The notes under the pieces were generated by a model that saw nothing but the letters and a program-made list of their open reading frames with translations, had not been told where the DNA came from and did no database searches. The translations under genes were made by a program, and so were the position numbers. From Minutocellus sp. GHC0000111 (lineage: Eukaryota), in assembly GCA_977018835.1 (NCBI GenBank), contig OZ361257.1, positions 1,054,001 through 1,118,000 of the forward strand: a DNA stretch of 64,000 bases, in the 5' to 3' direction. Positions 1 to 64,000 of the stretch are shown here, piece by piece (position 1 is the stretch's first letter; each line of letters starts with the position of its first letter).

Positions 1-3000
1 AGTTCTCTCCCTCCGAAGGTCCCTCGTCGCCGGTGATTTCGACGAATTAAATTTGCTTCTCAAAGAAATCACTGTCCAGGCGCCGGACACCACAGTGAAA
101 CAGAAAATTCTGTGGAATGACCTCAAGTTGGATCTGAAGAATATTAGATGCTATGACATCAGCGTTGAGGATGTACAGAATAGCTTTGAGCAAACCAGCA
201 GTCAGAAGATATGTGTTCCCATTGATATTTTGGGATTGGACATGTGCAAATAAACCAAAGCCTCAGATTGAAAACATTACCATCAAGAGCGGTGTAAAGA
301 ATTTAATCGTTGATCTCTCCTTCTTTCTGGCGCTGAACCAAGACGCCCTGGGAAACATCCAGCTCGGTGCGATGCTATCTTTGGCTCAAATCCCCTCTTG
401 TCTTCTTGGTGCCATTCACAAGGCAAAGGTGTCTGGTCTATCAGTTGTTGTCGATGACATTGAGGATGTTTCAGTAACTAGTTTCATCAGTCCTGGGATC
501 GATCGGATTTTGCGAACCGCCGCAGAACTTGCGTTTAAGATGTATAAGGCGCCGATGCTGGATGCGATGCCCAATTTTTTTCAGATAAAGGTGAGGGAGA
601 TTATGAATGATTTTCTTGCAAATCAAGTTGATTCGGAGAAGAAGGCTCGCACCTGTCAGCAGGATGCCAACAACAGAGGACTTTTGGAGAACTTCGTCTT
701 GACACGGCAGGCTTGAGTATTGCCGTTACTTCTATCCACATTAGAGGTCTTGATACGATCTCTCGATTAGACATTCTTGAAGCAATTGGCAGGCAAACGC
801 TCATGAATAAGGTGTCCTTCAAACATTTGGATCTCGAGGTCCATCTTTCTATTACCGACAAAGGTCGAATGCTTGAGCAAGGCGATGGGGAGAAAATAGT
901 GATGACAATGGGGCTTGAGAGTATTGATGCTGACATTGCACTGTTAATTGCAATGGACTTGAATTTGTTTGGAGATCTTGAGCTTGGTTCCATGCTTTAC
1001 TTGGGAAAGATCTTGCCCTGTGTTCTGTCTGCGTCTCGCGCCGTCGAATTTTCTCAGCTCCTGCTGCAGGTAGGAGATATCAAGGAACCAGAAATTACCG
1101 GTTTCATTTCTTCCGACGCCGAGGAATCTATTCGGTCCACAACCCGAGCAATTTTCGACAAGTATCGAGAAATCATTCTGAACTCCGTACCTTCTTTCTT
1201 TGATCAGACTGTTCGCCCTTTGGTCAATGATATCCTCTCCAACTACGTGGAAGCCGAATCGAACCGCTCTTGTCCCTCTGTGTCGTCTCCCGAGCTGAAT
1301 GGCTTTGTGAATTTTCACGATCTTCTCTTGTCCGAAAGAGAGGCAGCAATGTCGGGTGGGCGAGGAACTTCCCCTTACGGCGACCTCTTACGGCGCGCGA
1401 TGAAAATGATCAACAACCAAATCCTCGCGGTTGATGGCGACGGTCTTTCGAGAATCAATAATGTTGTGTTTGGGCCGATGACTGAGGCTCAGTCCAGTGT
1501 GCCGGGATCTCTACTTTATCCGGGCGACATATTTGGTGGAGCTAGCAATGTGAACATTGGTGGCTTCAAAGCTACTGTTGAAGTTCGAGCGTTCGATGCT
1601 GCCATCGAACACATCAACACTGTTGGCGAACCTCTATAATTATTGGATCCTGTCCAATATGAGCCAAATGTGCTTGATAACACAGCTACCTTTGGAGTCG
1701 GGAAGGATCCTCTCCGTGCGTCGGTAGCATTTCTGATTTCCATAATGGGTAAAGACGGCAAGTGACTTTATCTTTGGGTCATACTGTACGATCGCATGCG
1801 TTCGGAAAGAGGTATCATCACTTTCACTAATAAAATCTCTCTCTCTCTCCCTCTTCGAATTACACCTTCCTCAATACTGCAACGCTCTAATTTTTCACCT
1901 TCGTACGTGCAAACAGACGATTTAAGCATGAGAAACGAGATTGTTGTCTCAGCTGATTTGAGCGCTGCGACTGTTGTGGCGTCGGCGCTAGTTCAGATGA
2001 AGGAGCATTCCTTTCTCACATTCCCCCTTCGGGGCACGCTTAATCTTAATTGCTGGCTAGCGACAATGCCTGCCGCTAGTCTAAACGAGTATGGGGTCAG
2101 ATCTGCAGGGATTAAGGCGCCAAGCCTTGCTCTACAAAAACTTGCAGTTACCATGTCGAGACTTCAATTGAATGTGGAATGCATCAGTTGCACAAGTCCG
2201 GGCTTTGAGGAGCTAGCGCAGATGCTCTCTTCTGCAGAAGGAATCGAAGATGCTACGCTGGTAGCAAACAAGGTATCGAATTACGTGACATCTCTTTTGG
2301 GCGGGGAACTCGTCGAGACCAAGATCGATCGCCTTCTCTATAATGCAGCGAAACAATGCCCTCATCATCCTGCCTACGACCCGACCTTTGAAGAGCCCAT
2401 GTACGAGGCACTTGAGGTATCCGACCGTACCGTTGCACCCGCTGAACTTTCTGGTCGCACTTCTCATCGTCGGTTCCGTCTTATTTGTCGTCATCGCCTT
2501 GGTTGCCATTGTCGTCAAGTGTATAGTGCGGCGGAGGCATCGCCAATGGGTCAAAACGTTGGAACAAGACGAGATCATCACCATTTATGAAAAGCAATCT
2601 AGGGCACTGCAGATCGAGAAGGATCTTTCCAGAAGTACCAAGTCCCTTGCAACAAGTCCAGCAGTGCCTCTCTACGTTCGAATTGGAATGCCCCTTGTAA
2701 TCATCGTCAGTATCGGTCTTTTTCTCTCAGGTCATCTTTCACTTGGTGCTACTGTCACAATCAAGGCATCCATTGCCGGGGAAGAACTTCTCGTTGGAGA
2801 ATTCTTTAAGTTCAGCATGGCCTACTCAGTTAGTGAGATGTGGGCTGCGGGGGCCAAGTCCTTGGCAGTATTGATTCTCATCTTCAGTGGCGTATGGCCG
2901 TACACAAAGCAGCTTGTCACATTGGTGCTTTGGTTCTTACCAACTCGCTGGTGCTCCACAGTGCGGCGAGGCAAGATATTCCTATGGCTTGACTGTATGG

Positions 3001-4508
3001 CGAAGTGGAGCATGGTAGATGTGTTTGTATTATTGTGTACCCTCACTGCATTCCGGATTTCAATTGAGAGTCCAACTGGGCTGGCTTTCCTTCCCGATGA
3101 TTTCTATTCCATTGATCTAATGGTAATCCCACTCTGGGGATTATATTCGAACATGACCGCGCAGTTGCTCTCCCAGATTTCGTCTCATTTCATCATTCAT
3201 TTTCATCGACGAGTAGTTGCAAGCGGATCATCGCCTCTACTATCGGACAGTGACGGATTGGGGGGAGAAGATAATAAAGATGTGGACCATCTTGTGAATG
3301 CATCTGGTTCGATTGCATCGATTGATTCTTGTGCAAAGCAAAAACAGCAGCGGCAACATCTCAGTGCTCTTTGTAAGCACAAGTATCGAACTGATTACCA
3401 TAGACATGGCCCAATGGGAATAGTCCGCCCTCTCACATCCAAGGTCGTCATTTTGGGTGCCATTGCTGTGACCACTTTGATTATCGCAGGATGCACCATG
3501 AATTCCTTTTCGTTGGACATAATGGGAATTATCGGTATCGCAGTGGAGTCTGGCCAAGGGTTTTCACAAGCCAAGACGTATCACAATCTGTTCTCTCTTG
3601 CTGGGGTCATCTTGGAACAGGCTCGATTCCTCGACACCGGACGATATTACCTTGGCCTAGGAACTCTTGCCTGTCTTTTAATCGCCACGACTTTGTTCGT
3701 TCCAATTTTGCAGGTTTGGGTACCTGTTCGTCAGTGGCTCGCTCCGCTGTCGCAGAGGGGCCGACGGCGTGTTCACGTTGCCATTGAATGCCTTGCCGCT
3801 TGGCAATATGTCGAAGTTTACATTATCAGCCTCATCATCACGAGTTGGCAAATCGGGAGTGTTAGTGATTTTATGGTGAATGCTTACTGCGGTGATCTCT
3901 CTACCACGCTCTCTTCTATGGCATATTATGGAGTAATTGATCCGACAGATGCTCAATGCTTTCGAGTCGAAGCGCAAGTTGAGGAAGGCATGTACGTTTT
4001 AATTGTTGGTACAATCATCCTTGGTTTGATTAACCATCTAATTACCAAGGCAGCCCAACAACGGGACGAAGAAGAGACAAAGATACAACGGCTACTCGCT
4101 GCGACTGATGCTGATAATGAAAATGGTCTTCTGCAGGTACGGCTGCAGCCCCAAGACAGCATGAGATCATCAGAATCTGAGGATGCCTTTACTGACCAGG
4201 ACGAGAAGGTGACCGATGAGTCAGCGCGCATCATACCCGTCGATGTCCGCTTTACTGACACATATCGTTTCCTGTTGCAGATTCAGGGCGATACTAATAG
4301 TAATGACGACGATCACAAGGAAGAGAATGGTGAATATCTTCCCACAGCGCCTCCTCAGGATGCCGACACAAACTCTTCACGTGCAACACCACCTAGGGCG
4401 ACACTTCTCAAGGTGCAACGAAGGGATCACACAACTGCGATCGAATCGAGCGAGGAGGATATTGAAAATGTCGGAGGTGCTAGCAGAAAAAACGATGTTA
4501 TTGTTTAG
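1..4508 (+). pseudogene. Large membrane protein with repeated beta-rich ectodomain modules and two C-terminal PqiA (paraquat-inducible protein A)-like domains; 5' partial and disrupted
   Basis: ORFs 53-253, 153-716, 713-1639, 1796-2590 and 2343-4508 join into one coding unit. PqiA-like motifs are SGVWPYTK...KWSMVDVFV and AWQYVEVYI. An internal repeat is visible (LGAMLSLAQIPSCL vs LGSMLYLGKILPCV). Lesions: frame breaks near 250, 713 and 2440 and an in-frame TAA at 1637-1639, after which coding-like sequence continues (LLDPVQYEPNVL). A phase-1 intron runs from 1749 (or 1758) to 1916. Confidence 0.7.
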
Positions 4509-4642
4509 AATCGGACGTGTGGCTCTTATTACCAGCCAGCCCCAACAATGAATGTAGAATATGTATGTATTAGTAGATAGAGTAAATAAACTTAACTTGC
4601 AATAATATCATGTACAATCGTAGAACAAGCTAATCCACATCT

Positions 4643-7600
4643 TCACTTTACAGCCACCAATTTTTTGAATGCTCGCGCAAGCTGCCCAGTGTAGGGTGCA
4701 ACACTCGAAAGAACGACCCCAGTTACATCTCGTCCTGCTGTCGCTGATAGTACCGGAGAATTCACCCTCTCGGTATCACGGTATCCAAAAACTTCTACCT
4801 GGCATAAGCGAAGCGATTCATAACCTTTCTTTTGTATTCGGATATATCGGCACACTGAATCAAACGGTAAAATCCACTCAAACTCTTGAACTCCCTTCGT
4901 TACCTCGAGACTCAATTCACAACCACGCAGAGCATCCTGCAAGCCTTTATCGTCATCACTAAGTGGGTCTTGGGACGCAATAATCCAAAAAGGTACGAGC
5001 TTTTGAATAAGGCCATCGTTATCCTTGCTGCTAGATGAGGCTTCAATGCTACTCCCAATCTTGATAGAAGTGATGGAACAAAGGTTTTGGAGATCGACCT
5101 CCCAAAAAGGCTGGGGATCAATCTGCGTTTGCGAGTAGAAATTACTACAACCGTCGATGTCACCATCAACCGCATTCTGCGCAATGTGATTGTTGTAAAC
5201 AGAACTTTGACGGCATGGCTTGCGTATTGATACATTTTGGGGCTTCTCGTAGAGCGGTGACACAAGTGTTGGTCGATCGATAAAGCTTTGGCGTCTTGGA
5301 TCCTGGCCGCAACAACCGTTGCCGTTTCGTCCCCAGCAATACAATTCATTATTCGTCGACACCACTGCTTGATGACAATGCCCAGCACTCAATTGCCGGA
5401 TCCTTATGATTTCATTGCCAAGAGACGATTTATCCGCCCCCGGTAAGTGTAGAGAAAAGTAAGTAAATTCAGGACAGTAACTTCCAAGACAATTGAAAGG
5501 GCCAGCGCAATATAGCCTTCCACCCGAGACCTCTTTTCGTCCCTTTCTATTCACCTTCGCGACAATTGCGGTTGATGCCAAGGTCTGAAGACCCCCACAA
5601 CTGACATCTGCAATTATTTCGTGGAGTAAAGACTTGACCAAACAAGGGATATGTTGTTCCATCAACTTCTCGTGACCGAGTCCCAATTTCCCACCAACTC
5701 CACTGCCCCAGACATAGAGTTGTCCCTGAGACGAAATGCATGCTGAATGATTGGCTCCGCAGCTCACTTTCCTGACAATGCCATTGGCTCCCTTGATTGG
5801 TAGTCGTAGCGGTCGGGGAGAAGTAATGTAGTACTCCTGACTGTCAGCGAGCCCACCACGATCGAGCCCAAGCTTGCCGGACGAAGAAGAACCCCACACA
5901 TACAGAGACCCCTGATCATCAATAGAAGCACAATGAGATGATCCAAAGGATGCACCGAGGACATTTCCTAATTCCTCTATGCGCGTTGTTGAGAATGCAC
6001 TACAATCGGTACCAGATTGTAAACACTCACAATCAATCCCCCACGTATAAAGCGATGAAGAAGGCGAAAAATTTTCGCCAGAGCTGTCGATTGTACCAGA
6101 ACTAGAAGTAACCACTCCAGCATGGGCTGATCCAGCAACTATGGAGCAATATGTTGGATAAGCCCCTGATCCACTTGAGGGCCAATGCTCCAGAGTTTGT
6201 ACCAATAGATCAATTAGGCGTTGCTTGGCCTCTTGCTTTTGTGAAGCCTCTTCTTGCATGGCTAACCGCTGCGCTTCTTCCAAGGACTCTTGCCACACCT
6301 GAGTAAATTGTAGCGATAGACGCTTTACCAACTTGTTTTTCCGCCTTTTTTTGAGCTGCCCAATCTCTGAATCAATCTCTCTGAGCTTGAGATGCCCAGC
6401 TTCACCCAATACTCGCTTCTCGAGCTCGATATCTCTGGCAAGCAAACCAATCATGTCCACCTTACCGAAGTCATCGCAGGGTTTACCTCGCAATTCAATC
6501 GATTGTTTGATACGGCGGGCCTCGATTTGTTCCAGCAAGCTCAGATAGTGCAGTTGAGAGTCATTATTTGCTGATGGTGGAGCCCAACAGTTGTAGTACT
6601 CTAAACCGGCCCTCATGGCCTCCAAGCCAATGTCTTTGGCACCGTCGAGAAATGTGCGGCAAACAGAAGACATTCCATTCAATTGCTGGGGTATAGCATC
6701 ATCGTCCTTCCGCATTTGCTTCGACAGATCCTCCAATAGAGTTCTACTCCGTGAGGTATCGGAGAAAGCAATCTGAGTAGGACGTCGCCCCCAAAGGGCA
6801 AAGGTGCTCTGACAAACACTGAGACCTTGATATCTTTTGTTTTGCAGTAGTCGTCTCTTCCACAATGATTCAAGTATTTTCAACCACTCCTGAGGTACAT
6901 GTACATGCATTGGCTCGTGTTTACATGTATCGTCGATTAGACCATTGGCCATCATTGCCTGTGCTAATGAATCCTCAGAAAACTGATTGTAGGTCTTTCC
7001 TCCGAGCAACAATACTTGCCCCAATGTATCGAGTGCTCGACACAATCCCTCTTCCGCCACCGACAATTCTTGCTGGCGTCGTCGTTCATCTTGCTGCCGC
7101 TTTCGCCAGGCATTGGCATATCGAAATGCCTCCGCTTCCATCTCTTCTTCCTCTAGCAGAACTTGTTCCAACAATCTGATTAGTTGATTCTTCGAAGCGA
7201 ATTTAGGAATGTCAACGTCTCTCTCCTCCAATTCTCTCCGAGCATCAGTCAAATATAACCACACTTGCTTGAACTCAAAATAGTCAATCGTCCCGTCTCT
7301 GTCCCTGTCGTATTTTGCAAACATTTTCTCTCGTGTCCCTTCGTCGGTATCTATTCCCATGTACTGTAGCAGATAGAAAAACTCGTCCTCATCGATATAA
7401 CCACTCCGGTCCGTATCGAAGACATGAAAGGCATCTCTTTGAGCGATTCGTTATCTTGGTACAAAACCAGCAGGGTTCTGATTCGAATTACAAGCAAAAA
7501 GGAGGGCGAGAAACTCATCGTATGTGATGCCGCCCGAGTTATCACAATGGTAATGCCGAAAGAAGCTGAGACTTTTGGCAGGAGAGACATGTATTCTTAA

Positions 7601-7797
7601 CGGAGGGAGCATTAGACGGAATTCCTCGAGGCTAATGACCCCGTTGGAATCCGCGTCGTAGCGATCAAACAAAGCGCGCGGATCTTTTGCCAGCTCTCGA
7701 ACTCGTCTACGTTGAGCTTGGCCAATCTGACGGACGAATTGAAGTAGAATTTTAAAATGGCAGCATCACTAGCATGGTAAACCGTCTGCAAGCTCAC
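4643..7797 (-). pseudogene. EF-hand + RCC1-repeat + F-type lectin (F5/8C-like) protein, disrupted
   Basis: EF-hands: DADSNGVISLEEF, DTDRSGYIDEDEF, DRDRDGTIDYFEF. RCC1 repeats: GANHSACISSQGQLYVWGSGVGGKLGLG. Lectin-like module: KPCRQSS...NAVDG...PFWEVDL. There is a 2-bp GC slippage frameshift at about 7673-7681 and an in-frame TAA at 7453-7451. No convincing ATG at the 5' end. Confidence 0.7.
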
Positions 7798-7927
7798 TGC
7801 ATGTAACGTGCGTCTATCAAACAGTTAGACTTGACTTACGAAGTAGACTTAGTCTTGACGATGCGTTCCATCCTCTAATCTTGATCTCATTCTCGGTTGC
7901 GACGTGGATTGATTTACTTCGTCATTT

Positions 7928-8722
7928 TCACACTGGCACCTCCACAACATCCTTATCGAGCCATCGTTCTGCCTGCATAGCCACAGCACCGATCAAGAAT
8001 ACATAATTTGCTCCTGTTTCGACGCTGCGGGCAATATCCGCGCAAGGAATAATCGAATTCAGCGCACCACTGGACACGGCCAATAATACAACCCCAAAAG
8101 CGAACCTTGGCCGATTCTTTTGCCAAAACGTTTGATGATAGTTCTCAGCCTTGTAGAACTTGGTCGCCGGTTCCACTGCAATGGCGAGGGCAGGTATTCC
8201 CCCATTACCAACCCGTCCCTCCTCCCTCGCCTTGGTCAGCCATGCTTGAGACTCGGCCATTTGCTCCTCCCCACAGGCAAATATGATGGGCGCGTACTGT
8301 CGATATCCTGGCTTGGCCTCCTGCGATTCAAAGTATGCATCCAGTAGCTCAGGGTATGTGATTTGTTCGTCATCGAAGGTTACGCGCACGGCCTCGACCC
8401 AGTCGCGTGAGGCGCAAACATCGCTGTATAAGGGTGGCTTGGTCGCATCGGCTTTTCCACTATAGCCGGCCATAGTCGAAGTAACACCGGGCACCGACAG
8501 CATGGTCTCGCTTGGTTTCCAGAAGCAGCCCATGCCCAGGCAGGCTGTTTTCTCCGCATGAAGAACAGTGGTACTCGTGGCGGCGGCGGTGGTGGATGTG
8601 CTGGATGCAGGAGCCGAGTACGAGTGGCGGTGCAGAGATGATGATGATTGACGACCGGCAAACGCAGCTGCGATGGGCACATGCGTCGGCAGCAAGACCA
8701 ACATCGCCAACATGGTCAGCAT
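7928..8722 (-). CDS. msrA: Peptide methionine sulfoxide reductase A, probably plastid-targeted
   Basis: Catalytic motif GMGCFW, EAVRVTFD and FYKAENYHQ. Signal peptide followed by AAAFAG (ASAFAP-like) and a Ser/Thr-rich transit peptide. Likely ATG at 8722 within ORF 7928-8941. Confidence 0.9.
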   Translation of the reverse strand: MLTMLAMLVLLPTHVPIAAAFAGRQSSSSLHRHSYSAPASSTSTTAAATSTTVLHAEKTACLGMGCFWKPSETMLSVPGVTSTMAGYSGKADATKPPLYSDVCASRDWVEAVRVTFDDEQITYPELLDAYFESQEAKPGYRQYAPIIFACGEEQMAESQAWLTKAREEGRVGNGGIPALAIAVEPATKFYKAENYHQTFWQKNRPRFAFGVVLLAVSSGALNSIIPCADIARSVETGANYVFLIGAVAMQAERWLDKDVVEVPV

Positions 8723-9155
8723 TATGTGAAGGCACGTATGTGCTGTTAGGCTGGAGATAGTCATGGTTGCGGAAGTGCGGAAATAAGCGGCGTATCCATG
8801 CATGAGCTGTATGCCCCGCGCTGGGCCGCTGGGCGGGCAGCAGCAGCATCCAGCTGGCTGAGCCGCCACGCGACGACGATGAATGCTACGTACGTACGTA
8901 CGTACGACCTCGTACATAAAGAAACGTCTGTTTGATGTCATTTTGAAAGAAATTCAAATGAGAAAGCAACGGCAGGACATTGATGGTTCAACATAAAAAT
9001 CGCAGCATTCCGAGATTCAAACGCCTTCCAGCTCTTTTTCTCATGCTGGCCCTTTTCGCTGCTGCACCTTGCCTCAGTCAACAGCCAGATGGAGAAAATT
9101 GAGCGAATTGCCGAATTGAACTGACTTCTCTGCTTCAGCCAACCAATCCAGTACA

Positions 9156-10895
9156 ATGAGGATGCGCCTAGTTGCTCTCTGTGTTCTAGGCCGAGCCATT
9201 TCCGGCGTATCCGCCGCGGCGACACATGATGTGCCGATTACCTCATCGGCCACGAACGACGACCAAAAATTCAAAATCGCACGATCCGTTACCTCACGTA
9301 GTATTGCCCCCAATCTCAATGTTGCTTCCACCCTTCGTGGTAGCAGAGCGGCCGCTGCAAGTATTACCGACAGCGATCGGATCCTCAAGGAAGAAGATGG
9401 CAATAACAGGGAAGAAAAGAATGGCCAAGGTCAAGTCGAGGAGTGCGACAAAGATTGCGAGATGCACGAGAAAGCAAGAAAGGAAGATGAGAAAGCAAGG
9501 GAGAAGGCCCAAAAGGAGGTCGAGAAAATGGCGGAAGAGGCCGCCAAGGCTGCCGAGGAAGCGGCAAAAGATGCAGCCAAGGCTGCCGAGGAAGCGGCGA
9601 AAGACGCAGCCAAGGCTGCTGAACAAGAGGCGAAAGATGCAGCCAAGGCTGCGGAGGATGCAGCCAAGGCTGCCGAGAAGGAAAACGCAGACGTCCCTGT
9701 TGATGTCCCTGGCGAAGATGAACCAGAAACGATAGAACAAGATACCACCATCACCACACCAAATGTAGAGAAACCCGACGAGACTACCAACGCCCTCCTT
9801 GTTGATGATGAGGCAGTCATAATGGCACCAGCCGTCAACACCGATGGGCAAGATGTTGCTGCGAATGAAGAGACTCCAGCTGCAGCAGCAAAGAACGAAA
9901 AAGATGAAGAGGAGCCAGAGGCGGCTGGTACGGACGGGCCCTTCGTCGTCGTCGTCCCTCCAACATCGGTCAAGGAGGATCTAGGAGACGACAACAAGGC
10001 CGTTCTTCCACCTCCCACCGAAGACAATACCATTTTTGACATTACCACCGAAAACGAAGGAACCACCACCACCACCACTCCTATCCTCGAAAATGAAGGA
10101 AGCGGCATCAGCAGCAGCAGCAGCCAGAACAACAAGCCCACCGTCGCCGACGTAAGCACCAACAATGGCGACGGTTTCCCTGGACCAGTCAATACCGACA
10201 CAGATTCCGGCCTTACCTTCTCTAGCAGCATTAGCGGTAGCAGTAGCCCCGACGACGACGGCCTCCAACCGGTCGGCAAGGCCCTCCTCTCCGTTGCCCT
10301 CGCAGGAGTATTCGTCGCCGTCTTCCTGCTCCGGCGGCAGCGTCGCTCATCATCTTCCGACCCCGCCAAGAATGCTCTCGCTATCACCCCATACTCTCCC
10401 AGCAAAGACGATAGCTACTTCGTCGACAGAGACGATAGCTATGACAACACCTCGGACGTCGAGAAGCAAATCGTTCCGGTTGACACCGCTGCCAGTTCTC
10501 CTGCCCAAACACCCGAAAAGATCTCCACAGCTCACGACCACGAGGATGCCAACAACGATGGTGATGCCGCCGATGGAGAGAGTGTTGAAGAGGAGAGTAG
10601 TCAATCTGCTTCGCTCAGTTTTTCTGAGAATGCATCCAATTTCTTGTCCATGTTGCCCTGCCAACTTGACATCTCCCCTTGCAGCAAGCCCACAGTGCTT
10701 GAGGTCTCTACCGACGATTCGACTTCTGTGCCGCTGCCCCCTGATCTACGCGTGGTTGCTGCTCCATCTGCTAGTGAGGCGGAGGGAGAGGAGAGCGAGG
10801 AGAATTTCGCCCGCAACAATACGGCCCGCGAACTTATGCGAAAGTATAAGATGGATGATGTGAGTGTGAATAAGTATCTTGTCCATCCCCTCTGA
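9156..10895 (+). CDS. Type-I single-pass membrane protein with an acidic, low-complexity ectodomain
   Basis: 579-aa ORF with an N-terminal signal peptide, LRG and RIL motifs, AAKAAEEAAKD coiled-coil repeats, a TM helix (ALLSVALAGVFVAVFLL) followed by RRQRR, and an acidic tail. Confidence 0.8.
   Translation: MRMRLVALCVLGRAISGVSAAATHDVPITSSATNDDQKFKIARSVTSRSIAPNLNVASTLRGSRAAAASITDSDRILKEEDGNNREEKNGQGQVEECDKDCEMHEKARKEDEKAREKAQKEVEKMAEEAAKAAEEAAKDAAKAAEEAAKDAAKAAEQEAKDAAKAAEDAAKAAEKENADVPVDVPGEDEPETIEQDTTITTPNVEKPDETTNALLVDDEAVIMAPAVNTDGQDVAANEETPAAAAKNEKDEEEPEAAGTDGPFVVVVPPTSVKEDLGDDNKAVLPPPTEDNTIFDITTENEGTTTTTTPILENEGSGISSSSSQNNKPTVADVSTNNGDGFPGPVNTDTDSGLTFSSSISGSSSPDDDGLQPVGKALLSVALAGVFVAVFLLRRQRRSSSSDPAKNALAITPYSPSKDDSYFVDRDDSYDNTSDVEKQIVPVDTAASSPAQTPEKISTAHDHEDANNDGDAADGESVEEESSQSASLSFSENASNFLSMLPCQLDISPCSKPTVLEVSTDDSTSVPLPPDLRVVAAPSASEAEGEESEENFARNNTARELMRKYKMDDVSVNKYLVHPL
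9543..9677 (+). repeat. Coding tandem repeat with a 33-bp unit (AKAAEEAAKDA)
   Basis: gccaaggctgc recurs at 9543, 9576, 9609, 9642 and 9663. Confidence 0.9.
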
Positions 10896-11276
10896 TTTTT
10901 CTCATAATTTCGCCAACCAATGAATGCCGCAACCCTCGCATCTAACTCCATTTCTTATGTCCTTTCGCAATTGAACACTCAACAACGTAGACTGTCAATT
11001 TTTGAATTAGAAGCGGATCACACCAAAGAGGACAATGTCACTGCAACGGCCGTGGGTAGAGGCAGCAGCGGAGGACTGAACAGCGCAAGGCTACATGTAA
11101 TGGTACATATTTTTTCATTAATATCGTTTTTTCAGTTGACGACACAAAGTTTTGTCGCCACGATCCACATAGAGCTCCTAGAATAAATACGGTACATAAT
11201 CGACCAACCATACTCATTTTGTGAATATTATTATATATAAAATGTATTTACATTGAAACACGGCCCTTTGGATTCC

Positions 11277-14200
11277 CTAATGAGATGTCCAGTAATTTGG
11301 CTCGGAATCAGATGCCTCGGAATTGTTGCGAATCATTTGCTCGAATTTTGCAGAAATTTCTTTGCCCTTGACAATCCACTCCTCTCGGTTATTGAGAGCA
11401 TTGCCAAGGTATTCCTCGCCGGCAGATCCAAAGACTCCACATTCCTTCAGCTTTGTCGCAAGGGGGATGATGTATCCATCGAAAAATCCAATCTGACCTT
11501 CATACCAGCCGACGGTCGGATCGTTCTTCGCTCGCCCTGAAACATAGGCAGCCCAAAGCTCGCGGTAGAGCCTCTCATTCCACTTCATAAACGTTAGCCA
11601 ATGCTGCATTGTGTGTGCAACATCGGAGGCCAACACGATCTGCTCCAAAACCACAGTAGCCTTCAGACTAACGTCGACCTTCGAGAGCTCGGACTCCTTC
11701 TTGTCATCCCACTCATTGGACCAGTGCGAAAAGCCTTCGAAGGCTCGCTGCCAGCGGGCTTGCTCCTTCTGCTTGCGTTCTCGGTCGGCAATGTCGGTGG
11801 CAATGACAACGTTGATGAGAAGTTGACGGAATCGATCCCGATCTTCATCTGTTCCGAACATGCAGGCCCGGAGATTTTCAAAGCCGGGCTCCATCAAAAC
11901 ACTCCATGCCACCATGATGGAATTGTTTTCAGCGACACTCTTATTGATGTACTTGGCCCCGAGGTCTGGTTTCTCCCCAATTAGAATTGCATTTGGCACT
12001 CCAGTATGATCCACGTCGTGCACGAGGGCAGCGAACACCACGGCTAGCTGAGCCAAAGGATCCGAGCTAATTCCAAAAGTAGAGAAAAACAAACCGGTCT
12101 CTCTCTGACGACTAATTGCTGTGTCGCTCTTATCACTCTTTTTCTCTTCCTCCCCATTTGCAGAGCTACTGCTCGAGTCTCCATCGCGGCTACAAACCTT
12201 ATTCATTAATTTGCTTGCACTCATCGTCACTATTGTAATTGAGAAGGAAGACCAGATGGAAGAGGGCAATAATAGAAAATCGATGAGATATCTTTGTGAA
12301 ACGACCAAAGAATAATGATTCAAATCAATTCCGCCACACACAGAGCAAGCACGCCGTTTTCCCCTTCCTCGTTTGCAGACGATTCGGTACTTACCGTGAG
12401 ACGCGTGTTCAAAGTTGTGAAAATGCACATTCTTGTACATAAATGCAATTCGAGTAACGTATTCAAGAAGCTCTTGCCTGGCTTCCTTTGTGATGCACTG
12501 AAGAGACTTTCGTTTGTGCAACGCAACCTCGATGGATGCAAATTGATTCTCCGCGACGCGATCAAAGTGCCTAAAGTCCACCGCCTCGGCAATTTCGTCG
12601 GAAAATAGAGTCGAGGAAATGTCATCGTCGACAGTAAGGCCCTTTGTTCCCTTCTTTTGTTTCTGCACGCTTCGGACTAGAATTACCTTGACGAGATATT
12701 TTTCCAATACCGCTGCGTTCCATCTGATCAACCGCTTTACAAGTAAGCTCGGCTGAAGCGCGCCATCCTCCTCATCACTACCACTTTTGATGCCGGTATC
12801 TTTCCACGACGCTGAGTCATCGATCTGCCCAACGCCAGAGGAGGTAGATCGGTGACTCACACCACTCTGCATTCCCATCATGCTTTTGTCCCTCGTCATT
12901 GCCATTTTCTCGCCGGAGCTAGAATGTTCGGTGGCACCGCTGTCGGAAGGGCTATCGGCAAATGAAACTCGAATCTCGTTCATGTCACCGTGAGACTCAT
13001 TGCTGTTGGTGCTGCAACTACTGCCCCTCCTTTTGCTCGACCTCGGCATCCAATAGGTCTGAAGTTCGCCTTTACCCTTGGCATGGACAGTGTCGGATCT
13101 AGGCATCAAATACCGTTCCTTGCCAGCAGCAACGAGAAGATCTGCTGTCTTTTGCGAGACCTGTATTTTATTCCTGATGCCAGTGCTTTCCATGCCTAAG
13201 ACGTAGAGAGGCCAAAGAAGGAGAAACGCGACAAAAGTTGAGAGAACGAAATTTAATGAAGAAGAAGAACAAAATGTAAGCTTGGGCCTACATGTACTCA
13301 CGAGACGCAGTGTTCATTGTGTCACCGAAGAGCTGAAAACGAGACTTTTCGCCTCTCAAGACGCCAGCAGTGACAGGTCCACTATGGAGACCTACTCGCA
13401 GACGGAGATCCGCTGGGCCCGGACCAAGTGAAAGCTCAAGCTCACTTGTAAGATCGTGGAAGCGCATAAGACAGTTCTGAGCAAATCTAACCATTGCAAG
13501 AGCATGATCTTCTCTAGGATTCGGAAGGCCAGTGACGGCGACGTCTGATGATGAAAATGGAAAGGAAGGACGAGGACATAGCAGAGAAGGAGGTTTAGAA
13601 GATGGATCAATGAGAAAAAGTCCGCCGGGGACATTCCAATTGAAATCGCGGAAACAATACTCACAGCAATCTCCGATAGTCTCGACCTTGAACACGCCGT
13701 ACTTCTTGGCTTCGGAATCGAATTCCCTGAACAATGCCTCGAGTAGCTGGAAAACCTGTGCTGGCTCCCGCTCAGAGCTCCAGGCAGTAAATCCCGCTAT
13801 ATCGGCAAAACGGATTGTCGTGTCTGTGAAAAGATCGGCTATAGGAGGACTAGACCCCGAAATGGCTGTGCTGTCGTCGCCGGTAGTCAAATTACTGTCA
13901 TGCTGCCTTCCAAGGAAAGAGGCTACAGTAACCTTCTTGAAACCATCAGCGGAAGAATTGGTATCAACGATGTTGCTGACGGCCTTGGGTACCAAACTTC
14001 GCATGCCGCTTTTGTTCCTCTTTTCTTCCTCTTCAGCCGCCATTTCTTCCTCAGCAGTTCTGAACAATCGATCTCGTACGACTGCCGGAAAGAGCGAATG
14101 GACAATCTTGGAGGACTTTTCGGCGGACTTCATCACAGCCGTCTGGCGGCGTTCCACGAGACAATCGTAGATGAAGAATGTCAGAGAAGTAAAGACGAAC

Positions 14201-16644
14201 ACAAGGGCGATGGCACAAGCGTAGATTGCGGGTTGATTGGTGATGTAATTGGATCGGAAAGCATTCGAAGGGTCAATTGACCACTTGCTGTCTCGTCACA
14301 GCGGGCTCGACGACGATGGTCCATGTGATGGTTTTCCAGATGATAGAGGATCCCATTGAGCTCATATGCAGCCACCTTCTCCATTTTATCGAAGCTCTTG
14401 TCGTGAAGATCGCCTTCACCAAGAAAGGTTGCCTCCCCACCATTCAATTCAAATGTATGGGATTGTCCAGTACTTGACTCTAAGACGCACACAATACCGC
14501 TAACGTCAGAAGGAAGAATGCTCATGAACATCGAAGTCCAGGTAAACGATATAGAAGTCACTCCAACCGCAACAGAAAGAGCATGATTGTCAACAACGGG
14601 GTAGAAGAGCGTTGAGGAAGGTTCCACGTGATGCGAGTCATCAGCATGATAATCAACAGAATTCAAGAGGGCATCGGTAATCGTAGGATGGACGTTGGAT
14701 ACGCAGTCATCGATTGCCTCGCGCTGCTCCGGAATCGAGTACATGTTGAACATGATGCCAACAGCATTTTCGTCCATGGGTGCAACCTGCCACAGTGGGA
14801 AGTATGGTCCTTCGGTGTCATCTTCGTCCACGAACTGGAGGTTTCCATCAATGCGGAAGATCCCTTCCTCTACCGTGCGAATCTGCGCCTCGGAGGCGCC
14901 TTCATCTCCATCATGACCCTCGTCGCCATGAGGCATGTCACCACCGTTTCCTTGGTGATGAGAGTCCGGAGCCATGTCTCCCATTTCGAGACCGTTGTCG
15001 GAGTCCTGGTGGGGCTCCATCTCGTCCATAGTCATTTCATTTCCGCCACTTCCTTGATGATCCATATCAAGCATGGGCGATACCTCCGGTTCCATGACGC
15101 CTTCTCCATGATGATCTGCGTCGGTGTCCTTCATGGATGTGTCATCTTGATGCATGTCATGTGCCATACCTTGATCCATAATCTTGTCGCTCACGTTACC
15201 CGTGGAAGCACCTTCTTGGGCCATATCAGAATCTTCTTCTTGAGTCAAATCATGAGCCATGTCATAATCCATTGTGTTGCCGTTCATTTCGCCTGAAACA
15301 TCTTGATGTGCAGTGTTAAAATCTTCATCTTGGGCCATGTCGGTAACTCCCCCATGGGCCTCGTGAGCCATGGCCGATTCTTCCTGTAGTCGTCGGTCTT
15401 GCGTAGGGGTCAGTCTGCGACCTCGCAAACCATTGAGACGCCGCTCTCTATCTCTATGGCCGTGTCCATTGGCTGCGTCATCCTTCTCCATTGCCATGCC
15501 CGCCGCCGTATCTGATGCCATACTCATGGGGCTGGTTCCGCTTTCAACGTCACCATCGGTCATGGGTGCTCCGTGGGCATGGGTAGTAGACACCGAGTGG
15601 TCAGAGTGCATCACATCGGCGACGGTATCATGCCCCCCGTGACCGCCGTGCTCGCTAAGGTGGTAAGTAGAACCACCATTTGCGATTATAGCATTCAAAC
15701 CAGTTCGCTCGGCCACCTCAGTGGCGTAGGCCTCCCACCCCTCCCGAGTTTCTGCAGTCACTAAAGGACTGAACCCGATGGACCAAGAATGAGCCAGGAG
15801 AGGCATAGCCATGGTCATCCTCAGAAATCCTGACATGGTAACATTTGGCCAAGCCAAGGTATGATCCACGCCTTCCTGCGTCGCGAAGGCACCGCTAAGG
15901 GTGTAGGCGGTGTATACCTTCATGTCCATGTTGTGAGTGAAGGAATCGATGACCTTGTCGGCGAGATTGTCATCTGGTGGTCAATACAAAAAAGATGAGA
16001 GTAAGGAGAAAGGCCAGGAACGCAAAGGTTGGTTGAGCAGATGAGAAACAGCTAGTAAGAAAAATGCGAAACCCACTGTTGGGACGCGCAGTAAGCACCA
16101 CCAAAGCGCAAAAGACCATGGGGATGCAGTTGCTCTACTCACACTCAAGCTCGAAGTTGCCTTGCTCGTCGGTCCGCGTGAAATGGTAGACTGCCCACGT
16201 AACCACGATTGCCGTGACAATTAGGAGAAGAATCACAATGATCTTGAGACAGCGCACGTTCCGATACTGCCTCTGGAACTTATCCTTGACGCCTTCGCCG
16301 CCACCGTCGGCGGCAGCATTAGGTTCCCCGTCGACGACATCGTCCTGGAAGCGGACACTTTCCCGGTCGCTACCGCGGCGATTATTATGCCCACAACGGG
16401 CGGTACCGCTGTCGTCGTCGAAGAACTCGGATTCAGAGCTCGCCGATCGATCACTCTCGGCGTCGGCTTGGGTGGCGACATGGCCCATGCTGCCCCTCTT
16501 GGGTCCGGTACCGGGTCGGACATTCGGCGGCGGGGCCGAACCCGGCAGGCCCGCGGCGCTCTGGTCACCGTTCATGTCGACGCTAATGTTCAAGGGAAAA
16601 TCATCTGGCCGCCCATCGCTACTCTTCTTGCTGTTGCCCGTCAT
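11277..16644 (-). CDS. Receptor-type class III nucleotide cyclase fused to a cyclic-nucleotide phosphodiesterase (HD) domain; one frameshift
   Basis: Order: TM1, ectodomain, TM2, cyclase (FADIAGFT, KVETIGDCYVAVTG, RVGLHSG, FQLFGDTMNTASRMES), PDE (FHNFEHASHV, HDVDH, ATDI, ASDVAHTMQHW). GT-AG introns at 15974-16142, 13545-13664, 13196-13301 and 12230-12394 each restore frame or a conserved motif. A frameshift at about 14266-14271 lies just before TM2. Confidence 0.88.
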
Positions 16645-17005
16645 GGCTGGTGGTACTCGTAGGCCTACTAGTATGTATCACAGGAGAATGGAGGAGTCAG
16701 TCGGGTCGATTGTGCAATCGTTCTTGCGACAATAACACTCTCGTAAATGTCTCACACACAAATTCTGCAGATGGCTGCCCCTGCCCCTCGATCGCACGCT
16801 TCAATAATGCTGAGGACGCAACTGAGGAGGGCGCAATGACAAAGGCAGACCAAATATTGGAATCGGCACAAAGCTCGGGAGGTATCGTCAGGCCCCAGCC
16901 CGTCCGCTTGCAATTCTCCCTTGCAATTCGCTAGCTACGTGTAAGTGCACACCAGGCGGCAATCAGATCTTCGGCCGCGCTCTGCAGGCAACAGCGGCGG
17001 CAGTA

Positions 17006-17228
17006 GGCATGTGTAAGTTGTGGGTCAAAAGCCAAAAAATTGTGGGTCAAAACCCACTGCGATTTTTGTGGGTTAGTTGTTTTCACCTATTTTAGGGGAA
17101 AAAGGGGGGATTTAATGGCGAAAATAGGGTCAAATGGACCGAATCAAGGGGTCTGAGAAGTCCAAAATTTGTGGGTGATTTGTGGGTTTTTAGTCGAATT
17201 AGTCAAAACCCCACAACTTACACATGGC
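17006..17228. mobile_element. MITE of 223 bp with 19-bp TIRs and a TA (or TAG) target duplication
   Basis: Left end GGCATGTGTAAGTTGTGGG and right end CCCACAACTTACACATGGC match at 18/19 positions. TA flanks both sides. Five internal TTGTGGG subrepeats. The interior is non-coding. Confidence 0.85.
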
Positions 17229-17517
17229 TAGGCGGCATCAGCGCGCGTCTTTTGATGACCGACCTGCTTAAAGTTTCGAAGTTACGCGCAGTGACTTTCT
17301 GATTGACGTCCGGAACCGGTCCTGGCTACGTAGCTACGTAGCTACGTAGCTAGCTGGCTAGTGCCTGCTTTTGGGGTCTATTGAATGATTGATGTCTACA
17401 CGTAGACTACCGGAGGAGCTGAGCGCGAAGGCCAGAGATTGATGGTTCAATTCATCAATTCATTCGATGGATGGCTGCATTCTTTTCCGCGATTCTCGTG
17501 TTAGTGTGACTGACTGT

Positions 17518-19018
17518 AGAGTGATTTCACGAGAGAGCAGACACCCCCTCCGCGATGTTTCGTAAACATTGTACCAACTTCCTTTTATTGATGATCCTTA
17601 CTCAGAAGGGTATTGTAGACCATAATCAACAATAAAAGGAAGTTGGTACAATGATCTTGGTGCTCTTTTAGCACATGATATAGATACGGTATTAGAGTGT
17701 TTCTTTTGGTACACTATTGTTTGAAAATTTATTTTTATGTCGTAGAATACACTTGTGCTGTTTCAAGAAAGAAAAAATACATCAAACTTTATAACGAAAC
17801 AAAACCCATTTCGTTCAACGAATGGGGCCACAACATGTGTCGCCGACGTGCCTCCCATTGAGAACAATCAAGACTACGGGGCACCATAACCTTGTAATAG
17901 CCTTTCACAACACTGTGGTGCAGCAGGAGACTTGCAATTACTTTTTTGAGCCTTGAAAAATTCGTTCGCGTTAGACCCGATTTTTTCGACAGTTTCCGAC
18001 GTTCCATCACGACCATGTTCGCCCGATGTACAGCACCACCCCGGCCATCGCATACACTCTGACCACCTAGATGCCTTCCTGAATATTACTGGAAGGGATT
18101 TTTGGGCGATAGCGGTGCGTCGGTGCGTGCCTGTACCGCGAAATGTGGCCCAGCGCCATTACCACCCCCATTACACCACCCATCCGAAAGTTGGTCCGGA
18201 TGCTTTTATGCGGTCCATGCACCACTTCCGTTGCACTGAGCCGTCGACGCTTCACCCATATATATACCAAGCGCATTTGAGTGGGGGGTGGTGGCATTTC
18301 TTGACAATTCATAGAGAAAACTATTCCCAAAGTCCCGTGTCTGATGTCGGCACCAGATTTCACCTTCATTGCTTCTGCCGCCCGAGAGGAACGAAACCGG
18401 AGAAAGCGGCCAAACCAATACGTGAGATCGATGGATGTAATATAGAATGAGCATCGTGCGTGCTGATATTGCGTGAAGGAACAGTGGTTGAGGCTTGAAG
18501 GGGGTTGTAGTTGGGGATTTGCTACTTTCAGATGTTTTTGCTTTCCATGGTGACGGCCACAATGATACAAAGATGGGGCCCAATATCGACCCTCTGGCGC
18601 AAACTTGCTCCCAATATTACCCAAGTGAAAGTAATGCCGGTCAGGGAGGATTGAAATGGATGTAGACAAGCATCAGCCATCCTTCTTTGCCATTTTGAGG
18701 GTAAAAAAATATTGAAAATTTCTGGGCATGAGGAGATGTTGCTAAAATAGCACATGATGTACGAATGAGTTTGCTTTCAAGTATGCAATACTCACCTAAC
18801 GCATGTAGTTGGCGTATACATCGGTTGGCTTGGAGTTATTTATCGTTATACCATCATTTGGTGGCCTTCTTGTGGAGATGAATTCTCCTTGCTTTCGCCG
18901 TGTTGAGAGAGGCCATTTAGTGGGTTCATTTTTGCGCTGCATAAAGTATCGCACAAAAAAATTTCCTAGTGCCTTACTATTTACGGCGATTTTGTCGGCG
19001 GTCTCGTGGAATCACTCT
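17518..19018. mobile_element. Non-autonomous TIR DNA transposon, about 1.5 kb
   Basis: Left end AGAGTGATTTCACGAGA (17518-17534) and right end TCTCGTGGAATCACTCT (19002-19018) match at 16/17, extending to 22/26. The flanks share CTGTAG, so the TSD length is ambiguous (2, 4 or 6 bp). No recognisable protein inside. Confidence 0.75.
17567..17653. repeat. Perfect 24-bp inverted repeat (hairpin) with a 39-nt loop
   Basis: cattgtaccaacttccttttattg (17567-17590) is the exact reverse complement of 17630-17653. Confidence 0.95.
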
Positions 19019-19019
19019 G

Positions 19020-19065
19020 TAGATCTAGATCTACATACCGGTACCGGAATGTAGATCTAGATCTA
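19020..19065. repeat. 46-bp near-perfect palindrome
   Basis: tagatctagatctacat-a-ccggtaccgg-a-atgtagatctagatcta, with a single A/A mismatch. Confidence 0.95.
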
Positions 19066-19169
19066 GCCAAGTCATTGACGTAAGATACTTCCTAGATCAT
19101 AGGAATTCCTATATATGAATAATAAACAACCTACTAGATCTACATGTACGTGCACATGTGGGAATATTC

Positions 19170-21373
19170 CTATCTCCCAGCATTGCAAGTCCATGCAGAT
19201 GGAAGCAAAGTTATATCGATTGTTGACTTTCTTCTTCCTCCTCCTCCCGATGTGAAGGACAAGTCACAACTGGCGCCGTTCGAAGACAGTAGATCTACCA
19301 AAACAGACTCACTGCAAGTTGACTGAATCTGTGACATGACCTGGCGATTCAACACCCCATCTGCGATGCAAAAGGCAAACATCTTTCGAGCGATGGCATC
19401 CCTCTCACTGCCCCTTTCAACAAGCTTGCGAATTGCCTTGAAGAAGAGCGAATAAGTTACGCTCGTGCGGCGGTTACGCTCTGCCTTGGACTTGGACAGC
19501 CTCTTGAACGTATCGAGTGCAATGAGAAAAGCCCGCTTCTTGATGGCAGCGTTGCCATAGGCATTGGCGCAAGTCTTCAGGACGCTGTTGTAGCTAATAA
19601 CATCAGGACGAACGTCAGCATTGCCCTCCGAGGATTCCTCCAACATTCGTAGGAGTAACTGATGTGCCCTCTCCGCCTTCCTCTTGTAGCTGCTCTGCGC
19701 GTACGCATCAATCACAGCATTGAAGACAGCCGTCGTAGGCTTGACCTCTCGGTTGCCAAAGGCATACATTCGCTCCATATCTTCTAACAGCTTCTCCGCG
19801 CTTTCTGCCGCACCAAACGCCTTGCTCCGACCGAGAGCAGAAATGACAGAGCAGTACGTTCTCGTGTTGGGTTTCAACTCCTCATCTCCAGCTTCATTGA
19901 GTTCAATCATTTCATTGAGTAGCTCCACTGCATTGTCTCCTGCGTCGTCGGAGCCGCTTCGGGCGTAGGCATCGATGATTGACGTGTAACACGCCACGTC
20001 GGGCTTGCAATCCTTCCTTCCGGCATGGTACCGTTCTTGCATGGTGTCTAAAAGGTACCGCGCCTTCTGAGCCGATCCGGCCGCTCCACTCCTCGCAAGG
20101 GCATTGATAGCGGCGGTATAGCTGTGCGTATTGGGCCGAACGTAATCCTCTCCCGCCTCGTATAGCTCCTCCATCTCCTCCAACAACTGCAGCGCCCGAT
20201 CTGCCGCCTGCGGATGGCGACTGGACGACCACGCGGCAATGACAGATGTATAACTAATGCTATCTGGGCGGACGTCGTCATTGCCAGACAAGAACAGCGT
20301 TTCTTGGTGCCGGAGCAAATCTTCGGCTCGTTCGGCGGCATCAGCCTCGCCACTGACCGCATACGCATGCAGACATGTGTTGAAGGATATGCAGTCGGCC
20401 TTCAATTCGTCCTGATCGTTGCGTTCCAAACTCAGCTCCATCATTCGCCGAAGCAATGACTCGGCCCTTTGCGCGTTGCCCTGCTTGGCCCAGGCCAAGA
20501 TGCAGCTGTTGTAGGTGATGGTATTGGGCATACACGAGACAGCCCCCTGCTCTTCATTGACATAATGTCCGCCATGGTCAGATTGCGCATTGTTAATTGC
20601 CAAACAGCTATCCTCCATCTCAAATAATAATTCTTCGGCTGCCTCGGGTTGGCCGCTGTTGGCCAGAGCAAGTATGAGGGTGTTGAACGAGATTGTATTT
20701 GGCCGCACCAGCGTCCCCCGTCCGCCTCGTGCAATGTCGTCTAGGGTCATGCCCTCCATCCGGCTAAGGAGTCGCCGGGCATCTTCGGCCGACTGACGAT
20801 TGGCCGCGCTGGCATGACGGGCGTAGGCGTTCATGACGCTGTTGTAGCTGACGGTGTCGGGAGTGATTTCGTAGTATCCCTCGGCGTGGAGCGCCTCGAT
20901 GCGCAGCAGCAGCTCCTCGGCTCGTGCGGCTGCGCCGCGTTGGCCAGACTTGCCTAGATAGTCGAGATTCATGTTGAGCGAGGTGATGGGATCGCGGCCC
21001 TTGGCGATGGACTTTTCCCTCGTGTTGGCATCGAGCCGTTGCTGGCGACTTCTCTTGCGCTTCCTGCCTCCGCCGCCTCTGGCAGGGTCGTCGTGCACGA
21101 TGGGATCGGGCAGCATGCTCCGATTCCGCCGCCTCTGGTTGGTGGAGTTTGGGTCCGATGATGAAGATGAAGATGAGGAAGACGACGATGCTGTTACTGC
21201 TGTGGCTGTGTTGCATGCTGCCGAATAGGCAGTAGTCAGATATTTGAGCCGAGGCGAAAACGTCGCCGACGTAGGCGTTGGCCGTTGCGGCTGGGAGGGT
21301 GAATAGCCATGTGCGATGCCATCGTAGCTGCTCTTGAGCACGAAAACGAAGAAGGCGACGTTGGTAACCTCAT
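19170..21373 (-). CDS. P-class pentatricopeptide repeat (PPR) protein, likely organelle-targeted
   Basis: About 10 repeats such as PDTVSYNSVMNAYAR, PNTISFNTLILALAN and PDVACYTSIIDAYAR. The ORF has no early in-frame ATG. The ATG at 21373 is 1 nt out of frame and would give a signal peptide MRxTNVAFFVFVL...AHGYSP. Confidence 0.9.
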
Positions 21374-21636
21374 CTTGAGCACGAGGGAGAAGAGTTGTGA
21401 TGTGTTGATGTTGTGCTTCTATTTCATCGGTTCATCCCCAACTTCAACTTGGTGCCGGGGGCGCGGACAGCGCATGGGGACAGACGGACAGACCACAGAA
21501 AAAAAAGCGTACCTAGGTACATGTAGCGACAAATCACTTTTTAGCCAAGCCGATGCCAAGATAGCCGATACGATACAGGAGCAAAATCGGTAGCTACGAA
21601 CACGCCCAGCAAGAGATAGAATAATAATATTGAATC

Positions 21637-22365
21637 ATGTCTGTCGAGGGTGTAATTGACTGGGACGAGGCCATGGAGCAATGTGGAGATGACGAGGAAT
21701 TCCTACGAGAACTTCTCGCCGACCTTCGCGGGGAGGTCGATCAGCAGGTGAAAAAGATAGACGAGATGTTGACCAATGTGAGTTGAGCCTGGGCTCTTTG
21801 TTTTGGGAGCTGAGAGAAAGCGCAAGGGGGGAATCTTTGGTCCTTGGATCGGAGCTAGACAATCATTGACTCGGGACGATCCGTTGGAGAGTTGCGCATA
21901 CGGCGGAAGAAGCCGGTTCGAGACCATGGAGACGTAATGTGCCAGATAATCCGTTGGTCGTGTCTGTTGCTTTCGGTACAAATTGTACGGAACAATCTTT
22001 ACGTGCCGACCTGACCTGACTGCCGGCTGAAGGCCGATAACCTCGATCTCTCATCTCACTTATTTCCACACAACCTCTCCCCTCCAAACTGCACCCTCAC
22101 TCACAACAATGGAAAGGTACCTGACGGCGCATTTCATCAGATAATGAGAGCATCGCACGTGATCAAGGGGGCCGCTTCCAATCTCATGTGCCAGCAGCTC
22201 CGACAAACGGCCATGGCGCTGGAATCGCAGGCGTCGACGGCCAACGATGCTGCGGGGGATCCGGCCGCCGTTCAGGCCAATTTACCCATTGTGAAGGCAA
22301 GATTTGACGAATTACGGCAAGCGGTGGCGAATTATCATGCGTTTTTGGCGTCGGTCGGTATCTAA
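21637..22365 (+). CDS. Stand-alone histidine phosphotransfer (Hpt) protein, 2 exons
   Basis: Exon 1 is 21637-21777 (MSVEGVIDWDEAMEQCGDDEEFLRELL...), followed by a phase-0 intron 21778-22116 (GTGAGT...AAG) and exon 2 at 22117-22365 with the phospho-His motif ASHVIKGAASNL. Confidence 0.92.
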
Positions 22366-23161
22366 ACAAAAGGAACAACTGCACCTGCAGCGACACATAC
22401 CGGTACATAAAGGTCGCAACAAATATTTTTTGCATGTATCTTGGGGGCTCGGATGGAATGGATTGAAACGGAACGAATAGAAATGGAATGGAAGAAGGTT
22501 GAAAAGCTTTTATTGTTTCTTTGTGAGCAGGCGATGAGATTAGTTATCGAGTTGAGTTGATTCCTCTCTAAAAAGCAAGTTTGGATGGATCATGAATGTT
22601 TCCTGAAAAGGAAGTGCAAGGAGATTAACGAGACTTTCACGGAACACTGTCTCACTGGATTTGAAGCCTGTAATGGGCGTTGTTGTCTGTCGTCACCGAG
22701 AGGATCGATGGCGGCAGCAGTAACAGACCAAGGTCCAGTCGGTACCGGTGGTACGACGGTGGAGTCTAATGCTCAGTCACTGGAATATATGACGTATCAG
22801 CACAAAGCAAAGCCACTGCTATATCGAGGAACTGGACAGATAATTGATCTACTAAAGAGGCATACTGTACACACGAATGGAGCGCTTGTTTGTATCTTTT
22901 CTGCACCCTGACAAACATCGCGCTTTGCAGCAGCAGCTTTCGCCCACCGACGCCACCGACGGACGACGGACACGCCAAATCGCATCGATCGCGCGCGACG
23001 ATCGGCGAGATATCGCATCAACGAGAGAGCTGATGCTGAGAGGCGGAAATGCTGGTGTAATCGTACCGGTGCGGCGAACGGCAGTAGCACTTCTTCTACG
23101 TAGCCACCTCTAGCTAGTAGCGGCCAGTTACATCGTGCAAGTAGCGCCTACGTCTATCTCA

Positions 23162-24535
23162 ATGCTTCGCAGAACGCCTGGTACGAAGAGTAGTAGCAGC
23201 AACCGGTCAGTAACACTTCAACGAGCAGGTCGTCGCCCGTTTGTTCTCCGCATCGGGTCGGTATGCATCCTTGCATGTACCATCCAGGTTGTTTTGTTTT
23301 GCCTACTTCTCCTCGTGCTTCCACCCATCACATGGCAAGATCAAGCAGCTCGGCCACCAGTGTCATCGGAACCGGTGGCTGTGGCGGTTAGCAGGAGCAA
23401 AGACACTCCCAGTGCTAGCAGTGCCACTGCCACTGCCACTAACACCGCCACCAACACCGCCGCTACAATCGCATACTGCATCTCGGTGACGTCGTGCGGC
23501 GGGAAAAATGAGGGAATAACCGAGGGGGCGGCCGTCCTTGCGCATAGTATTCGGCGACAGAAATCGCAGGGCTCTCGATACGATGCCAAACTGTACGCGT
23601 TTGTTCATCCTCAAGCAAAATCTTGCGCAGCCGAGAAGCTGGAGGGTCTCGGTTATGACGTACAAATTCGCGAGACGCCCATCAATGCCACCCAGATAAA
23701 GGGAGAGTTCCTCAGACGGACCATTCAGATTCGTGGCTGTTGTCAAGAGAAGGAGTTACTCAAGCTGTATGCATATACGCTGTCAGAGCCCATTGCCGTT
23801 CATCTCGATGTTGATTTCCTGATTTTGAAGCCTCTCGACAAGTTGTTCGATGCCATCATTGGAGGTGTTCAATCTTCATTTCTGGATAGTGGAGAAATTG
23901 AATTTGGGGGCGCCAACGAACAAAATGTTACCACACATGTACCCAGCCGAGTTGACGCCTTCTTTACCAGAGATTACAATCTCAGCAACCGCGGAAAGAA
24001 GGCAGGAATGCAAGGAGGTTTCTTTGTTATCAGACCTTCCACCGAAGTTTTTGCAGAATACAAATCAATCATATTAGAAGGAGATCATCGGAGGGGGTCA
24101 GGTTGGGCAGGACAAGGTCATGGAGGCTACTATGGAGCCCAACAGATCCAAGGTTTGATGGCTCATTTCCATGATTTTGTTAGACCCAACACTGCGATAG
24201 AGCTGAATAGATGCCTCCACAACACAATGGCTGACAACCCTCGCGACAAAAAAGGCCACTGTCGTAACGGAGCAAAAGAATGCGAGGACTGCCGATCTCG
24301 AAACATTGATGATATTTATAGTGCTCACTTTACAATATGCCAGAAACCGTGGATATGTCCGCACACGAGCCCCTATCCGAGACTGTGCGCAAAGCTTCAT
24401 AGACAGTGGTTTCAAGCCCGCAGAGAACTCGAGATGTCAAGAGGAACATTCACGGAAAAGAAAGGGAAACACGATCCCAATGTCTTTTTGGGTTATTGCG
24501 AGAGTCCCATGAGTCGCGGTTATATTCCAATATAA
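23162..24535 (+). CDS. Glycosyltransferase family 8 (glycogenin-like fold), type II membrane protein
   Basis: N-terminal TM helix, GAAVLAHSI, LLKLYAY, DxD motif HLDVDFL and HFTICQKPW. Confidence 0.85.
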   Translation: MLRRTPGTKSSSSNRSVTLQRAGRRPFVLRIGSVCILACTIQVVLFCLLLLVLPPITWQDQAARPPVSSEPVAVAVSRSKDTPSASSATATATNTATNTAATIAYCISVTSCGGKNEGITEGAAVLAHSIRRQKSQGSRYDAKLYAFVHPQAKSCAAEKLEGLGYDVQIRETPINATQIKGEFLRRTIQIRGCCQEKELLKLYAYTLSEPIAVHLDVDFLILKPLDKLFDAIIGGVQSSFLDSGEIEFGGANEQNVTTHVPSRVDAFFTRDYNLSNRGKKAGMQGGFFVIRPSTEVFAEYKSIILEGDHRRGSGWAGQGHGGYYGAQQIQGLMAHFHDFVRPNTAIELNRCLHNTMADNPRDKKGHCRNGAKECEDCRSRNIDDIYSAHFTICQKPWICPHTSPYPRLCAKLHRQWFQARRELEMSRGTFTEKKGKHDPNVFLGYCESPMSRGYIPI

Positions 24536-24566
24536 CACAGTAGAATAGATCTTGGTAGCTAGCTAG

Positions 24567-26348
24567 CTAGTATTGCCTTTTGAGCAGTAACTGCGAAAAT
24601 GCCCAATCCGCGATGATAATGAACAAGCTAGACAGAACAACGGAGCGAGTGATGACGCCGGGAACGCTTCTCGGTGTAAGATTTTGTGTGAATCTGGCCG
24701 CTGATTCGGAAACCAACATGACAATAGTCATGAATGTAATAGCTTTGACCAAGAGAAACAGCGGCGGATACGTCATGATTTCAATGATAGTTTCTCCCAG
24801 CGAAGAGTTGCCAACTGTGCACCGCACGTCAAGCGATCGAATCACATCCACCAGACTGTACTCATCGTACTCTCCTGCTCCCCAGGCAACAATGCTTCGT
24901 AATCGGAGCGTAGGAAAAACAGCTCTGCGAATATCCTCAAAGTACTGATCGAAAGTCCCAATCCCATAAGAAGGCCCGACAAGAGCTCCAAGATAGATGG
25001 CAATGGAAGTTCCAATGGTCGTAAGAAATGGTGAGGCAATGAGGGCAGCAACCAAAGCAGGACCGAGAGTCCATGCGCGTGGACTAATGCCCAGGGTCTG
25101 GAGAAGTTTATTCTGCGCCGTGGCTTGCATCGTGGCCACTTCACCCGCGTAGCTACCGCCAATGCGTCCTGATAATAGCAATGCTGTGACGAGTGGCCCG
25201 ATTTCCAATACGAAAAGTTTTGCCATCCCAAGTGCATAAAGAGTTGCCTTGGCTCCTGGCACTACGTTGTTTAACATGGATCGAATCTTCAGATTTATCA
25301 TCATCATTGTCATGGCATTCGGCTCATCGCCAGTAAGCATCTTGAGCATTGGTTTCACTTCCTTGTTGACAATCTCTAACACAGGGTCGGTAACGTCCAA
25401 CCTTTGGAGAATGTCCGACGACAGCATACTAATGGCAAGTCCACAAGCCACAAAGGTCAAAAGGATGAGAGGCAAGCTCCACGCGAAGTAGTCTGATAAT
25501 TTATCAGCGAATCTCTCAAATGCAGCTCGTCCATAGAGAGAAGGTTTGGTCGCTCCGCTGATAGCAGCATTTAAATTGGATTCTCTTGTGGCAGTGGGTG
25601 GATCAAGCGTCACAGTCATGTTGTGTCCGTTGTCGTCGCCTTTGACCAAGGCAGCGAGATCGGGCTCATGAGATATCAGAAGCAAGGCTGTTCCAGTCTC
25701 CTTCCGCAATATCTTTAGCTCCTTGGCCACGCTGATGGCAGCTTCTCTATCCAACCCAGCGAATGGCTCATCCAGAACAATGACATGCTTGCGCTGAGCC
25801 AGTTGTAGGGCCAACGAAGCTCGACGAGCCATCCCTCCGCTTAGCTCGGTAGGACGCTTGGGCCCGTCCCGCGCATAATCAAGGCCCACCATGTCGAGGA
25901 GCTGCTTTATCGTTCGATCCCGGTCCTCAGCAGATTGCGCGCCCTTCTCCTTCCGACGCGTTGCGCATGCCTCGAGAGCTACGCAAACATTGCCAGCCAC
26001 CGTCAAAGCATCGATGAGTGTGGTTTGTTGGAAGAGCACTCCGACCCTCTCACCGGGTTCGAGACTCTCGTCCCAAGAACATTGCTCAACGACGATGTCC
26101 AGCTTACGCAGATCCGACCGAGATGATAGCCCTGCGAGGAAGCCAGAAAGGGTGGTCTTCCCTGCTCCAGAAGCGCCAGACCTCACGCAGGCACCTGGGT
26201 ACAATGCGAAGGTGACTGACTCGTTACCATAGGGGCACTTGGGCCCAGTCCTTGAAGCCTGGAAGGTGACCAGAGGTTTGTCATTATTGGTATCGGCATT
26301 ATTGCCAGCAGTCGATGCTCTTTGCCGGCTGCTACTGCGTGTTGCCAC
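24567..26348 (-). CDS. ABC ATPase (MlaF/TGD3-like) fused to an MlaE/TGD1-like permease
   Basis: Walker A GASGAGKT, Q-loop VLFQQ, signature LSGGMARR, Walker B VLDEPFAGLD and H-loop ISHE. MlaE motif EIGPLVTALLLSGRIGGSYAGEVATM. Starts at GTG; there is no in-frame ATG before Walker A. Confidence 0.85.
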   Translation of the reverse strand: MATRSSSRQRASTAGNNADTNNDKPLVTFQASRTGPKCPYGNESVTFALYPGACVRSGASGAGKTTLSGFLAGLSSRSDLRKLDIVVEQCSWDESLEPGERVGVLFQQTTLIDALTVAGNVCVALEACATRRKEKGAQSAEDRDRTIKQLLDMVGLDYARDGPKRPTELSGGMARRASLALQLAQRKHVIVLDEPFAGLDREAAISVAKELKILRKETGTALLLISHEPDLAALVKGDDNGHNMTVTLDPPTATRESNLNAAISGATKPSLYGRAAFERFADKLSDYFAWSLPLILLTFVACGLAISMLSSDILQRLDVTDPVLEIVNKEVKPMLKMLTGDEPNAMTMMMINLKIRSMLNNVVPGAKATLYALGMAKLFVLEIGPLVTALLLSGRIGGSYAGEVATMQATAQNKLLQTLGISPRAWTLGPALVAALIASPFLTTIGTSIAIYLGALVGPSYGIGTFDQYFEDIRRAVFPTLRLRSIVAWGAGEYDEYSLVDVIRSLDVRCTVGNSSLGETIIEIMTYPPLFLLVKAITFMTIVMLVSESAARFTQNLTPRSVPGVITRSVVLSSLFIIIADWAFSQLLLKRQY

Positions 26349-26368
26349 CAGTAGGTAGAGGTCTCTTG

Positions 26369-28836
26369 CACAGCCCCATCTCGTCTTGTTTCGCCGGTCG
26401 GATGAAGCGTTTTTCGGCAGAAGACGAACACGTCACGAAGAAACCCACCAAAACCCAATCTCGTTCGTCACCATCTTTGACCGTCCAACACCATGGTGGT
26501 CCGTCGGCGTTGCGCCGGCGTATAACTATATTTTCGTACCAAATACGCATTCATTATCATGTTTGGATATAGTTGAAGCTTACTGTATCCTCAGATTGGC
26601 CTCCGCTGCGTGTCAACGCCACGAACCATCAACCCACTTTTCCTCCATCTGTCGGCCGTTCGTTTCTCTGGGGTGGCACCATTGCTCCGTCTTTGTGCTC
26701 GTCGTGCTCCCGTTGTGATGCCCCAGACCCTCTGGTACTTTCCCACGTTGTTGTTGATGATAAACTGCCGGGATTGCGCCGCACCCCCCGTATGACCGAC
26801 TCTCGCTGATCCCGACCGATCGCATCCCCACTCGACCTCCCGGAATTCCGACAACAATTTTGCGCCCGAGGAGAGACAGATAGCATTGGGATAAGTTTAT
26901 GCAACAATCAACCCGACAAAGGGACTTTTTGGTCTGGGAGATAAATGGGTGAGTTAAGAAGGACGTGATGTGTTTGTTTGGGTGTACTATTTACTTTTTT
27001 GCTCAATCGCGACACTGTTTGTAAAAGTTGGACCATGCAATTCATTTGTTGTTGTGTAGCAGCAGTGTAATTTCATTTTCTAATTTTATACATGCCCTGC
27101 TCCCATCTCTACATCCTCATCTCCATCGGTGGCCATCATGATCATTTGTTGGCGCTTGTCATCAGTTTCTGCTTTAACAGCTTCGGTCCTTGTACTTTTC
27201 CTTGTTCTTGCCGCCACCCGAGAGTTTCGCTCCCGCCTCTCCTCGACCTTTGGATTGGATGCCCTCTCCTCAGCCTTGAACTGCGCCGTCTGTTGGGCCT
27301 CATGTCCCTTGACGCCCTGAGTCCGACGATCTTCCTTAACGCCCTCTTGGTGGGCTCGCTCTACAAACGATTCGTCGAGCCAATAGATGCCGCCCCATCC
27401 ATTCTTCACTAGCCAAATGTGTTGGTCCAAGATGTGATCTTCGAGCAAGTGCCACTTGGGCGTCATGCTAACACCGATTGCCCGTGCTTGCTTGAGGGCA
27501 CTTGCAATCAATGCTTCAAGCTCTCTCACAGCCTTCTTTGCCTCATCATCCCATTTCATGTGCCATTTCAGAAACCTGGAATATGTTGCGTCAAGAGTGT
27601 GGAGCAAATTAGAGCAAGCTTTGCAGAGCTCTTTGATGTCGTCATCCGTCATGCCATCATCTTCCTCGCGATTGTGCTCTAGGAGAGTTCCTTTGGTGGA
27701 GGTGTTATGGTGGATGAACTCTATTGTCCTTGGTTTCTTCTTGTTGTTGCCATCAGAAGTGTTAACAGACAAAGCTCTCCAGCATTCTGCCAGCACTGCC
27801 CTTATTTTATCTGAGTCGGCCGCCTCAATGCCGGCCTTTTTCAGGAAATGGAAGTGAGGGGCATCGTCATCCTCGGCATCATCGACAGCTCCCATCTCTG
27901 GCTCGCCATCACCGTGCTTCTGACGATTCTTCTCAAAGTGCTGCTGCATGTGTGCTTCATGTGCAGCGTCCTCTCTTGCAATATCAGCTTCGTCCTCATA
28001 ACCGGGCACATAGTCCTCGTCTTCGTCGTCATCGTCCTCGCTGATCTCGCCGGCCTCCGTCGTGGTCAGGGTGCCCACCGTCCCAACATCGTCGTCATTG
28101 TCCCACCCATCGTCCTGGCCATTGCACCCACCAGGGAACTTCTGGGCCTCGAGCAACATCTGCCTGTTGATTTCGTAGTCCATCACAGCATGTCCCACCG
28201 ACACATGTGGTGCGACCGACTTGAGGAATGCATTACATGCCTTCGTCAAATTGAGCCGCGGCGGCGGCATTTCGAGGCGAAATTGTTGCTCGACCGTGAC
28301 CATGTCGAAAGCCATCCATCCATCATCATGGAGAGCGTCGGCTGCACGAGGATTGACAGAACCGAGGCGAACAAACATGCTCTTTTTGCATGGGGTTCGC
28401 TGAACGTCGTCTGCAAGGCAGTGTCTTGATGCCATTTCATCCCATCCATTCTGGTTGTCTGTCCTCACAAAAAACACATCGCACAGTCTTCGTGTTTCTT
28501 CTTCTTCAAACCCAAGATGCCCGCAGTGCACATGACGGCGCAGCACATGATGGGACTGCATCCCAACACATTCATCAAGGAGTCGTTGTTGTTGCCGATG
28601 AAATTGTAGTAATGAAGTTCCTTTCTGCTAAGACGGACGAGTAGTTCAGCCAGGGCGTCCTGCACCGCAATTCTGTCTGCGGTGTTGACCGCGGGATTGC
28701 GGCCGTTATTTTTTTTGCTCATGGAGAACTATGGATAGAGACCAACAGGAACATCACCGGTTGCTTCGCGCGCCGGCCGGCCACCGAAAGTGCGACCAAA
28801 AGTATGCGAGTCATCCGGCTGGCAGATGGTGCTGTG
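26369..28836 (-). mobile_element. CAC...GTG DNA transposon (Chapaev/Transib/RAG1-like), internally deleted, 2468 bp
   Basis: Left end CACAGCCCCATCT-CGTCTTGTTTC-GCCGGTCGGATGA; right end (reverse complement) CACAGCACCATCT-GCCAGCCGGATGA. Flanks CTTG and CTAG could be a 4-bp TSD with one mismatch. Encloses a transposase remnant. Confidence 0.7.
27086..28722 (-). pseudogene. Transposase remnant of the Chapaev/Transib/RAG1-like DDE group
   Basis: The C-terminal signature TPKWHLLEDH...GGIYWLDESFVERAHQ resembles the Zn-binding H-x4-H and catalytic-Glu helix of this group. The N-terminus (ATG 28722) is frameshifted near 28470-28500. No motifs for the first two catalytic Asp were seen, suggesting a central deletion. 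Confidence 0.65.
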
Positions 28837-29419
28837 CTAGGTACCTAGGTGTGTGCAACGCTCTGCCTGCTTCCTCGTGGAAGGACTTTTTGGAGGGCCG
28901 TGGCATTTCGGAGTTCATGAGGGTTCGCTTCGTATTCCCACCAGACTTCATTAAGAGGGCGCTGTCCATAACTTTTAGGAAGCCCCCAAAATGCGTGTTT
29001 TGTGCCGTTTTTTCTTCGCACCATCGCCAAAGTTAGCACTCCAACGTGACAATGGGCTCCTCATCGAAGGCCGCCGCTCTCCACAGCGGCGAAGAGTCAT
29101 CGACGTTCCTTTCAGCATTAAGTCGGAAATCCCTCCAGGAACACTTGGTTCAGAGGAACTTCGATGAATCAACTCTCCCTCAGAAACACAACAGTCGACG
29201 CACACATCATCGTCGGATCGACCGAAATTAGTCTCGGCCGACGCATAACCAGCATTGGTGGTGCTGGTGGGAAGATATCTTGAAGTTTTGCTGTTGGGAG
29301 GTAAGGGGATATTTGTTTGGGGTATTTTTGCACGTCTCCCTCATTTGGGGTTCTTTTTGTAAGGTTCTCATCGAAAAGCGTGTCTTGCGCCAGAACCGAC
29401 ACAAAACAAAAAAACAACC

Positions 29420-31736
29420 ATGGAAACATCACGTGCTAACGCCAAGGAGGCAATCCTCTCACTCTTGCTCTCATTCCCAGACGACGTCAGATGTACTTAC
29501 TACACTGTTGATGAGCTTGTCCGCATCTTGATGCGCGGTGGCGTGTCGCCGAGCTTAGAGATCTCTCTTGTTCGATCATCTCTTCAACACGTCCCAACAC
29601 GACACGAGGTCAACAACATCCAACGACGACGTCCAGAGAAAATATCAGGCCTTGACGTTGCAAAGCCCTTCTACCGCTTCTCCAGAATAGCCGATAACGC
29701 CAGCCCACGCTCTCAACGCAATGACAAGCGATCACTGCCGACCACACCTGAAAATTGCTTCCAGGACGATGAAAAGCATGGGCCCCATCTCAACGCGACA
29801 CTGAAATGTCATTCCGACAAGAATTCTTCGGGCGGTCGGTCATCTACTCCCACCGCCAACGCTACCGATCGTCCCAACATCACCGGCGTGCAGCTCAACG
29901 GCAAAAGAATTGTGGTTGAGATGAAGCAGCTGTGTGATTTCGTGCAGAATCTCCACCGATCGTGCGGCAATCTGCATCTCTCGGCCGAGCCAGTTCGGCG
30001 TGGATTCGGCGTTACATTTGAATGGCGATGCGATAGATGCAACCAACCTTTTTCTTTTTGCACTTGGATCGGCCAGAGGTCAGAAGTTGTGTGCCCCGGC
30101 AGAAAGCATTCTAGAAGTCAGGCTGGAATGAACTTGGAGCTGATGGAGGCAGCGGAAGATGAGGCCACGTACGCAAGTCGCTTCATGAATTTCTGCACGA
30201 AGGCCGACATCGTCCATCCGACCGAAAAGAATGCCCGACAGGTGGAAAAGAAATGCAGAGCAGCGGCTATTGAAGCAGCTGATGAAATCATTGACGAGAA
30301 TAGGGCAAAAGCACATGCCGCTAGCAGCAAGACTGTTGAGTTTGAACAAGGCGGCGAGATGCACACGGCGGCGGTGGTTACGGTGGCCCAAGACGGCAGC
30401 GCCCTCAAACGCGACTACGGCCATTGCTACACTGGCTCTGCTGCAGCGGTATTTGCCGTAGACAAGGAAACTGGCCTTGTTGTTAACAAGGGAATCTCTC
30501 AGGCAAGCTGCCACTATTGCGTGAGAGCCTGCAATGCAAGATTGAGGGAGAGGCGGGAAGCCGGCAATCCAACAACGCCGAGTGAGCTCAAAAACATGAG
30601 CAAGGATGAGACACTGGCCCTGTACGACCATGATGGCTTCTGCTATCGCAACTCTTCCTACTCCCCCGGTGTGGCAGAGGAGCATCTGGCCGAGAATGTT
30701 GGGAGTTGAAAATTTTAATGCCATCCCCCGACCACGCATCAATCGGATGAAACAGGACATTTCGAAGATTACTGATCGGTACAAGCACAGCGTTCTCGAT
30801 CAGCCCGATGGTGCTGTGTCCGAGGAGGAAAAACAAAGTCATCTGGCCCTCCTTCAGAAAGAACTCCAGTCCGTCGTTCGTCACCAATGTGGCATTCACA
30901 CTTTTTGCACCACCAACACGTGTGATTGGATTCGCCTCAGCATTGCTCATCCTGATTGGAGTGATGGCAAGCTCGATGAAGAATGGAGCTCGGGGAATCA
31001 ATTCGATGGCGACATATTGGAGATTAGTGACGACACGATTCGCAAGATGACGCTTGAAATAACCAAGAGAATCAACAAGAATACTGCCGACTCCAACTGC
31101 AAGAAGGAATCTACCACCGGCGTCGAACAGCTCAACGGGATGGTGACGAAGTTCACGATGGGGAAAAGGCCGAATTTGACTGCTTCAGACGCCTACCCAA
31201 ATGCAACAAGTAGAGCCGCTGGCCACAAGTCACTGGGTACGGAATTCAATGAGCGAGTTCTTGGAAAGTTGGGATCGAGGGATTCTCCTACCCGAAAAGA
31301 TGGATTCGATGCAATTGACCGGAAGCTCGAGGGCGACCTTGCGCGTAAGCGCACCGATGAGTACAAAAAGAGCAAGAGCGACAGCAAGCGCCTTCGAGCA
31401 GCCTTGCGAAACAGAAGCGAGAAAGACGACAAGGACTATGTGTACAAGAAGAACAGGGCCCTAGCTGCTGGTAAGGCGAAACCAGCAAAGCCTGGCCGCA
31501 AGAAGAAGATTGACCAGCAGTGTCAGAAATGCAAGCAGCTTGGCCACACTCGGGCTGAATGTCAATGCGACGATGCTGACGACGTTGTCGTTTACGCCGG
31601 AAAGAAGCGCAGAAGCCCAGGCAGCAACAAGAAATCTGCAAGAAATAATAAGAAAGCTAAGACAAACTTCGGTGTATCGGCAAATGATGTTAGCTCTTGG
31701 ATGCCGGCGATACTGAGAGAAAATGGCAGCTTGTAA
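29420..31736 (+). pseudogene. Kolobok-type DDE transposase with an internal deletion and frameshift
   Basis: Motifs: GFGVTFEWRCDRC; first Asp in VAQDGSALKR...TGLVVNKGISQASCHYC; HDGFCYRN; HQCGIHTFC; catalytic-Glu region TTGVEQLNG; C-terminal knuckle CQKCKQLGHTRAEC. The frame changes at about 30700, where the expected (G)DGD and CxxH segment is missing. Confidence 0.8.
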
Positions 31737-31840
31737 ACACGTGTAAAATATTTTATCACTGTAAATAAAAATGGATTTATTGTGTGCTGTTACTCACGTG
31801 CTACGCACATTCTTGTTATCTACATGTGTTGAGGTAATGA

Positions 31841-33070
31841 TTATGCATTTTCCTCTTCTTCTTCCTCTTCATCTTGATGACCAGGGATGAATCCAACATA
31901 TCGTTCACCTTTATCATTTGGATAAATGAACCTAATGCAAAAGACTAGACAGGTTGGCAAGGGCTTCCGATCAAGCCAACCTCTCACATGATACACCTCA
32001 GTTGCATAGTACCAATACAGCATGTTCCTCTTCAAATTATTTGCCATGGCTTCGACTGGCATGGTGGTTGCGTAGTATTTGTCAGCGATATCCTCCAGGT
32101 CCTCCTCCGTCGGCACCAGCATTTCTTCGCAGACGCATTTCTGAAAGAAGAGTGTGCCGTACATTGAGCAGCTTCGGTTGGCGGCAGTGCAGCAAGCAGG
32201 GGGTATTGGCGGCCTCTCTCTGGTCTCGTCCCAATTACCGAATGTGTCTGCCTCCGGCGCTGCCGTCGGATCATCGTCGGCTTCCTCACAAACGGCCGCA
32301 ACAAGAGCATCCGTGTCCGATCTGATCGCTGCTGATGGCCCACCATCTACCTGCAGAAGTTGGCCCATTCCAACAATATCAAAATCAACTAGTCCAATCC
32401 CAGCAGTAGAGTGTATGTCATCATATGGAGCCACATGCCATCGGTGGAACTTTGTCAATTTGATCACATGGCCCTGTTGTAGACTTCGGGCCTTTTCGGT
32501 AATTGTCAGGGCAACACGAGCGACGATAAGCTTTCCGCTTCCATCAAGCAAAGTAAGCGATGTGGTGTTGAAAGGTCGGCCGTGCGCAGCAAGAGCCGAT
32601 CCAATATCGATCCGTTTCCCATGAAGTTGAAATATAGGGAAGAATTCAGGTCCGGCGTCAAACATGGGATCTTGCAATTGATCGACGATGCCGACCGTCA
32701 GCCTCAACTTCACATCAGCCACGGACAGGTTGGTAACTACGAGGCCGGGCCGCTCAGCAGCGACATCAATATCATCCCGAACATGATACTTATCAGCGCG
32801 AGCCTCGACTGCTTTGACAAGATGTTGAAGTGCATGGCCGACGCCGGGATTGTTCCATAATTCTCGTCCTTGTCCGTTCGGGTCGTTCTCCAACGTGACG
32901 GCGAGGCCATCAAGTATCTCGGTAACGGCGTCTTTCGCTTTGTCCTCCGCCTTCTCTTTCTTCTTGTCAACAGGCAAAATCGGGCGACCGGAGTTATCTG
33001 TCTTGAGTTTCCGCAACCGCGTATCTGCGTTGTGGGCCGGGCCGGCACTATTATCAGCGCTGCGCTTCAT
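31841..33070 (-). CDS. Kolobok accessory protein: putative OB-fold plus KolX/P2X7-ballast-like Cys-rich domain
   Basis: Intact 409-aa ORF inside the TIRs. The C-terminus KRNMLYWYYA...RKPLPTCLVFCIRFIYPNDKGERYVGF fits the R..P.C.V..IR..FP...G.Y.GF pattern. The central segment LTLLDGSG...ARVA...SLQQGHVIKLTKF resembles the RPA70 N-terminal OB fold. Confidence 0.75.
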   Translation of the reverse strand: MKRSADNSAGPAHNADTRLRKLKTDNSGRPILPVDKKKEKAEDKAKDAVTEILDGLAVTLENDPNGQGRELWNNPGVGHALQHLVKAVEARADKYHVRDDIDVAAERPGLVVTNLSVADVKLRLTVGIVDQLQDPMFDAGPEFFPIFQLHGKRIDIGSALAAHGRPFNTTSLTLLDGSGKLIVARVALTITEKARSLQQGHVIKLTKFHRWHVAPYDDIHSTAGIGLVDFDIVGMGQLLQVDGGPSAAIRSDTDALVAAVCEEADDDPTAAPEADTFGNWDETRERPPIPPACCTAANRSCSMYGTLFFQKCVCEEMLVPTEEDLEDIADKYYATTMPVEAMANNLKRNMLYWYYATEVYHVRGWLDRKPLPTCLVFCIRFIYPNDKGERYVGFIPGHQDEEEEEEENA

Positions 33071-33300
33071 CGTAATGAAGAGGGGGCAGAGCGGCGATTC
33101 TCATGGTGGGGTCGAGTTTTTGTCATGCTTCGCTCGTCATAAGAAATAAGAATAAGGGGGATTAAAAACGGGGGAAATTATGGACAGCGCCCTCTTAACG
33201 CCCCCCCCCGCCCAAGGCAAGGGACCATAGCTAATACCAATTGGTAGCTCAGCCGATCGTTGTTTACGAACTCGTATGTGTCGATAGGCCCCGTTGCATT

Positions 33301-36300
33301 ATGCCCCCCGACCCATGGCATGCAGCCCGAGCCACCAGTCTAGCCTTTTGTGGCTTGGTACTGCTGTTATCGGTCGGATATTCGGTATGGACTCATTTAT
33401 ACCGCAGATCTCGCGTCGTCAAGGCGGGTCAGCCCTTCTTCTTGCTGATGCTCTGCTGTGGAGCAGCCATCCTCGGACTTTCCATCATCCCGACGAGTTT
33501 TGTGCTTGCTCCGTCCCATGGCACAAGGACAAGTGGTGACCAAAACCTAGGAGCTGCCTGTAGGAGCATTCCGTGGATGATTTGCATGGGGGTATTTGGT
33601 ATCTATGCGGCGCTGGCCTCCAAGATGCACCGCGCGAACAAGGTCTTCAACCAGTCCAATCGATTTCAACGGGTGCAAGTACGCGTCATTGACGGCATTG
33701 GGCCAAGTTTGATTTTTCTTGCTCTTGATTTGGTCCTTTTGATAACATGGACAGCCTCTTCGCCACTTGAGTTTGAGTACACTGACAATTCGTCGGCATG
33801 TTTCTCACCAGACGCATTGGAATACTCGGTTGTGCTGGCTTTGCTGAACCTTGGTCTGATTTGTTATGCACTCGCCGAGGCTTGGAGAGCAAGAAAAGTC
33901 GCCAATCTTTACTCGGAGAGCTCCTCGATGTTCGTTAGTATGTTCCATGTTCTATTGGCCGCAATCATTGCCATTCCGATCATTCTGCTGACGTTTTCAG
34001 GAGATAGGGACTCCGAAAGCAGTATCAACTTTGACGATTCAAAATTTGTCGTGGCGATACGTCTTTTTGCGTATGCCGCCCTTGTGTTGGTATGCTGTTG
34101 TTCCAATCTCATCCTCGTCTTTGCTCCGAAGATGAGGTCATATCGTACTCTTGAAAACGAGAAAGACGTTGAGCGTGCTGAGATCCTCCACAAACGGGGG
34201 ATGGGCAAAGCGGATGATGGCGAGTATCGGGGTGCTCTGGAGGATTTTGAGGAAGCCCTCGAGATACGTCAAACTGCACTCGGTCGTAGAAATGAAGCCA
34301 CCATCGAGACCACAAAAGCAATCACAGAACTCATTGATCACATTCGGACCGAGAGCGGAGGCATGGGCGTCCTCTCAACAGTTCCATCTTTAACGAAGAT
34401 AATCAACGGTGCAGGGGAGAAAGGAATTCGCGCAAAGAAATCCAGAAAGACAGCTGAGACGTCAACAATGATGTCTACAGCTTTCCTTAATTGCATGTCT
34501 CTTGCACCGGGAAATTCAGTAGATTCTATCACCAGCAATGATCATGTTGGTGATAGCAGCTTATCACGGAGAAGATTGAATAGAGCGATGTCAGTTGTGA
34601 CGAAGCACAATCGGACAGACCTCGCCCTGCGCAAGGCCAGGGCAGACCCCAACGTGTCGCAGTCGCACCTTGCACAATGTTTATTGGATCACGCTTCGGC
34701 ATTTGAAAAGGCGGGAAATGTTATTACAGCGTATGGTCTAGCTATTGAAGCACAGAATATCTTGAAAGCAATAGCGGAAGAAGACGAAGCAGCTGTTTTG
34801 GACGTTGCCACTTGTTGTGTCCTTCTCGGGAGAATTTGTTACCAAATGGAAGACTATGACGAGGGATATACATATCACGAGCGGGCCCTAAAAATACGAA
34901 TGAAGACAAGTGGTCTGTATACCGAACTGGTCCTCGAATCACTTGCCTACACAGCTGAAGCTCTTCTGGCAAAGGGCAATTGCGTCGAACGAGCTACTTC
35001 CTTGGCTTTTCATGCGATGGAGTACTCAAAATTGAAGCAAAATGCTGTCGAAAATATGTCTTATGCCAGAGCTCAGGGCACACTGGCAAGAGCTTATCTG
35101 TTGAACGGCCGACTCATTGAAGCTCGAAAGCTCTTCGAGGAATGTTTGGATATTTACCGATTAGACGAGTACCGAGATTACTCGAGCGGTTCAATGCTGT
35201 TGGAATATGGTAATGTTCTTTCCCAGTGTGGCGATCATGTGGAGGCGAAGGCGGTCTTTGGCCAGGCTGTTCAGATGTGCAACGAGTCGGAACAACATTT
35301 ATGTAAAGAAAGATTGAGCCAAATACCAGAAAAGGGCACTTGGCGACATTGTTTTGGCCTCAAGCACAGGCACGCGGCGCGCTTTCCTAACGTAAAGGGT
35401 CCGAGTGTGAAGGAGCCGCTAATCATTTTGACCGACATTGCTAGGGACATTGACGATGAGCTGGCCCTGAGCTTAATTGCTCCTTTAAGGAAACAAGGCT
35501 TCCTCTCGCCCGTTGCCATAATCACTACACTCCGACCAACAAAGGACCGAGCCCTATTAGCTCGTGGATTTCTCGATTCTTTCGGTTTGATCGACATCCC
35601 TATCGGCATCGGAGGTGATGGAGGCGCCAACAACGATGCCGACTTCAATGGCTCGACTTATGAAGCTTCTTCATCGCTTGATTTATCAAATGGGGGCGTC
35701 GGCATACGTCTGGACGGCATGCAGCTCATGATAGACGTCCTTAAAGCTGCTTCGCAAAAGAGCGTTCGCTTGCTATGCATCGCAAGCCTTTCCGACGCTG
35801 CCGAGCTCATCACCCGCAACGAGTCCCTATTTGCCGACCGGATGAAAGAGGTAGTAATTATGGGGGGAGCGACCATCAAATTCTCTGAAATACAGCCTGA
35901 TACAGCCTACAACAATACCTGCGACATGAAAAGTGCGCAGCTGGTTTACAAGAAATGTAAAGAATTGGGAGTTTCAACATTGACGATTACCAGACACTCC
36001 GCTTACAGCTGCTCCTTCTCAAACACACTGCTTGATGATCTGAGGGACACGGGTCACGTTGCTTCCGCAAAGATCAGAAACAACGCTCTATCTGCGCTCA
36101 ATAAGCTCTGGATAAAGATAAATTTGCCCCCCGGCGATCGAAGAAGAGAGAAGTTGCCGGCTCGTTGCGACAGACACTGGTTTCTAACAACATTTTTTAG
36201 TGACGAGGAGGCGGCCAACAACTTGCGAGAAGACGGCGATAACACATCAATTTGGGCCCAAAAAGTAATGTTTCACATGTACGACCCCCTGGCTTTGCTC

Positions 36301-36489
36301 TCCTGCATCCCGACTTTCAGGAATAAATATTTCAACGTAAAAAATTACAACATCAATGGCGTGAGTCACGGGATTTGTGGTCTATCAAACACGGACAATG
36401 GCGTTGTTGATGGCGATGCCTTATCGCAAGAAATACGATTACTGCTGACGAAGGCGCTGAAGGATTGCCTGTTGCGTTCAGAAAAATGA
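33301..36489 (+). CDS. Class C (GABA-B-like) 7TM receptor domain fused to TPR repeats and a nucleoside hydrolase-like domain
   Basis: Seven hydrophobic helices with VVKAGQPFFL, C..IPW...G...Y.AL.SK..R..KVF and VFAPK. TPRs include GEYRGALEDFEEALEIR and YTYHERALKIR. Hydrolase-like motifs are IILTDIARDIDDE, EVVIMGG, AYNN..D..SA and YDPLALL. One continuous intronless ORF with first ATG at 33301. Confidence 0.85.
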   Translation: MPPDPWHAARATSLAFCGLVLLLSVGYSVWTHLYRRSRVVKAGQPFFLLMLCCGAAILGLSIIPTSFVLAPSHGTRTSGDQNLGAACRSIPWMICMGVFGIYAALASKMHRANKVFNQSNRFQRVQVRVIDGIGPSLIFLALDLVLLITWTASSPLEFEYTDNSSACFSPDALEYSVVLALLNLGLICYALAEAWRARKVANLYSESSSMFVSMFHVLLAAIIAIPIILLTFSGDRDSESSINFDDSKFVVAIRLFAYAALVLVCCCSNLILVFAPKMRSYRTLENEKDVERAEILHKRGMGKADDGEYRGALEDFEEALEIRQTALGRRNEATIETTKAITELIDHIRTESGGMGVLSTVPSLTKIINGAGEKGIRAKKSRKTAETSTMMSTAFLNCMSLAPGNSVDSITSNDHVGDSSLSRRRLNRAMSVVTKHNRTDLALRKARADPNVSQSHLAQCLLDHASAFEKAGNVITAYGLAIEAQNILKAIAEEDEAAVLDVATCCVLLGRICYQMEDYDEGYTYHERALKIRMKTSGLYTELVLESLAYTAEALLAKGNCVERATSLAFHAMEYSKLKQNAVENMSYARAQGTLARAYLLNGRLIEARKLFEECLDIYRLDEYRDYSSGSMLLEYGNVLSQCGDHVEAKAVFGQAVQMCNESEQHLCKERLSQIPEKGTWRHCFGLKHRHAARFPNVKGPSVKEPLIILTDIARDIDDELALSLIAPLRKQGFLSPVAIITTLRPTKDRALLARGFLDSFGLIDIPIGIGGDGGANNDADFNGSTYEASSSLDLSNGGVGIRLDGMQLMIDVLKAASQKSVRLLCIASLSDAAELITRNESLFADRMKEVVIMGGATIKFSEIQPDTAYNNTCDMKSAQLVYKKCKELGVSTLTITRHSAYSCSFSNTLLDDLRDTGHVASAKIRNNALSALNKLWIKINLPPGDRRREKLPARCDRHWFLTTFFSDEEAANNLREDGDNTSIWAQKVMFHMYDPLALLSCIPTFRNKYFNVKNYNINGVSHGICGLSNTDNGVVDGDALSQEIRLLLTKALKDCLLRSEK

Positions 36490-36615
36490 AACGAAACAGC
36501 GTTGTTAAAAATCATTGCTACATTACAAATACTTCACTATCTCCTCCGTTTGAATAATTCAATTTCGTACGTGTACCAAATACGCTTATGCGTGATGGGA
36601 GACGTTACCTTTCAC

Positions 36616-37917
36616 TCAAAAATGCCGAACAACCTCTGATTTGCTCTTCTCCACGTCCCGCTTTGCCGCGAGGATCGACGCCTCAAATATCTCAACCTTG
36701 ATGTCTGCCAGGAGGCTGCTATAATTGAATGCACATTCCGGATTTAGATTCCCCGCACGAATTCCTTTCGCAGCGTCTGGTCTCAAAGTAGCAATGGGGC
36801 CCGCAAGAGTTGTCATCCATGACCTTGATACGGCCTCGATGCACCGAGTGCGAAGAGAGGCGTCCGCCCCCTCATCCAGGACTTGCGGGTATTTCAGGCC
36901 CCAATTGAGGAAGAAGAAGGCTTCATCAGGACATATTATGGGCATAATCTGTGGATGGGTCAGCATGAATAACATTTCGTCCGATATGGCACTACCGTCA
37001 GTGAAGCGCATGAATTGTGCCACCTTCGAGCTGAGGAATTCACTCTCAACCTCTAAATGAGGGGAGGAGAGAACCTCCTTGAACATTTTGGCGGGAAGTT
37101 GAGCTATAACAGTCATGTCCATCCTACCAAAGTTCTCTGCCATAAGCTGGACGGCCTTCTTTTGAACGTCTTCGTCCAATACCAAATCGGCCTCGGACAA
37201 GTATGTCGGAGCAGTCTTGAGATTCAAATCGCTTTCGACGAAGTCATCTGTCTTCTTGTAGAGCGCTCGAACGTCGAAATGATTGGCCAAATGTTTGAGT
37301 GCCAACACATTTCTCGTTGTTAACTGAAGAGTGTCAGAATAGACATAGTCCAAGAATTCGGGGAACAGCGCAGCAACTCGAGATGGCAGATACACCTCCG
37401 TGTTGGGATCGGTAACGTCAGCTTGCTCGTCCTCGTCAAATTTGGCAGCGAGGAATTTGCTCCGGCGAGGACCGTGGCCGACCTCCGACTTGTGAATGTG
37501 GTAGACTGCCGACTCCTTCCCGTCAAAGACAACGATGGTCCAATCGCTGAGACTGATGTTGGGGTTCTGCCGCCAATCCAATTTGAAGGTAAAGTCGGCC
37601 TGTGGACCCTGCTTGTCGCCGCAGTTCAACGACTTGGGAATGGCGTTGCCAACTTCGGCGCACTGGAATTGGCTGGTATCGATTCCCGAAATCTTCCGCT
37701 CGAACTCCGTCGTCACTTCCTTGCCCATGTCTTCGGCTTTGGCCATGACATCCTTCATCGAGCCCATGAGGCCCTCGAACGCATTGGCCATCTCGGCACC
37801 AAGACCAACGTCAAACTCGGACGACGAGTCAGAGGAGCAGCTGGTGGGAGATACCGGCCGACGGCCACGGCCACCACGATGGTAGCGACGGTGCGCACGA
37901 TCCCTGTGCCGCACCAT
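36616..37917 (-). CDS. BTB/POZ-domain protein
   Basis: SDWTIVV...YHIHK...GPRRSKFL...FPEFLDYVY...LANHFDV. Confidence 0.85.
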   Translation of the reverse strand: MVRHRDRAHRRYHRGGRGRRPVSPTSCSSDSSSEFDVGLGAEMANAFEGLMGSMKDVMAKAEDMGKEVTTEFERKISGIDTSQFQCAEVGNAIPKSLNCGDKQGPQADFTFKLDWRQNPNISLSDWTIVVFDGKESAVYHIHKSEVGHGPRRSKFLAAKFDEDEQADVTDPNTEVYLPSRVAALFPEFLDYVYSDTLQLTTRNVLALKHLANHFDVRALYKKTDDFVESDLNLKTAPTYLSEADLVLDEDVQKKAVQLMAENFGRMDMTVIAQLPAKMFKEVLSSPHLEVESEFLSSKVAQFMRFTDGSAISDEMLFMLTHPQIMPIICPDEAFFFLNWGLKYPQVLDEGADASLRTRCIEAVSRSWMTTLAGPIATLRPDAAKGIRAGNLNPECAFNYSSLLADIKVEIFEASILAAKRDVEKSKSEVVRHF

Positions 37918-38198
37918 CAGCCCAACACGTTGAGCGTGTATTTGCGATACTCTTGGTGAGTGAGTACCTGTATCTTGGTGGTCGGGCGGAGGTCGGAGGG
38001 AGACGGCGTTTGCTGGAGTTTTTGTTGCTTAAAAGCAATGTGTTTCGGCGACCGGCGACAAGTAGCGTCCGGGTGCTTTCTGATTTGCATGTGCATCGAA
38101 GGTTAGTGATTTTTCCGCGTTTCCTTGCAACGAGCGCAGAAGGTGCACAAAGTTGGAAAAGCAGGCAGAGCGAGAGTGAGTGAGTCGAGTCCACCACC

Positions 38199-38639
38199 AT
38201 GAGCCAAGGCAATCTATTTCAGGGGAACAACGGCGATCCAGAGGCGATGGAGCACCCATTCTTTCAGCCGGAGACAAATGATGCCAATTCGCCTTTTGAT
38301 GTTCAGTCAGTGAGCGACAATTTCTTTGGCGAGGCTGCTGCTGATGATGGTGGCGACGATGTGCACTCGCCATCCTCGGCGATACGCACCGGTTATGTCC
38401 TCATTGGAGTTGGCGTCATGGGCCTACTTATATTCGTCACCCTGATCATCATGTGGTCTCGCGATCGGTCACTTCATGGAACGAAAAGAAAGTACGATGG
38501 ACAGAGCAAACGAAAAGTCGCACCACTGGAATTCCCAGAAAGTCCAAGAGTGGTGATTGTAGAAGAAGAGGAAGTAGACGACGATGCAGATGGAGGGGAC
38601 GGCCCAAACAATGGTCATAATCAGATGCAAATTGTATAA
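38199..38639 (+). CDS. Small single-pass membrane protein, hypothetical
   Basis: 146-aa ORF with a good start context (accaccATG), one TM helix (YVLIGVGVMGLLIFVTLIIMW) and an acidic tail. Confidence 0.6.
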   Translation: MSQGNLFQGNNGDPEAMEHPFFQPETNDANSPFDVQSVSDNFFGEAAADDGGDDVHSPSSAIRTGYVLIGVGVMGLLIFVTLIIMWSRDRSLHGTKRKYDGQSKRKVAPLEFPESPRVVIVEEEEVDDDADGGDGPNNGHNQMQIV

Positions 38640-39027
38640 TAGGAAGGATGTTGAAAGTATCTTTGGGTTGAGAGATAATTTGCATTGAACAAGCGGCACT
38701 GTAGTCAGGGTTGAAGGCAATTTTTGTCCATAATAAATGTAACAAGTAGAGAGAAAAAGACATCAAAACAGTATATTTTGAAAAGATGGGGGTCGTCTAT
38801 GCAATATTCTGTTTACTATGAGTATGAATTGTCCGCTGTTAAGCTCCGCCGCTCATATGTGCATTTATAAGAGTGCGGCGATAGCCTCTTCTCCAATATT
38901 CTACAGGTCGTTTTGCTTCTCTCCAAAACCTTCTCTCTCTGTAATCACGACTGATATGTTCAAATGGCCACGAGATATGTATACCGTATTCACTTTTGAA
39001 TGGTACAATATCTGCCGACTTGAATCG

Positions 39028-39886
39028 CTATTCTGGTATTGTTGGAAGAGCACTAAAGGTGATAGCCGCCACAGTCGAGCTTTCGATGCTATCATCGCGA
39101 ATATCATGTTGTTCTTCTTCCTCACTCATTGGTGGTTGCTCTTCATCAATGGCACTGGCATTGCCATTATCATTTCCATTTATGCCGATGATATCATTCT
39201 CTCCGTTGTTGACATCAGTAACAGCATCATTGTGCCGTTGTGCTCGCGGCTCTGGTGTCTCTGCTGGTGCTGGCGCGATTTTGCGTTTATTTCCGCGATG
39301 ATGAATACTTCTTTGCCCACTACCCGACGCGAACTCTCTCCGTGACCGGTTCTTGCAAATCATCATGAGAATGTAGAGAAATGCCACCAGGCCTACTGCC
39401 ACTCCAGTACTTGTTGCCTTAGCGCCACCACCGCCGCGGTTAGCATTGTCATTCGTGTTGCTATCGATGTCTTTTTCCTCAGGCAGTGCTCCTTCAGTCG
39501 ATGAAGATGAAGTAGAAGCAAAAAAGTTGGGCTTTTCGTAATCAATTAGCTCCTGGGGAGCAATTGGTTGCATTTGGTGGACGCTATCTAATCGACGCAG
39601 ATGCATTTTGATTCGTTTGGGAGGGTAGGTGGAGATTCGTTGCTTCCTTCGCCCAAGTGAGAAAAGTTCGGGAAGAATGAGGTTCGTTCCCTCAGACAAC
39701 GCAGAAAAATGGCCTGTGCAGTAAGAGATAGATCAAACTCTGGGAGAGGAGATTGGTCTTGCTATTGATATTCAGCTGTAGCAAAAGAATCGATTTCACG
39801 CCCTCAACGATAGAAATGAGTTCTGGCTCTCGCCCTTTTATTTCCTCACCATCTTGGAACCGTAACCGAGAGTGGTGTTCCACCAC
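39028..39886 (-). CDS. Hypothetical single-pass membrane protein, start uncertain
   Basis: ORF 39028-39699 has a TM helix (GVAVGLVAFLYILMMI) and an acidic tail. It may join ORF 39692-39886 through a 1-nt shift in the A5 run at 39705-39709. Confidence 0.45.
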
Positions 39887-40094
39887 GTGTTGTCAACTTC
39901 CGCCAAATTTTGAGAAGTTGTGACGCTACGCGCAAAAAGACCTTCTCACGTCAGCCCTGGTGTCAAATACGTACTTTGACTTCGCTCTCGCCGGCCGGCC
40001 CCGGCCCCACGGCCACGGGGAGTGCTGACAACCTAAAGACATAGCAAGCCAAGCCAGTAAGGTTCTACTTACTCTGCTGCACTTCCTAGAACTG

Positions 40095-41336
40095 ATGCCC
40101 AATCCTGATTACACAACCGAGCTCACCCCGCTTCGATATACCGGAGCAGAGCCCCCCTCTCATCGACCGAAGTCATGCTGCACCAAACTCGGCGAAATTC
40201 TCTCCGCTTACTCATTCCTATTCCTCGTTGCAACGACGATCCTGCTGGCATATTTTTACCCACCACTCGGAGCAATATATCTATATCCCTCTATCACGTC
40301 GAATTGGATTGCTGTTTTGTTCATATTCCTAATGGCAGGCCTGTCCATGAAGACGGAGGAATTGCAGAGGGCGTTCGTTTCATTTCCATTCAATGCCTTC
40401 GTGCAGACTTTCAACTTCCTCGTTGTATCAGGACTGGTCTACGGCTACATAAATCTCGTCAATATATTGGGAGGAAATGGGCGGCTCATACAACCCGATA
40501 TGGCGAACGCCATGATGATTTGTGCATCCATGCCGATAACTGTGACGATGGTGATTGTAATGGTAAAGAGTGCCGACGGTGATTCGGCCTCGGCTGTCTT
40601 CAATGCAGCCCTTGGGTCGCTGTTGGGTGTATTTGTGAGCCCTGGGCTGATCCTGGCTTATACTGGTATTAGTGGCAGTGTCAATCTTGCGTCGGTATTC
40701 ATCAAGCTATCGCTCAAGGTTGTTCTACCCATCGCTATTGGGCAGGTGCTCCATTTGTTCTCCAATTCTGCAATGGACTTTGTCCACGCGCAAAAGAAAC
40801 ATTTCAAGGTTATGCAAGAATATTCCCTCGTCTACATTGTATATTGTGTGTTTTGCCGGACCTTTACGAATGCTTCGAACTCGCCTGTGGAGATTTCAGT
40901 GTCTGGCGTCTTATTCATGGCCGCATCGCAGCTTCTACTACTTCTCATCTCAATAACACTTGCATGGTTTTGCTTGCAGATGTTGTTTGGTGACAACCCT
41001 CGGCTCTGTATCACTGGATTATACGGTTGTCATGAAAAAACAGTGGTGGTTGGTATTCCACTCATAAACGCAATGTTTGGACATTCACCTAATGTGGGCA
41101 TTTTCACCCTGCCGCTGTTGATTTGGCATCCTCTTCAATTGATCGTTGGGAGTGCACTTGCTCCGAGACTAGCCAAAAGTGTTGAAGGTATTGAAGGAGG
41201 AGAAAGCACGGATGCGCAACGGCGGGACAACGAATTAAGAGCGAGTCAAGAAGCGCTGGCCCGAGTTTCACTTGTTGCATGGGATGATACCATTGACGTG
41301 CGAGAATTGCTGGGTGAGGAGCAGAGGATAATATGA
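40095..41336 (+). CDS. SLC10A7: Sodium/bile acid cotransporter 7-like (SBF-like family) transporter
   Basis: About 10 TM helices with IFLMAGLSMKTEEL, MPIT, AVFNAALGSLLGVFVSP, KTVVVGIPLI and PLLIWHPLQL. Confidence 0.88.
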   Translation: MPNPDYTTELTPLRYTGAEPPSHRPKSCCTKLGEILSAYSFLFLVATTILLAYFYPPLGAIYLYPSITSNWIAVLFIFLMAGLSMKTEELQRAFVSFPFNAFVQTFNFLVVSGLVYGYINLVNILGGNGRLIQPDMANAMMICASMPITVTMVIVMVKSADGDSASAVFNAALGSLLGVFVSPGLILAYTGISGSVNLASVFIKLSLKVVLPIAIGQVLHLFSNSAMDFVHAQKKHFKVMQEYSLVYIVYCVFCRTFTNASNSPVEISVSGVLFMAASQLLLLLISITLAWFCLQMLFGDNPRLCITGLYGCHEKTVVVGIPLINAMFGHSPNVGIFTLPLLIWHPLQLIVGSALAPRLAKSVEGIEGGESTDAQRRDNELRASQEALARVSLVAWDDTIDVRELLGEEQRII

Positions 41337-41521
41337 ATACCAATTGGTAATAACGACATAGTCTCATTACTTAGTAGATCTAGCTTGAGCTGCAGGCAAA
41401 TAAGGTTCTACTAGCTAGAGTGATAAGGGTAATAATCAGTTCTATGCTGAGTTAGAAGTCACAGGCAATTAATTCTAATTTTTGATAATTGATGTTAGAT
41501 CTACTGCTTCTGATGAAGTAA

Positions 41522-43978
41522 TTACTCCTCTTCCTTTTTCGCTTTCTTCTTCTTGCGTTTGCGCTTCTTCTTGCCGCTTGGCCTCTCTTCGTTGTTGTCA
41601 TCAATATCATCATCCTCTCCGGCATCCTCTCCAGCTTTGTCGTCGCTCTTTCTTGAGCTCTCGGCAGCATCGACATCTATGACGTCTTCTACCAGTTCCT
41701 TTAAAATTTCCTCTTTTCTGGCCTGTTTTCTAACTTCTTCCTTCCATGTGTCTTCGCCTTCCATGAATTCCTTCACGGCGCACGTTGCCATGACCTTTCG
41801 ACCCATGGCATTTCCACCCAGTCGGTTGATACCCCGCGCAAGCTCACATGCCAAAGTGGCCTTGTCGTCGAGGGACGTCAGAGCACGGAATAGATTTTGG
41901 ACAAAATGATGCCCAACGCGCTCGACAGAGAGAGCAACCCAGCGACCACTCAGTTTCTCCAAAAGCTGCCGAAGGGCCTTTTGCTTCTTTTCGTTATTAC
42001 CTTCAGTGATGGCGTCCATAATGCATCTGCTACCAAGTCCATCGTTGGCAATCCATTCCAGCTCCTGAGCGCTAAAGCCCTTGGTAATACCGTCTAGTGC
42101 GTCGCGACAAAGCTTAGGAGGAAAGTGGAGGATATGGTAAATAGTTCGAGCACCGGCAACGTCCAACATGGCGCGCCCACCTTCCTTTTCGGGAGCCTTG
42201 AGACCAATCAAGAGTGGGACACATTCCTTGAAGCTCAAAAGTGCCCCCTCTTCCTCTCGTTTGCGCTTCTTATGTCTCATTTTCTTACCGTCCATACCTT
42301 CACTTGTATCTGCACCCACTTCAGTCTCCTTATTGCTCCCACTCTCGTCATTATTATTGCCAGCCAAGGCTGTAAACCCAACTCGAATGGCATGAAGGAG
42401 CCCATCTTGTCCAACGTTGTACTTGGCGCACATCTCAGATGCTCTCCATAGAAGCCCACCACGACGATTCGATTTGTTCAAAATGTATCCCGATGATACC
42501 AGAGGTTCGAGGCACTTCAATAATTCATCAGCCTGTTGCCTTGATCGGATGGTAACAAAGAGCGACTGCATGACAAAGTTGGAAACATTGTGCTCAGCAT
42601 ATTCTCGGAAGGCTGCCACGTCGTAGAAGCGTCCAGCACGGCAGATCTCATCGAAGAAGCCATCGTCGGATGATCGAAGGATGCTCTCGAGGACGTGAGA
42701 CCCTCGTGGCTCGCCTGAAAGCCCAAAGACAACATCACCGGCATATGGCTGCTTGGTGGCGTCATCAATCTGCTCGTCCCAACACAATATGGCCTTGGCA
42801 AAGTTCGATGCGGCGGAGTCAGGTGCAAAGGTCGGCTCGGGAGGGACAATACCCAGTCGATGATCAGACATGCTCTTATTGTCACCTGCCTCCTGCTTTT
42901 TGAGCGTCTTCTTCTTTCGAACGTCGGCCGACGAATGAGTGAGGACCCTCAAAAGCACCGCAAGGAGCGGCCCGGCTGACGGATGACACGCGAGCTTTTG
43001 CAACTCGCTGGGACCACCAGGTCGCACTCCTCCATCGACGCTGCCATTTAGAGTCGTAATGGCCTGTCGCAACGCATCCTTCACGCTGGTACTGTCAATA
43101 TCGATGCGAGAACACGCAATGGGCTGCATCAAATCATTGCCAGCACCACCGCCACCACCAGCGGCCGCCTCGCTCTCCTCCATCTGTGGATTCCTTCTCT
43201 TCTTTTTCTTCTTGTTCTTGGCCTTGGGATCCTTGGCCTTGCCCCGGCGGGTGCCGCCAAGCTGAAGACGGCCGGCACCACCAGCATCGCCGCGGGAGGA
43301 TACCAGTTCCACCCCGCCCAGCACACAGAGGAGGGTCCGAAGAACATGACTGCCACACACATGGACGGCGAGCTCTCTGGAATGAGGGAGGAGCTCGTCA
43401 GCTGCGGCCAAAATCAGTTCTGTCACAGATGGAAGATCAGCATCGTCGCCATCGGCATCATCGTCCACATCCTCCGTCAGCCACTTTGCCGTGGCGGCGG
43501 CGGTGTCCTTATCCTCGCCACTGCCACCCGCCGCAGCTGCGCAGCTCAGAATCGTCTGAACGACGTGACTGCCGAACCGATGGCAGGCCAGATGCAAATG
43601 ATATCCTGCCAGGCCGGCCAAAAGGCGTCGGGCCGCCCGGTCGCTCCGTCCCATCGACGGAGATGTCGTGACGCGGGCGATGGTCTCGATGATCTGCGAC
43701 CCGTGCTCGTCGCAGGAGAGGGAGGCCAGCTCCTTCTCGATCTCCGACAGGGCTGCATGGGCGGCCGCTAGTGATTGGGGATATTCGACCTCCTCCTCCT
43801 CCTCACGTGCTCGGGTTGCCTCCTGACGCTTCTTCTTGGCTTCGAGGTATGTGGAGATTTCGTGCTCGGCCGATGCCTCGTCCAGGGGCAAAGAGCGAAG
43901 ATACGCCACCGACTGCGGATCGGACCGCCGGGGACGGTTGTAGTCGTTCTGGTCGTAGTTATCGCCGTAGCTGGCCAT
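41522..43978 (-). CDS. NOP9: Nucleolar protein 9 (Pumilio/PUF-repeat 40S biogenesis factor)
   Basis: PUF repeats HRFGSHVVQTIL, HVCGSHVLRTLL, PRGSHVLESIL, NVSNFVMQSL and RVGHHFVQNLF, plus a Lys-rich tail. Confidence 0.85.
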   Translation of the reverse strand: MASYGDNYDQNDYNRPRRSDPQSVAYLRSLPLDEASAEHEISTYLEAKKKRQEATRAREEEEEVEYPQSLAAAHAALSEIEKELASLSCDEHGSQIIETIARVTTSPSMGRSDRAARRLLAGLAGYHLHLACHRFGSHVVQTILSCAAAAGGSGEDKDTAAATAKWLTEDVDDDADGDDADLPSVTELILAAADELLPHSRELAVHVCGSHVLRTLLCVLGGVELVSSRGDAGGAGRLQLGGTRRGKAKDPKAKNKKKKKRRNPQMEESEAAAGGGGGAGNDLMQPIACSRIDIDSTSVKDALRQAITTLNGSVDGGVRPGGPSELQKLACHPSAGPLLAVLLRVLTHSSADVRKKKTLKKQEAGDNKSMSDHRLGIVPPEPTFAPDSAASNFAKAILCWDEQIDDATKQPYAGDVVFGLSGEPRGSHVLESILRSSDDGFFDEICRAGRFYDVAAFREYAEHNVSNFVMQSLFVTIRSRQQADELLKCLEPLVSSGYILNKSNRRGGLLWRASEMCAKYNVGQDGLLHAIRVGFTALAGNNNDESGSNKETEVGADTSEGMDGKKMRHKKRKREEEGALLSFKECVPLLIGLKAPEKEGGRAMLDVAGARTIYHILHFPPKLCRDALDGITKGFSAQELEWIANDGLGSRCIMDAITEGNNEKKQKALRQLLEKLSGRWVALSVERVGHHFVQNLFRALTSLDDKATLACELARGINRLGGNAMGRKVMATCAVKEFMEGEDTWKEEVRKQARKEEILKELVEDVIDVDAAESSRKSDDKAGEDAGEDDDIDDNNEERPSGKKKRKRKKKKAKKEEE

Positions 43979-44516
43979 TGTTCGTCCTACTTTTGGATGT
44001 GATGGGACGCAAACTGAAGCAAAAGTGAAAGTGAAATGGTAAAATTGGTGGACGAGAGAGAGAGCAGGCTCTTTTTTGGGTTCCTATAGTTTCCTGTACG
44101 AAAAAGTGAGGTCACGGCACCGAACGGTCAGCCGCCGCCTCGCCGGGGGGGGGGCGGGCGGGCCGCCGCGCGCGCGGCCAGCCAGCCATCGCCATGCCCT
44201 CAAATTCCTGGCCTCGGTGCTCTTACGCGAAGTCAGTCAACAAAGGGCAGTTACGTGAGGCACCCATAATATCTGCCTACTTGACGCCCCTTGATAACGA
44301 GGGGAGGTATCTCAAGTAGGCGGGGCCAGGACACCTCAAGATACGCCTCGTTTTTTTGCCGAGTTTTCGGCTGGACCCGCACGTCTGATCAGGCCGAATC
44401 TCTTGGATCCGCTCCCTCCTTCAAACGTGAGGGATACTTACATGTATCGGTTTGGGCCACAGTAAGGATACTGGCGCTTGACTTGCACATCTCAGCATAG
44501 CAATCATTATTTCGCA

Positions 44517-47500
44517 ATGAGGCTGTTGCCAAAGCTGCGGAACAAGAAGCAAAAGGCTTCTGCACCGCAGAGGGCCGCGCCCCAATCGGCATCAGCATCA
44601 GCCTCCGTTCCGATACCACCTCCACCATCCTCGGCCGCTGAAGAGCCATATTCCGAGTCCACCGAGAATCAGGCTCTGAGCACGTCGTATGACGACAAGG
44701 ATCTCCTCGATCGGACCGATGTGGAAGTTCTGGCCGCCGAGGATGAATTTTATGCCCAGCTCGATCGCAAAGGGGGCGGCGGCGGCAGTGGTGGTGGCAG
44801 CTTTCGGCACCACAACAACGGCAACAGCGGCTACAACTACAGCAACGAAGAGAAGAAGGACAATGGCAATGGCGGCGGCGATGGTGGTATGATGGCAACA
44901 ACGCCCGGTCGGGCTCCCACGACCCCGTCGTCCCGTCCGCCCTTCTCTCGAATAACGAGGGGCGTGTCGGATGCAGCCAACAGCGGCACGAGCGGTGGGG
45001 CCGGCAGCACCAACACCAACGAGAGGCAGAGGAGAATGTCCGAAGACGCGGCGGCCTTTCTGGCCGGGGAGAAATACACCTCTCAGATGGATCTGATCCT
45101 TAGCGTCGGGCGACGGGCCGGTAGCAAGTCCGGAGGTGGTCGAAATCGGTCCAGGACCAGCGATGCCAGTGGCGGCGGCGGAGGAGGAGGAGGATTTGGT
45201 GGCGTGGGACTTGGTGCCTCGGCGACGAGTTCCAGTCGGCCCACCCTCGGAGACCGCGAGGACGAAAAAGAACGGTCCAAGCGCTTTGCCGAGGAACGGA
45301 AGCTCAAGATGGAGTATCAGAGGGGTGACTCCGAGTTGGGCCATCCGGTGGTGGTACCGCCACAGCCGAGTGGGAGTGACGGTGATGGCATCCCACGGAA
45401 TATCAGCATTGCAAGTCAACCGTCCGCCGATGGCAGTGTTAGTACTACTGGATTGGATGGTCCCAGCGCTCCAACTCTGCTGATGCAAAATCCAGAGCAC
45501 ATGGCATCGCCATCACCAGCTCAGGCTCAGGCCCGGGCGGCGGCAGCGGCGGCGGCAGTGCCAGCAGTAGCTGGAGCCGCAAGGGCAGGGATGCTGGCTC
45601 GAGGACGATCGGCAGGAACAGCTGGAACGGCAAACAGTGCTGTGACGCCGGCAACGGCAGCTTCGGGTGGAAAAGTATCGGTCCGGACGGATGGGTCCTC
45701 GTCGGCCCTCTCGTCTCCGATAACGTCTGCAGCGGCTGCAGCAAAAGACGAAGGAGCCTTAGCAGCCGGTGTGATGGACTCGATCATGGCAGAGTCAGGG
45801 CCTACTAGTAGCCCACCAACGTCCATTGTACGGGTGCCCACCGAGTCGGTAGATATGGAGGATAATCACGATTCTTCCAGGGACATCGTTCCTGACCTTC
45901 CGTTTCAGCGGAATAGATCCTTTAGTCCATCCGCCGCCGTTAACGAGTTGTCGACTCGGTCTGCTCCTGCCTTTGTCAATGACAATACCACTCTTGCTCT
46001 GCGACGTGATACTTCTGTGGCTACTGCTGCGACTACCACGACCAGATCCGATGTGGAAGAGATTGATTATGAAGTCTTTGAGGACGTTACAAGCTCGACT
46101 AGGACTGATTCCGGAGCACTGTGCAAGGTGAGGCGGATCAATCTCCTCATCGACCAGGTCGAGTCGGCTCTATTTCCTTTCAAGAAGAAGCTTATTTTGG
46201 CCAACATGAATTTGACCGCGTCTGAGCTACCGATCGAGGATATCTGCACCCCAGAAATGTGCCACAACATGAACAAGCTGAGTCTGGCGGGCAACCGTCT
46301 CGGTCACGTTCCGGAAAGGATCGTCTTGGAATTGACGGGTCTACGTACCCTGGATCTCAGTCAGTGCGACTTGCGTAACTTGCCTTCGAATTGGAATCTT
46401 CCTCACCTGAAGCGATTGGATCTTAGTCACAATCGACTGGTTGATTTTCCTGACGAGTCCGTGTTGAAGGGGATGCCAGAACTGCAGCATCTGGACTTGT
46501 ACGGCAATAAGGTATCTGAAATCACACTGCCGGAGGATTGCAAGGTGTTGGTCAAATTGGATCATTTGAACATGGGCTACAACAACTTGCAGGCCCTGCC
46601 GGACGATATTACCGTCCTTACCAATCTCCGAACGCTCAAGATTATGAACAATATCATCGAGAAAATCCCCCAGGAAGTGTGCGACATGGATTTGCGTGTT
46701 ATCGACTGTTCTTCGAACCCTCTCATCCAACCGCCCGTGGAAACGTGCGAGCGCGGCATCCTCTCCATGCGTCGTTACTACCACTGCCTCAACCTCGAGG
46801 AGAAGTCAAGGCAACGAATGCTGGATGCCATCCATAAGAAGTCAGAAGCCAAGCGAGAGAGAAGAGATAGGTCCAAGTCCAAGGCAAGTCTAAAGAAGAA
46901 ACAGAAGGAATTCTGTTCCGTTTTGGGTCTTGGTAAAAAGGGCATTCGCTTCGAGGGCGATGAATCACAATCACACCACACTCGTTCAACAGAAATTTCG
47001 GCGACATCTCCCCCGGCATCTCTAACTGAAGAGAAGAGACAATTTAGTGCACCGTCCAAGACAACTGCTGGGATCGCTCGATCCGCACCTTCTCATGGAT
47101 ACCTCAGCCAGGGTACTCCTCTCAAGCCCTTATCAGAGGGCGGTCCTGCTCTCCGGTCGAAGACTGTTGGAGATATATCAAGTGACGGTGGTCTTTTGAC
47201 ACCTTCGAGTACAGCATCTGCTGACGATTCGCTGGAGAAGAGAATATACTCGGCAGGAGATGCAGCAAAGAGAAGGTATACGGAGTCCGAAATGATCGAT
47301 GGCAAGAACGACGATGTTACGGTGAAGCCAGGACAAGAACCATTCATGCCATTGGAGGGGACCGAGTCGCAAGATCTGGCCGAAGACCTGGCTTTGGCCG
47401 CCGAATTGGATAATATGCCATCTGATTCTATCAACGATACTCTCAAGGTAATTTTCGTGGGGATGGCCATGACGGGCAAAACAAGTATCATCAAGCGTCT

Positions 47501-50500
47501 CCTCGAAGGAAAGAATGCCGTGATTCCGAAGCGCGAAGAGCGCACTGTGGGTGTAGACATTTACAATTGGGAACCAAAGACGGATGGAAATTCCGACAGA
47601 GATCATATCGACACAAGCATCAAAATTGAGGACGACCTACTAGAGAGAACGAGTGGTGACGTTGATGTTAAGTTCTCCCTTTGGGGTAAGTGCTATTGCA
47701 ATTCATTTTGGCTTGATTTCGCCCTACTACTTCATTCATCGCTTGATGTCATTTGACTCACCCCAAATCGCACTTTTCTTTTCTCTGCTTTGTTTACAGA
47801 TTTTGCCGGCCAACATGTCTACCATGCAACGCACGAGCTCTTCTTTTCCCCGCGAGCTCTTTACATTCTCGTCTGGGATATGGGCATTACTAACAATGAA
47901 ACACATAAGCGCCGGCGTCATTCAGAGTTTAGCCAGGGAGCCTTCAAGCTTTCCTATGACTCCTCCGATGATGAGGAAGAAGAGGAAGACGACGAAGCCA
48001 AGCGAGCCGATAGGGCCCTCGAAAGAGACATTGACGAGAAGGTTCAATTTTGGGTTGACTGCATCCAAAGCAGTGCTCCTGGAGCAGCTATTCTGCCAGT
48101 GGCATCCTTTGATGACTACTTTGACGACGAAATTGGATGGGGTAAGGACGAAGCAAGGCGCCGATGCGCCGTGATGAGAGATCGCCTCATCAAGCACGAG
48201 GAGAAACGTGTCCAAGGTCTTCGAGATAGGCTCGAGGCGTACGAACGAGACCACCGTGCCAACTCCGAGGCCGCTCTTCGATTGCGAAAGCTTCTTTGTC
48301 CGTTCTGTCGCCCAAAGTTGGTCTTTGGTAGCGACGGTGGTGTTGTCCGTGTTAGTGGCGCCAAGTACACCGGTTTTGATCGTCTTAGCGAGAAGCTTGT
48401 TAATATTGCAACCGGTCGGGACCACGCCGGCTGGGACTACCCCATTTTCCGTGGCCATGTCGGAGCCAGAATCCCTCGCATGAGATTGGAGGTTCGTGAC
48501 ATTGTACGCGAAATGAGAGACAAGTTCAAGGTCGTCGAGTGGAACTACTTCATCCGAGTATTGAGAGAAAAGGGCCTACATAACGTCGAAGATGTAAGCG
48601 ATGCCCTGCACTTCCTGACAAATATTGGCGAGCTGAGCTACTTTGGAGATGTCATCAAGGACTTTGGCCCATCGAGAAGAGGAAGAGGCAGCGAGGGTGA
48701 CGACGTTGACGATGATGGAGTCCCCAAGTGTCCTGATCCAGAAGACGCGCTCCGACGGGACAAGAGCCGAGCCTTGAGTATTGACGAAGACTACGAAGAT
48801 GACGACGCCTTTGTCTACCCAATGGACAGACTTGCCAGCGATCAGGTCAACGAAGAGGAGGATCGCTCAGTCAGCGCGACGGCATCCATGTCGACCTCGT
48901 CGGTGGAGTCCTTGGCATCAGGTCTGTCCCAATTCATATTCTTGAATCCTCGTTGGCTTGTTGCCGCTGTAGCGTGTATCCTGAGGCATGATCTAAACAG
49001 GGAAATCAGCGAAACTAGACGAGTCTTCAATAAGAAGAAGCTGGTATCATGGGACAGCAACACGCTCAATGGCGAGGACTTCTCCGGTGCTGCTCATTTG
49101 AATTGTCCAGTTGTTACCGCTGAGGATGCCTGTCTCCTGTGGCAGGCCAAGAAAATTATCAATAAGGCCGCCGAGAGAGCATTGCAATACTCGAACAATA
49201 TGACCATGTCTCCGTTCGATTTCCTGCAACGTCTTCTCATCCGCTTCCGAGTCTTTGTTCCGATCGATCTGGACATCGAAAAGGCCGTTCTGGGAGGGAG
49301 AGAATTTGGTCCGCGAGGAGAAGCCATTGAGGTCGACGAGGGTTCGACTCACGAGCTGAATGCAATGACTGAGGACGATGCAAGATTTTTCTTCCTGCCC
49401 AGCTTGCTAGGTCCTGGCGAGCCCGGTGAAGTTTGGAGTTACAAGAATAGCGATAGCTGGAAGACCACCATCTGCCATTCCATCCTGTTCCCCGACGGCG
49501 TTCCCCCAGGATTGATGGAGCGCATCACTGCAACAGTGCTCAGTGATATATACGCGGCAACTCAGAACATGAAGCAAGGCCAGAGTGCCAACCGAAGCAA
49601 TCATGCTGAAGCCGCACAGCAAATCCCCCCTAACGCAAGAATTCTCCACGCTCATTCGCATACCCCCGCCTTTGATGTTGGCCAGCTTGTTGTCAAGGAA
49701 ATTCTCTGTTGGAGATCGTCATTTTATCTCAAACTTGGAATGGAAGTGACCGACCCCACTGACGGGCAACTGAAAGAAAGTGTTGTTGAAATCTTTTGCG
49801 CGCTACTGGACAAGGATTCTCATTTATGTGTTTCGTCGGACTATATGGGAGTTGGTATGAGACGTCTCGTCCTCAGCGGCAAGGGTCAAGTCGGTGAAGG
49901 CGGTCGAAAGATCTGGAAGGGAGGTTATACTCTTGTCATAAGGGCTATTGGTCGTGTGATGGAAGAATACGGCGGCCTTGAGTTCGAGAAACAAGGCATT
50001 TGTCCTGAATGTCTTGCAAAGCGGCCTGTTAGTCGGGCAAGTCTATGGGATTGGTCCTTGATCCGAAATGCTGCTCGCAATGGTGACGAAACAATGCGAT
50101 GCCAAATCGGCCACCGAGTCGATACCAGATTGATTACTGGTATGGCCACCTCCCAACCTCGCGCAAGGCAAATGGCACTGACAAGAGAAAAGTCTGACAA
50201 GCGCCTCGCCGACCACATCGTTCCGGTGACTGATTTGCTCCGAGGCGTTGTGGTGGTTGGCCTATGGGATGGAAAGACCGATACGATTTTGCGTGTTGGG
50301 TCTGGCTTTGTCGTTGATAAGAAGCGCGGTCTCATCGTTACTGCAAGCCATACTCTCATGAACATATGGGGCGATGCCAGCAGTCCATACGGAGAAAATT
50401 ACTACGGTCTGAGGAGAGGCAAGGTAGTTATCGGCGTCATCCCTCGGGAGCAAGGTTCTGACAGTATTGATTCTACTACGGCAGTCTTCCGATACTTTGC

Positions 50501-51065
50501 CACCATCGTGTCCAAAGATACGAACATTGATACCAACGGTGTTTGCCACATGGATGCTTGTGTCCTTCGCATCACGACCAGGTTGGAGCAAGACGTTGGC
50601 GGCAATGGTGGTGGATGCGCCGATCAACCAGAGATCCTACTAGTTGGGACCGAGGCCTTCAAGAAGGAAAGATTGCATCAGTTGAAGGTTTCCAATCGTC
50701 AGGCCGAGCTTGACGAGCAAGTTCGCATCCTGGGCTACAACCAAGGAGGAGAGGGTTTGGTCCGAAAGGGTATGAGTGTCAATCGCGTTGCCGATTTTGC
50801 CCGAGGATATGTGTGCAAGTTATTCAACGCTGACGTTGAGGAGGGCTACACCATGAGCCGCCGCTTCAAGCCCAAAGAGGAAATTGTGGTAATGTGTCCC
50901 ACCATTGGTGGACACTCGGGAGGACCCTGTGTGAACCAGTCGGGTGAAGTCATTGGCATACTAAGTCGAGCCGATCCGGGCGACACACAAAGGTGCTATT
51001 TGGTACCGGCCAAGGCATGGAAAGGCCTCGTCAAGCAGGCCAAGCATCAGACTCAGTATGCTTGA
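44517..51065 (+). CDS. Roco protein: disordered N-terminus, LRRs, Roc GTPase, COR and a C-terminal trypsin-like serine protease; 2 exons
   Basis: LRRs such as LRTLDLSQCDL and LKRLDLSHNRL. P-loop GMAMTGKTS and switch I RTVGVDI. Intron 47686-47799 restores WDFAGQ..YHATH..FFS. COR motifs LHFLTNIGEL and FLNPRWL. Protease triad VTASH, DACVL and GHSGGP. Confidence 0.92.
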
Positions 51066-51258
51066 GAATGGTGTGATTTATTGATTGATTGAACATGAAA
51101 GCATTGTACAATAGAGTATTATAACGCGTAACTTAATTTTGATTTGATTATTCTATTCATTCGATATTTATTTATTGCGTACCTAGGTACCCGCCCAAGG
51201 TTGAATTTAAAAAATAAAACCACAACTTGTGGTCCAGCAAATTTACGTGCTTCAATTA

Positions 51259-52020
51259 TTAGTTGGACTTCCAACCATGGTAGTATCGATCTACTTCGGA
51301 AAATTGGGAGAGCAGATCGGCATTGTATTCTGGATACAGACGAACCAAACGTTCAGCCCTCCTTTTTCTCATGTAAGAGCTGTAGGGTTTCAACCCCAGA
51401 TTCGTGAGCTGATGACGAGCAAACTGAGCCGCCAACAGCGCGAAGGACGCTTGACCAATGAGCGGTTCCATCCACTGCCAGCTCCAGCTTCCGACTTCCA
51501 AAAAAGTCTCCAGGTCCTTGGGCTCGGGGATATCTGCAGTGACAAATGCCTCATTGAATGCATTGACTGTGTCGAAATGAAAAACCATGGGGATGCTGAC
51601 TATGCCCGTCACACCGGCTCCAATAAAGCCTACATGATAGGGCAAGGAGTGAAGGAACATCCCCTCCCGATTGGCCTTGGCAATCTTATCGACAGTCACG
51701 GTGGCATCATCATACTCCACATTATCAACCGCCATGACATTTCGAATCAGCGCCTCCCGCCGCGCTCCACCGACTCCCTCCGCCGACAGCAGGGTGATTT
51801 GTTCATGTGGCATGGTCGAAAAACGAATGAAACTGTACAGCCTTTTAGCATAGACAAGGGATGGCTTTCCGTCGATGAAATCTAGATCGCCGTCGCCGTT
51901 GCTGTCAATGGTTATTTTGTTCTCGCTGGTTGGAATCGATGTGCTGAAGGAGGATACATGTGCGGATCCACCACGCCGAGCTATGAAAACTTTGGCAGCA
52001 CATTTTCCTGCCCCATGCAT
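51259..52020 (-). CDS. Conserved-looking hypothetical membrane protein, possibly mitochondrial
   Basis: Arg/Ser-rich presequence-like N-terminus from the ATG at 52020, two hydrophobic segments and a distinctive LETFLEVGSWSWQWMEP motif. Confidence 0.65.
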   Translation of the reverse strand: MHGAGKCAAKVFIARRGGSAHVSSFSTSIPTSENKITIDSNGDGDLDFIDGKPSLVYAKRLYSFIRFSTMPHEQITLLSAEGVGGARREALIRNVMAVDNVEYDDATVTVDKIAKANREGMFLHSLPYHVGFIGAGVTGIVSIPMVFHFDTVNAFNEAFVTADIPEPKDLETFLEVGSWSWQWMEPLIGQASFALLAAQFARHQLTNLGLKPYSSYMRKRRAERLVRLYPEYNADLLSQFSEVDRYYHGWKSN

Positions 52021-52539
52021 GGGACCATGCGAAGCAATTCTAGTGAAAAGGATTGACTGTCGAGGGAGGAAGAAACAGCAAAAAGAGGAGTGGGCTGCGT
52101 TGGTTGTTCGGTGCAATGAATCGGATCGAATTGAAATGTAGATTCGAATCATTTATTGAGATGAGCGGTCGGCCCGCCCAGCGAGAGGAACGCACAAGCA
52201 TCACCGCACCGGACCACGAAATAAACACCACCGCGCCCACACTACAGAGCAGAATCTTACCATGTTATCAGCAAAGTATTGTCTCCCTGGCTGAAAGCAG
52301 GTGCAGGAGAAGACTGGAGAGCAAAGAAGTGAGCGAACAGATGGCGTGCGCCATGGCGCGCGCTGGGGCAATGGCAACGTTGTGATGACGTCATCTTTTC
52401 ATCAGAGAAAAACATTATTTCGCCGGTTCTGAAGTTCGAAAATCAATCGTTCTCGATCTCAAGCGCACTGTAGCTAGCTAGTAGCTACGTAGCTAGGCAA
52501 TTGAATTGAGCCCTAGACGAAGCAAAGACTTGATCTACC

Positions 52540-53640
52540 ATGAAAAGCCTTCTCCTACTGCTTCCCCTGCTGCTTCTCGCGACATCTGCTGCCTCCGCCT
52601 CCGCCACCACCATCACCACCACCACCTGCGACGATCTTTGCAATGATTTCCTTGCAAATGATCTGTGTGATGAAAGCTGCAGAGGAGCCCTTTTGATGGA
52701 TCCCAGGCCCACGACGTACAACGCGTGCAAAAAGGGCCGCGAAAAGGGGTTCAAGGAGTCCTGCATCCCCACCTGTGCTTCCATCCTCGGAGAAGACGGA
52801 GGTGCCGTCGAATTAAAGTCCAAGTCCGAGCCCAATCCGAAGCCCAACTCCTTCGCAGCATGCGATGGCAGCAAAAACAAGAAGCGGCGTCCCAACAACC
52901 CCTTTGCTAGGTGCAGACGAGCGTATGAGGTTGCCTTCGAGGAGACCCAGAAGGGCATCGCTGAGAGGGCCAAGGCTGCATTGGCTGCTGCATCGGACGA
53001 GGTCAATACTGATGAGGTAGAGGCAGTGGTAGAGGCAGAGGAAGCCGAAGATAAAGTTGGCGCCACGCAGGAATCGCCCATCACCGAGGACGTGGAGCTT
53101 CGCGAGCTCGAGGAGCGAGAAGAAGAACGTCCAACTCCCTATCAGGTCCCACCCACCGATATCATCGTTGAAGAAGCGATTGAACCCAAGCCAAAAGACA
53201 GCGGTGCAAAAGAGGACGAGGATGTATTTATCGTCGAGTCTGCAACCAATATCTCCGAGGCAGTAGTGGAAGAGCCTATCAAACATAAAGCAGCAGCCAT
53301 TGTCGACGAGTCAAACGACACTGGGCCCATTGGGTCGGAAGCAATTCTCGACCAGCCTGACGCCCGAGCTAATGGTCCAACCGGCCCCACTGCAAACGAG
53401 GAACTTCCAAAGGAGGATATCGCCACCAACGACGATACCATCGTCGGCCCCACAGGAGATGAGAATACCCACCGCGACTACTCTCCTCCAGGGATGAATG
53501 GGCCCAAAGAGACCATTTCTGCAAGTCTCAGTAGCGACAATGACGACAACGATGATGGCATCGATGCCAACATCGATTCTACACCCCCCTCCAATCATGT
53601 GAGCGTCGACTTGGAGGCATCTCCCATTGTAGATCTGTAA
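52540..53640 (+). CDS. Secreted protein with a Cys-rich N-terminal domain and an acidic disordered tail
   Basis: Signal peptide MKSLLLLLPLLLLA, nine Cys within about the first 130 aa, and an E/D/P-rich remainder. Confidence 0.75.
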   Translation: MKSLLLLLPLLLLATSAASASATTITTTTCDDLCNDFLANDLCDESCRGALLMDPRPTTYNACKKGREKGFKESCIPTCASILGEDGGAVELKSKSEPNPKPNSFAACDGSKNKKRRPNNPFARCRRAYEVAFEETQKGIAERAKAALAAASDEVNTDEVEAVVEAEEAEDKVGATQESPITEDVELRELEEREEERPTPYQVPPTDIIVEEAIEPKPKDSGAKEDEDVFIVESATNISEAVVEEPIKHKAAAIVDESNDTGPIGSEAILDQPDARANGPTGPTANEELPKEDIATNDDTIVGPTGDENTHRDYSPPGMNGPKETISASLSSDNDDNDDGIDANIDSTPPSNHVSVDLEASPIVDL

Positions 53641-53694
53641 TCAATAAATCAAACGCTCTGCAGCCGACTTTATCCATATCCACCATTCTCTAAT

Positions 53695-54914
53695 CTAATC
53701 CAAATTAGGTGCACCACCGAAGAGCTTCTCGTTGAGCCCATCGGGTCCACCAGTACCAGCCTGAGGCATAGACATGGTACTTGTGTCCCTGCGAAATAAG
53801 CTCTCGTCAATGTCGTCACCGCTGCTGCTGCCAGTTCCCTCACTGAGCCGCGGCCATGGCTTCAAATTCTTCTTATCCCACAGGTTCAATCGATTCTTCT
53901 TCTTGACGAGCTTCACCAGCAAACGCTTGGCCTTGACCACGACCTTGACTTCGGCCACGTCTCCGTACATCCGCCGAATGTACAAATGATAGTGCTTGGG
54001 CTGCATCCCCGTCGCCTTATCCGATCGATCAATGGCAATGAGCAATCCTCTGGAATTGTCACCGATGAGAGTGGCGGTCACATTGGCCTTGCCAATGCCG
54101 GCACCCTCCCACTTGATATCGGGTGCAGACGACGGTTTGTTGGGAAGGGTATCGATCATGAGCTTGCCAACGTCGGAACAGCCCGATGCGACTGCTTCAT
54201 CGTCCCACATGTATCTAGCAATGGGAACCGAATTGGACGGCAGTGACGGCGGGCGTGATAGAACCGAGGGGGCATTGTTACCAGCGGTATCGTCATCGTT
54301 GTTGTTGTTGTTCGCTGGACTACTGCCTGTACCCTCCTCGTGGACGTCTTTCCTTTCGTCGCCGTTGCTCTTGGTAGCGCCGCTGTCATCCTCCACTCTC
54401 TTCCCGCCCTTGGCCAAAAGCTTTGGACCATTCATCACGTAATCTTCCATTTTAAGTCCATCTTTGTAGCCGCCCGTTCGATTGGGGTCGTTGTGAGCGC
54501 TGTGGTGTATTTATGTTTGAGGTATTGATTTGGTTAGGCAAGGCACAAACAAAAAAATACTGCCTACAAGTATTGTGCTTCAAATGAGCCCAACATCAGT
54601 AAAGAACTCACTAATAGTAGCTGCTACCAAAGGGCTTCTCGGCGTCATGGGCCTTCTTGCCCGCCCCGCCCTTCTTATCCTTGCCCCTGTGGAAGGTATC
54701 GAAGATGTCCGCTGGCGGACGACGACGACGAAGATGATTTTTCGGTACCGGCCTCATCATCAGTTGGAGGCCTCGAGCGAAGGTAGGCGTGCGAGATTGC
54801 CATGACGACCACCAAGACGGCTATTGCCGTCGGCGACACGTACGGTGCCACGTACTGCTTGTACAGGGACTGGGCCCCGTCAAGGAGCTGCAGGGGTAGG
54901 TCCGTCATCGTCAT
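53695..54914 (-). CDS. Membrane-anchored CS-domain (calcyclin-binding protein/p23-like) co-chaperone; 2 exons, 1 frameshift
   Basis: Exon 1 starts at ATG 54914 and has a TM helix. Intron 54500-54611 (GTGAGT...CAG) joins SSYY to YAHNDP...MEDY. CS-like motifs PIARYMWDDE and LLVKLVKK...W..L. A 1-nt shift at about 54712-54716 is needed in exon 1. Confidence 0.65.
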
Positions 54915-55122
54915 GGTTGCGAAGTTGCGAAATGGCACGATGGCACGATAGCGATGACGATCGAAATTCGTCTGTCCGTCCGTCCCCGAGGCCGTTGCAG
55001 TTTGAGCACAGCATTTTTTTCTGTCTTGGAAAGATAGGAAAGAGACATCCTCCTCCACCTGATGCCAGCTTCATTGCGGTCGTAGAAATATTACATTACA
55101 TAGGAAGAGAACGATTGTTACC

Positions 55123-56670
55123 ATGACCTCCTTCCCCATAGGCTCTCGCGTCGTCCTGCACGGCCTCAAGAAGGAGGACTTCAACGGCAAAAGAGGCGTC
55201 GTCCGCACAGCTCCCGACGGGGAACGGCAGCAAATTTTTGTCGACGGAAACTCGTACAATCTCAAGGTGTGCAATCTCAAATACGAGGAGAAGTCCTGCG
55301 CCTCTCTGTCGATCAAGGAGATGAAGACGATCCTCGCGGCCAAGGGAATGGAGGAGAGCGAGGTGACCGGCCTGTTAAAGTCAGAACTGATCAGCTGCGT
55401 GGAGGAAAAGTGTGGCGACGGGCAAGAGCGATCGAGGCTAATTGCCGAGGCCAATGCTGCTGCCGCCGAGGCGGAGGCGAAGGCGGCTGCCGCCAAAGGC
55501 AAAGCTTCGTCCGGCAAGAAGGGCAACAGCAACGCCAACGGTCTCAATGCCAACAACCTCCGCTCGCAGGCCGATCAGCTGTCCAACATGAGCCCGGAGC
55601 AGTTGCGGCAGCAGGCAAAGGCACTTCGGAGCATGCCACCGGCACAGATTCGCCGTATGAATCCCATGATGAAGAACTTTACCGACGCGCAAATCGCCCA
55701 GGCTGCTTCGCAAATGGAGATGATGGCGGCGAACCCGGCAATGTTCAAGCAGGCGGCGGAACAGATGAAGGGGATGAACCAAAACGACCTCGAAAAGATG
55801 GTCGCAGGCTACGGTGCCAATGGCGGTGCCGGCGGTGGTGCGGCCTTTCCCTCCTCGCAGTATGGCACTGTTCCCGGCACTGGTGGTGCCGGCGCCGGCT
55901 TTACACCCGAAATGATGCAGCAGGCGCAGCAGCAAATGTCGGACATGAGTCCCGAGCAACTTCGGGCTCAGGCCGACTTTATGAAGTCCAAAACGCCAGC
56001 CGAAATCCGCGCACTGAATCCAGCCATGGCGTCCATGTCCGATGCTCAGATTAAGCAAGCCACCTCCCAGCTGGAAACGATGGCGGCCAATCCTGAGCTT
56101 GCGAAGCAAGCCGCGGAACAAATGAAGGGAATGTCCGCTCAGGATATGGAGGAGCTGCGGAAATGCCAGGAGTCGCTATTTGGCAAGCCCGGAGAAGGTG
56201 GGGGGATGCCCACCGATCCCAGCCAGATGGACCTGACCAAGATGGACCCCAAGGAGCTCAAGAACATGCTGGGCATCCTGAAGAAGAATCCGGCGATGCT
56301 CAAAAGTATGATGGCGTCGCAGCCCGGCATGGCCGGGAAGGCCGACGGCATGAGCGACGAGCAGCTGTCCACGATGCTCGATGGGTTCGATGGAATGTCC
56401 GAGAATCAGATCGCCATGGCAATGAAGGCCATGTCGGGTTGGCAACGGGTCAATTCCGCCACTGGGGGATATCTGGGCAAGATCATTCTTTTCGTGGTTG
56501 TCTTGTATGTGTTCTTGATTCTGAGATTCGCCATGAGCTGGATGTTCGGTGGTGGATCTTCTGGTGCCACTGGCGGAGAGGACGTTGTCAACGATATGCT
56601 CAAGGAGGCAACCATGGACACTGCCACGGCAACCGTAGGCGAGTCCGATGAGTTTGGTGGAGAGCTTTAG
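55123..56670 (+). CDS. Tail-anchored STI1/DP-repeat co-chaperone-like protein (repeats resemble OEP61)
   Basis: Two MSPEQLR...MAANP...KQAAEQMKGM repeats, Met/Gln-rich composition, an N-terminal SH3-like and SAP-like segment, and a C-terminal TM helix. Confidence 0.7.
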   Translation: MTSFPIGSRVVLHGLKKEDFNGKRGVVRTAPDGERQQIFVDGNSYNLKVCNLKYEEKSCASLSIKEMKTILAAKGMEESEVTGLLKSELISCVEEKCGDGQERSRLIAEANAAAAEAEAKAAAAKGKASSGKKGNSNANGLNANNLRSQADQLSNMSPEQLRQQAKALRSMPPAQIRRMNPMMKNFTDAQIAQAASQMEMMAANPAMFKQAAEQMKGMNQNDLEKMVAGYGANGGAGGGAAFPSSQYGTVPGTGGAGAGFTPEMMQQAQQQMSDMSPEQLRAQADFMKSKTPAEIRALNPAMASMSDAQIKQATSQLETMAANPELAKQAAEQMKGMSAQDMEELRKCQESLFGKPGEGGGMPTDPSQMDLTKMDPKELKNMLGILKKNPAMLKSMMASQPGMAGKADGMSDEQLSTMLDGFDGMSENQIAMAMKAMSGWQRVNSATGGYLGKIILFVVVLYVFLILRFAMSWMFGGGSSGATGGEDVVNDMLKEATMDTATATVGESDEFGGEL

Positions 56671-56812
56671 GCACTTCTCCGACCAAACACAATTTTGTAG
56701 CGCAGGCAATTTCGAGGGATGTGGGATTATCATTCTAATTCATCTAAGTCTCTTGTTTTATCTCTATATATAGAAATCTAAACCTAGGAATCTGCGTACA
56801 ACATAAAAGTAT

Positions 56813-58732
56813 CTACACCCGCTTCTGTTTCTCTTTTGGAAGGAGATTCTTATGCCAAACTTGGAGGTTCCAGATGTTTCTCCCATCGGCATGCTTCGCC
56901 AATATTTGTATTGGCTGTCCATCGAGTACTTTCGACATGCCCAGCTTTGTGAATCCAAGGTCGAGACTGTAGGTCGCGGTGTCCAGAAGATTCTGATAGA
57001 AATCAAATGTGTAGATACTTTCAGTGTCGAACGAATACATCGCGGCCCTATCGGGAGAGGCCAAATGCCTCTTTCGTCGTGCCGGTGTAACATCTCCTCC
57101 CTTGAACAGTCCACCAAAGAGAGAACAATCCTCATCAATCTGGCTGCACATAATGTCAGGCTCATTTCCAGGCATATCTGCCGAAATGAGCTGTGAGGTC
57201 GCAGCTAATATTGCCAATGCCCTCGGCTGCTTCTCGTGAAGGACAATATTCGCGCCCGGTGCCAATCGCTTGATCAGATTGGTACCAGCACTGACAACCC
57301 ATGGTGGAGGGAGTCCCTTGAGCGGCTTTGTAAATTCATGGCCCGTGAGCACATCGCTCACCTTGAGTGGCTCTTTGAACCTGCCTTGAACGATGGCCTG
57401 AAATCTCCTCCGCCTTCCAACAAAATATTCAGCATCAGACGCAGCATCATCACTCGGCAGATCCCTCAAACGAATGAGACAAATACCCTCGAACAGATCC
57501 GAGCTAAACTCAAACGGCTTACCGAGTGGAACTGGTCCTCGCCCATAGTTGGGGATTATCAAATCTGGTTGAGCGTCGCTGTTGGCGCATACTAAGACAG
57601 GATAGTGAGGCCACTCAGCTGGTAAGGTATGGTGTTGTCTTGCCCGAATGGTTGTAACCGGGGAAGCGGTCAGTCCATCTGATATTTGCCGTATTGAAAG
57701 TCTCTGACGCATCATTTCAATCACCGATTCTCTCTTTTGTATCAATGGCATCGCGCCTGCCCTACTCTCGTCACCATCCATGGATGATGTCGCCACAGAG
57801 TCGTCGGTACCGACCATATCTCTCATAAACGCTTCCTCAACATCTTCCTGTAGGCGAACAAGACGAACGTATGCTAAGACATGGTCAAAGATCGAGTCAC
57901 ACGCAGAACGTGGGCCTCTTGACCAAAAGTTGATTGTGCCGAGCAGAAGCAATACGGATGTAAAGGATATGGTGGCAACATTGGCAATAGTTCGTTCTTC
58001 ATCTGCATCAACGCCTGCCACAATGGAACAATACAACACGTAGGCTAGAACACAATATATCGTCAATGTAAGCGTGAAAGCAAGTGCCGATATCGCTTCT
58101 TCAAGTATCAATATTCGACCATGTGCATCATCCAACAGATGAGAGTATTTGTCGACGTTGGAAGATAGTCTATCGATTGCCAGGCGGAGATCGGCAGTCT
58201 CATCACTGATTACCGACGACACTTCACCGTACAATTCTCCAAGCACTTCTTTTCGTTTTTTTATTGATCGCGTATCGCCATCAATGTTGTCATTCTGAAA
58301 GCGAAAGTAAAGGGTGGCACTCTCTCCGACAACAAATTTATGCTCATTACACACGTGATGGATATACCCAGCATTAATCAGTTGGTTGAGCGTGGCCACT
58401 GCAGATTCTTCATAACTCACGCCAGCGGCAGTGGTTCCCTCAACACCAGCACTCTCGGGTGCCTCCGGCATCGCATTCCTCTGCAAATATTCCACCATCC
58501 ACTGCACCGCATCTGAGTGCAGGAAGCACTGCTTGTAAACTTTGAGATTCCGCCACCGCCGATCGACTGTTCGCGACCGAAGACCTTCCCTCATTTCCAA
58601 CACGAGCGCAAGCTTTCGCTCGGCTTCTTGGAATGTCGTCTCATCGCCGCTCGCGCTGATTTGTCGTCGGGTGTTCGACACCGATGACGGTCGGCGGCGA
58701 CCGGGCAGCAGCAGCGCTCGCGAGGAAGCCAT
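56813..58732 (-). CDS. DEP domain + 2 TM helices + DUF1769-like protein
   Basis: DEP: YKQCFLHSDAVQWM...LINAGYIHHV...LYFRF. DUF1769-like: FSSDLFEG...YFVGRRRRFQAIVQGRFK...GHEF...YTFDFY. Confidence 0.75.
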   Translation of the reverse strand: MASSRALLLPGRRRPSSVSNTRRQISASGDETTFQEAERKLALVLEMREGLRSRTVDRRWRNLKVYKQCFLHSDAVQWMVEYLQRNAMPEAPESAGVEGTTAAGVSYEESAVATLNQLINAGYIHHVCNEHKFVVGESATLYFRFQNDNIDGDTRSIKKRKEVLGELYGEVSSVISDETADLRLAIDRLSSNVDKYSHLLDDAHGRILILEEAISALAFTLTLTIYCVLAYVLYCSIVAGVDADEERTIANVATISFTSVLLLLGTINFWSRGPRSACDSIFDHVLAYVRLVRLQEDVEEAFMRDMVGTDDSVATSSMDGDESRAGAMPLIQKRESVIEMMRQRLSIRQISDGLTASPVTTIRARQHHTLPAEWPHYPVLVCANSDAQPDLIIPNYGRGPVPLGKPFEFSSDLFEGICLIRLRDLPSDDAASDAEYFVGRRRRFQAIVQGRFKEPLKVSDVLTGHEFTKPLKGLPPPWVVSAGTNLIKRLAPGANIVLHEKQPRALAILAATSQLISADMPGNEPDIMCSQIDEDCSLFGGLFKGGDVTPARRKRHLASPDRAAMYSFDTESIYTFDFYQNLLDTATYSLDLGFTKLGMSKVLDGQPIQILAKHADGRNIWNLQVWHKNLLPKEKQKRV

Positions 58733-58930
58733 GGTGTTCGGTATTCGTGTGCAAAATCAAAAATGAGCAAGTGATGGCATGGGGGTCTATTTCCATTACG
58801 TTGAATTGCCGTCATCATTCACGAAGCACGTGCAAGCAAGCGTACCTAGCCTAGGTAGCTGCAAGCGTGCAAGCTCGGCAATGGGGATCAGCAAGCCGCG
58901 CTCGCTCGAGCGAAAGGCGCCACAAAAGAT

Positions 58931-60007
58931 ATGATACCTCAAGCTCATGCCATGACGAAGGTGGACGAATTTCGAACAGTATTTGAGTCGTCGCTCCGCG
59001 ACATTCATGCTCGGACGTCGGTGGATGACGACTGCAAGAGATGCCTGATTCTTTCGGGCGGTGTCGATACCTGTGCAATTCTGGAAGCCTCCAGCAAACT
59101 CGGCATCAAGTTTTCGGGCGCCTTCACGGTCATCACGGGTGACGAATCGCCAGACAAGGGCTTTGCGATGGCAGCTGCCAAGCAGCACGGATTGGATCAC
59201 ACCATTATACGTCTCACGCCCAAGGAGCTCGTGGATACCTACCTTCCTGTATGCATCGAGCTGTTGGAATGCTATGACGGCATGACGCTGCGCAATTCTT
59301 TGGTTGTTGCAGCAGCATTCAAGGCAGCATCCGAGAAAGGCTTTACGGAAGCCATCGTTGGTGATGGTGCAGATGAATTATTTGGTGGTTACTCCTTCAT
59401 GTGGGGGTGGCTAGATGATCCAGCCAAGTGGAAGGAGAAGCGAGATAGCATGTGCCGTAAGTGGACATTCGCTACAAGTACCTTGGGCCAGAATTATGGC
59501 ATAACGCCCCATTCTCCTTACATGGAACCAAAGACGGTGGAGTGGGCTCTGGCGAATACTGATCGACAGGATTGCATCGACGAGCGGCCGATTCGTCTGG
59601 TGCATGGGGGCATATTCAAGGACCATACCACAGGAAAAGTAATTCTCCGTGAGGCATACGAAACCGTGTCGTCGTGGAGGCGCAAGGATCCCATCGAGGT
59701 GGGAAGTGGTGTCACGGTAATCGGACACGATCCTTATTGGAAGGACATTGTATCCGATAAAGAATTTGAGAAGGAGAGGAAGGGGCTGTTGGAACGAGGC
59801 TTTGACATTAAATCCAAAGAATATCTGGTCAATTTCCGGACATTCGAGAAATGCTTTGGTAAGAACGGAGAGAAATGTACAAAGATGAAACGACTTGCTT
59901 TGGGAGAGGGCTGTGTGGGATGTTGCTTTGATGTTGGAGATGAACTATTTTGCCGCATGTGTGGTAGCTATCCAGCACAGAGGAGCATGCAGGAGAAGAA
60001 GGATTGA
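58931..60007 (+). CDS. Asparagine synthase C-terminal-like (PP-loop ATP pyrophosphatase) protein without a glutaminase domain
   Basis: LSGGVDT, GDGADELFGGY and GKVILREA...WRRK, plus a C-terminal CxxC...CxxC. Confidence 0.8.
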   Translation: MIPQAHAMTKVDEFRTVFESSLRDIHARTSVDDDCKRCLILSGGVDTCAILEASSKLGIKFSGAFTVITGDESPDKGFAMAAAKQHGLDHTIIRLTPKELVDTYLPVCIELLECYDGMTLRNSLVVAAAFKAASEKGFTEAIVGDGADELFGGYSFMWGWLDDPAKWKEKRDSMCRKWTFATSTLGQNYGITPHSPYMEPKTVEWALANTDRQDCIDERPIRLVHGGIFKDHTTGKVILREAYETVSSWRRKDPIEVGSGVTVIGHDPYWKDIVSDKEFEKERKGLLERGFDIKSKEYLVNFRTFEKCFGKNGEKCTKMKRLALGEGCVGCCFDVGDELFCRMCGSYPAQRSMQEKKD

Positions 60008-60034
60008 TGTGGTGCAATGGAAATGTCCTAATTG

Positions 60035-60736
60035 TTAATTGTAAGAAATTCCAGCGGCGCTTAACTTTTCATCAAGCTCGCCACTCTCAGCAAGTGTAAG
60101 TAGACCAGGCCCATCGTTGCAACCGCCGATAAATTCTCCCTTGATAAATATGGCTGGAACAGAAGTCCGTCTTGTTTTGCGTCCCAGTACTGCACGAATC
60201 TCATTGCCGGAATTGCTTTCGAGTGTATCAAGCTCTAAAGTCGCATACGAAATTCCCCTTTCATCTAGATAGTCCTTGGCTCGTCTGCAAAATGGACAAG
60301 TAGTAAAGCTCAGCATGGCCACTGGATTGTCTTCCACAAACTGGTCGACTTGAGCCGTCACAGCGGCCTCATCAAATTCACCAGCTACAATATCTGCGAC
60401 CCACTGCTTGAAGGAATATCCTGGTCCGGCCATCATCTCCGACAGTTTCGAGGCGAAAGATCCCTGCTCACTCCACGCCATGGGCTCACCGACGCGTCCC
60501 TTCTCGTCAACCTCTGATGATGCCTCCACCCGATCATTCTCCAGCTTGAAGAGGGTTGTAGCGAGCTGATCGAGGAGTGGTCGTTTCATGGCGCAAAGGC
60601 GGGATGATGAAATGCGCGGAGAATGAGCACATGGCCTCTGTTGCGATTGTGGCGGTGGCTGAGTGCTGAATGCGACCGCAATTGTTGGGAGGCCGAGCAA
60701 GAGCAATGGGAAGAAGGAGGTTGGTCGGTTCGTCAT
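60035..60736 (-). CDS. Dithiol glutaredoxin, plastid-targeted
   Basis: Active site CPFC, TSVPAIFI and IGGCND. Signal peptide followed by AVAFST. Likely ATG at 60736. Confidence 0.9.
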   Translation of the reverse strand: MTNRPTSFFPLLLLGLPTIAVAFSTQPPPQSQQRPCAHSPRISSSRLCAMKRPLLDQLATTLFKLENDRVEASSEVDEKGRVGEPMAWSEQGSFASKLSEMMAGPGYSFKQWVADIVAGEFDEAAVTAQVDQFVEDNPVAMLSFTTCPFCRRAKDYLDERGISYATLELDTLESNSGNEIRAVLGRKTRRTSVPAIFIKGEFIGGCNDGPGLLTLAESGELDEKLSAAGISYN

Positions 60737-60745
60737 GATATGATG

Positions 60746-60770
60746 CTCTCTCTCTCTCTCTCTCTCTCTC
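60746..60770. repeat. (CT)n microsatellite in the glutaredoxin 5' UTR
   Basis: About 12 CT units read directly from the sequence. Confidence 0.9.
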
Positions 60771-61183
60771 TTCCTCTGATGATGATGGGCATTTATTTGC
60801 GAGAAGAAAGAATCTCGCGCGGTTTGCGCCACACGCCGCGCGAGGTTGAAATGAATCTGGAAATGCAAAATGAAATCGGAAAATTATATTTATTATTCAA
60901 TAAAAACACTCTAATCTGAAGAAAGAACGACGTGTCAACAGCCATCTGCTTCCTTCGTCAGCGATGAGTCAGAGCATTCTCCGCAATATATAATTAATTT
61001 CCTGCGTCATCATTTTCCCCCAGAAAACACAAGTTGCCGAACCCCGCGCCGCCGACGTCACCTCGAGCTGAAGGCACTTTTCCTCAAAGCAGACTGTACA
61101 CCGCCGAGAAGCATTAGCCACGGCAGCATTCCATTGATTGCACTGTCACCTGAGTTGACGCAGCAGCTCAGTCTTGGTGCACT

Positions 61184-62443
61184 ATGGCCGGTCCATTGCA
61201 CATAATATCACATCTTGACGAGAACGACTGCAGCGATATGCTCATCACGCTGACACCCCCACCGTCGCAAATGCCGGCATCATCACAACCACCCCAACCG
61301 CCGGCGGCACGGTCACGCATCCGATCCTGGAGGATGATTGTGGCCGTGGCGATATGTTCCATTGCCACATCTGTTGGTCCGGTGTCGGCATTTACGCTGG
61401 ACAGTGCGGCACGACGTCAGATGCGCCATCTCGGCTCGCCGCTCGTGCAAAGAACATTGGCATCAGCAACAACAACTGCTCGGCGAAGTTCCTCCTCCAC
61501 CTCCTCTCTCAACATGGTATGGTGGTTCGGTGGCAACGAAGCGCAGGAGATGGAGGACGGTGACAGCTGCGAGCTGGTCGCTGTTCGGATCGATCGGACG
61601 TCTCCCAACTCCCGTCGGATCGGCGGAGAGATCACGGTCGAGCGGCCCCTCGAGGATGTATGGGCCATCCTCACCGATTACGACAATTTGGCCATCCACG
61701 TTCCCAACCTGGTGGAGAGCCGCCGAGTATCGAGCGGGTCGGTCGGGGAGCAGGGAGATGGGTCGTACAAGTGCCGGCTGTTCCAGAAGGGTGCACAAAA
61801 GATCATTGGCTTCCAATTTGCTGCCTCCGTGACGATGGACATGTCTGAGTCCATCGTTTCGGCCACGGAGGGGATGCAGCAGCGCAAGATTGGGTTCAAG
61901 TGCGTCGACTCTCAATTCTTCTCCGAGTTCGATGGTGACTGGACAGCGATTGAAAACCCCCTGCCCGACCCGGTGACGGGAGAGAAGACAACCACCATTA
62001 AATACGTGGTTGATGTGCGTCCGAAGGGACCCGTGCCAGTTGCAGCATTGGAATGGCGCATCCGCGAAGATGTCCCTACCAACCTACGTGCAGTGAAGAA
62101 GGCTGCCATCGAGGTAGGCCAGGAGGGCGTATTGGCCATGAGGCAGCGTCGCAACAGCAGTCCCGTCAGCCGTGCTCTGGCGCAGGACACTACCCGGTCT
62201 CCGGCTCGGAAGAGCGAGATACGTGCCAACGGTACCGTCGGCAAGCGTCGTGCCGCCAGAGATGCCGCAGTGGCCGCTGGTGGTGCTGCCAAGCGCACCG
62301 CCCGAAAGGTCGTTGGTAGGGCTGGAGAGGCAGTCACTGCCGCTGCGGCTAACGTTGTCAACAAGACTCGACCACGACAGCTCGCTCCTGTTTGGGTGGA
62401 CTGGTACGAAGATGAAACGATGGCAACATATTTGGACGACTGA
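61184..62443 (+). CDS. SRPBCC/START (polyketide cyclase, Coq10-like) domain protein, probably plastid-targeted; start uncertain
   Basis: VWAILTDYDNLAIHVPNLVESR and FSEFDGDW; signal-like segment followed by VSAFTL. Confidence 0.8.
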   Translation: MAGPLHIISHLDENDCSDMLITLTPPPSQMPASSQPPQPPAARSRIRSWRMIVAVAICSIATSVGPVSAFTLDSAARRQMRHLGSPLVQRTLASATTTARRSSSSTSSLNMVWWFGGNEAQEMEDGDSCELVAVRIDRTSPNSRRIGGEITVERPLEDVWAILTDYDNLAIHVPNLVESRRVSSGSVGEQGDGSYKCRLFQKGAQKIIGFQFAASVTMDMSESIVSATEGMQQRKIGFKCVDSQFFSEFDGDWTAIENPLPDPVTGEKTTTIKYVVDVRPKGPVPVAALEWRIREDVPTNLRAVKKAAIEVGQEGVLAMRQRRNSSPVSRALAQDTTRSPARKSEIRANGTVGKRRAARDAAVAAGGAAKRTARKVVGRAGEAVTAAAANVVNKTRPRQLAPVWVDWYEDETMATYLDD

Positions 62444-62575
62444 AGAAAGGACTGGCTGGATAATTCATTGATATCGTATTTTATAAATTGCTAATACTAA
62501 ATCGCATAGAGTTTTTTCTGCCATTATCAGCATTGGCATTACTGTGACATTATTTCTACTCAAATGTATTGCTCG

Positions 62576-63418
62576 TCACCAAAGCATGCATATTGATCTT
62601 GTGCTTTCGACTGGGTCTTGACATTTGATTAATTTGTCTTCGTTCCCCTCATGCTCATTAGCATCGTCATCCTCATCCTCGTACAGCTCGGCCATGTACT
62701 TTCGCTTGACATAGTCCAATTCATCATCCTCTGACATACCTTTTGTAGCAACGATGTCCGGATGAGACGCTGATACTCCTCCCTCGGGCAGCCCCATGAG
62801 CCTTTCCATCTCCCTCCGTTTCCTTGGCCCCCACTCTCTCAAGGATCGAACTGCCTCGTCAACTGACTCATAGCCACTGGCGTAGAATATTGCGGCAGAT
62901 AAGATCCCAACGCCACCTACACTCAACATGGAACCGATAAGGAGTGCTCTCGCCGCCAAGACAGGTCCAGCAGGATTAAACCCTGTAGCCCCTGCTCTTC
63001 CTGCAGCAGCAGTAGTGGCGGCCGTGGCAGCACCACCGGAAGCTTCGGCGGCACTAGCACTTGCTGCTGCCGATGTTGGAGCTTTGGCCTTGCCCGCCGA
63101 AGGCAGCTCATGGCCCTCCATCAGCCGCGAAACGATGCCACCGCCACCACCAGTAGCGCCTCCACTCCCGGGCGTGTAGTTGTCCCCACCAGCCGCGGCA
63201 GCACGTTTCATTTCTCGTCGGTAACCGCCGTATGCTCCAAGAGCGAAGGGGAACGAGGCGCCCAAAAGAAATAGAGACGGGCTGATCATCGGTGGAGCAG
63301 CTGGGGGGTTGAGAGGTCCATTCTCACATGCATCGCCGTCACTAACCGAGTCAGGAGAAGGTATAGAAGCGTCCTCTCTCATACTCGTGGACGAACTCAT
63401 ACTAAGTAAGCCGCTCAT
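62576..63418 (-). CDS. Hypothetical 2-TM protein (weak resemblance to TMEM242/Aim11)
   Basis: Two hydrophobic segments separated by an Ala/Gly linker; LAARALLIGSMLSVGG...SGYESVDE. Confidence 0.55.
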   Translation of the reverse strand: MSGLLSMSSSTSMREDASIPSPDSVSDGDACENGPLNPPAAPPMISPSLFLLGASFPFALGAYGGYRREMKRAAAAGGDNYTPGSGGATGGGGGIVSRLMEGHELPSAGKAKAPTSAAASASAAEASGGAATAATTAAAGRAGATGFNPAGPVLAARALLIGSMLSVGGVGILSAAIFYASGYESVDEAVRSLREWGPRKRREMERLMGLPEGGVSASHPDIVATKGMSEDDELDYVKRKYMAELYEDEDDDANEHEGNEDKLIKCQDPVESTRSICMLW

Positions 63419-63901
63419 AAAATCGTTGGCCAGTAGGCCGTGTGGCGACTGCGAAGTGATACCAAGTGCGTACGCCAGCGACGTTTTCGCCCAGAAATCG
63501 GAAAGTCCGAAGAAATACCTACAAAATCTCATTTCTCAGAATGTTTTCCATAATTTTTGTTTTGGAACGACAGTTTTGTGCTACTCAAAAAACAAAAAAA
63601 ATAAAATTTGCCTGAACTGGAGAACTATTTATTTGAGAATTCGAGTCAATAAGGCAAGTTTGATGCAAAGTTATGAATGTTACCGAGGTGTCGCACTACA
63701 TGTAACTATCACCGTTAAAACTATCAACTTTTATGTACTTGTTGATATGTTCGCCGTGTTCGAGTCACTCGTGTAGGATGACACAGCACAGCTTCAGCAT
63801 CAGCCATTTTTACCAGCAAACACACGAGGTTTGAGTTTTTACACGTACCAAATGCATCAAAGCAAGCTAGTAACATAATAAATCTAAGTAAAAATGTCAA
63901 T

Positions 63902-64000
63902 CTAAGCTTTCTTGGAGCGAGGGGCGATACCGTCCTTGGTTGCGATGAAGTCGCCTCGGACGTTTTGTCCTTGTTGGGCCGTTGGCTTACAACTTCGCAA
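63902..64000 (-). CDS. 3' end of an unidentified gene (partial)
   Basis: Open frame LRSCKPT...APRSKKA-TAG running from the window edge, followed by an AT-rich 3' region. Confidence 0.4.
   Translation of the reverse strand: MRSCKPTAQQGQNVRGDFIATKDGIAPRSKKA

Follow-up and report, generated by a model that had tools for sequence, protein, structure and literature searches.

Introduction

RAG1 is grouped with the EnSpm, Mirage, Chapaev and Transib transposons in the CMCT clade (PMC12730594, in part; definitions also from PMC9587614 and 10.1101/2021.09.26.461848, both in part; here and below, "in part" limits a statement to the portion of the source it was drawn from). Bipartite asymmetric ends have already been published for Transib and for RAGL, including a stramenopile RAGL. 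In five Transib families (Transib5, Transib2_AG and TransibN1-N3_AG) the 5′ and 3′ ends are like RSS12 and RSS23 (PMC1131882, in part), and all Subgroup I Transibs are asymmetric (PMC9435367). AanRAGL of the stramenopile Aureococcus anophagefferens carries a 13-bp and a 10-bp block with 4/13 spacers and a 5-bp target-site duplication (TSD) (PMC9435367), and PflRAGL-A has a 10-bp asymmetry (10.1101/2023.08.20.553239, in part).

In ProtoRAG an asymmetric pair of ends outperforms symmetric pairs (PMC8289069, in part), and in RAG the 12/23 rule is enforced by the NBD dimer (10.1101/2023.08.20.553239, in part). Under that rule an efficient reaction takes one short and one long end, and the NBD dimer sits on a flexible hinge. 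For invertebrate RAGL-B enzymes, a dependence on the terminal 15-17 bases with little sensitivity to asymmetry has been proposed (PMC7204232, in part). Chapaev elements are recognized by CAC...GTG termini, a DDE transposase with C(2)C, LH and H(4)H motifs and a 3-4-bp TSD (PMC4079192, in part); a report of two-block asymmetric ends in Chapaev was not found in the literature searched. The origin of the V(D)J 12/23 asymmetry is debated between a Transib seed and a RAGL ancestor (PMC8355894; 10.1101/2023.08.20.553239, both in part). Here, a transposon of Minutocellus sp. is compared with these systems.

Results

Architecture of the two ends

The element comprises 2,468 bp (26369-28836) of the window, which is the whole stretch of 64,000 nucleotides that was analysed, and is assigned to the minus strand after its transposase remnant. 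Both ends open with CACAGC (26369 on the plus strand and 28836 on the minus strand), as had been noted in the first-pass annotation, and the end heptamers are CACAGCC and CACAGCA. Relative to the transposase gene, the short end is on the 5′ side and the long end on the 3′ side. Read inwards from 26369 on the plus strand, the 3′ end is composed of the terminal block CACAGCCCCATCT (26369-26381), the 11 bases CGTCTTGTTTC (26382-26392), which occur at this end only, and the inner block GCCGGTCGGATGA (26393-26405, bases 25-37 from the terminus). The 5′ end, read from 28836 on the minus strand, consists of the terminal block CACAGCACCATCT (28824-28836) followed by the inner block GCCAGCCGGATGA (28811-28823, bases 14-26). 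Sequence comparison bore out the earlier description of these blocks, with matches at 12 of 13 positions in the first and 11 of 13 in the second, and 11 bp extra on the left.

A common CGGATGA begins at base 31 of the left and base 20 of the right end. The previously given distances of 23 and 12 nt from the heptamer to this motif (26376-26398 and 28818-28829) were recomputed and are right. However, the spacers of an RSS are free, whereas here the bases between heptamer and CGGATGA are mostly alike at both ends, so that 12/23 is one way of counting two 13-base blocks that are separated by 0 or 11 bases. GC-rich sequence, and not an A-tract, makes up the inner block. No further 12/13 match to the terminal block was detected in the window on either strand. 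A second block matching in at least 11 of 13 positions within 47 nt was obtained in a fraction of 0.00093 of 200,000 random window pairs, and one anywhere in the first 100 nt in 0.028 of 2,000 shuffles. An Rfam search with the element returned no match.

If the 11 extra bases are removed, the ends form one unbroken inverted repeat of 26 bases with 23 matches. Such a repeat would be expected if the enzyme needed the terminal 13-17 bases only, and if a 26-base inverted repeat had gained an 11-base indel in a master copy that was then amplified; by a rough estimate, about 1 in 8 random indels of up to 25 bases is 10-12 long. What is harder to reconcile with an accident of this kind is that the inner block has been retained at 11/13 at both ends, with the left/right homology ending directly past it.

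Copies of the element in public sequencing runs

Contigs of public runs were compared with the window (five different runs, four per region, among the 20 listed); one of them, X1, is possibly the source of the window itself. Across 26367-26373 the summed contig depth rises from ~1,300 to ~190,000 in X1 and from ~560 to ~78,000 in X4, and the step at 26369 is more than 100-fold in X1, X4 and X2. Many contigs start exactly at 26369. Unrelated flanks are attached at this position in three (X1), four (X4) and eight (X2) contigs and behind 28836 in six X4 and two X6 contigs. By depth step and loose flanks both termini are thus located where they had been proposed. For one exact 54-base X4 contig that falls within the left end, the depth is 25,000, as compared to 193-213 for the single-copy flank (~100-fold), which suggests a family on the order of 100 copies, although depth is not copy number and this value is a rough guide. 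All copies seen represent one young family and are mostly 90-100% alike.

The first-pass annotation had suggested checking whether the 11-bp offset is fixed across copies. At a 1% share, no 11-base deletion is listed at the left end among 192, 139 and 203 contigs of X1, X4 and X2, respectively, and the indel table of 26290-26480, which includes differences from 1 read in 100, contains two 1-base deletions only. Run X20 contributes one contig over the left end, too few to be informative; indels of the right end were viewed at a 10% share, among those listed. Since the termini are confirmed and no 11-base deletion is listed at the left end, the offset is very probably a trait of the whole family. 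That it is private to this copy, or that the inverted match arose by chance, is largely refuted and we consider it extremely improbable. Three low-depth records with 7, 12 and 13 gaps in the left end, the positions of which are not listed, would fit a private offset, but the depth over 26382-26392 equals that on both sides. Moreover, if a right end contained the 11 bases, contigs would depart from the left end just past the inner block, and none does so among the loose ends listed, which counts against a private offset.

Insertion site and target-site duplication

An empty-site allele, for which the first-pass annotation had proposed to look, is present in X1 and X4; in each run one contig skips the element at single-copy depth with the joint 26369→28860. 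The left junction of the window is present in X1 and the depth of X4 is flat across it, showing that the insertion is polymorphic. In the empty allele, as given by one X4 contig, TCTTG is followed by CGCTTTACATGTAC and then by CTAGGTAC repeats. In the window, TCTTG and CTAGGTAC immediately flank the element. Next to its right terminus 14 or more host bases are absent, by a deletion next to the end or through a haplotype difference. The right flank (28837-28859, plus strand) is the host CTAGGTAC repeat, which lies behind 26369 in the X4 empty allele and has similar repeats at three other places in the window.

The pair CTTG/CTAG, previously read as a 4-bp TSD with a mismatch, was not borne out. 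CTAG is host repeat, the extra bases of the empty allele between TCTTG and CTAGGTAC rule the pair out, and this copy is without a TSD. Direct joining of the flanks, with nothing removed, leaves a frame that is open into the adjacent ABC gene; this is a coincidence, as the empty allele adds bases with an in-frame stop. For the family, one tail-to-head junction in X1, in which four bases (CGCG) are found between GCTGTG and CACAGC, weakly suggests a TSD of 4 bp. Pooled over contigs, the consensus of the flanks before 26368/26369 has a GC-rich 4-mer at its end in X1, X4 and X2 (agreement 0.47-0.64, from 1-8 contigs).

The transposase remnant and its full-length partners

The enclosed ORF had been described as ending in TPKWHLLEDH...ESFVERAHQ. 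This stretch is indeed present, but the ORF is not a whole transposase, as 572 residues including both catalytic aspartates are gone. The start of the remnant (28484-28722, minus strand) has its likely ATG at 28722, at a distance of 114 bases from the 5′ end of the element, and a frameshift near 28482; the ORF 28465-28728 matches the N-terminus of the proteins P0170 and P0011. Other copies commonly show a 2-base deletion at 28482. In the main frame (27086-28483, minus strand), residues 61-328 of the full-length protein are joined in frame to residues 901-1097 (tblastn identities to P0170 of 95.5% and 95.0%). The internal deletion of 572 aa (~1.7 kb), with its junction at 27680-27685 on the minus strand, removes the helices at the NBD position, the DDBD, both catalytic Asp, C(2)C and LH. 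The region of H(4)H and the catalytic Glu (TPKWHLLEDH...DESFVE; 27371-27463, minus strand) is retained, with the second His and the Glu conserved in 31/31 aligned family members and the first His in 28/31.

A full-length transposase, the recovery of which had been suggested, is represented by P0013 (920 aa), P0167 (1,089 aa) and P0170 (1,097 aa). These proteins come from ENA contigs that were taken to be of the same or a close genome. A protein of ~1,100 aa with D, D, C(2)C, LH, H(4)H and E was recovered in this way, to which the ORF of the window is 95% identical on both sides of the deletion. The full-length element, predicted to be about 4.2 kb long, is known from proteins, and we infer its ends from those of the deleted form. 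The deletion junction was found in 10 stored proteins, that of the window included, and the intact form in three. Four 90% clusters with 57, 23, 30 and 70 members have representatives that bear the junction. Because these clusters are populous and the deleted form cannot move itself, it has spread with these ends, probably in trans, which indicates that this pair of ends is a working substrate.

In P0013 the motifs are GADHG (D339), GDLA (D438), C455/C458, LH, YHGG, H801/H806 and E827. Among the aligned family members that have a residue at the position, the first Asp is conserved in 5/5, the second in 9/10, C455 in 10/10, the His of LH in 13/14 and H806 and E827 in 31/31 each; most of the aligned members are fragments with gaps at the two Asp positions. 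Members of this diverse family are 20-30% identical and conserve these motifs. The lineage comprises 180 proteins at E≤0.001 among 50% representatives, some of which are the family's own fragments, and the family tree was built from its own members only.

No Pfam match near the cut-off was obtained for P0001, P0009, P0011, P0012, P0013 or five relatives. Related loci were found neither in viral contigs searched with P0011, A3 and P0163 nor in metagenome contigs searched with A3 and the two-block DNA pattern. Bacterial genomes gave a single match (L001); it falls within a coding region of the bacterium that is otherwise unlike the window or the proteins and was rejected as a chance match. A RAG2-like ORF is absent from this deleted copy, the 730 bases at its 3′ end containing no ORF of more than 85 aa. 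Nine RNA runs contain 35-49% of the words of 25400-29800.

Predicted structure of the transposase

The full-length transposase was modelled with AlphaFold2 from 79 sequences (pLDDT 72, pTM 0.71); a single-sequence model was unusable (pLDDT 37). In Foldseek the model matched RAG1 (E 1.4e-11), BbRAG1L (7e-8) and HzTransib (1e-3), the first unrelated fold following at 0.11. In VIA, residues 227-879 of the model aligned with residues 460-1007 of mouse RAG1 (Z 20.4, rmsd 4.5, 466 aligned), and further matches were BbRAG1L (Z 18.6, rmsd 4.6, 479 aligned), HzTransib (Z 18.5, rmsd 4.5, 431 aligned) and the P-element transposase (Z 11.5). Identity in the structural alignments to RAG1 and BbRAG1L was 11-12%. 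In the Atlas ranking, eukaryote clusters without a name came first (0.96) and RAG1 next (0.94); those nearest, placed ahead of RAG1, were one of unnamed eukaryote proteins, commonest in Cnidaria, and one with DUF1280 on 12% of its members. The nearest named clusters were those of RAG1/Transib. The kinship to RAG1/Transib that had been suspected earlier is thus upheld by the fold match of the model and by these clusters, and the element is almost certainly a non-autonomous transposon of the RAG1 fold. PDB sequence searches gave coiled-coil matches only, among those listed (in one search the best 60 of 90).

RAG1 entries without the NBD begin at ~461, which puts the segment just upstream of the aligned region at the NBD position. 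Helices in this segment (P0013 ~166-225) align in four relatives of 20-41% overall identity, and their pLDDT is only ~30-50. One VIA alignment (6oen_C) runs in register from residue 166, placed on RAG1 398, into the NBD, with 523 aligned residues, an rmsd of 12.4 and low model confidence. The protein further contains an acidic linker, and a long coiled coil (~556-675 of P0013) is situated between LH and the YHGG and last His/Glu motifs. The GRP motif was absent in 6/6 proteins. A Chapa zinc finger or RING was likewise absent: upstream of the first Asp, CxxC was lacking in four of the five full-length proteins and occurred once, in isolation, in the fifth. Neither CxxC nor a C-terminal Cys cluster was present in the final 110 residues of these five proteins.

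The N-terminal domain of ~150 aa is conserved in the family and gave no match in Pfam or, for the N-terminal 175 residues, in the Atlas. CACTA-type relatives have several subterminal binding sites. The inner block might correspondingly be one of several subterminal sites, read by this N-terminal domain or serving as a 5′ promoter element, so that its spacing would reflect different jobs of the two ends and no pairing rule of the RAG kind. Compatible with such a role are the short distance of the likely ATG from the 5′ end and an additional 10/13 match between bases 21-33 of the left and 48-60 of the right end. However, a 10/13 match arises in 0.27 of shuffles and a subterminal repeat array was not seen in the ends of the element, and we judge this explanation to be unlikely.

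Discussion

The family is real, abundant and recently mobile, and it belongs to the CMCT clade, as it combines the DDE motifs of its full-length proteins, 5′-CA..TG-3′ termini and, in the predicted model, the RAG1/Transib fold. The two conserved blocks with unequal spacing and the short end at the 5′ side correspond to the ends by which RAGL and Subgroup I Transibs are described.

Transib shares with this family the RAG1-type fold, a single ORF and CAC termini, and the asymmetric Transibs in addition have the same polarity of a short 5′ and a long 3′ end (PMC1131882, in part). Non-autonomous derivatives are also common to both, and GC-rich targets may be (PMC1131882, in part; PMC9435367), those of the present family being read from the pooled flanks of 1-8 contigs. 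Unlike in Transib, the ends lack the CACAATG heptamer and the A-rich nonamer and have a GC-rich inner block, and the protein of ~1,100 aa is extended by an N-terminal domain and contains a long coiled coil. The sole spacing observed, at one junction, is four bases, as compared to the 5-bp TSD of Transib. With RAGL the family has two-block asymmetric ends in common, those of ProtoRAG being 27/31, and a 13-bp terminal block followed by a second block at unequal spacing is found as in AanRAGL; the fold also matches BbRAG1L. In contrast to RAGL, the transposase carries neither the GRP(R/K) NBD hook nor the C-terminal CCGHC tail, this deleted copy has no RAG2-like ORF, and the TSDs of RAGL are 5 bp (PMC9435367; PMC7204232, in part).

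The termini of the CAC...GTG type and the motifs C(2)C, LH and H(4)H are as in Chapaev (PMC4079192, in part), and a TSD of 4 bp, if borne out, would be so as well. The family differs from Chapaev in that its N-terminus has no Chapa zinc finger, be it alone or together with RING (alignment in PMC4411706, in part). By the termini and the three motifs, Chapaev cannot be told from Transib. Presumably Chapaev-like in the transposase are also GxDHG, YHGG and the long insertion. With the V(D)J system the family shares its best structural match (RAG1), the first five bases of the heptamer and an inner motif at bases 20 and 31. Unlike that system it is a mobile element and not a domesticated gene, its ends have no nonamer and a conserved instead of a free spacer, and RAG2 was not found in this deleted copy. 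The family probably works like Transib and RAGL and is closest to Chapaev by the listed hallmarks. It is filed under none of the three, because it deviates from each in one defining feature, namely the Chapa finger of Chapaev, the heptamer-nonamer of Transib and the hook or tail of RAGL.

By analogy with the RAG1/Transib family, the non-autonomous copy was likely moved in trans by the ~1,100-residue transposase with its predicted RAG1/Transib fold, a dimer of which would pair both ends. Cleavage at CAC would leave a hairpin on the flanking DNA, and insertion would be directed to GC-rich targets, likely with a 4-bp duplication, as expected from the same family. The catalytic core and the DDBD may hold the terminal 13 bases, while a dimer of the helices at the NBD position may hold the inner GC-rich block of both ends. 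With an offset of one helical turn the inner block would stay on one and the same DNA face, and one short plus one long end would then be favoured by a tilted dimer. On this analogy, a preference for the asymmetric pair is expected, not a strict rule.

Whether the two-block ends with their 11-base offset are read by the enzyme in this manner appears to us evenly balanced. In favour of such recognition, the length of the offset (one turn), the position of the inner block (20 and 31) and the polarity agree with the known asymmetric systems, including the asymmetric Transib pattern (PMC1131882, in part), and CGGATGA begins where the nonamer of an RSS begins (7+12+1 and 7+23+1). The same agreement speaks against an indel that was merely carried along by a master copy. 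Against recognition by the enzyme, the GRP hook is absent, the inner block is not an A-tract and the spacer is conserved; the evidence for fixation is from one family that could descend from one master copy; and in the model the segment at the NBD position is of low pLDDT, its sole in-register alignment having the high rmsd given above. The missing hook and the youth of the family are also compatible with the accidental indel, as is the observation that RAGL-B and BbeRAG1L depend mostly on the terminal region (PMC7204232; 10.1101/2023.08.20.553239, both in part). We regard that origin of the offset as a genuine possibility while leaning against it. A further-reaching version of recognition by the enzyme, in which the family is a RAG2-free and Chapa-free branch of the RAG1 fold outside Transib/RAGL with a true one-turn pairing rule exerted by an NBD-type dimer on a GC-rich box, is put forward tentatively and we consider it doubtful.

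The new part of these results is the exact one-turn offset in a more distant RAG1-fold lineage, for which no published description was found. The first-pass annotation had suggested that a diatom lineage of such elements may use ends of this kind; the gene content would agree with a diatom host, and the offset may extend to the lineage. A paper on such a family in diatoms was not found either, as judged by titles and the openings of abstracts, and neither diatoms nor Chapaev are mentioned in the supplement of PMC9435367; a stramenopile family may be recorded in Repbase Reports. An 11-base offset that is fixed in a family with neither a nonamer nor a GRP hook, and in which no RAG2 was found, would show whether the asymmetry stems from the architecture of the enzyme and not from the nonamer. 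If the pairing rule were true, the 12/23 geometry would be ancestral to the whole Transib/Chapaev/RAG radiation and independent of the A-rich nonamer, and an algal element of recent activity would be at hand for its study. As the family is abundant and insertion-polymorphic and intact full-length ORFs are on record, this question is directly testable.

Surroundings of the element

The focal element (26369-28836, 2,468 bp) is a non-autonomous transposon of a family whose full-length transposase is predicted to have the RAG1 fold. An ABC-ATPase/MlaE permease fusion gene (24567-26432, minus strand) has the element some 150 bases upstream of its ABC domain. An allele lacking 224 bases within this gene (25619-25842) is present in the public runs X1, X4 and X2.

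On the other side, a second element of high depth (28955-33194, 4,240 bp) begins 118 bases from the right end of the focal element. It is bounded by perfectly matching 17-bp inverted repeats (GAGGGCGCTGTCCATAA) and flanked by TTAA at either side. On the plus strand, Pfam detected in it a frameshifted PF20700 transposase (29363-30709 and 30600-31736). An ORF of 419 aa that runs towards this one (31841-33100, minus strand) had no match in the Pfam search. The element fits Kolobok, which is characterised by a TTAA target site duplication and RR..YY termini (PMC9587614). Within its transposase ORF, 33 bases (30786-30818) start with CACAGC, end with GCTGTG and agree with the first 12 bases of the focal element's right end (E 0.12 in a search of the window). 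This stretch contains no inner block, the second conserved 13-base stretch of the focal ends, and the similarity is likely due to chance.

Forms of the element and its transposase

In X1, a joint from 28837 to 26368 places two focal copies in tail-to-head tandem, separated by four bases (CGCG), at approximately single-copy depth. The runs contain further internally deleted forms of the element, among them two in X1 that skip 220 bases (27012-27233, depth 1,350) and 691 bases (27542-28234, depth 3,022).

P0170, a full-length transposase of the family, starts with an N-terminal domain (residues 1-175) that is common to relatives at about 20% overall identity and matched nothing in Pfam or Atlas searches; the folded model covers the region outside it. 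By protein search, at least five distinct in-frame internal deletions that join N-terminal and C-terminal portions of the transposase were found in the focal and sister families (P0001, P0009, P0011, P0012, P0180). These may reflect ascertainment or gene-calling error, or could hint at truncated repressor proteins.

Follow-up and report, generated by a model that had tools for sequence, protein, structure and literature searches.

We describe an accessory protein, OB-KolX, that defines a lineage of Kolobok transposons and joins a reduced KolX/ballast domain to a predicted OB fold of the RPA70N type. The homology between KolX and the P2X7 ballast is already known from the Kolobok survey of PMC9587614; the accessory protein, and the lineage that it defines, appears to be new. 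The protein is encoded by ORF2, a gene in a 64,000-nucleotide stretch of the Minutocellus sp. GHC0000111 genome (here, the window). ORF2 occupies positions 31841-33070 on the minus strand, convergent with the transposase gene of the same element, and the frame called intact in a first-pass annotation of the window indeed runs from ATG to stop without an internal stop, giving a product of 409 amino acids (P0001). A variant one residue apart from it, P0014, was found on 22 contigs. From the N terminus, P0001 comprises a helical bundle (aa 33-90; 32801-32974), the OB fold (aa 118-250; 32321-32719), an acidic linker (aa 251-289; 32204-32320), and the reduced KolX/ballast domain (aa 290-396; 31883-32203), all on the minus strand. 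We are highly confident of what this gene is and of the three-module architecture of its product, and relatives show that it is a conserved accessory gene of a Kolobok lineage found in diatoms.

ORF2 is the second of two genes in a Kolobok element of 4,240 bp that spans positions 28955-33194. The element is flanked by TTAA target-site duplications on the left (28951-28954) and right (33195-33198), and its 20-bp terminal inverted repeats (28955-28974, plus strand, and 33175-33194, minus strand) begin with GA (RR) and end with TC (YY), in keeping with the definition of Kolobok by TTAA duplications and RR...YY ends (PMC9587614). In addition to the sequence itself, the left duplication is attested by an empty allele, in which a contig from run X7 links 28954 to 33201 through six letters that are not those of the window and contains a single TTAA; the right duplication is attested by contigs that leave the window at 33198. 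Other copies are visible as contigs of several runs that exit the window precisely at 28951 or 33198 into different flanks; on the right side, these number at least four. Clustering placed 71 members with ORF2 and 170 with the transposase. Contigs from RNA runs cover ORF2, yet they also continue through the element ends, so this coverage is explicable by DNA or by read-through. In P0018, an ORF2 copy from the same cluster, 25 of 27 substitutions (D54E aside) are those expected if codons of the window underwent one change each, from TpA to either TpG or CpA, a pattern that suggests that some copies of the element in this genome were hit by TpA-directed hypermutation.

The surroundings of the element also hold several features of note. 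Directly to its left, a 513-aa open reading frame (27086-28627, minus strand) ends in a transposase-like C-terminal motif; it gave no good Pfam match and no inverted ends were found for it, and it may resemble Transib/RAG-like proteins. A repeat seen in contigs lies near this frame at 28709-28836. On the right, the element inserted ∼100 bp upstream of the first ATG of a single open frame (33235-36489, plus strand) that combines a 7tm_3 GPCR-like domain, TPR repeats, and an inosine-uridine nucleoside hydrolase domain. Elsewhere in the window, near-perfect palindromes of 46 bp and 32 bp occur at 19020-19065 and 17322-17353, respectively.

The first gene of the element (29420-31736, plus strand) encodes a Mutator-like/Kolobok transposase (Pfam PF20700, E 7e-15), which had been described as broken in the first-pass annotation. 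Comparison with P0204, an intact transposase of the family (cluster of 170), located the break at 30702-30703, where an internal deletion of ∼215 bp shifts the frame. The part ahead of the junction (29420-30702), with a helical N terminus, a C2C2 finger, the first catalytic Asp, and a CCHC finger, is 98% identical to P0204 residues 17-192, and the part behind it (30702-31736), with an H/C finger, the catalytic Glu, and a C-terminal zinc knuckle, is 99% identical to residues 264-607. In P0204 numbering, residues ∼193-263 are lost, and with them the second catalytic Asp and DxxH. An intron or a programmed frameshift at this position was ruled out by the intact copies, which hold 71 extra codons with catalytic residues. 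The full form circulates, as contigs of runs X5 and X7 branch at 30702 into the missing sequence and loose contig ends lie to either side of this position, and so does the deleted form, as contigs of runs X17 and X20 span the junction without a gap. Given this deletion and the circulation of both forms, the window copy is a non-autonomous derivative of a young family. Over the first ∼100 aa of the transposase (29420-29720), which may form a winged helix, conservation extends to three other loci (L008, L009, and L020). Near the start of the same gene, contigs of two RNA runs join positions 29298 and 29479 with GT..AG ends and sides of 22 to 28 letters, a weak signal that may reflect an intron where the transposase begins or else the presence of a sister family.

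[quoted passage not shown] PMC9587614 lists this finger for KolobokP, KolobokE, KolobokD, Kolobok5, and some solitary families, not for Kol0, where its absence is the rule. Because the finger follows the first Asp here, we did not file the lineage under Kol0; the reference Kolobok transposases in the supplement text of PMC9587614 were compared by eye only.

The composition of P0001 became apparent at the level of the family. As a single query, P0001 gave no Pfam match and no real match among PDB sequences, and a profile of nine sequences likewise gave no match among PDB sequences. Only a 90-sequence profile reached P2X7 and RPA70N, and these were the two kinds of protein that it retrieved from the PDB sequences at E<0.02 (E 4.9e-5 and E 0.009 to 0.016, respectively). 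The underlying alignment, A3, consists of 84 of the 150 listed family matches and 6 close sequences, with longer ones favored. AlphaFold2 run on the 90 rows of A3 gave a model of P0001 with a pLDDT of 84.9 and a pTM of 0.74, in which helices at residues 33-90 precede a beta barrel at 146-236, the linker, and a helical C-terminal domain. The helical bundle, visible in both model and alignment, is conserved in the family and has no known match. The linker carries a net charge of -10 over aa 239-289, and P0001 has an acidic tail as well. The C-terminal signature R.PLP.C.V..IR..YP...G..Y.GF and the central LTLLDG...L.QG.VIKL..F segment, both pointed out in the first-pass annotation, are present in the protein.

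Searches in other sequence collections returned little. A narrow-alignment search of metagenome contigs yielded no ORF2 relative. A viral origin of ORF2 was considered and is unsupported: the viral contigs searched held no relative, and nothing beyond generic OB/SSB matches came from a library of viral folds. The ESM Atlas provided only leads below 0.9, from the zinc domain to giant-virus hypothetical proteins (0.80 to 0.81) and from the OB part to a Rep-A_N cluster (0.85).

The central OB fold had been proposed from sequence motifs as an RPA-like domain that binds ssDNA or repair proteins. Structure comparison places the modeled fold of P0001 (residues 118-250) in the RPA70N type, that is, the protein-docking half of that proposal, and not in the ssDNA-binding type. 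Foldseek ranked RPA70N first with both models. Among 48,161 chains compared with VIA-align, yeast Rfa1N (Z 11.7) and human RPA70N (Z 11.3) were the top two, ahead of TPP1 (Z 9.2) and the ssDNA-binding domains of RPA (Z 7.7 to 8.2). A second VIA-align comparison aligned 115 residues of RPA70N, the N-terminal helix included, at Z 12.8 and an rmsd of 2.2 Å; over both comparisons, RPA70N/Rfa1N ranged from Z 10.8 to 12.8 and TPP1 reached up to Z 10.7. The model accordingly contains a five-stranded OB barrel with the N-terminal helix of RPA70N, for which the best profile match was at E 0.009. Pfam Rep-A_N matched 4 of 60 relatives scanned, weakly and in no case at the curated cutoff. RPA70N has very weak affinity for ssDNA and docks acidic-hydrophobic peptides in a groove lined by R31, R41, R43, and R91; its partners include HelB, BLM, WRN, RMI1, MRE11, and DNA2, along with others (PMC10479964). 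At the corresponding positions of the profile alignment, the ORF2 family has K/R in 21%, 30%, 36%, and 34% of sequences, and P0001 keeps a basic residue at only the first of the four, so that the conserved basic groove of RPA70N is not reproduced. In contrast to the groove, P145, D176, G177, and G200 are near-invariant. By alignment, then, the fold core is conserved and the host-type groove not clearly so.

The C-terminal domain was assigned through the family profile, which matches P2X7 residues 539-593 at the E value given above, bearing out the KolX/P2X7 similarity first proposed from the motif. The match spans only ∼55 residues, and a profile restricted to the zinc domain did not extend it to the Cys clusters. 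In a scan of 60 relatives with Pfam PF20478 (P2RX7_C), 23 matched at E<=0.1, the best at 23.0 bits, and none reached the 23.5-bit cutoff; 3 of the 60 combined weak P2RX7_C and weak Rep-A_N matches, and P0001 itself had no PF20478 match. In fold searches with whole-protein models, the OB domain filled every list, so no P2X7 chain appeared among the matches. Of the three ballast motifs, the third, (L/I/V)PSC..IRx2(F/Y)Px5Y(S/T)G, is recognizable in alignment to P2X7 569-591 (P372 in 82 of 85 sequences, C374 in 85 of 85, and R380 in 78 of 83). For the second, CCRx3GxC, P0001 has CC-x6-C (293-301), of which the first C is unconserved; the profile match ends short of this region, and the equivalence of this first Cys pair with that of P2X7 rests on motif spacing. 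The first motif, PxWCxCx2C, which belongs to a site of seven Cys and two zinc ions, has no counterpart, with neither a cluster upstream of C293 in P0001 nor a conserved Cys column there.

The CC...C...CVC cluster on which the first-pass annotation had drawn holds in part: C294 (88/88), C301 (88/89), and C312 (87/87) are near-invariant in the family, as is C374 (85/85), whereas C293 and C314 are conserved in fewer than 55% of sequences. Position 332 is the usual fifth Cys of the family. The P2X7 ballast has a dinuclear zinc site and a confirmed GDP site (PMC12047839). In the ORF2 family, with four near-invariant Cys and the first Cys cluster absent, we infer one Zn rather than two. P2X7 residues R546, Y550, P570, C572, and R578 are kept, and H547, R574, and K583 are not. 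Two of the five GDP contacts are thus retained, R546 as R348 (81/85) and R578 as R380 (78/83), and invertebrate ballast members show the same pattern of kept GDP-contact residues (PMC7016195). A basic set of K347, R348, R368, and R380, each position 87 to 96% K/R in the family, suggests a phosphate ligand.

A profile built from nine sequences retrieved 220 proteins at E<=1e-3 among representatives at 50% identity, so the ORF2 feature is not a product of chance. Named relatives among 27 proteins come from Minutocellus polymorphus (60% identical), Extubocellulus spinifer, Seminavis robusta, and Thalassiosira exigua, and two relatives derive from transcriptome assemblies. Among the 150 matches listed, 58 have at least 170 aa ahead of the zinc domain; 57 of these 58 have the OB fold, a count that is partly circular, as all but three of the sequences were in alignment A3, and 47 have the helical bundle too. 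The exception without the OB is P0202. The remaining listed matches, in which only the zinc domain is seen, have too little sequence upstream of it for a judgment; several start inside the OB fold or the linker. In all, the helical bundle was found in 57 of the 150.

The first-pass annotation had expected homologues of ORF2 to lie beside Kolobok transposases. To survey loci, metagenome contigs were scanned with a motif from the ORF2 C terminus alone, and the transposase was then called at each locus using only queries from other loci. All 23 motif loci encode an ORF2 relative, 18 of them with at least half of the OB region, and at 20 of the 23 Kolobok-type transposase sequence lies tail-to-tail with it (E<=1e-4), as expected. 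The three loci without a call have 0 bp (L003) or 279 bp (L010) downstream or a weak transposase piece at E 0.004 (L017). The PF20700 cutoff was reached by 5 of 11 locus ORFs scanned. Two loci, L008 and L015, are whole TTAA-bounded elements with GG...CC ends, the former with inverted repeats of 457 bp. A further locus (L009, 29-2821) has inverted repeats of ∼330 bp, an intact ORF2, and only an N-terminal piece of the transposase, with no TTAA at the outer edges read.

Trees of ORF2 and of the transposase, built for the 10 loci at which both are long enough, recover the same three clades; the branches that lead to the window and to L004 are long. Pairwise identities of the two proteins correlate across 13 loci (rho 0.65), and a Mantel test on the 9 loci left after dropping the close twins L020, L014, L002, and L015 gave a rho of 0.64 (p 0.005). 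Within these sequence comparisons, this shows joint descent of ORF2 and the transposase, rather than physical interaction. The dN/dS analysis called for in the first-pass annotation was run on pairs of relatives, as the window's own family offered no suitable pair. In eight pairs with dS of 0.09 to 1.1, dN/dS was 0.15 to 0.31 for ORF2, next to 0.13 to 0.19 for the transposase; four near-identical ORF2 pairs gave 0.40 to 1.46 on few changes and are uninformative, and other pairs were saturated. By this codon-based measure, purifying selection is shown among the ORF2 relatives.

ORF2 lacks a catalytic fold, descends together with the transposase, and is constrained to a similar degree, and for these reasons it probably works on behalf of the element. 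The reading that we favor, at somewhat less than an even chance, is that the protein acts without catalysis, as an adaptor through which partner proteins dock at the transposition complex. It is favored because RPA70N docks peptides and because a RecQ helicase or exonucleases are encoded by other lineages of Kolobok. Under this adaptor reading, the ballast part would be the old KolX core, seated on the complex or on DNA ends, with one Zn held by C294, C301, C312, and C374 and the basic cluster holding a phosphate ligand, either a DNA end or a nucleotide. The OB domain, likely captured from the N terminus of host RPA1, would have short acidic-hydrophobic peptides as its ligands, supplied either by the transposase or by end-processing proteins of the host, and this docking may help to complete excision or gap repair. 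The link of the OB-ballast fusion to replication or repair that had been suggested at first pass is, in this form, our inference also. Counting against the adaptor reading, the groove arginines are poorly kept and the conserved part of the domain is the fold core. A more specific version, in which a captured RPA1 head fused to KolX recruits the host partners of RPA70N (RecQ helicases, DNA2, MRN, and ATRIP), where sister lineages supply a RecQ helicase or exonuclease themselves, and so constitutes RPA mimicry in an undescribed lineage, seems unlikely as it stands.

The OB domain might instead bind ssDNA directly, at TTAA overhangs, opened ends, or repair gaps, which would make the protein an element-encoded end-protection factor and not a protein adaptor. 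We regard this as doubtful. The OB fold is clear, and ssDNA-binding OBs from SOSS1, MCM10, and RADX match it at Z 8.5 to 9.2; R185 (62% K/R), K204 (60% K/R), and position 213 (56% aromatic) are moderately conserved; and piggyBac, the other superfamily with TTAA specificity, likewise has KolX-like proteins (PMC9587614). However, the protein-binding OBs of RPA70N and TPP1 match better by 2 to 4 Z units, and in P0001 the net charge over the OB region is only +1.

Somewhat less probable again is an OB domain that has lost any outward binding role and rests against another part of the same protein (the helical bundle, the ballast, or the acidic tail), so that it would serve structure or regulation within a KolX that functions as in other Kolobok lineages. 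The variable groove residues, the confidence of the model as a single unit, and the presence of both an acidic linker and an acidic tail would agree with such a role, as would the N termini of other KolX proteins, which vary and have no obvious homologues (PMC7016195). On the other hand, the OB is kept over dozens of clusters below 50% identity with its four near-invariant residues, which fits either role and indicates that the domain is not dispensable. Least of all do we expect a decoy that acts outside the transposition complex and soaks up RPA70N partners to blunt host checkpoint or silencing: RPA70N does recruit the checkpoint proteins ATRIP and ETAA1 (PMC10479964), and the deletion derivative that keeps ORF2 without the catalytic core occurs in several runs, but the groove arginines are poorly conserved and young non-autonomous copies keep ORF2 without any selection being needed.

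A lineage in which KolX has stayed joined to a docking fold of the DNA-repair type over deep divergence links KolX with DNA transactions. Should the RPA-mimicry reading be true, the ballast domain, which P2X7 acquired from Kolobok, would gain its first functional handle. The material for such work is a soluble, confidently modeled protein of 409 aa from a young, high-copy element, and diatoms are algae that can be transformed.

The first-pass annotation knew of no described Kolobok element with this architecture, and we found no OB-KolX fusion in print: the literature searches made for it gave no description, and the term "OB-fold" is absent from the main text of PMC9587614. Kolobok-1_FraCyl, a catalogued diatom element from Fragilariopsis cylindrus (PMC9587614), has a transposase core that by eye visibly differs from the one here; the catalogued label of that transposase, Kolobok_1_FraCyl_2p, implies another product, and the novelty of the fusion could be lower for it. 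The reduced KolX-like proteins of piggyBac-2_GrCh and piggyBac-14_PI (PMC9587614) seem, by eye, too short upstream to contain an OB fold. Among the closest known systems is the KolX of the Kol0 lineage (type Kolobok-1_XT; PMC9587614), which is likewise the second gene of a TTAA-specific Kolobok and likewise ends in a ballast-like C terminus with LPxC...IR..YP...Y.GF. Compared with it, ORF2 adds the helical bundle and the RPA70N-type OB fold but is missing the first Cys cluster, the accompanying transposase has a CCHC finger after the first Asp, and the named members are diatoms, not animals.

Outside transposons, the ballast or Zn-coordinating cysteine domain of P2X7 and Nanor (PMC7016195; PDB entries 6u9v and 9e3m; PF20478) shares with ORF2 the profile match at 539-593, and P0001 contains a CC-x6-C; animal ballast proteins have N termini without obvious homologues (PMC7016195). 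Unlike the P2X7 ballast, ORF2 lacks PxWCxCx2C, has an extra invariant C312 and a usual Cys at 332, is predicted to hold one Zn and not two, and does not belong to a channel. RPA70N and the Rfa1 N-terminal OB (PF04057; PDB entries 4ipd and 5m1x) share the fold over 110 to 120 residues at 15% identity; in ORF2, by comparison, the groove arginines are poorly conserved, there are no ssDNA-binding OBs and no trimer core, and the protein is transposon-encoded. Finally, DNA-processing accessory domains that define lineages are established for Kolobok, namely, the RecQ helicase of KolobokH and Kolobok-1_CCri, the DEDDh exonuclease of KolobokD, the lambda exonuclease of KolobokE, and the His-Me nuclease of KolobokP (PMC9587614). 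In contrast to these enzymes, OB-KolX is a predicted non-catalytic binding module, and it joins the five accessory types that PMC9587614 lists for Kolobok as a sixth.
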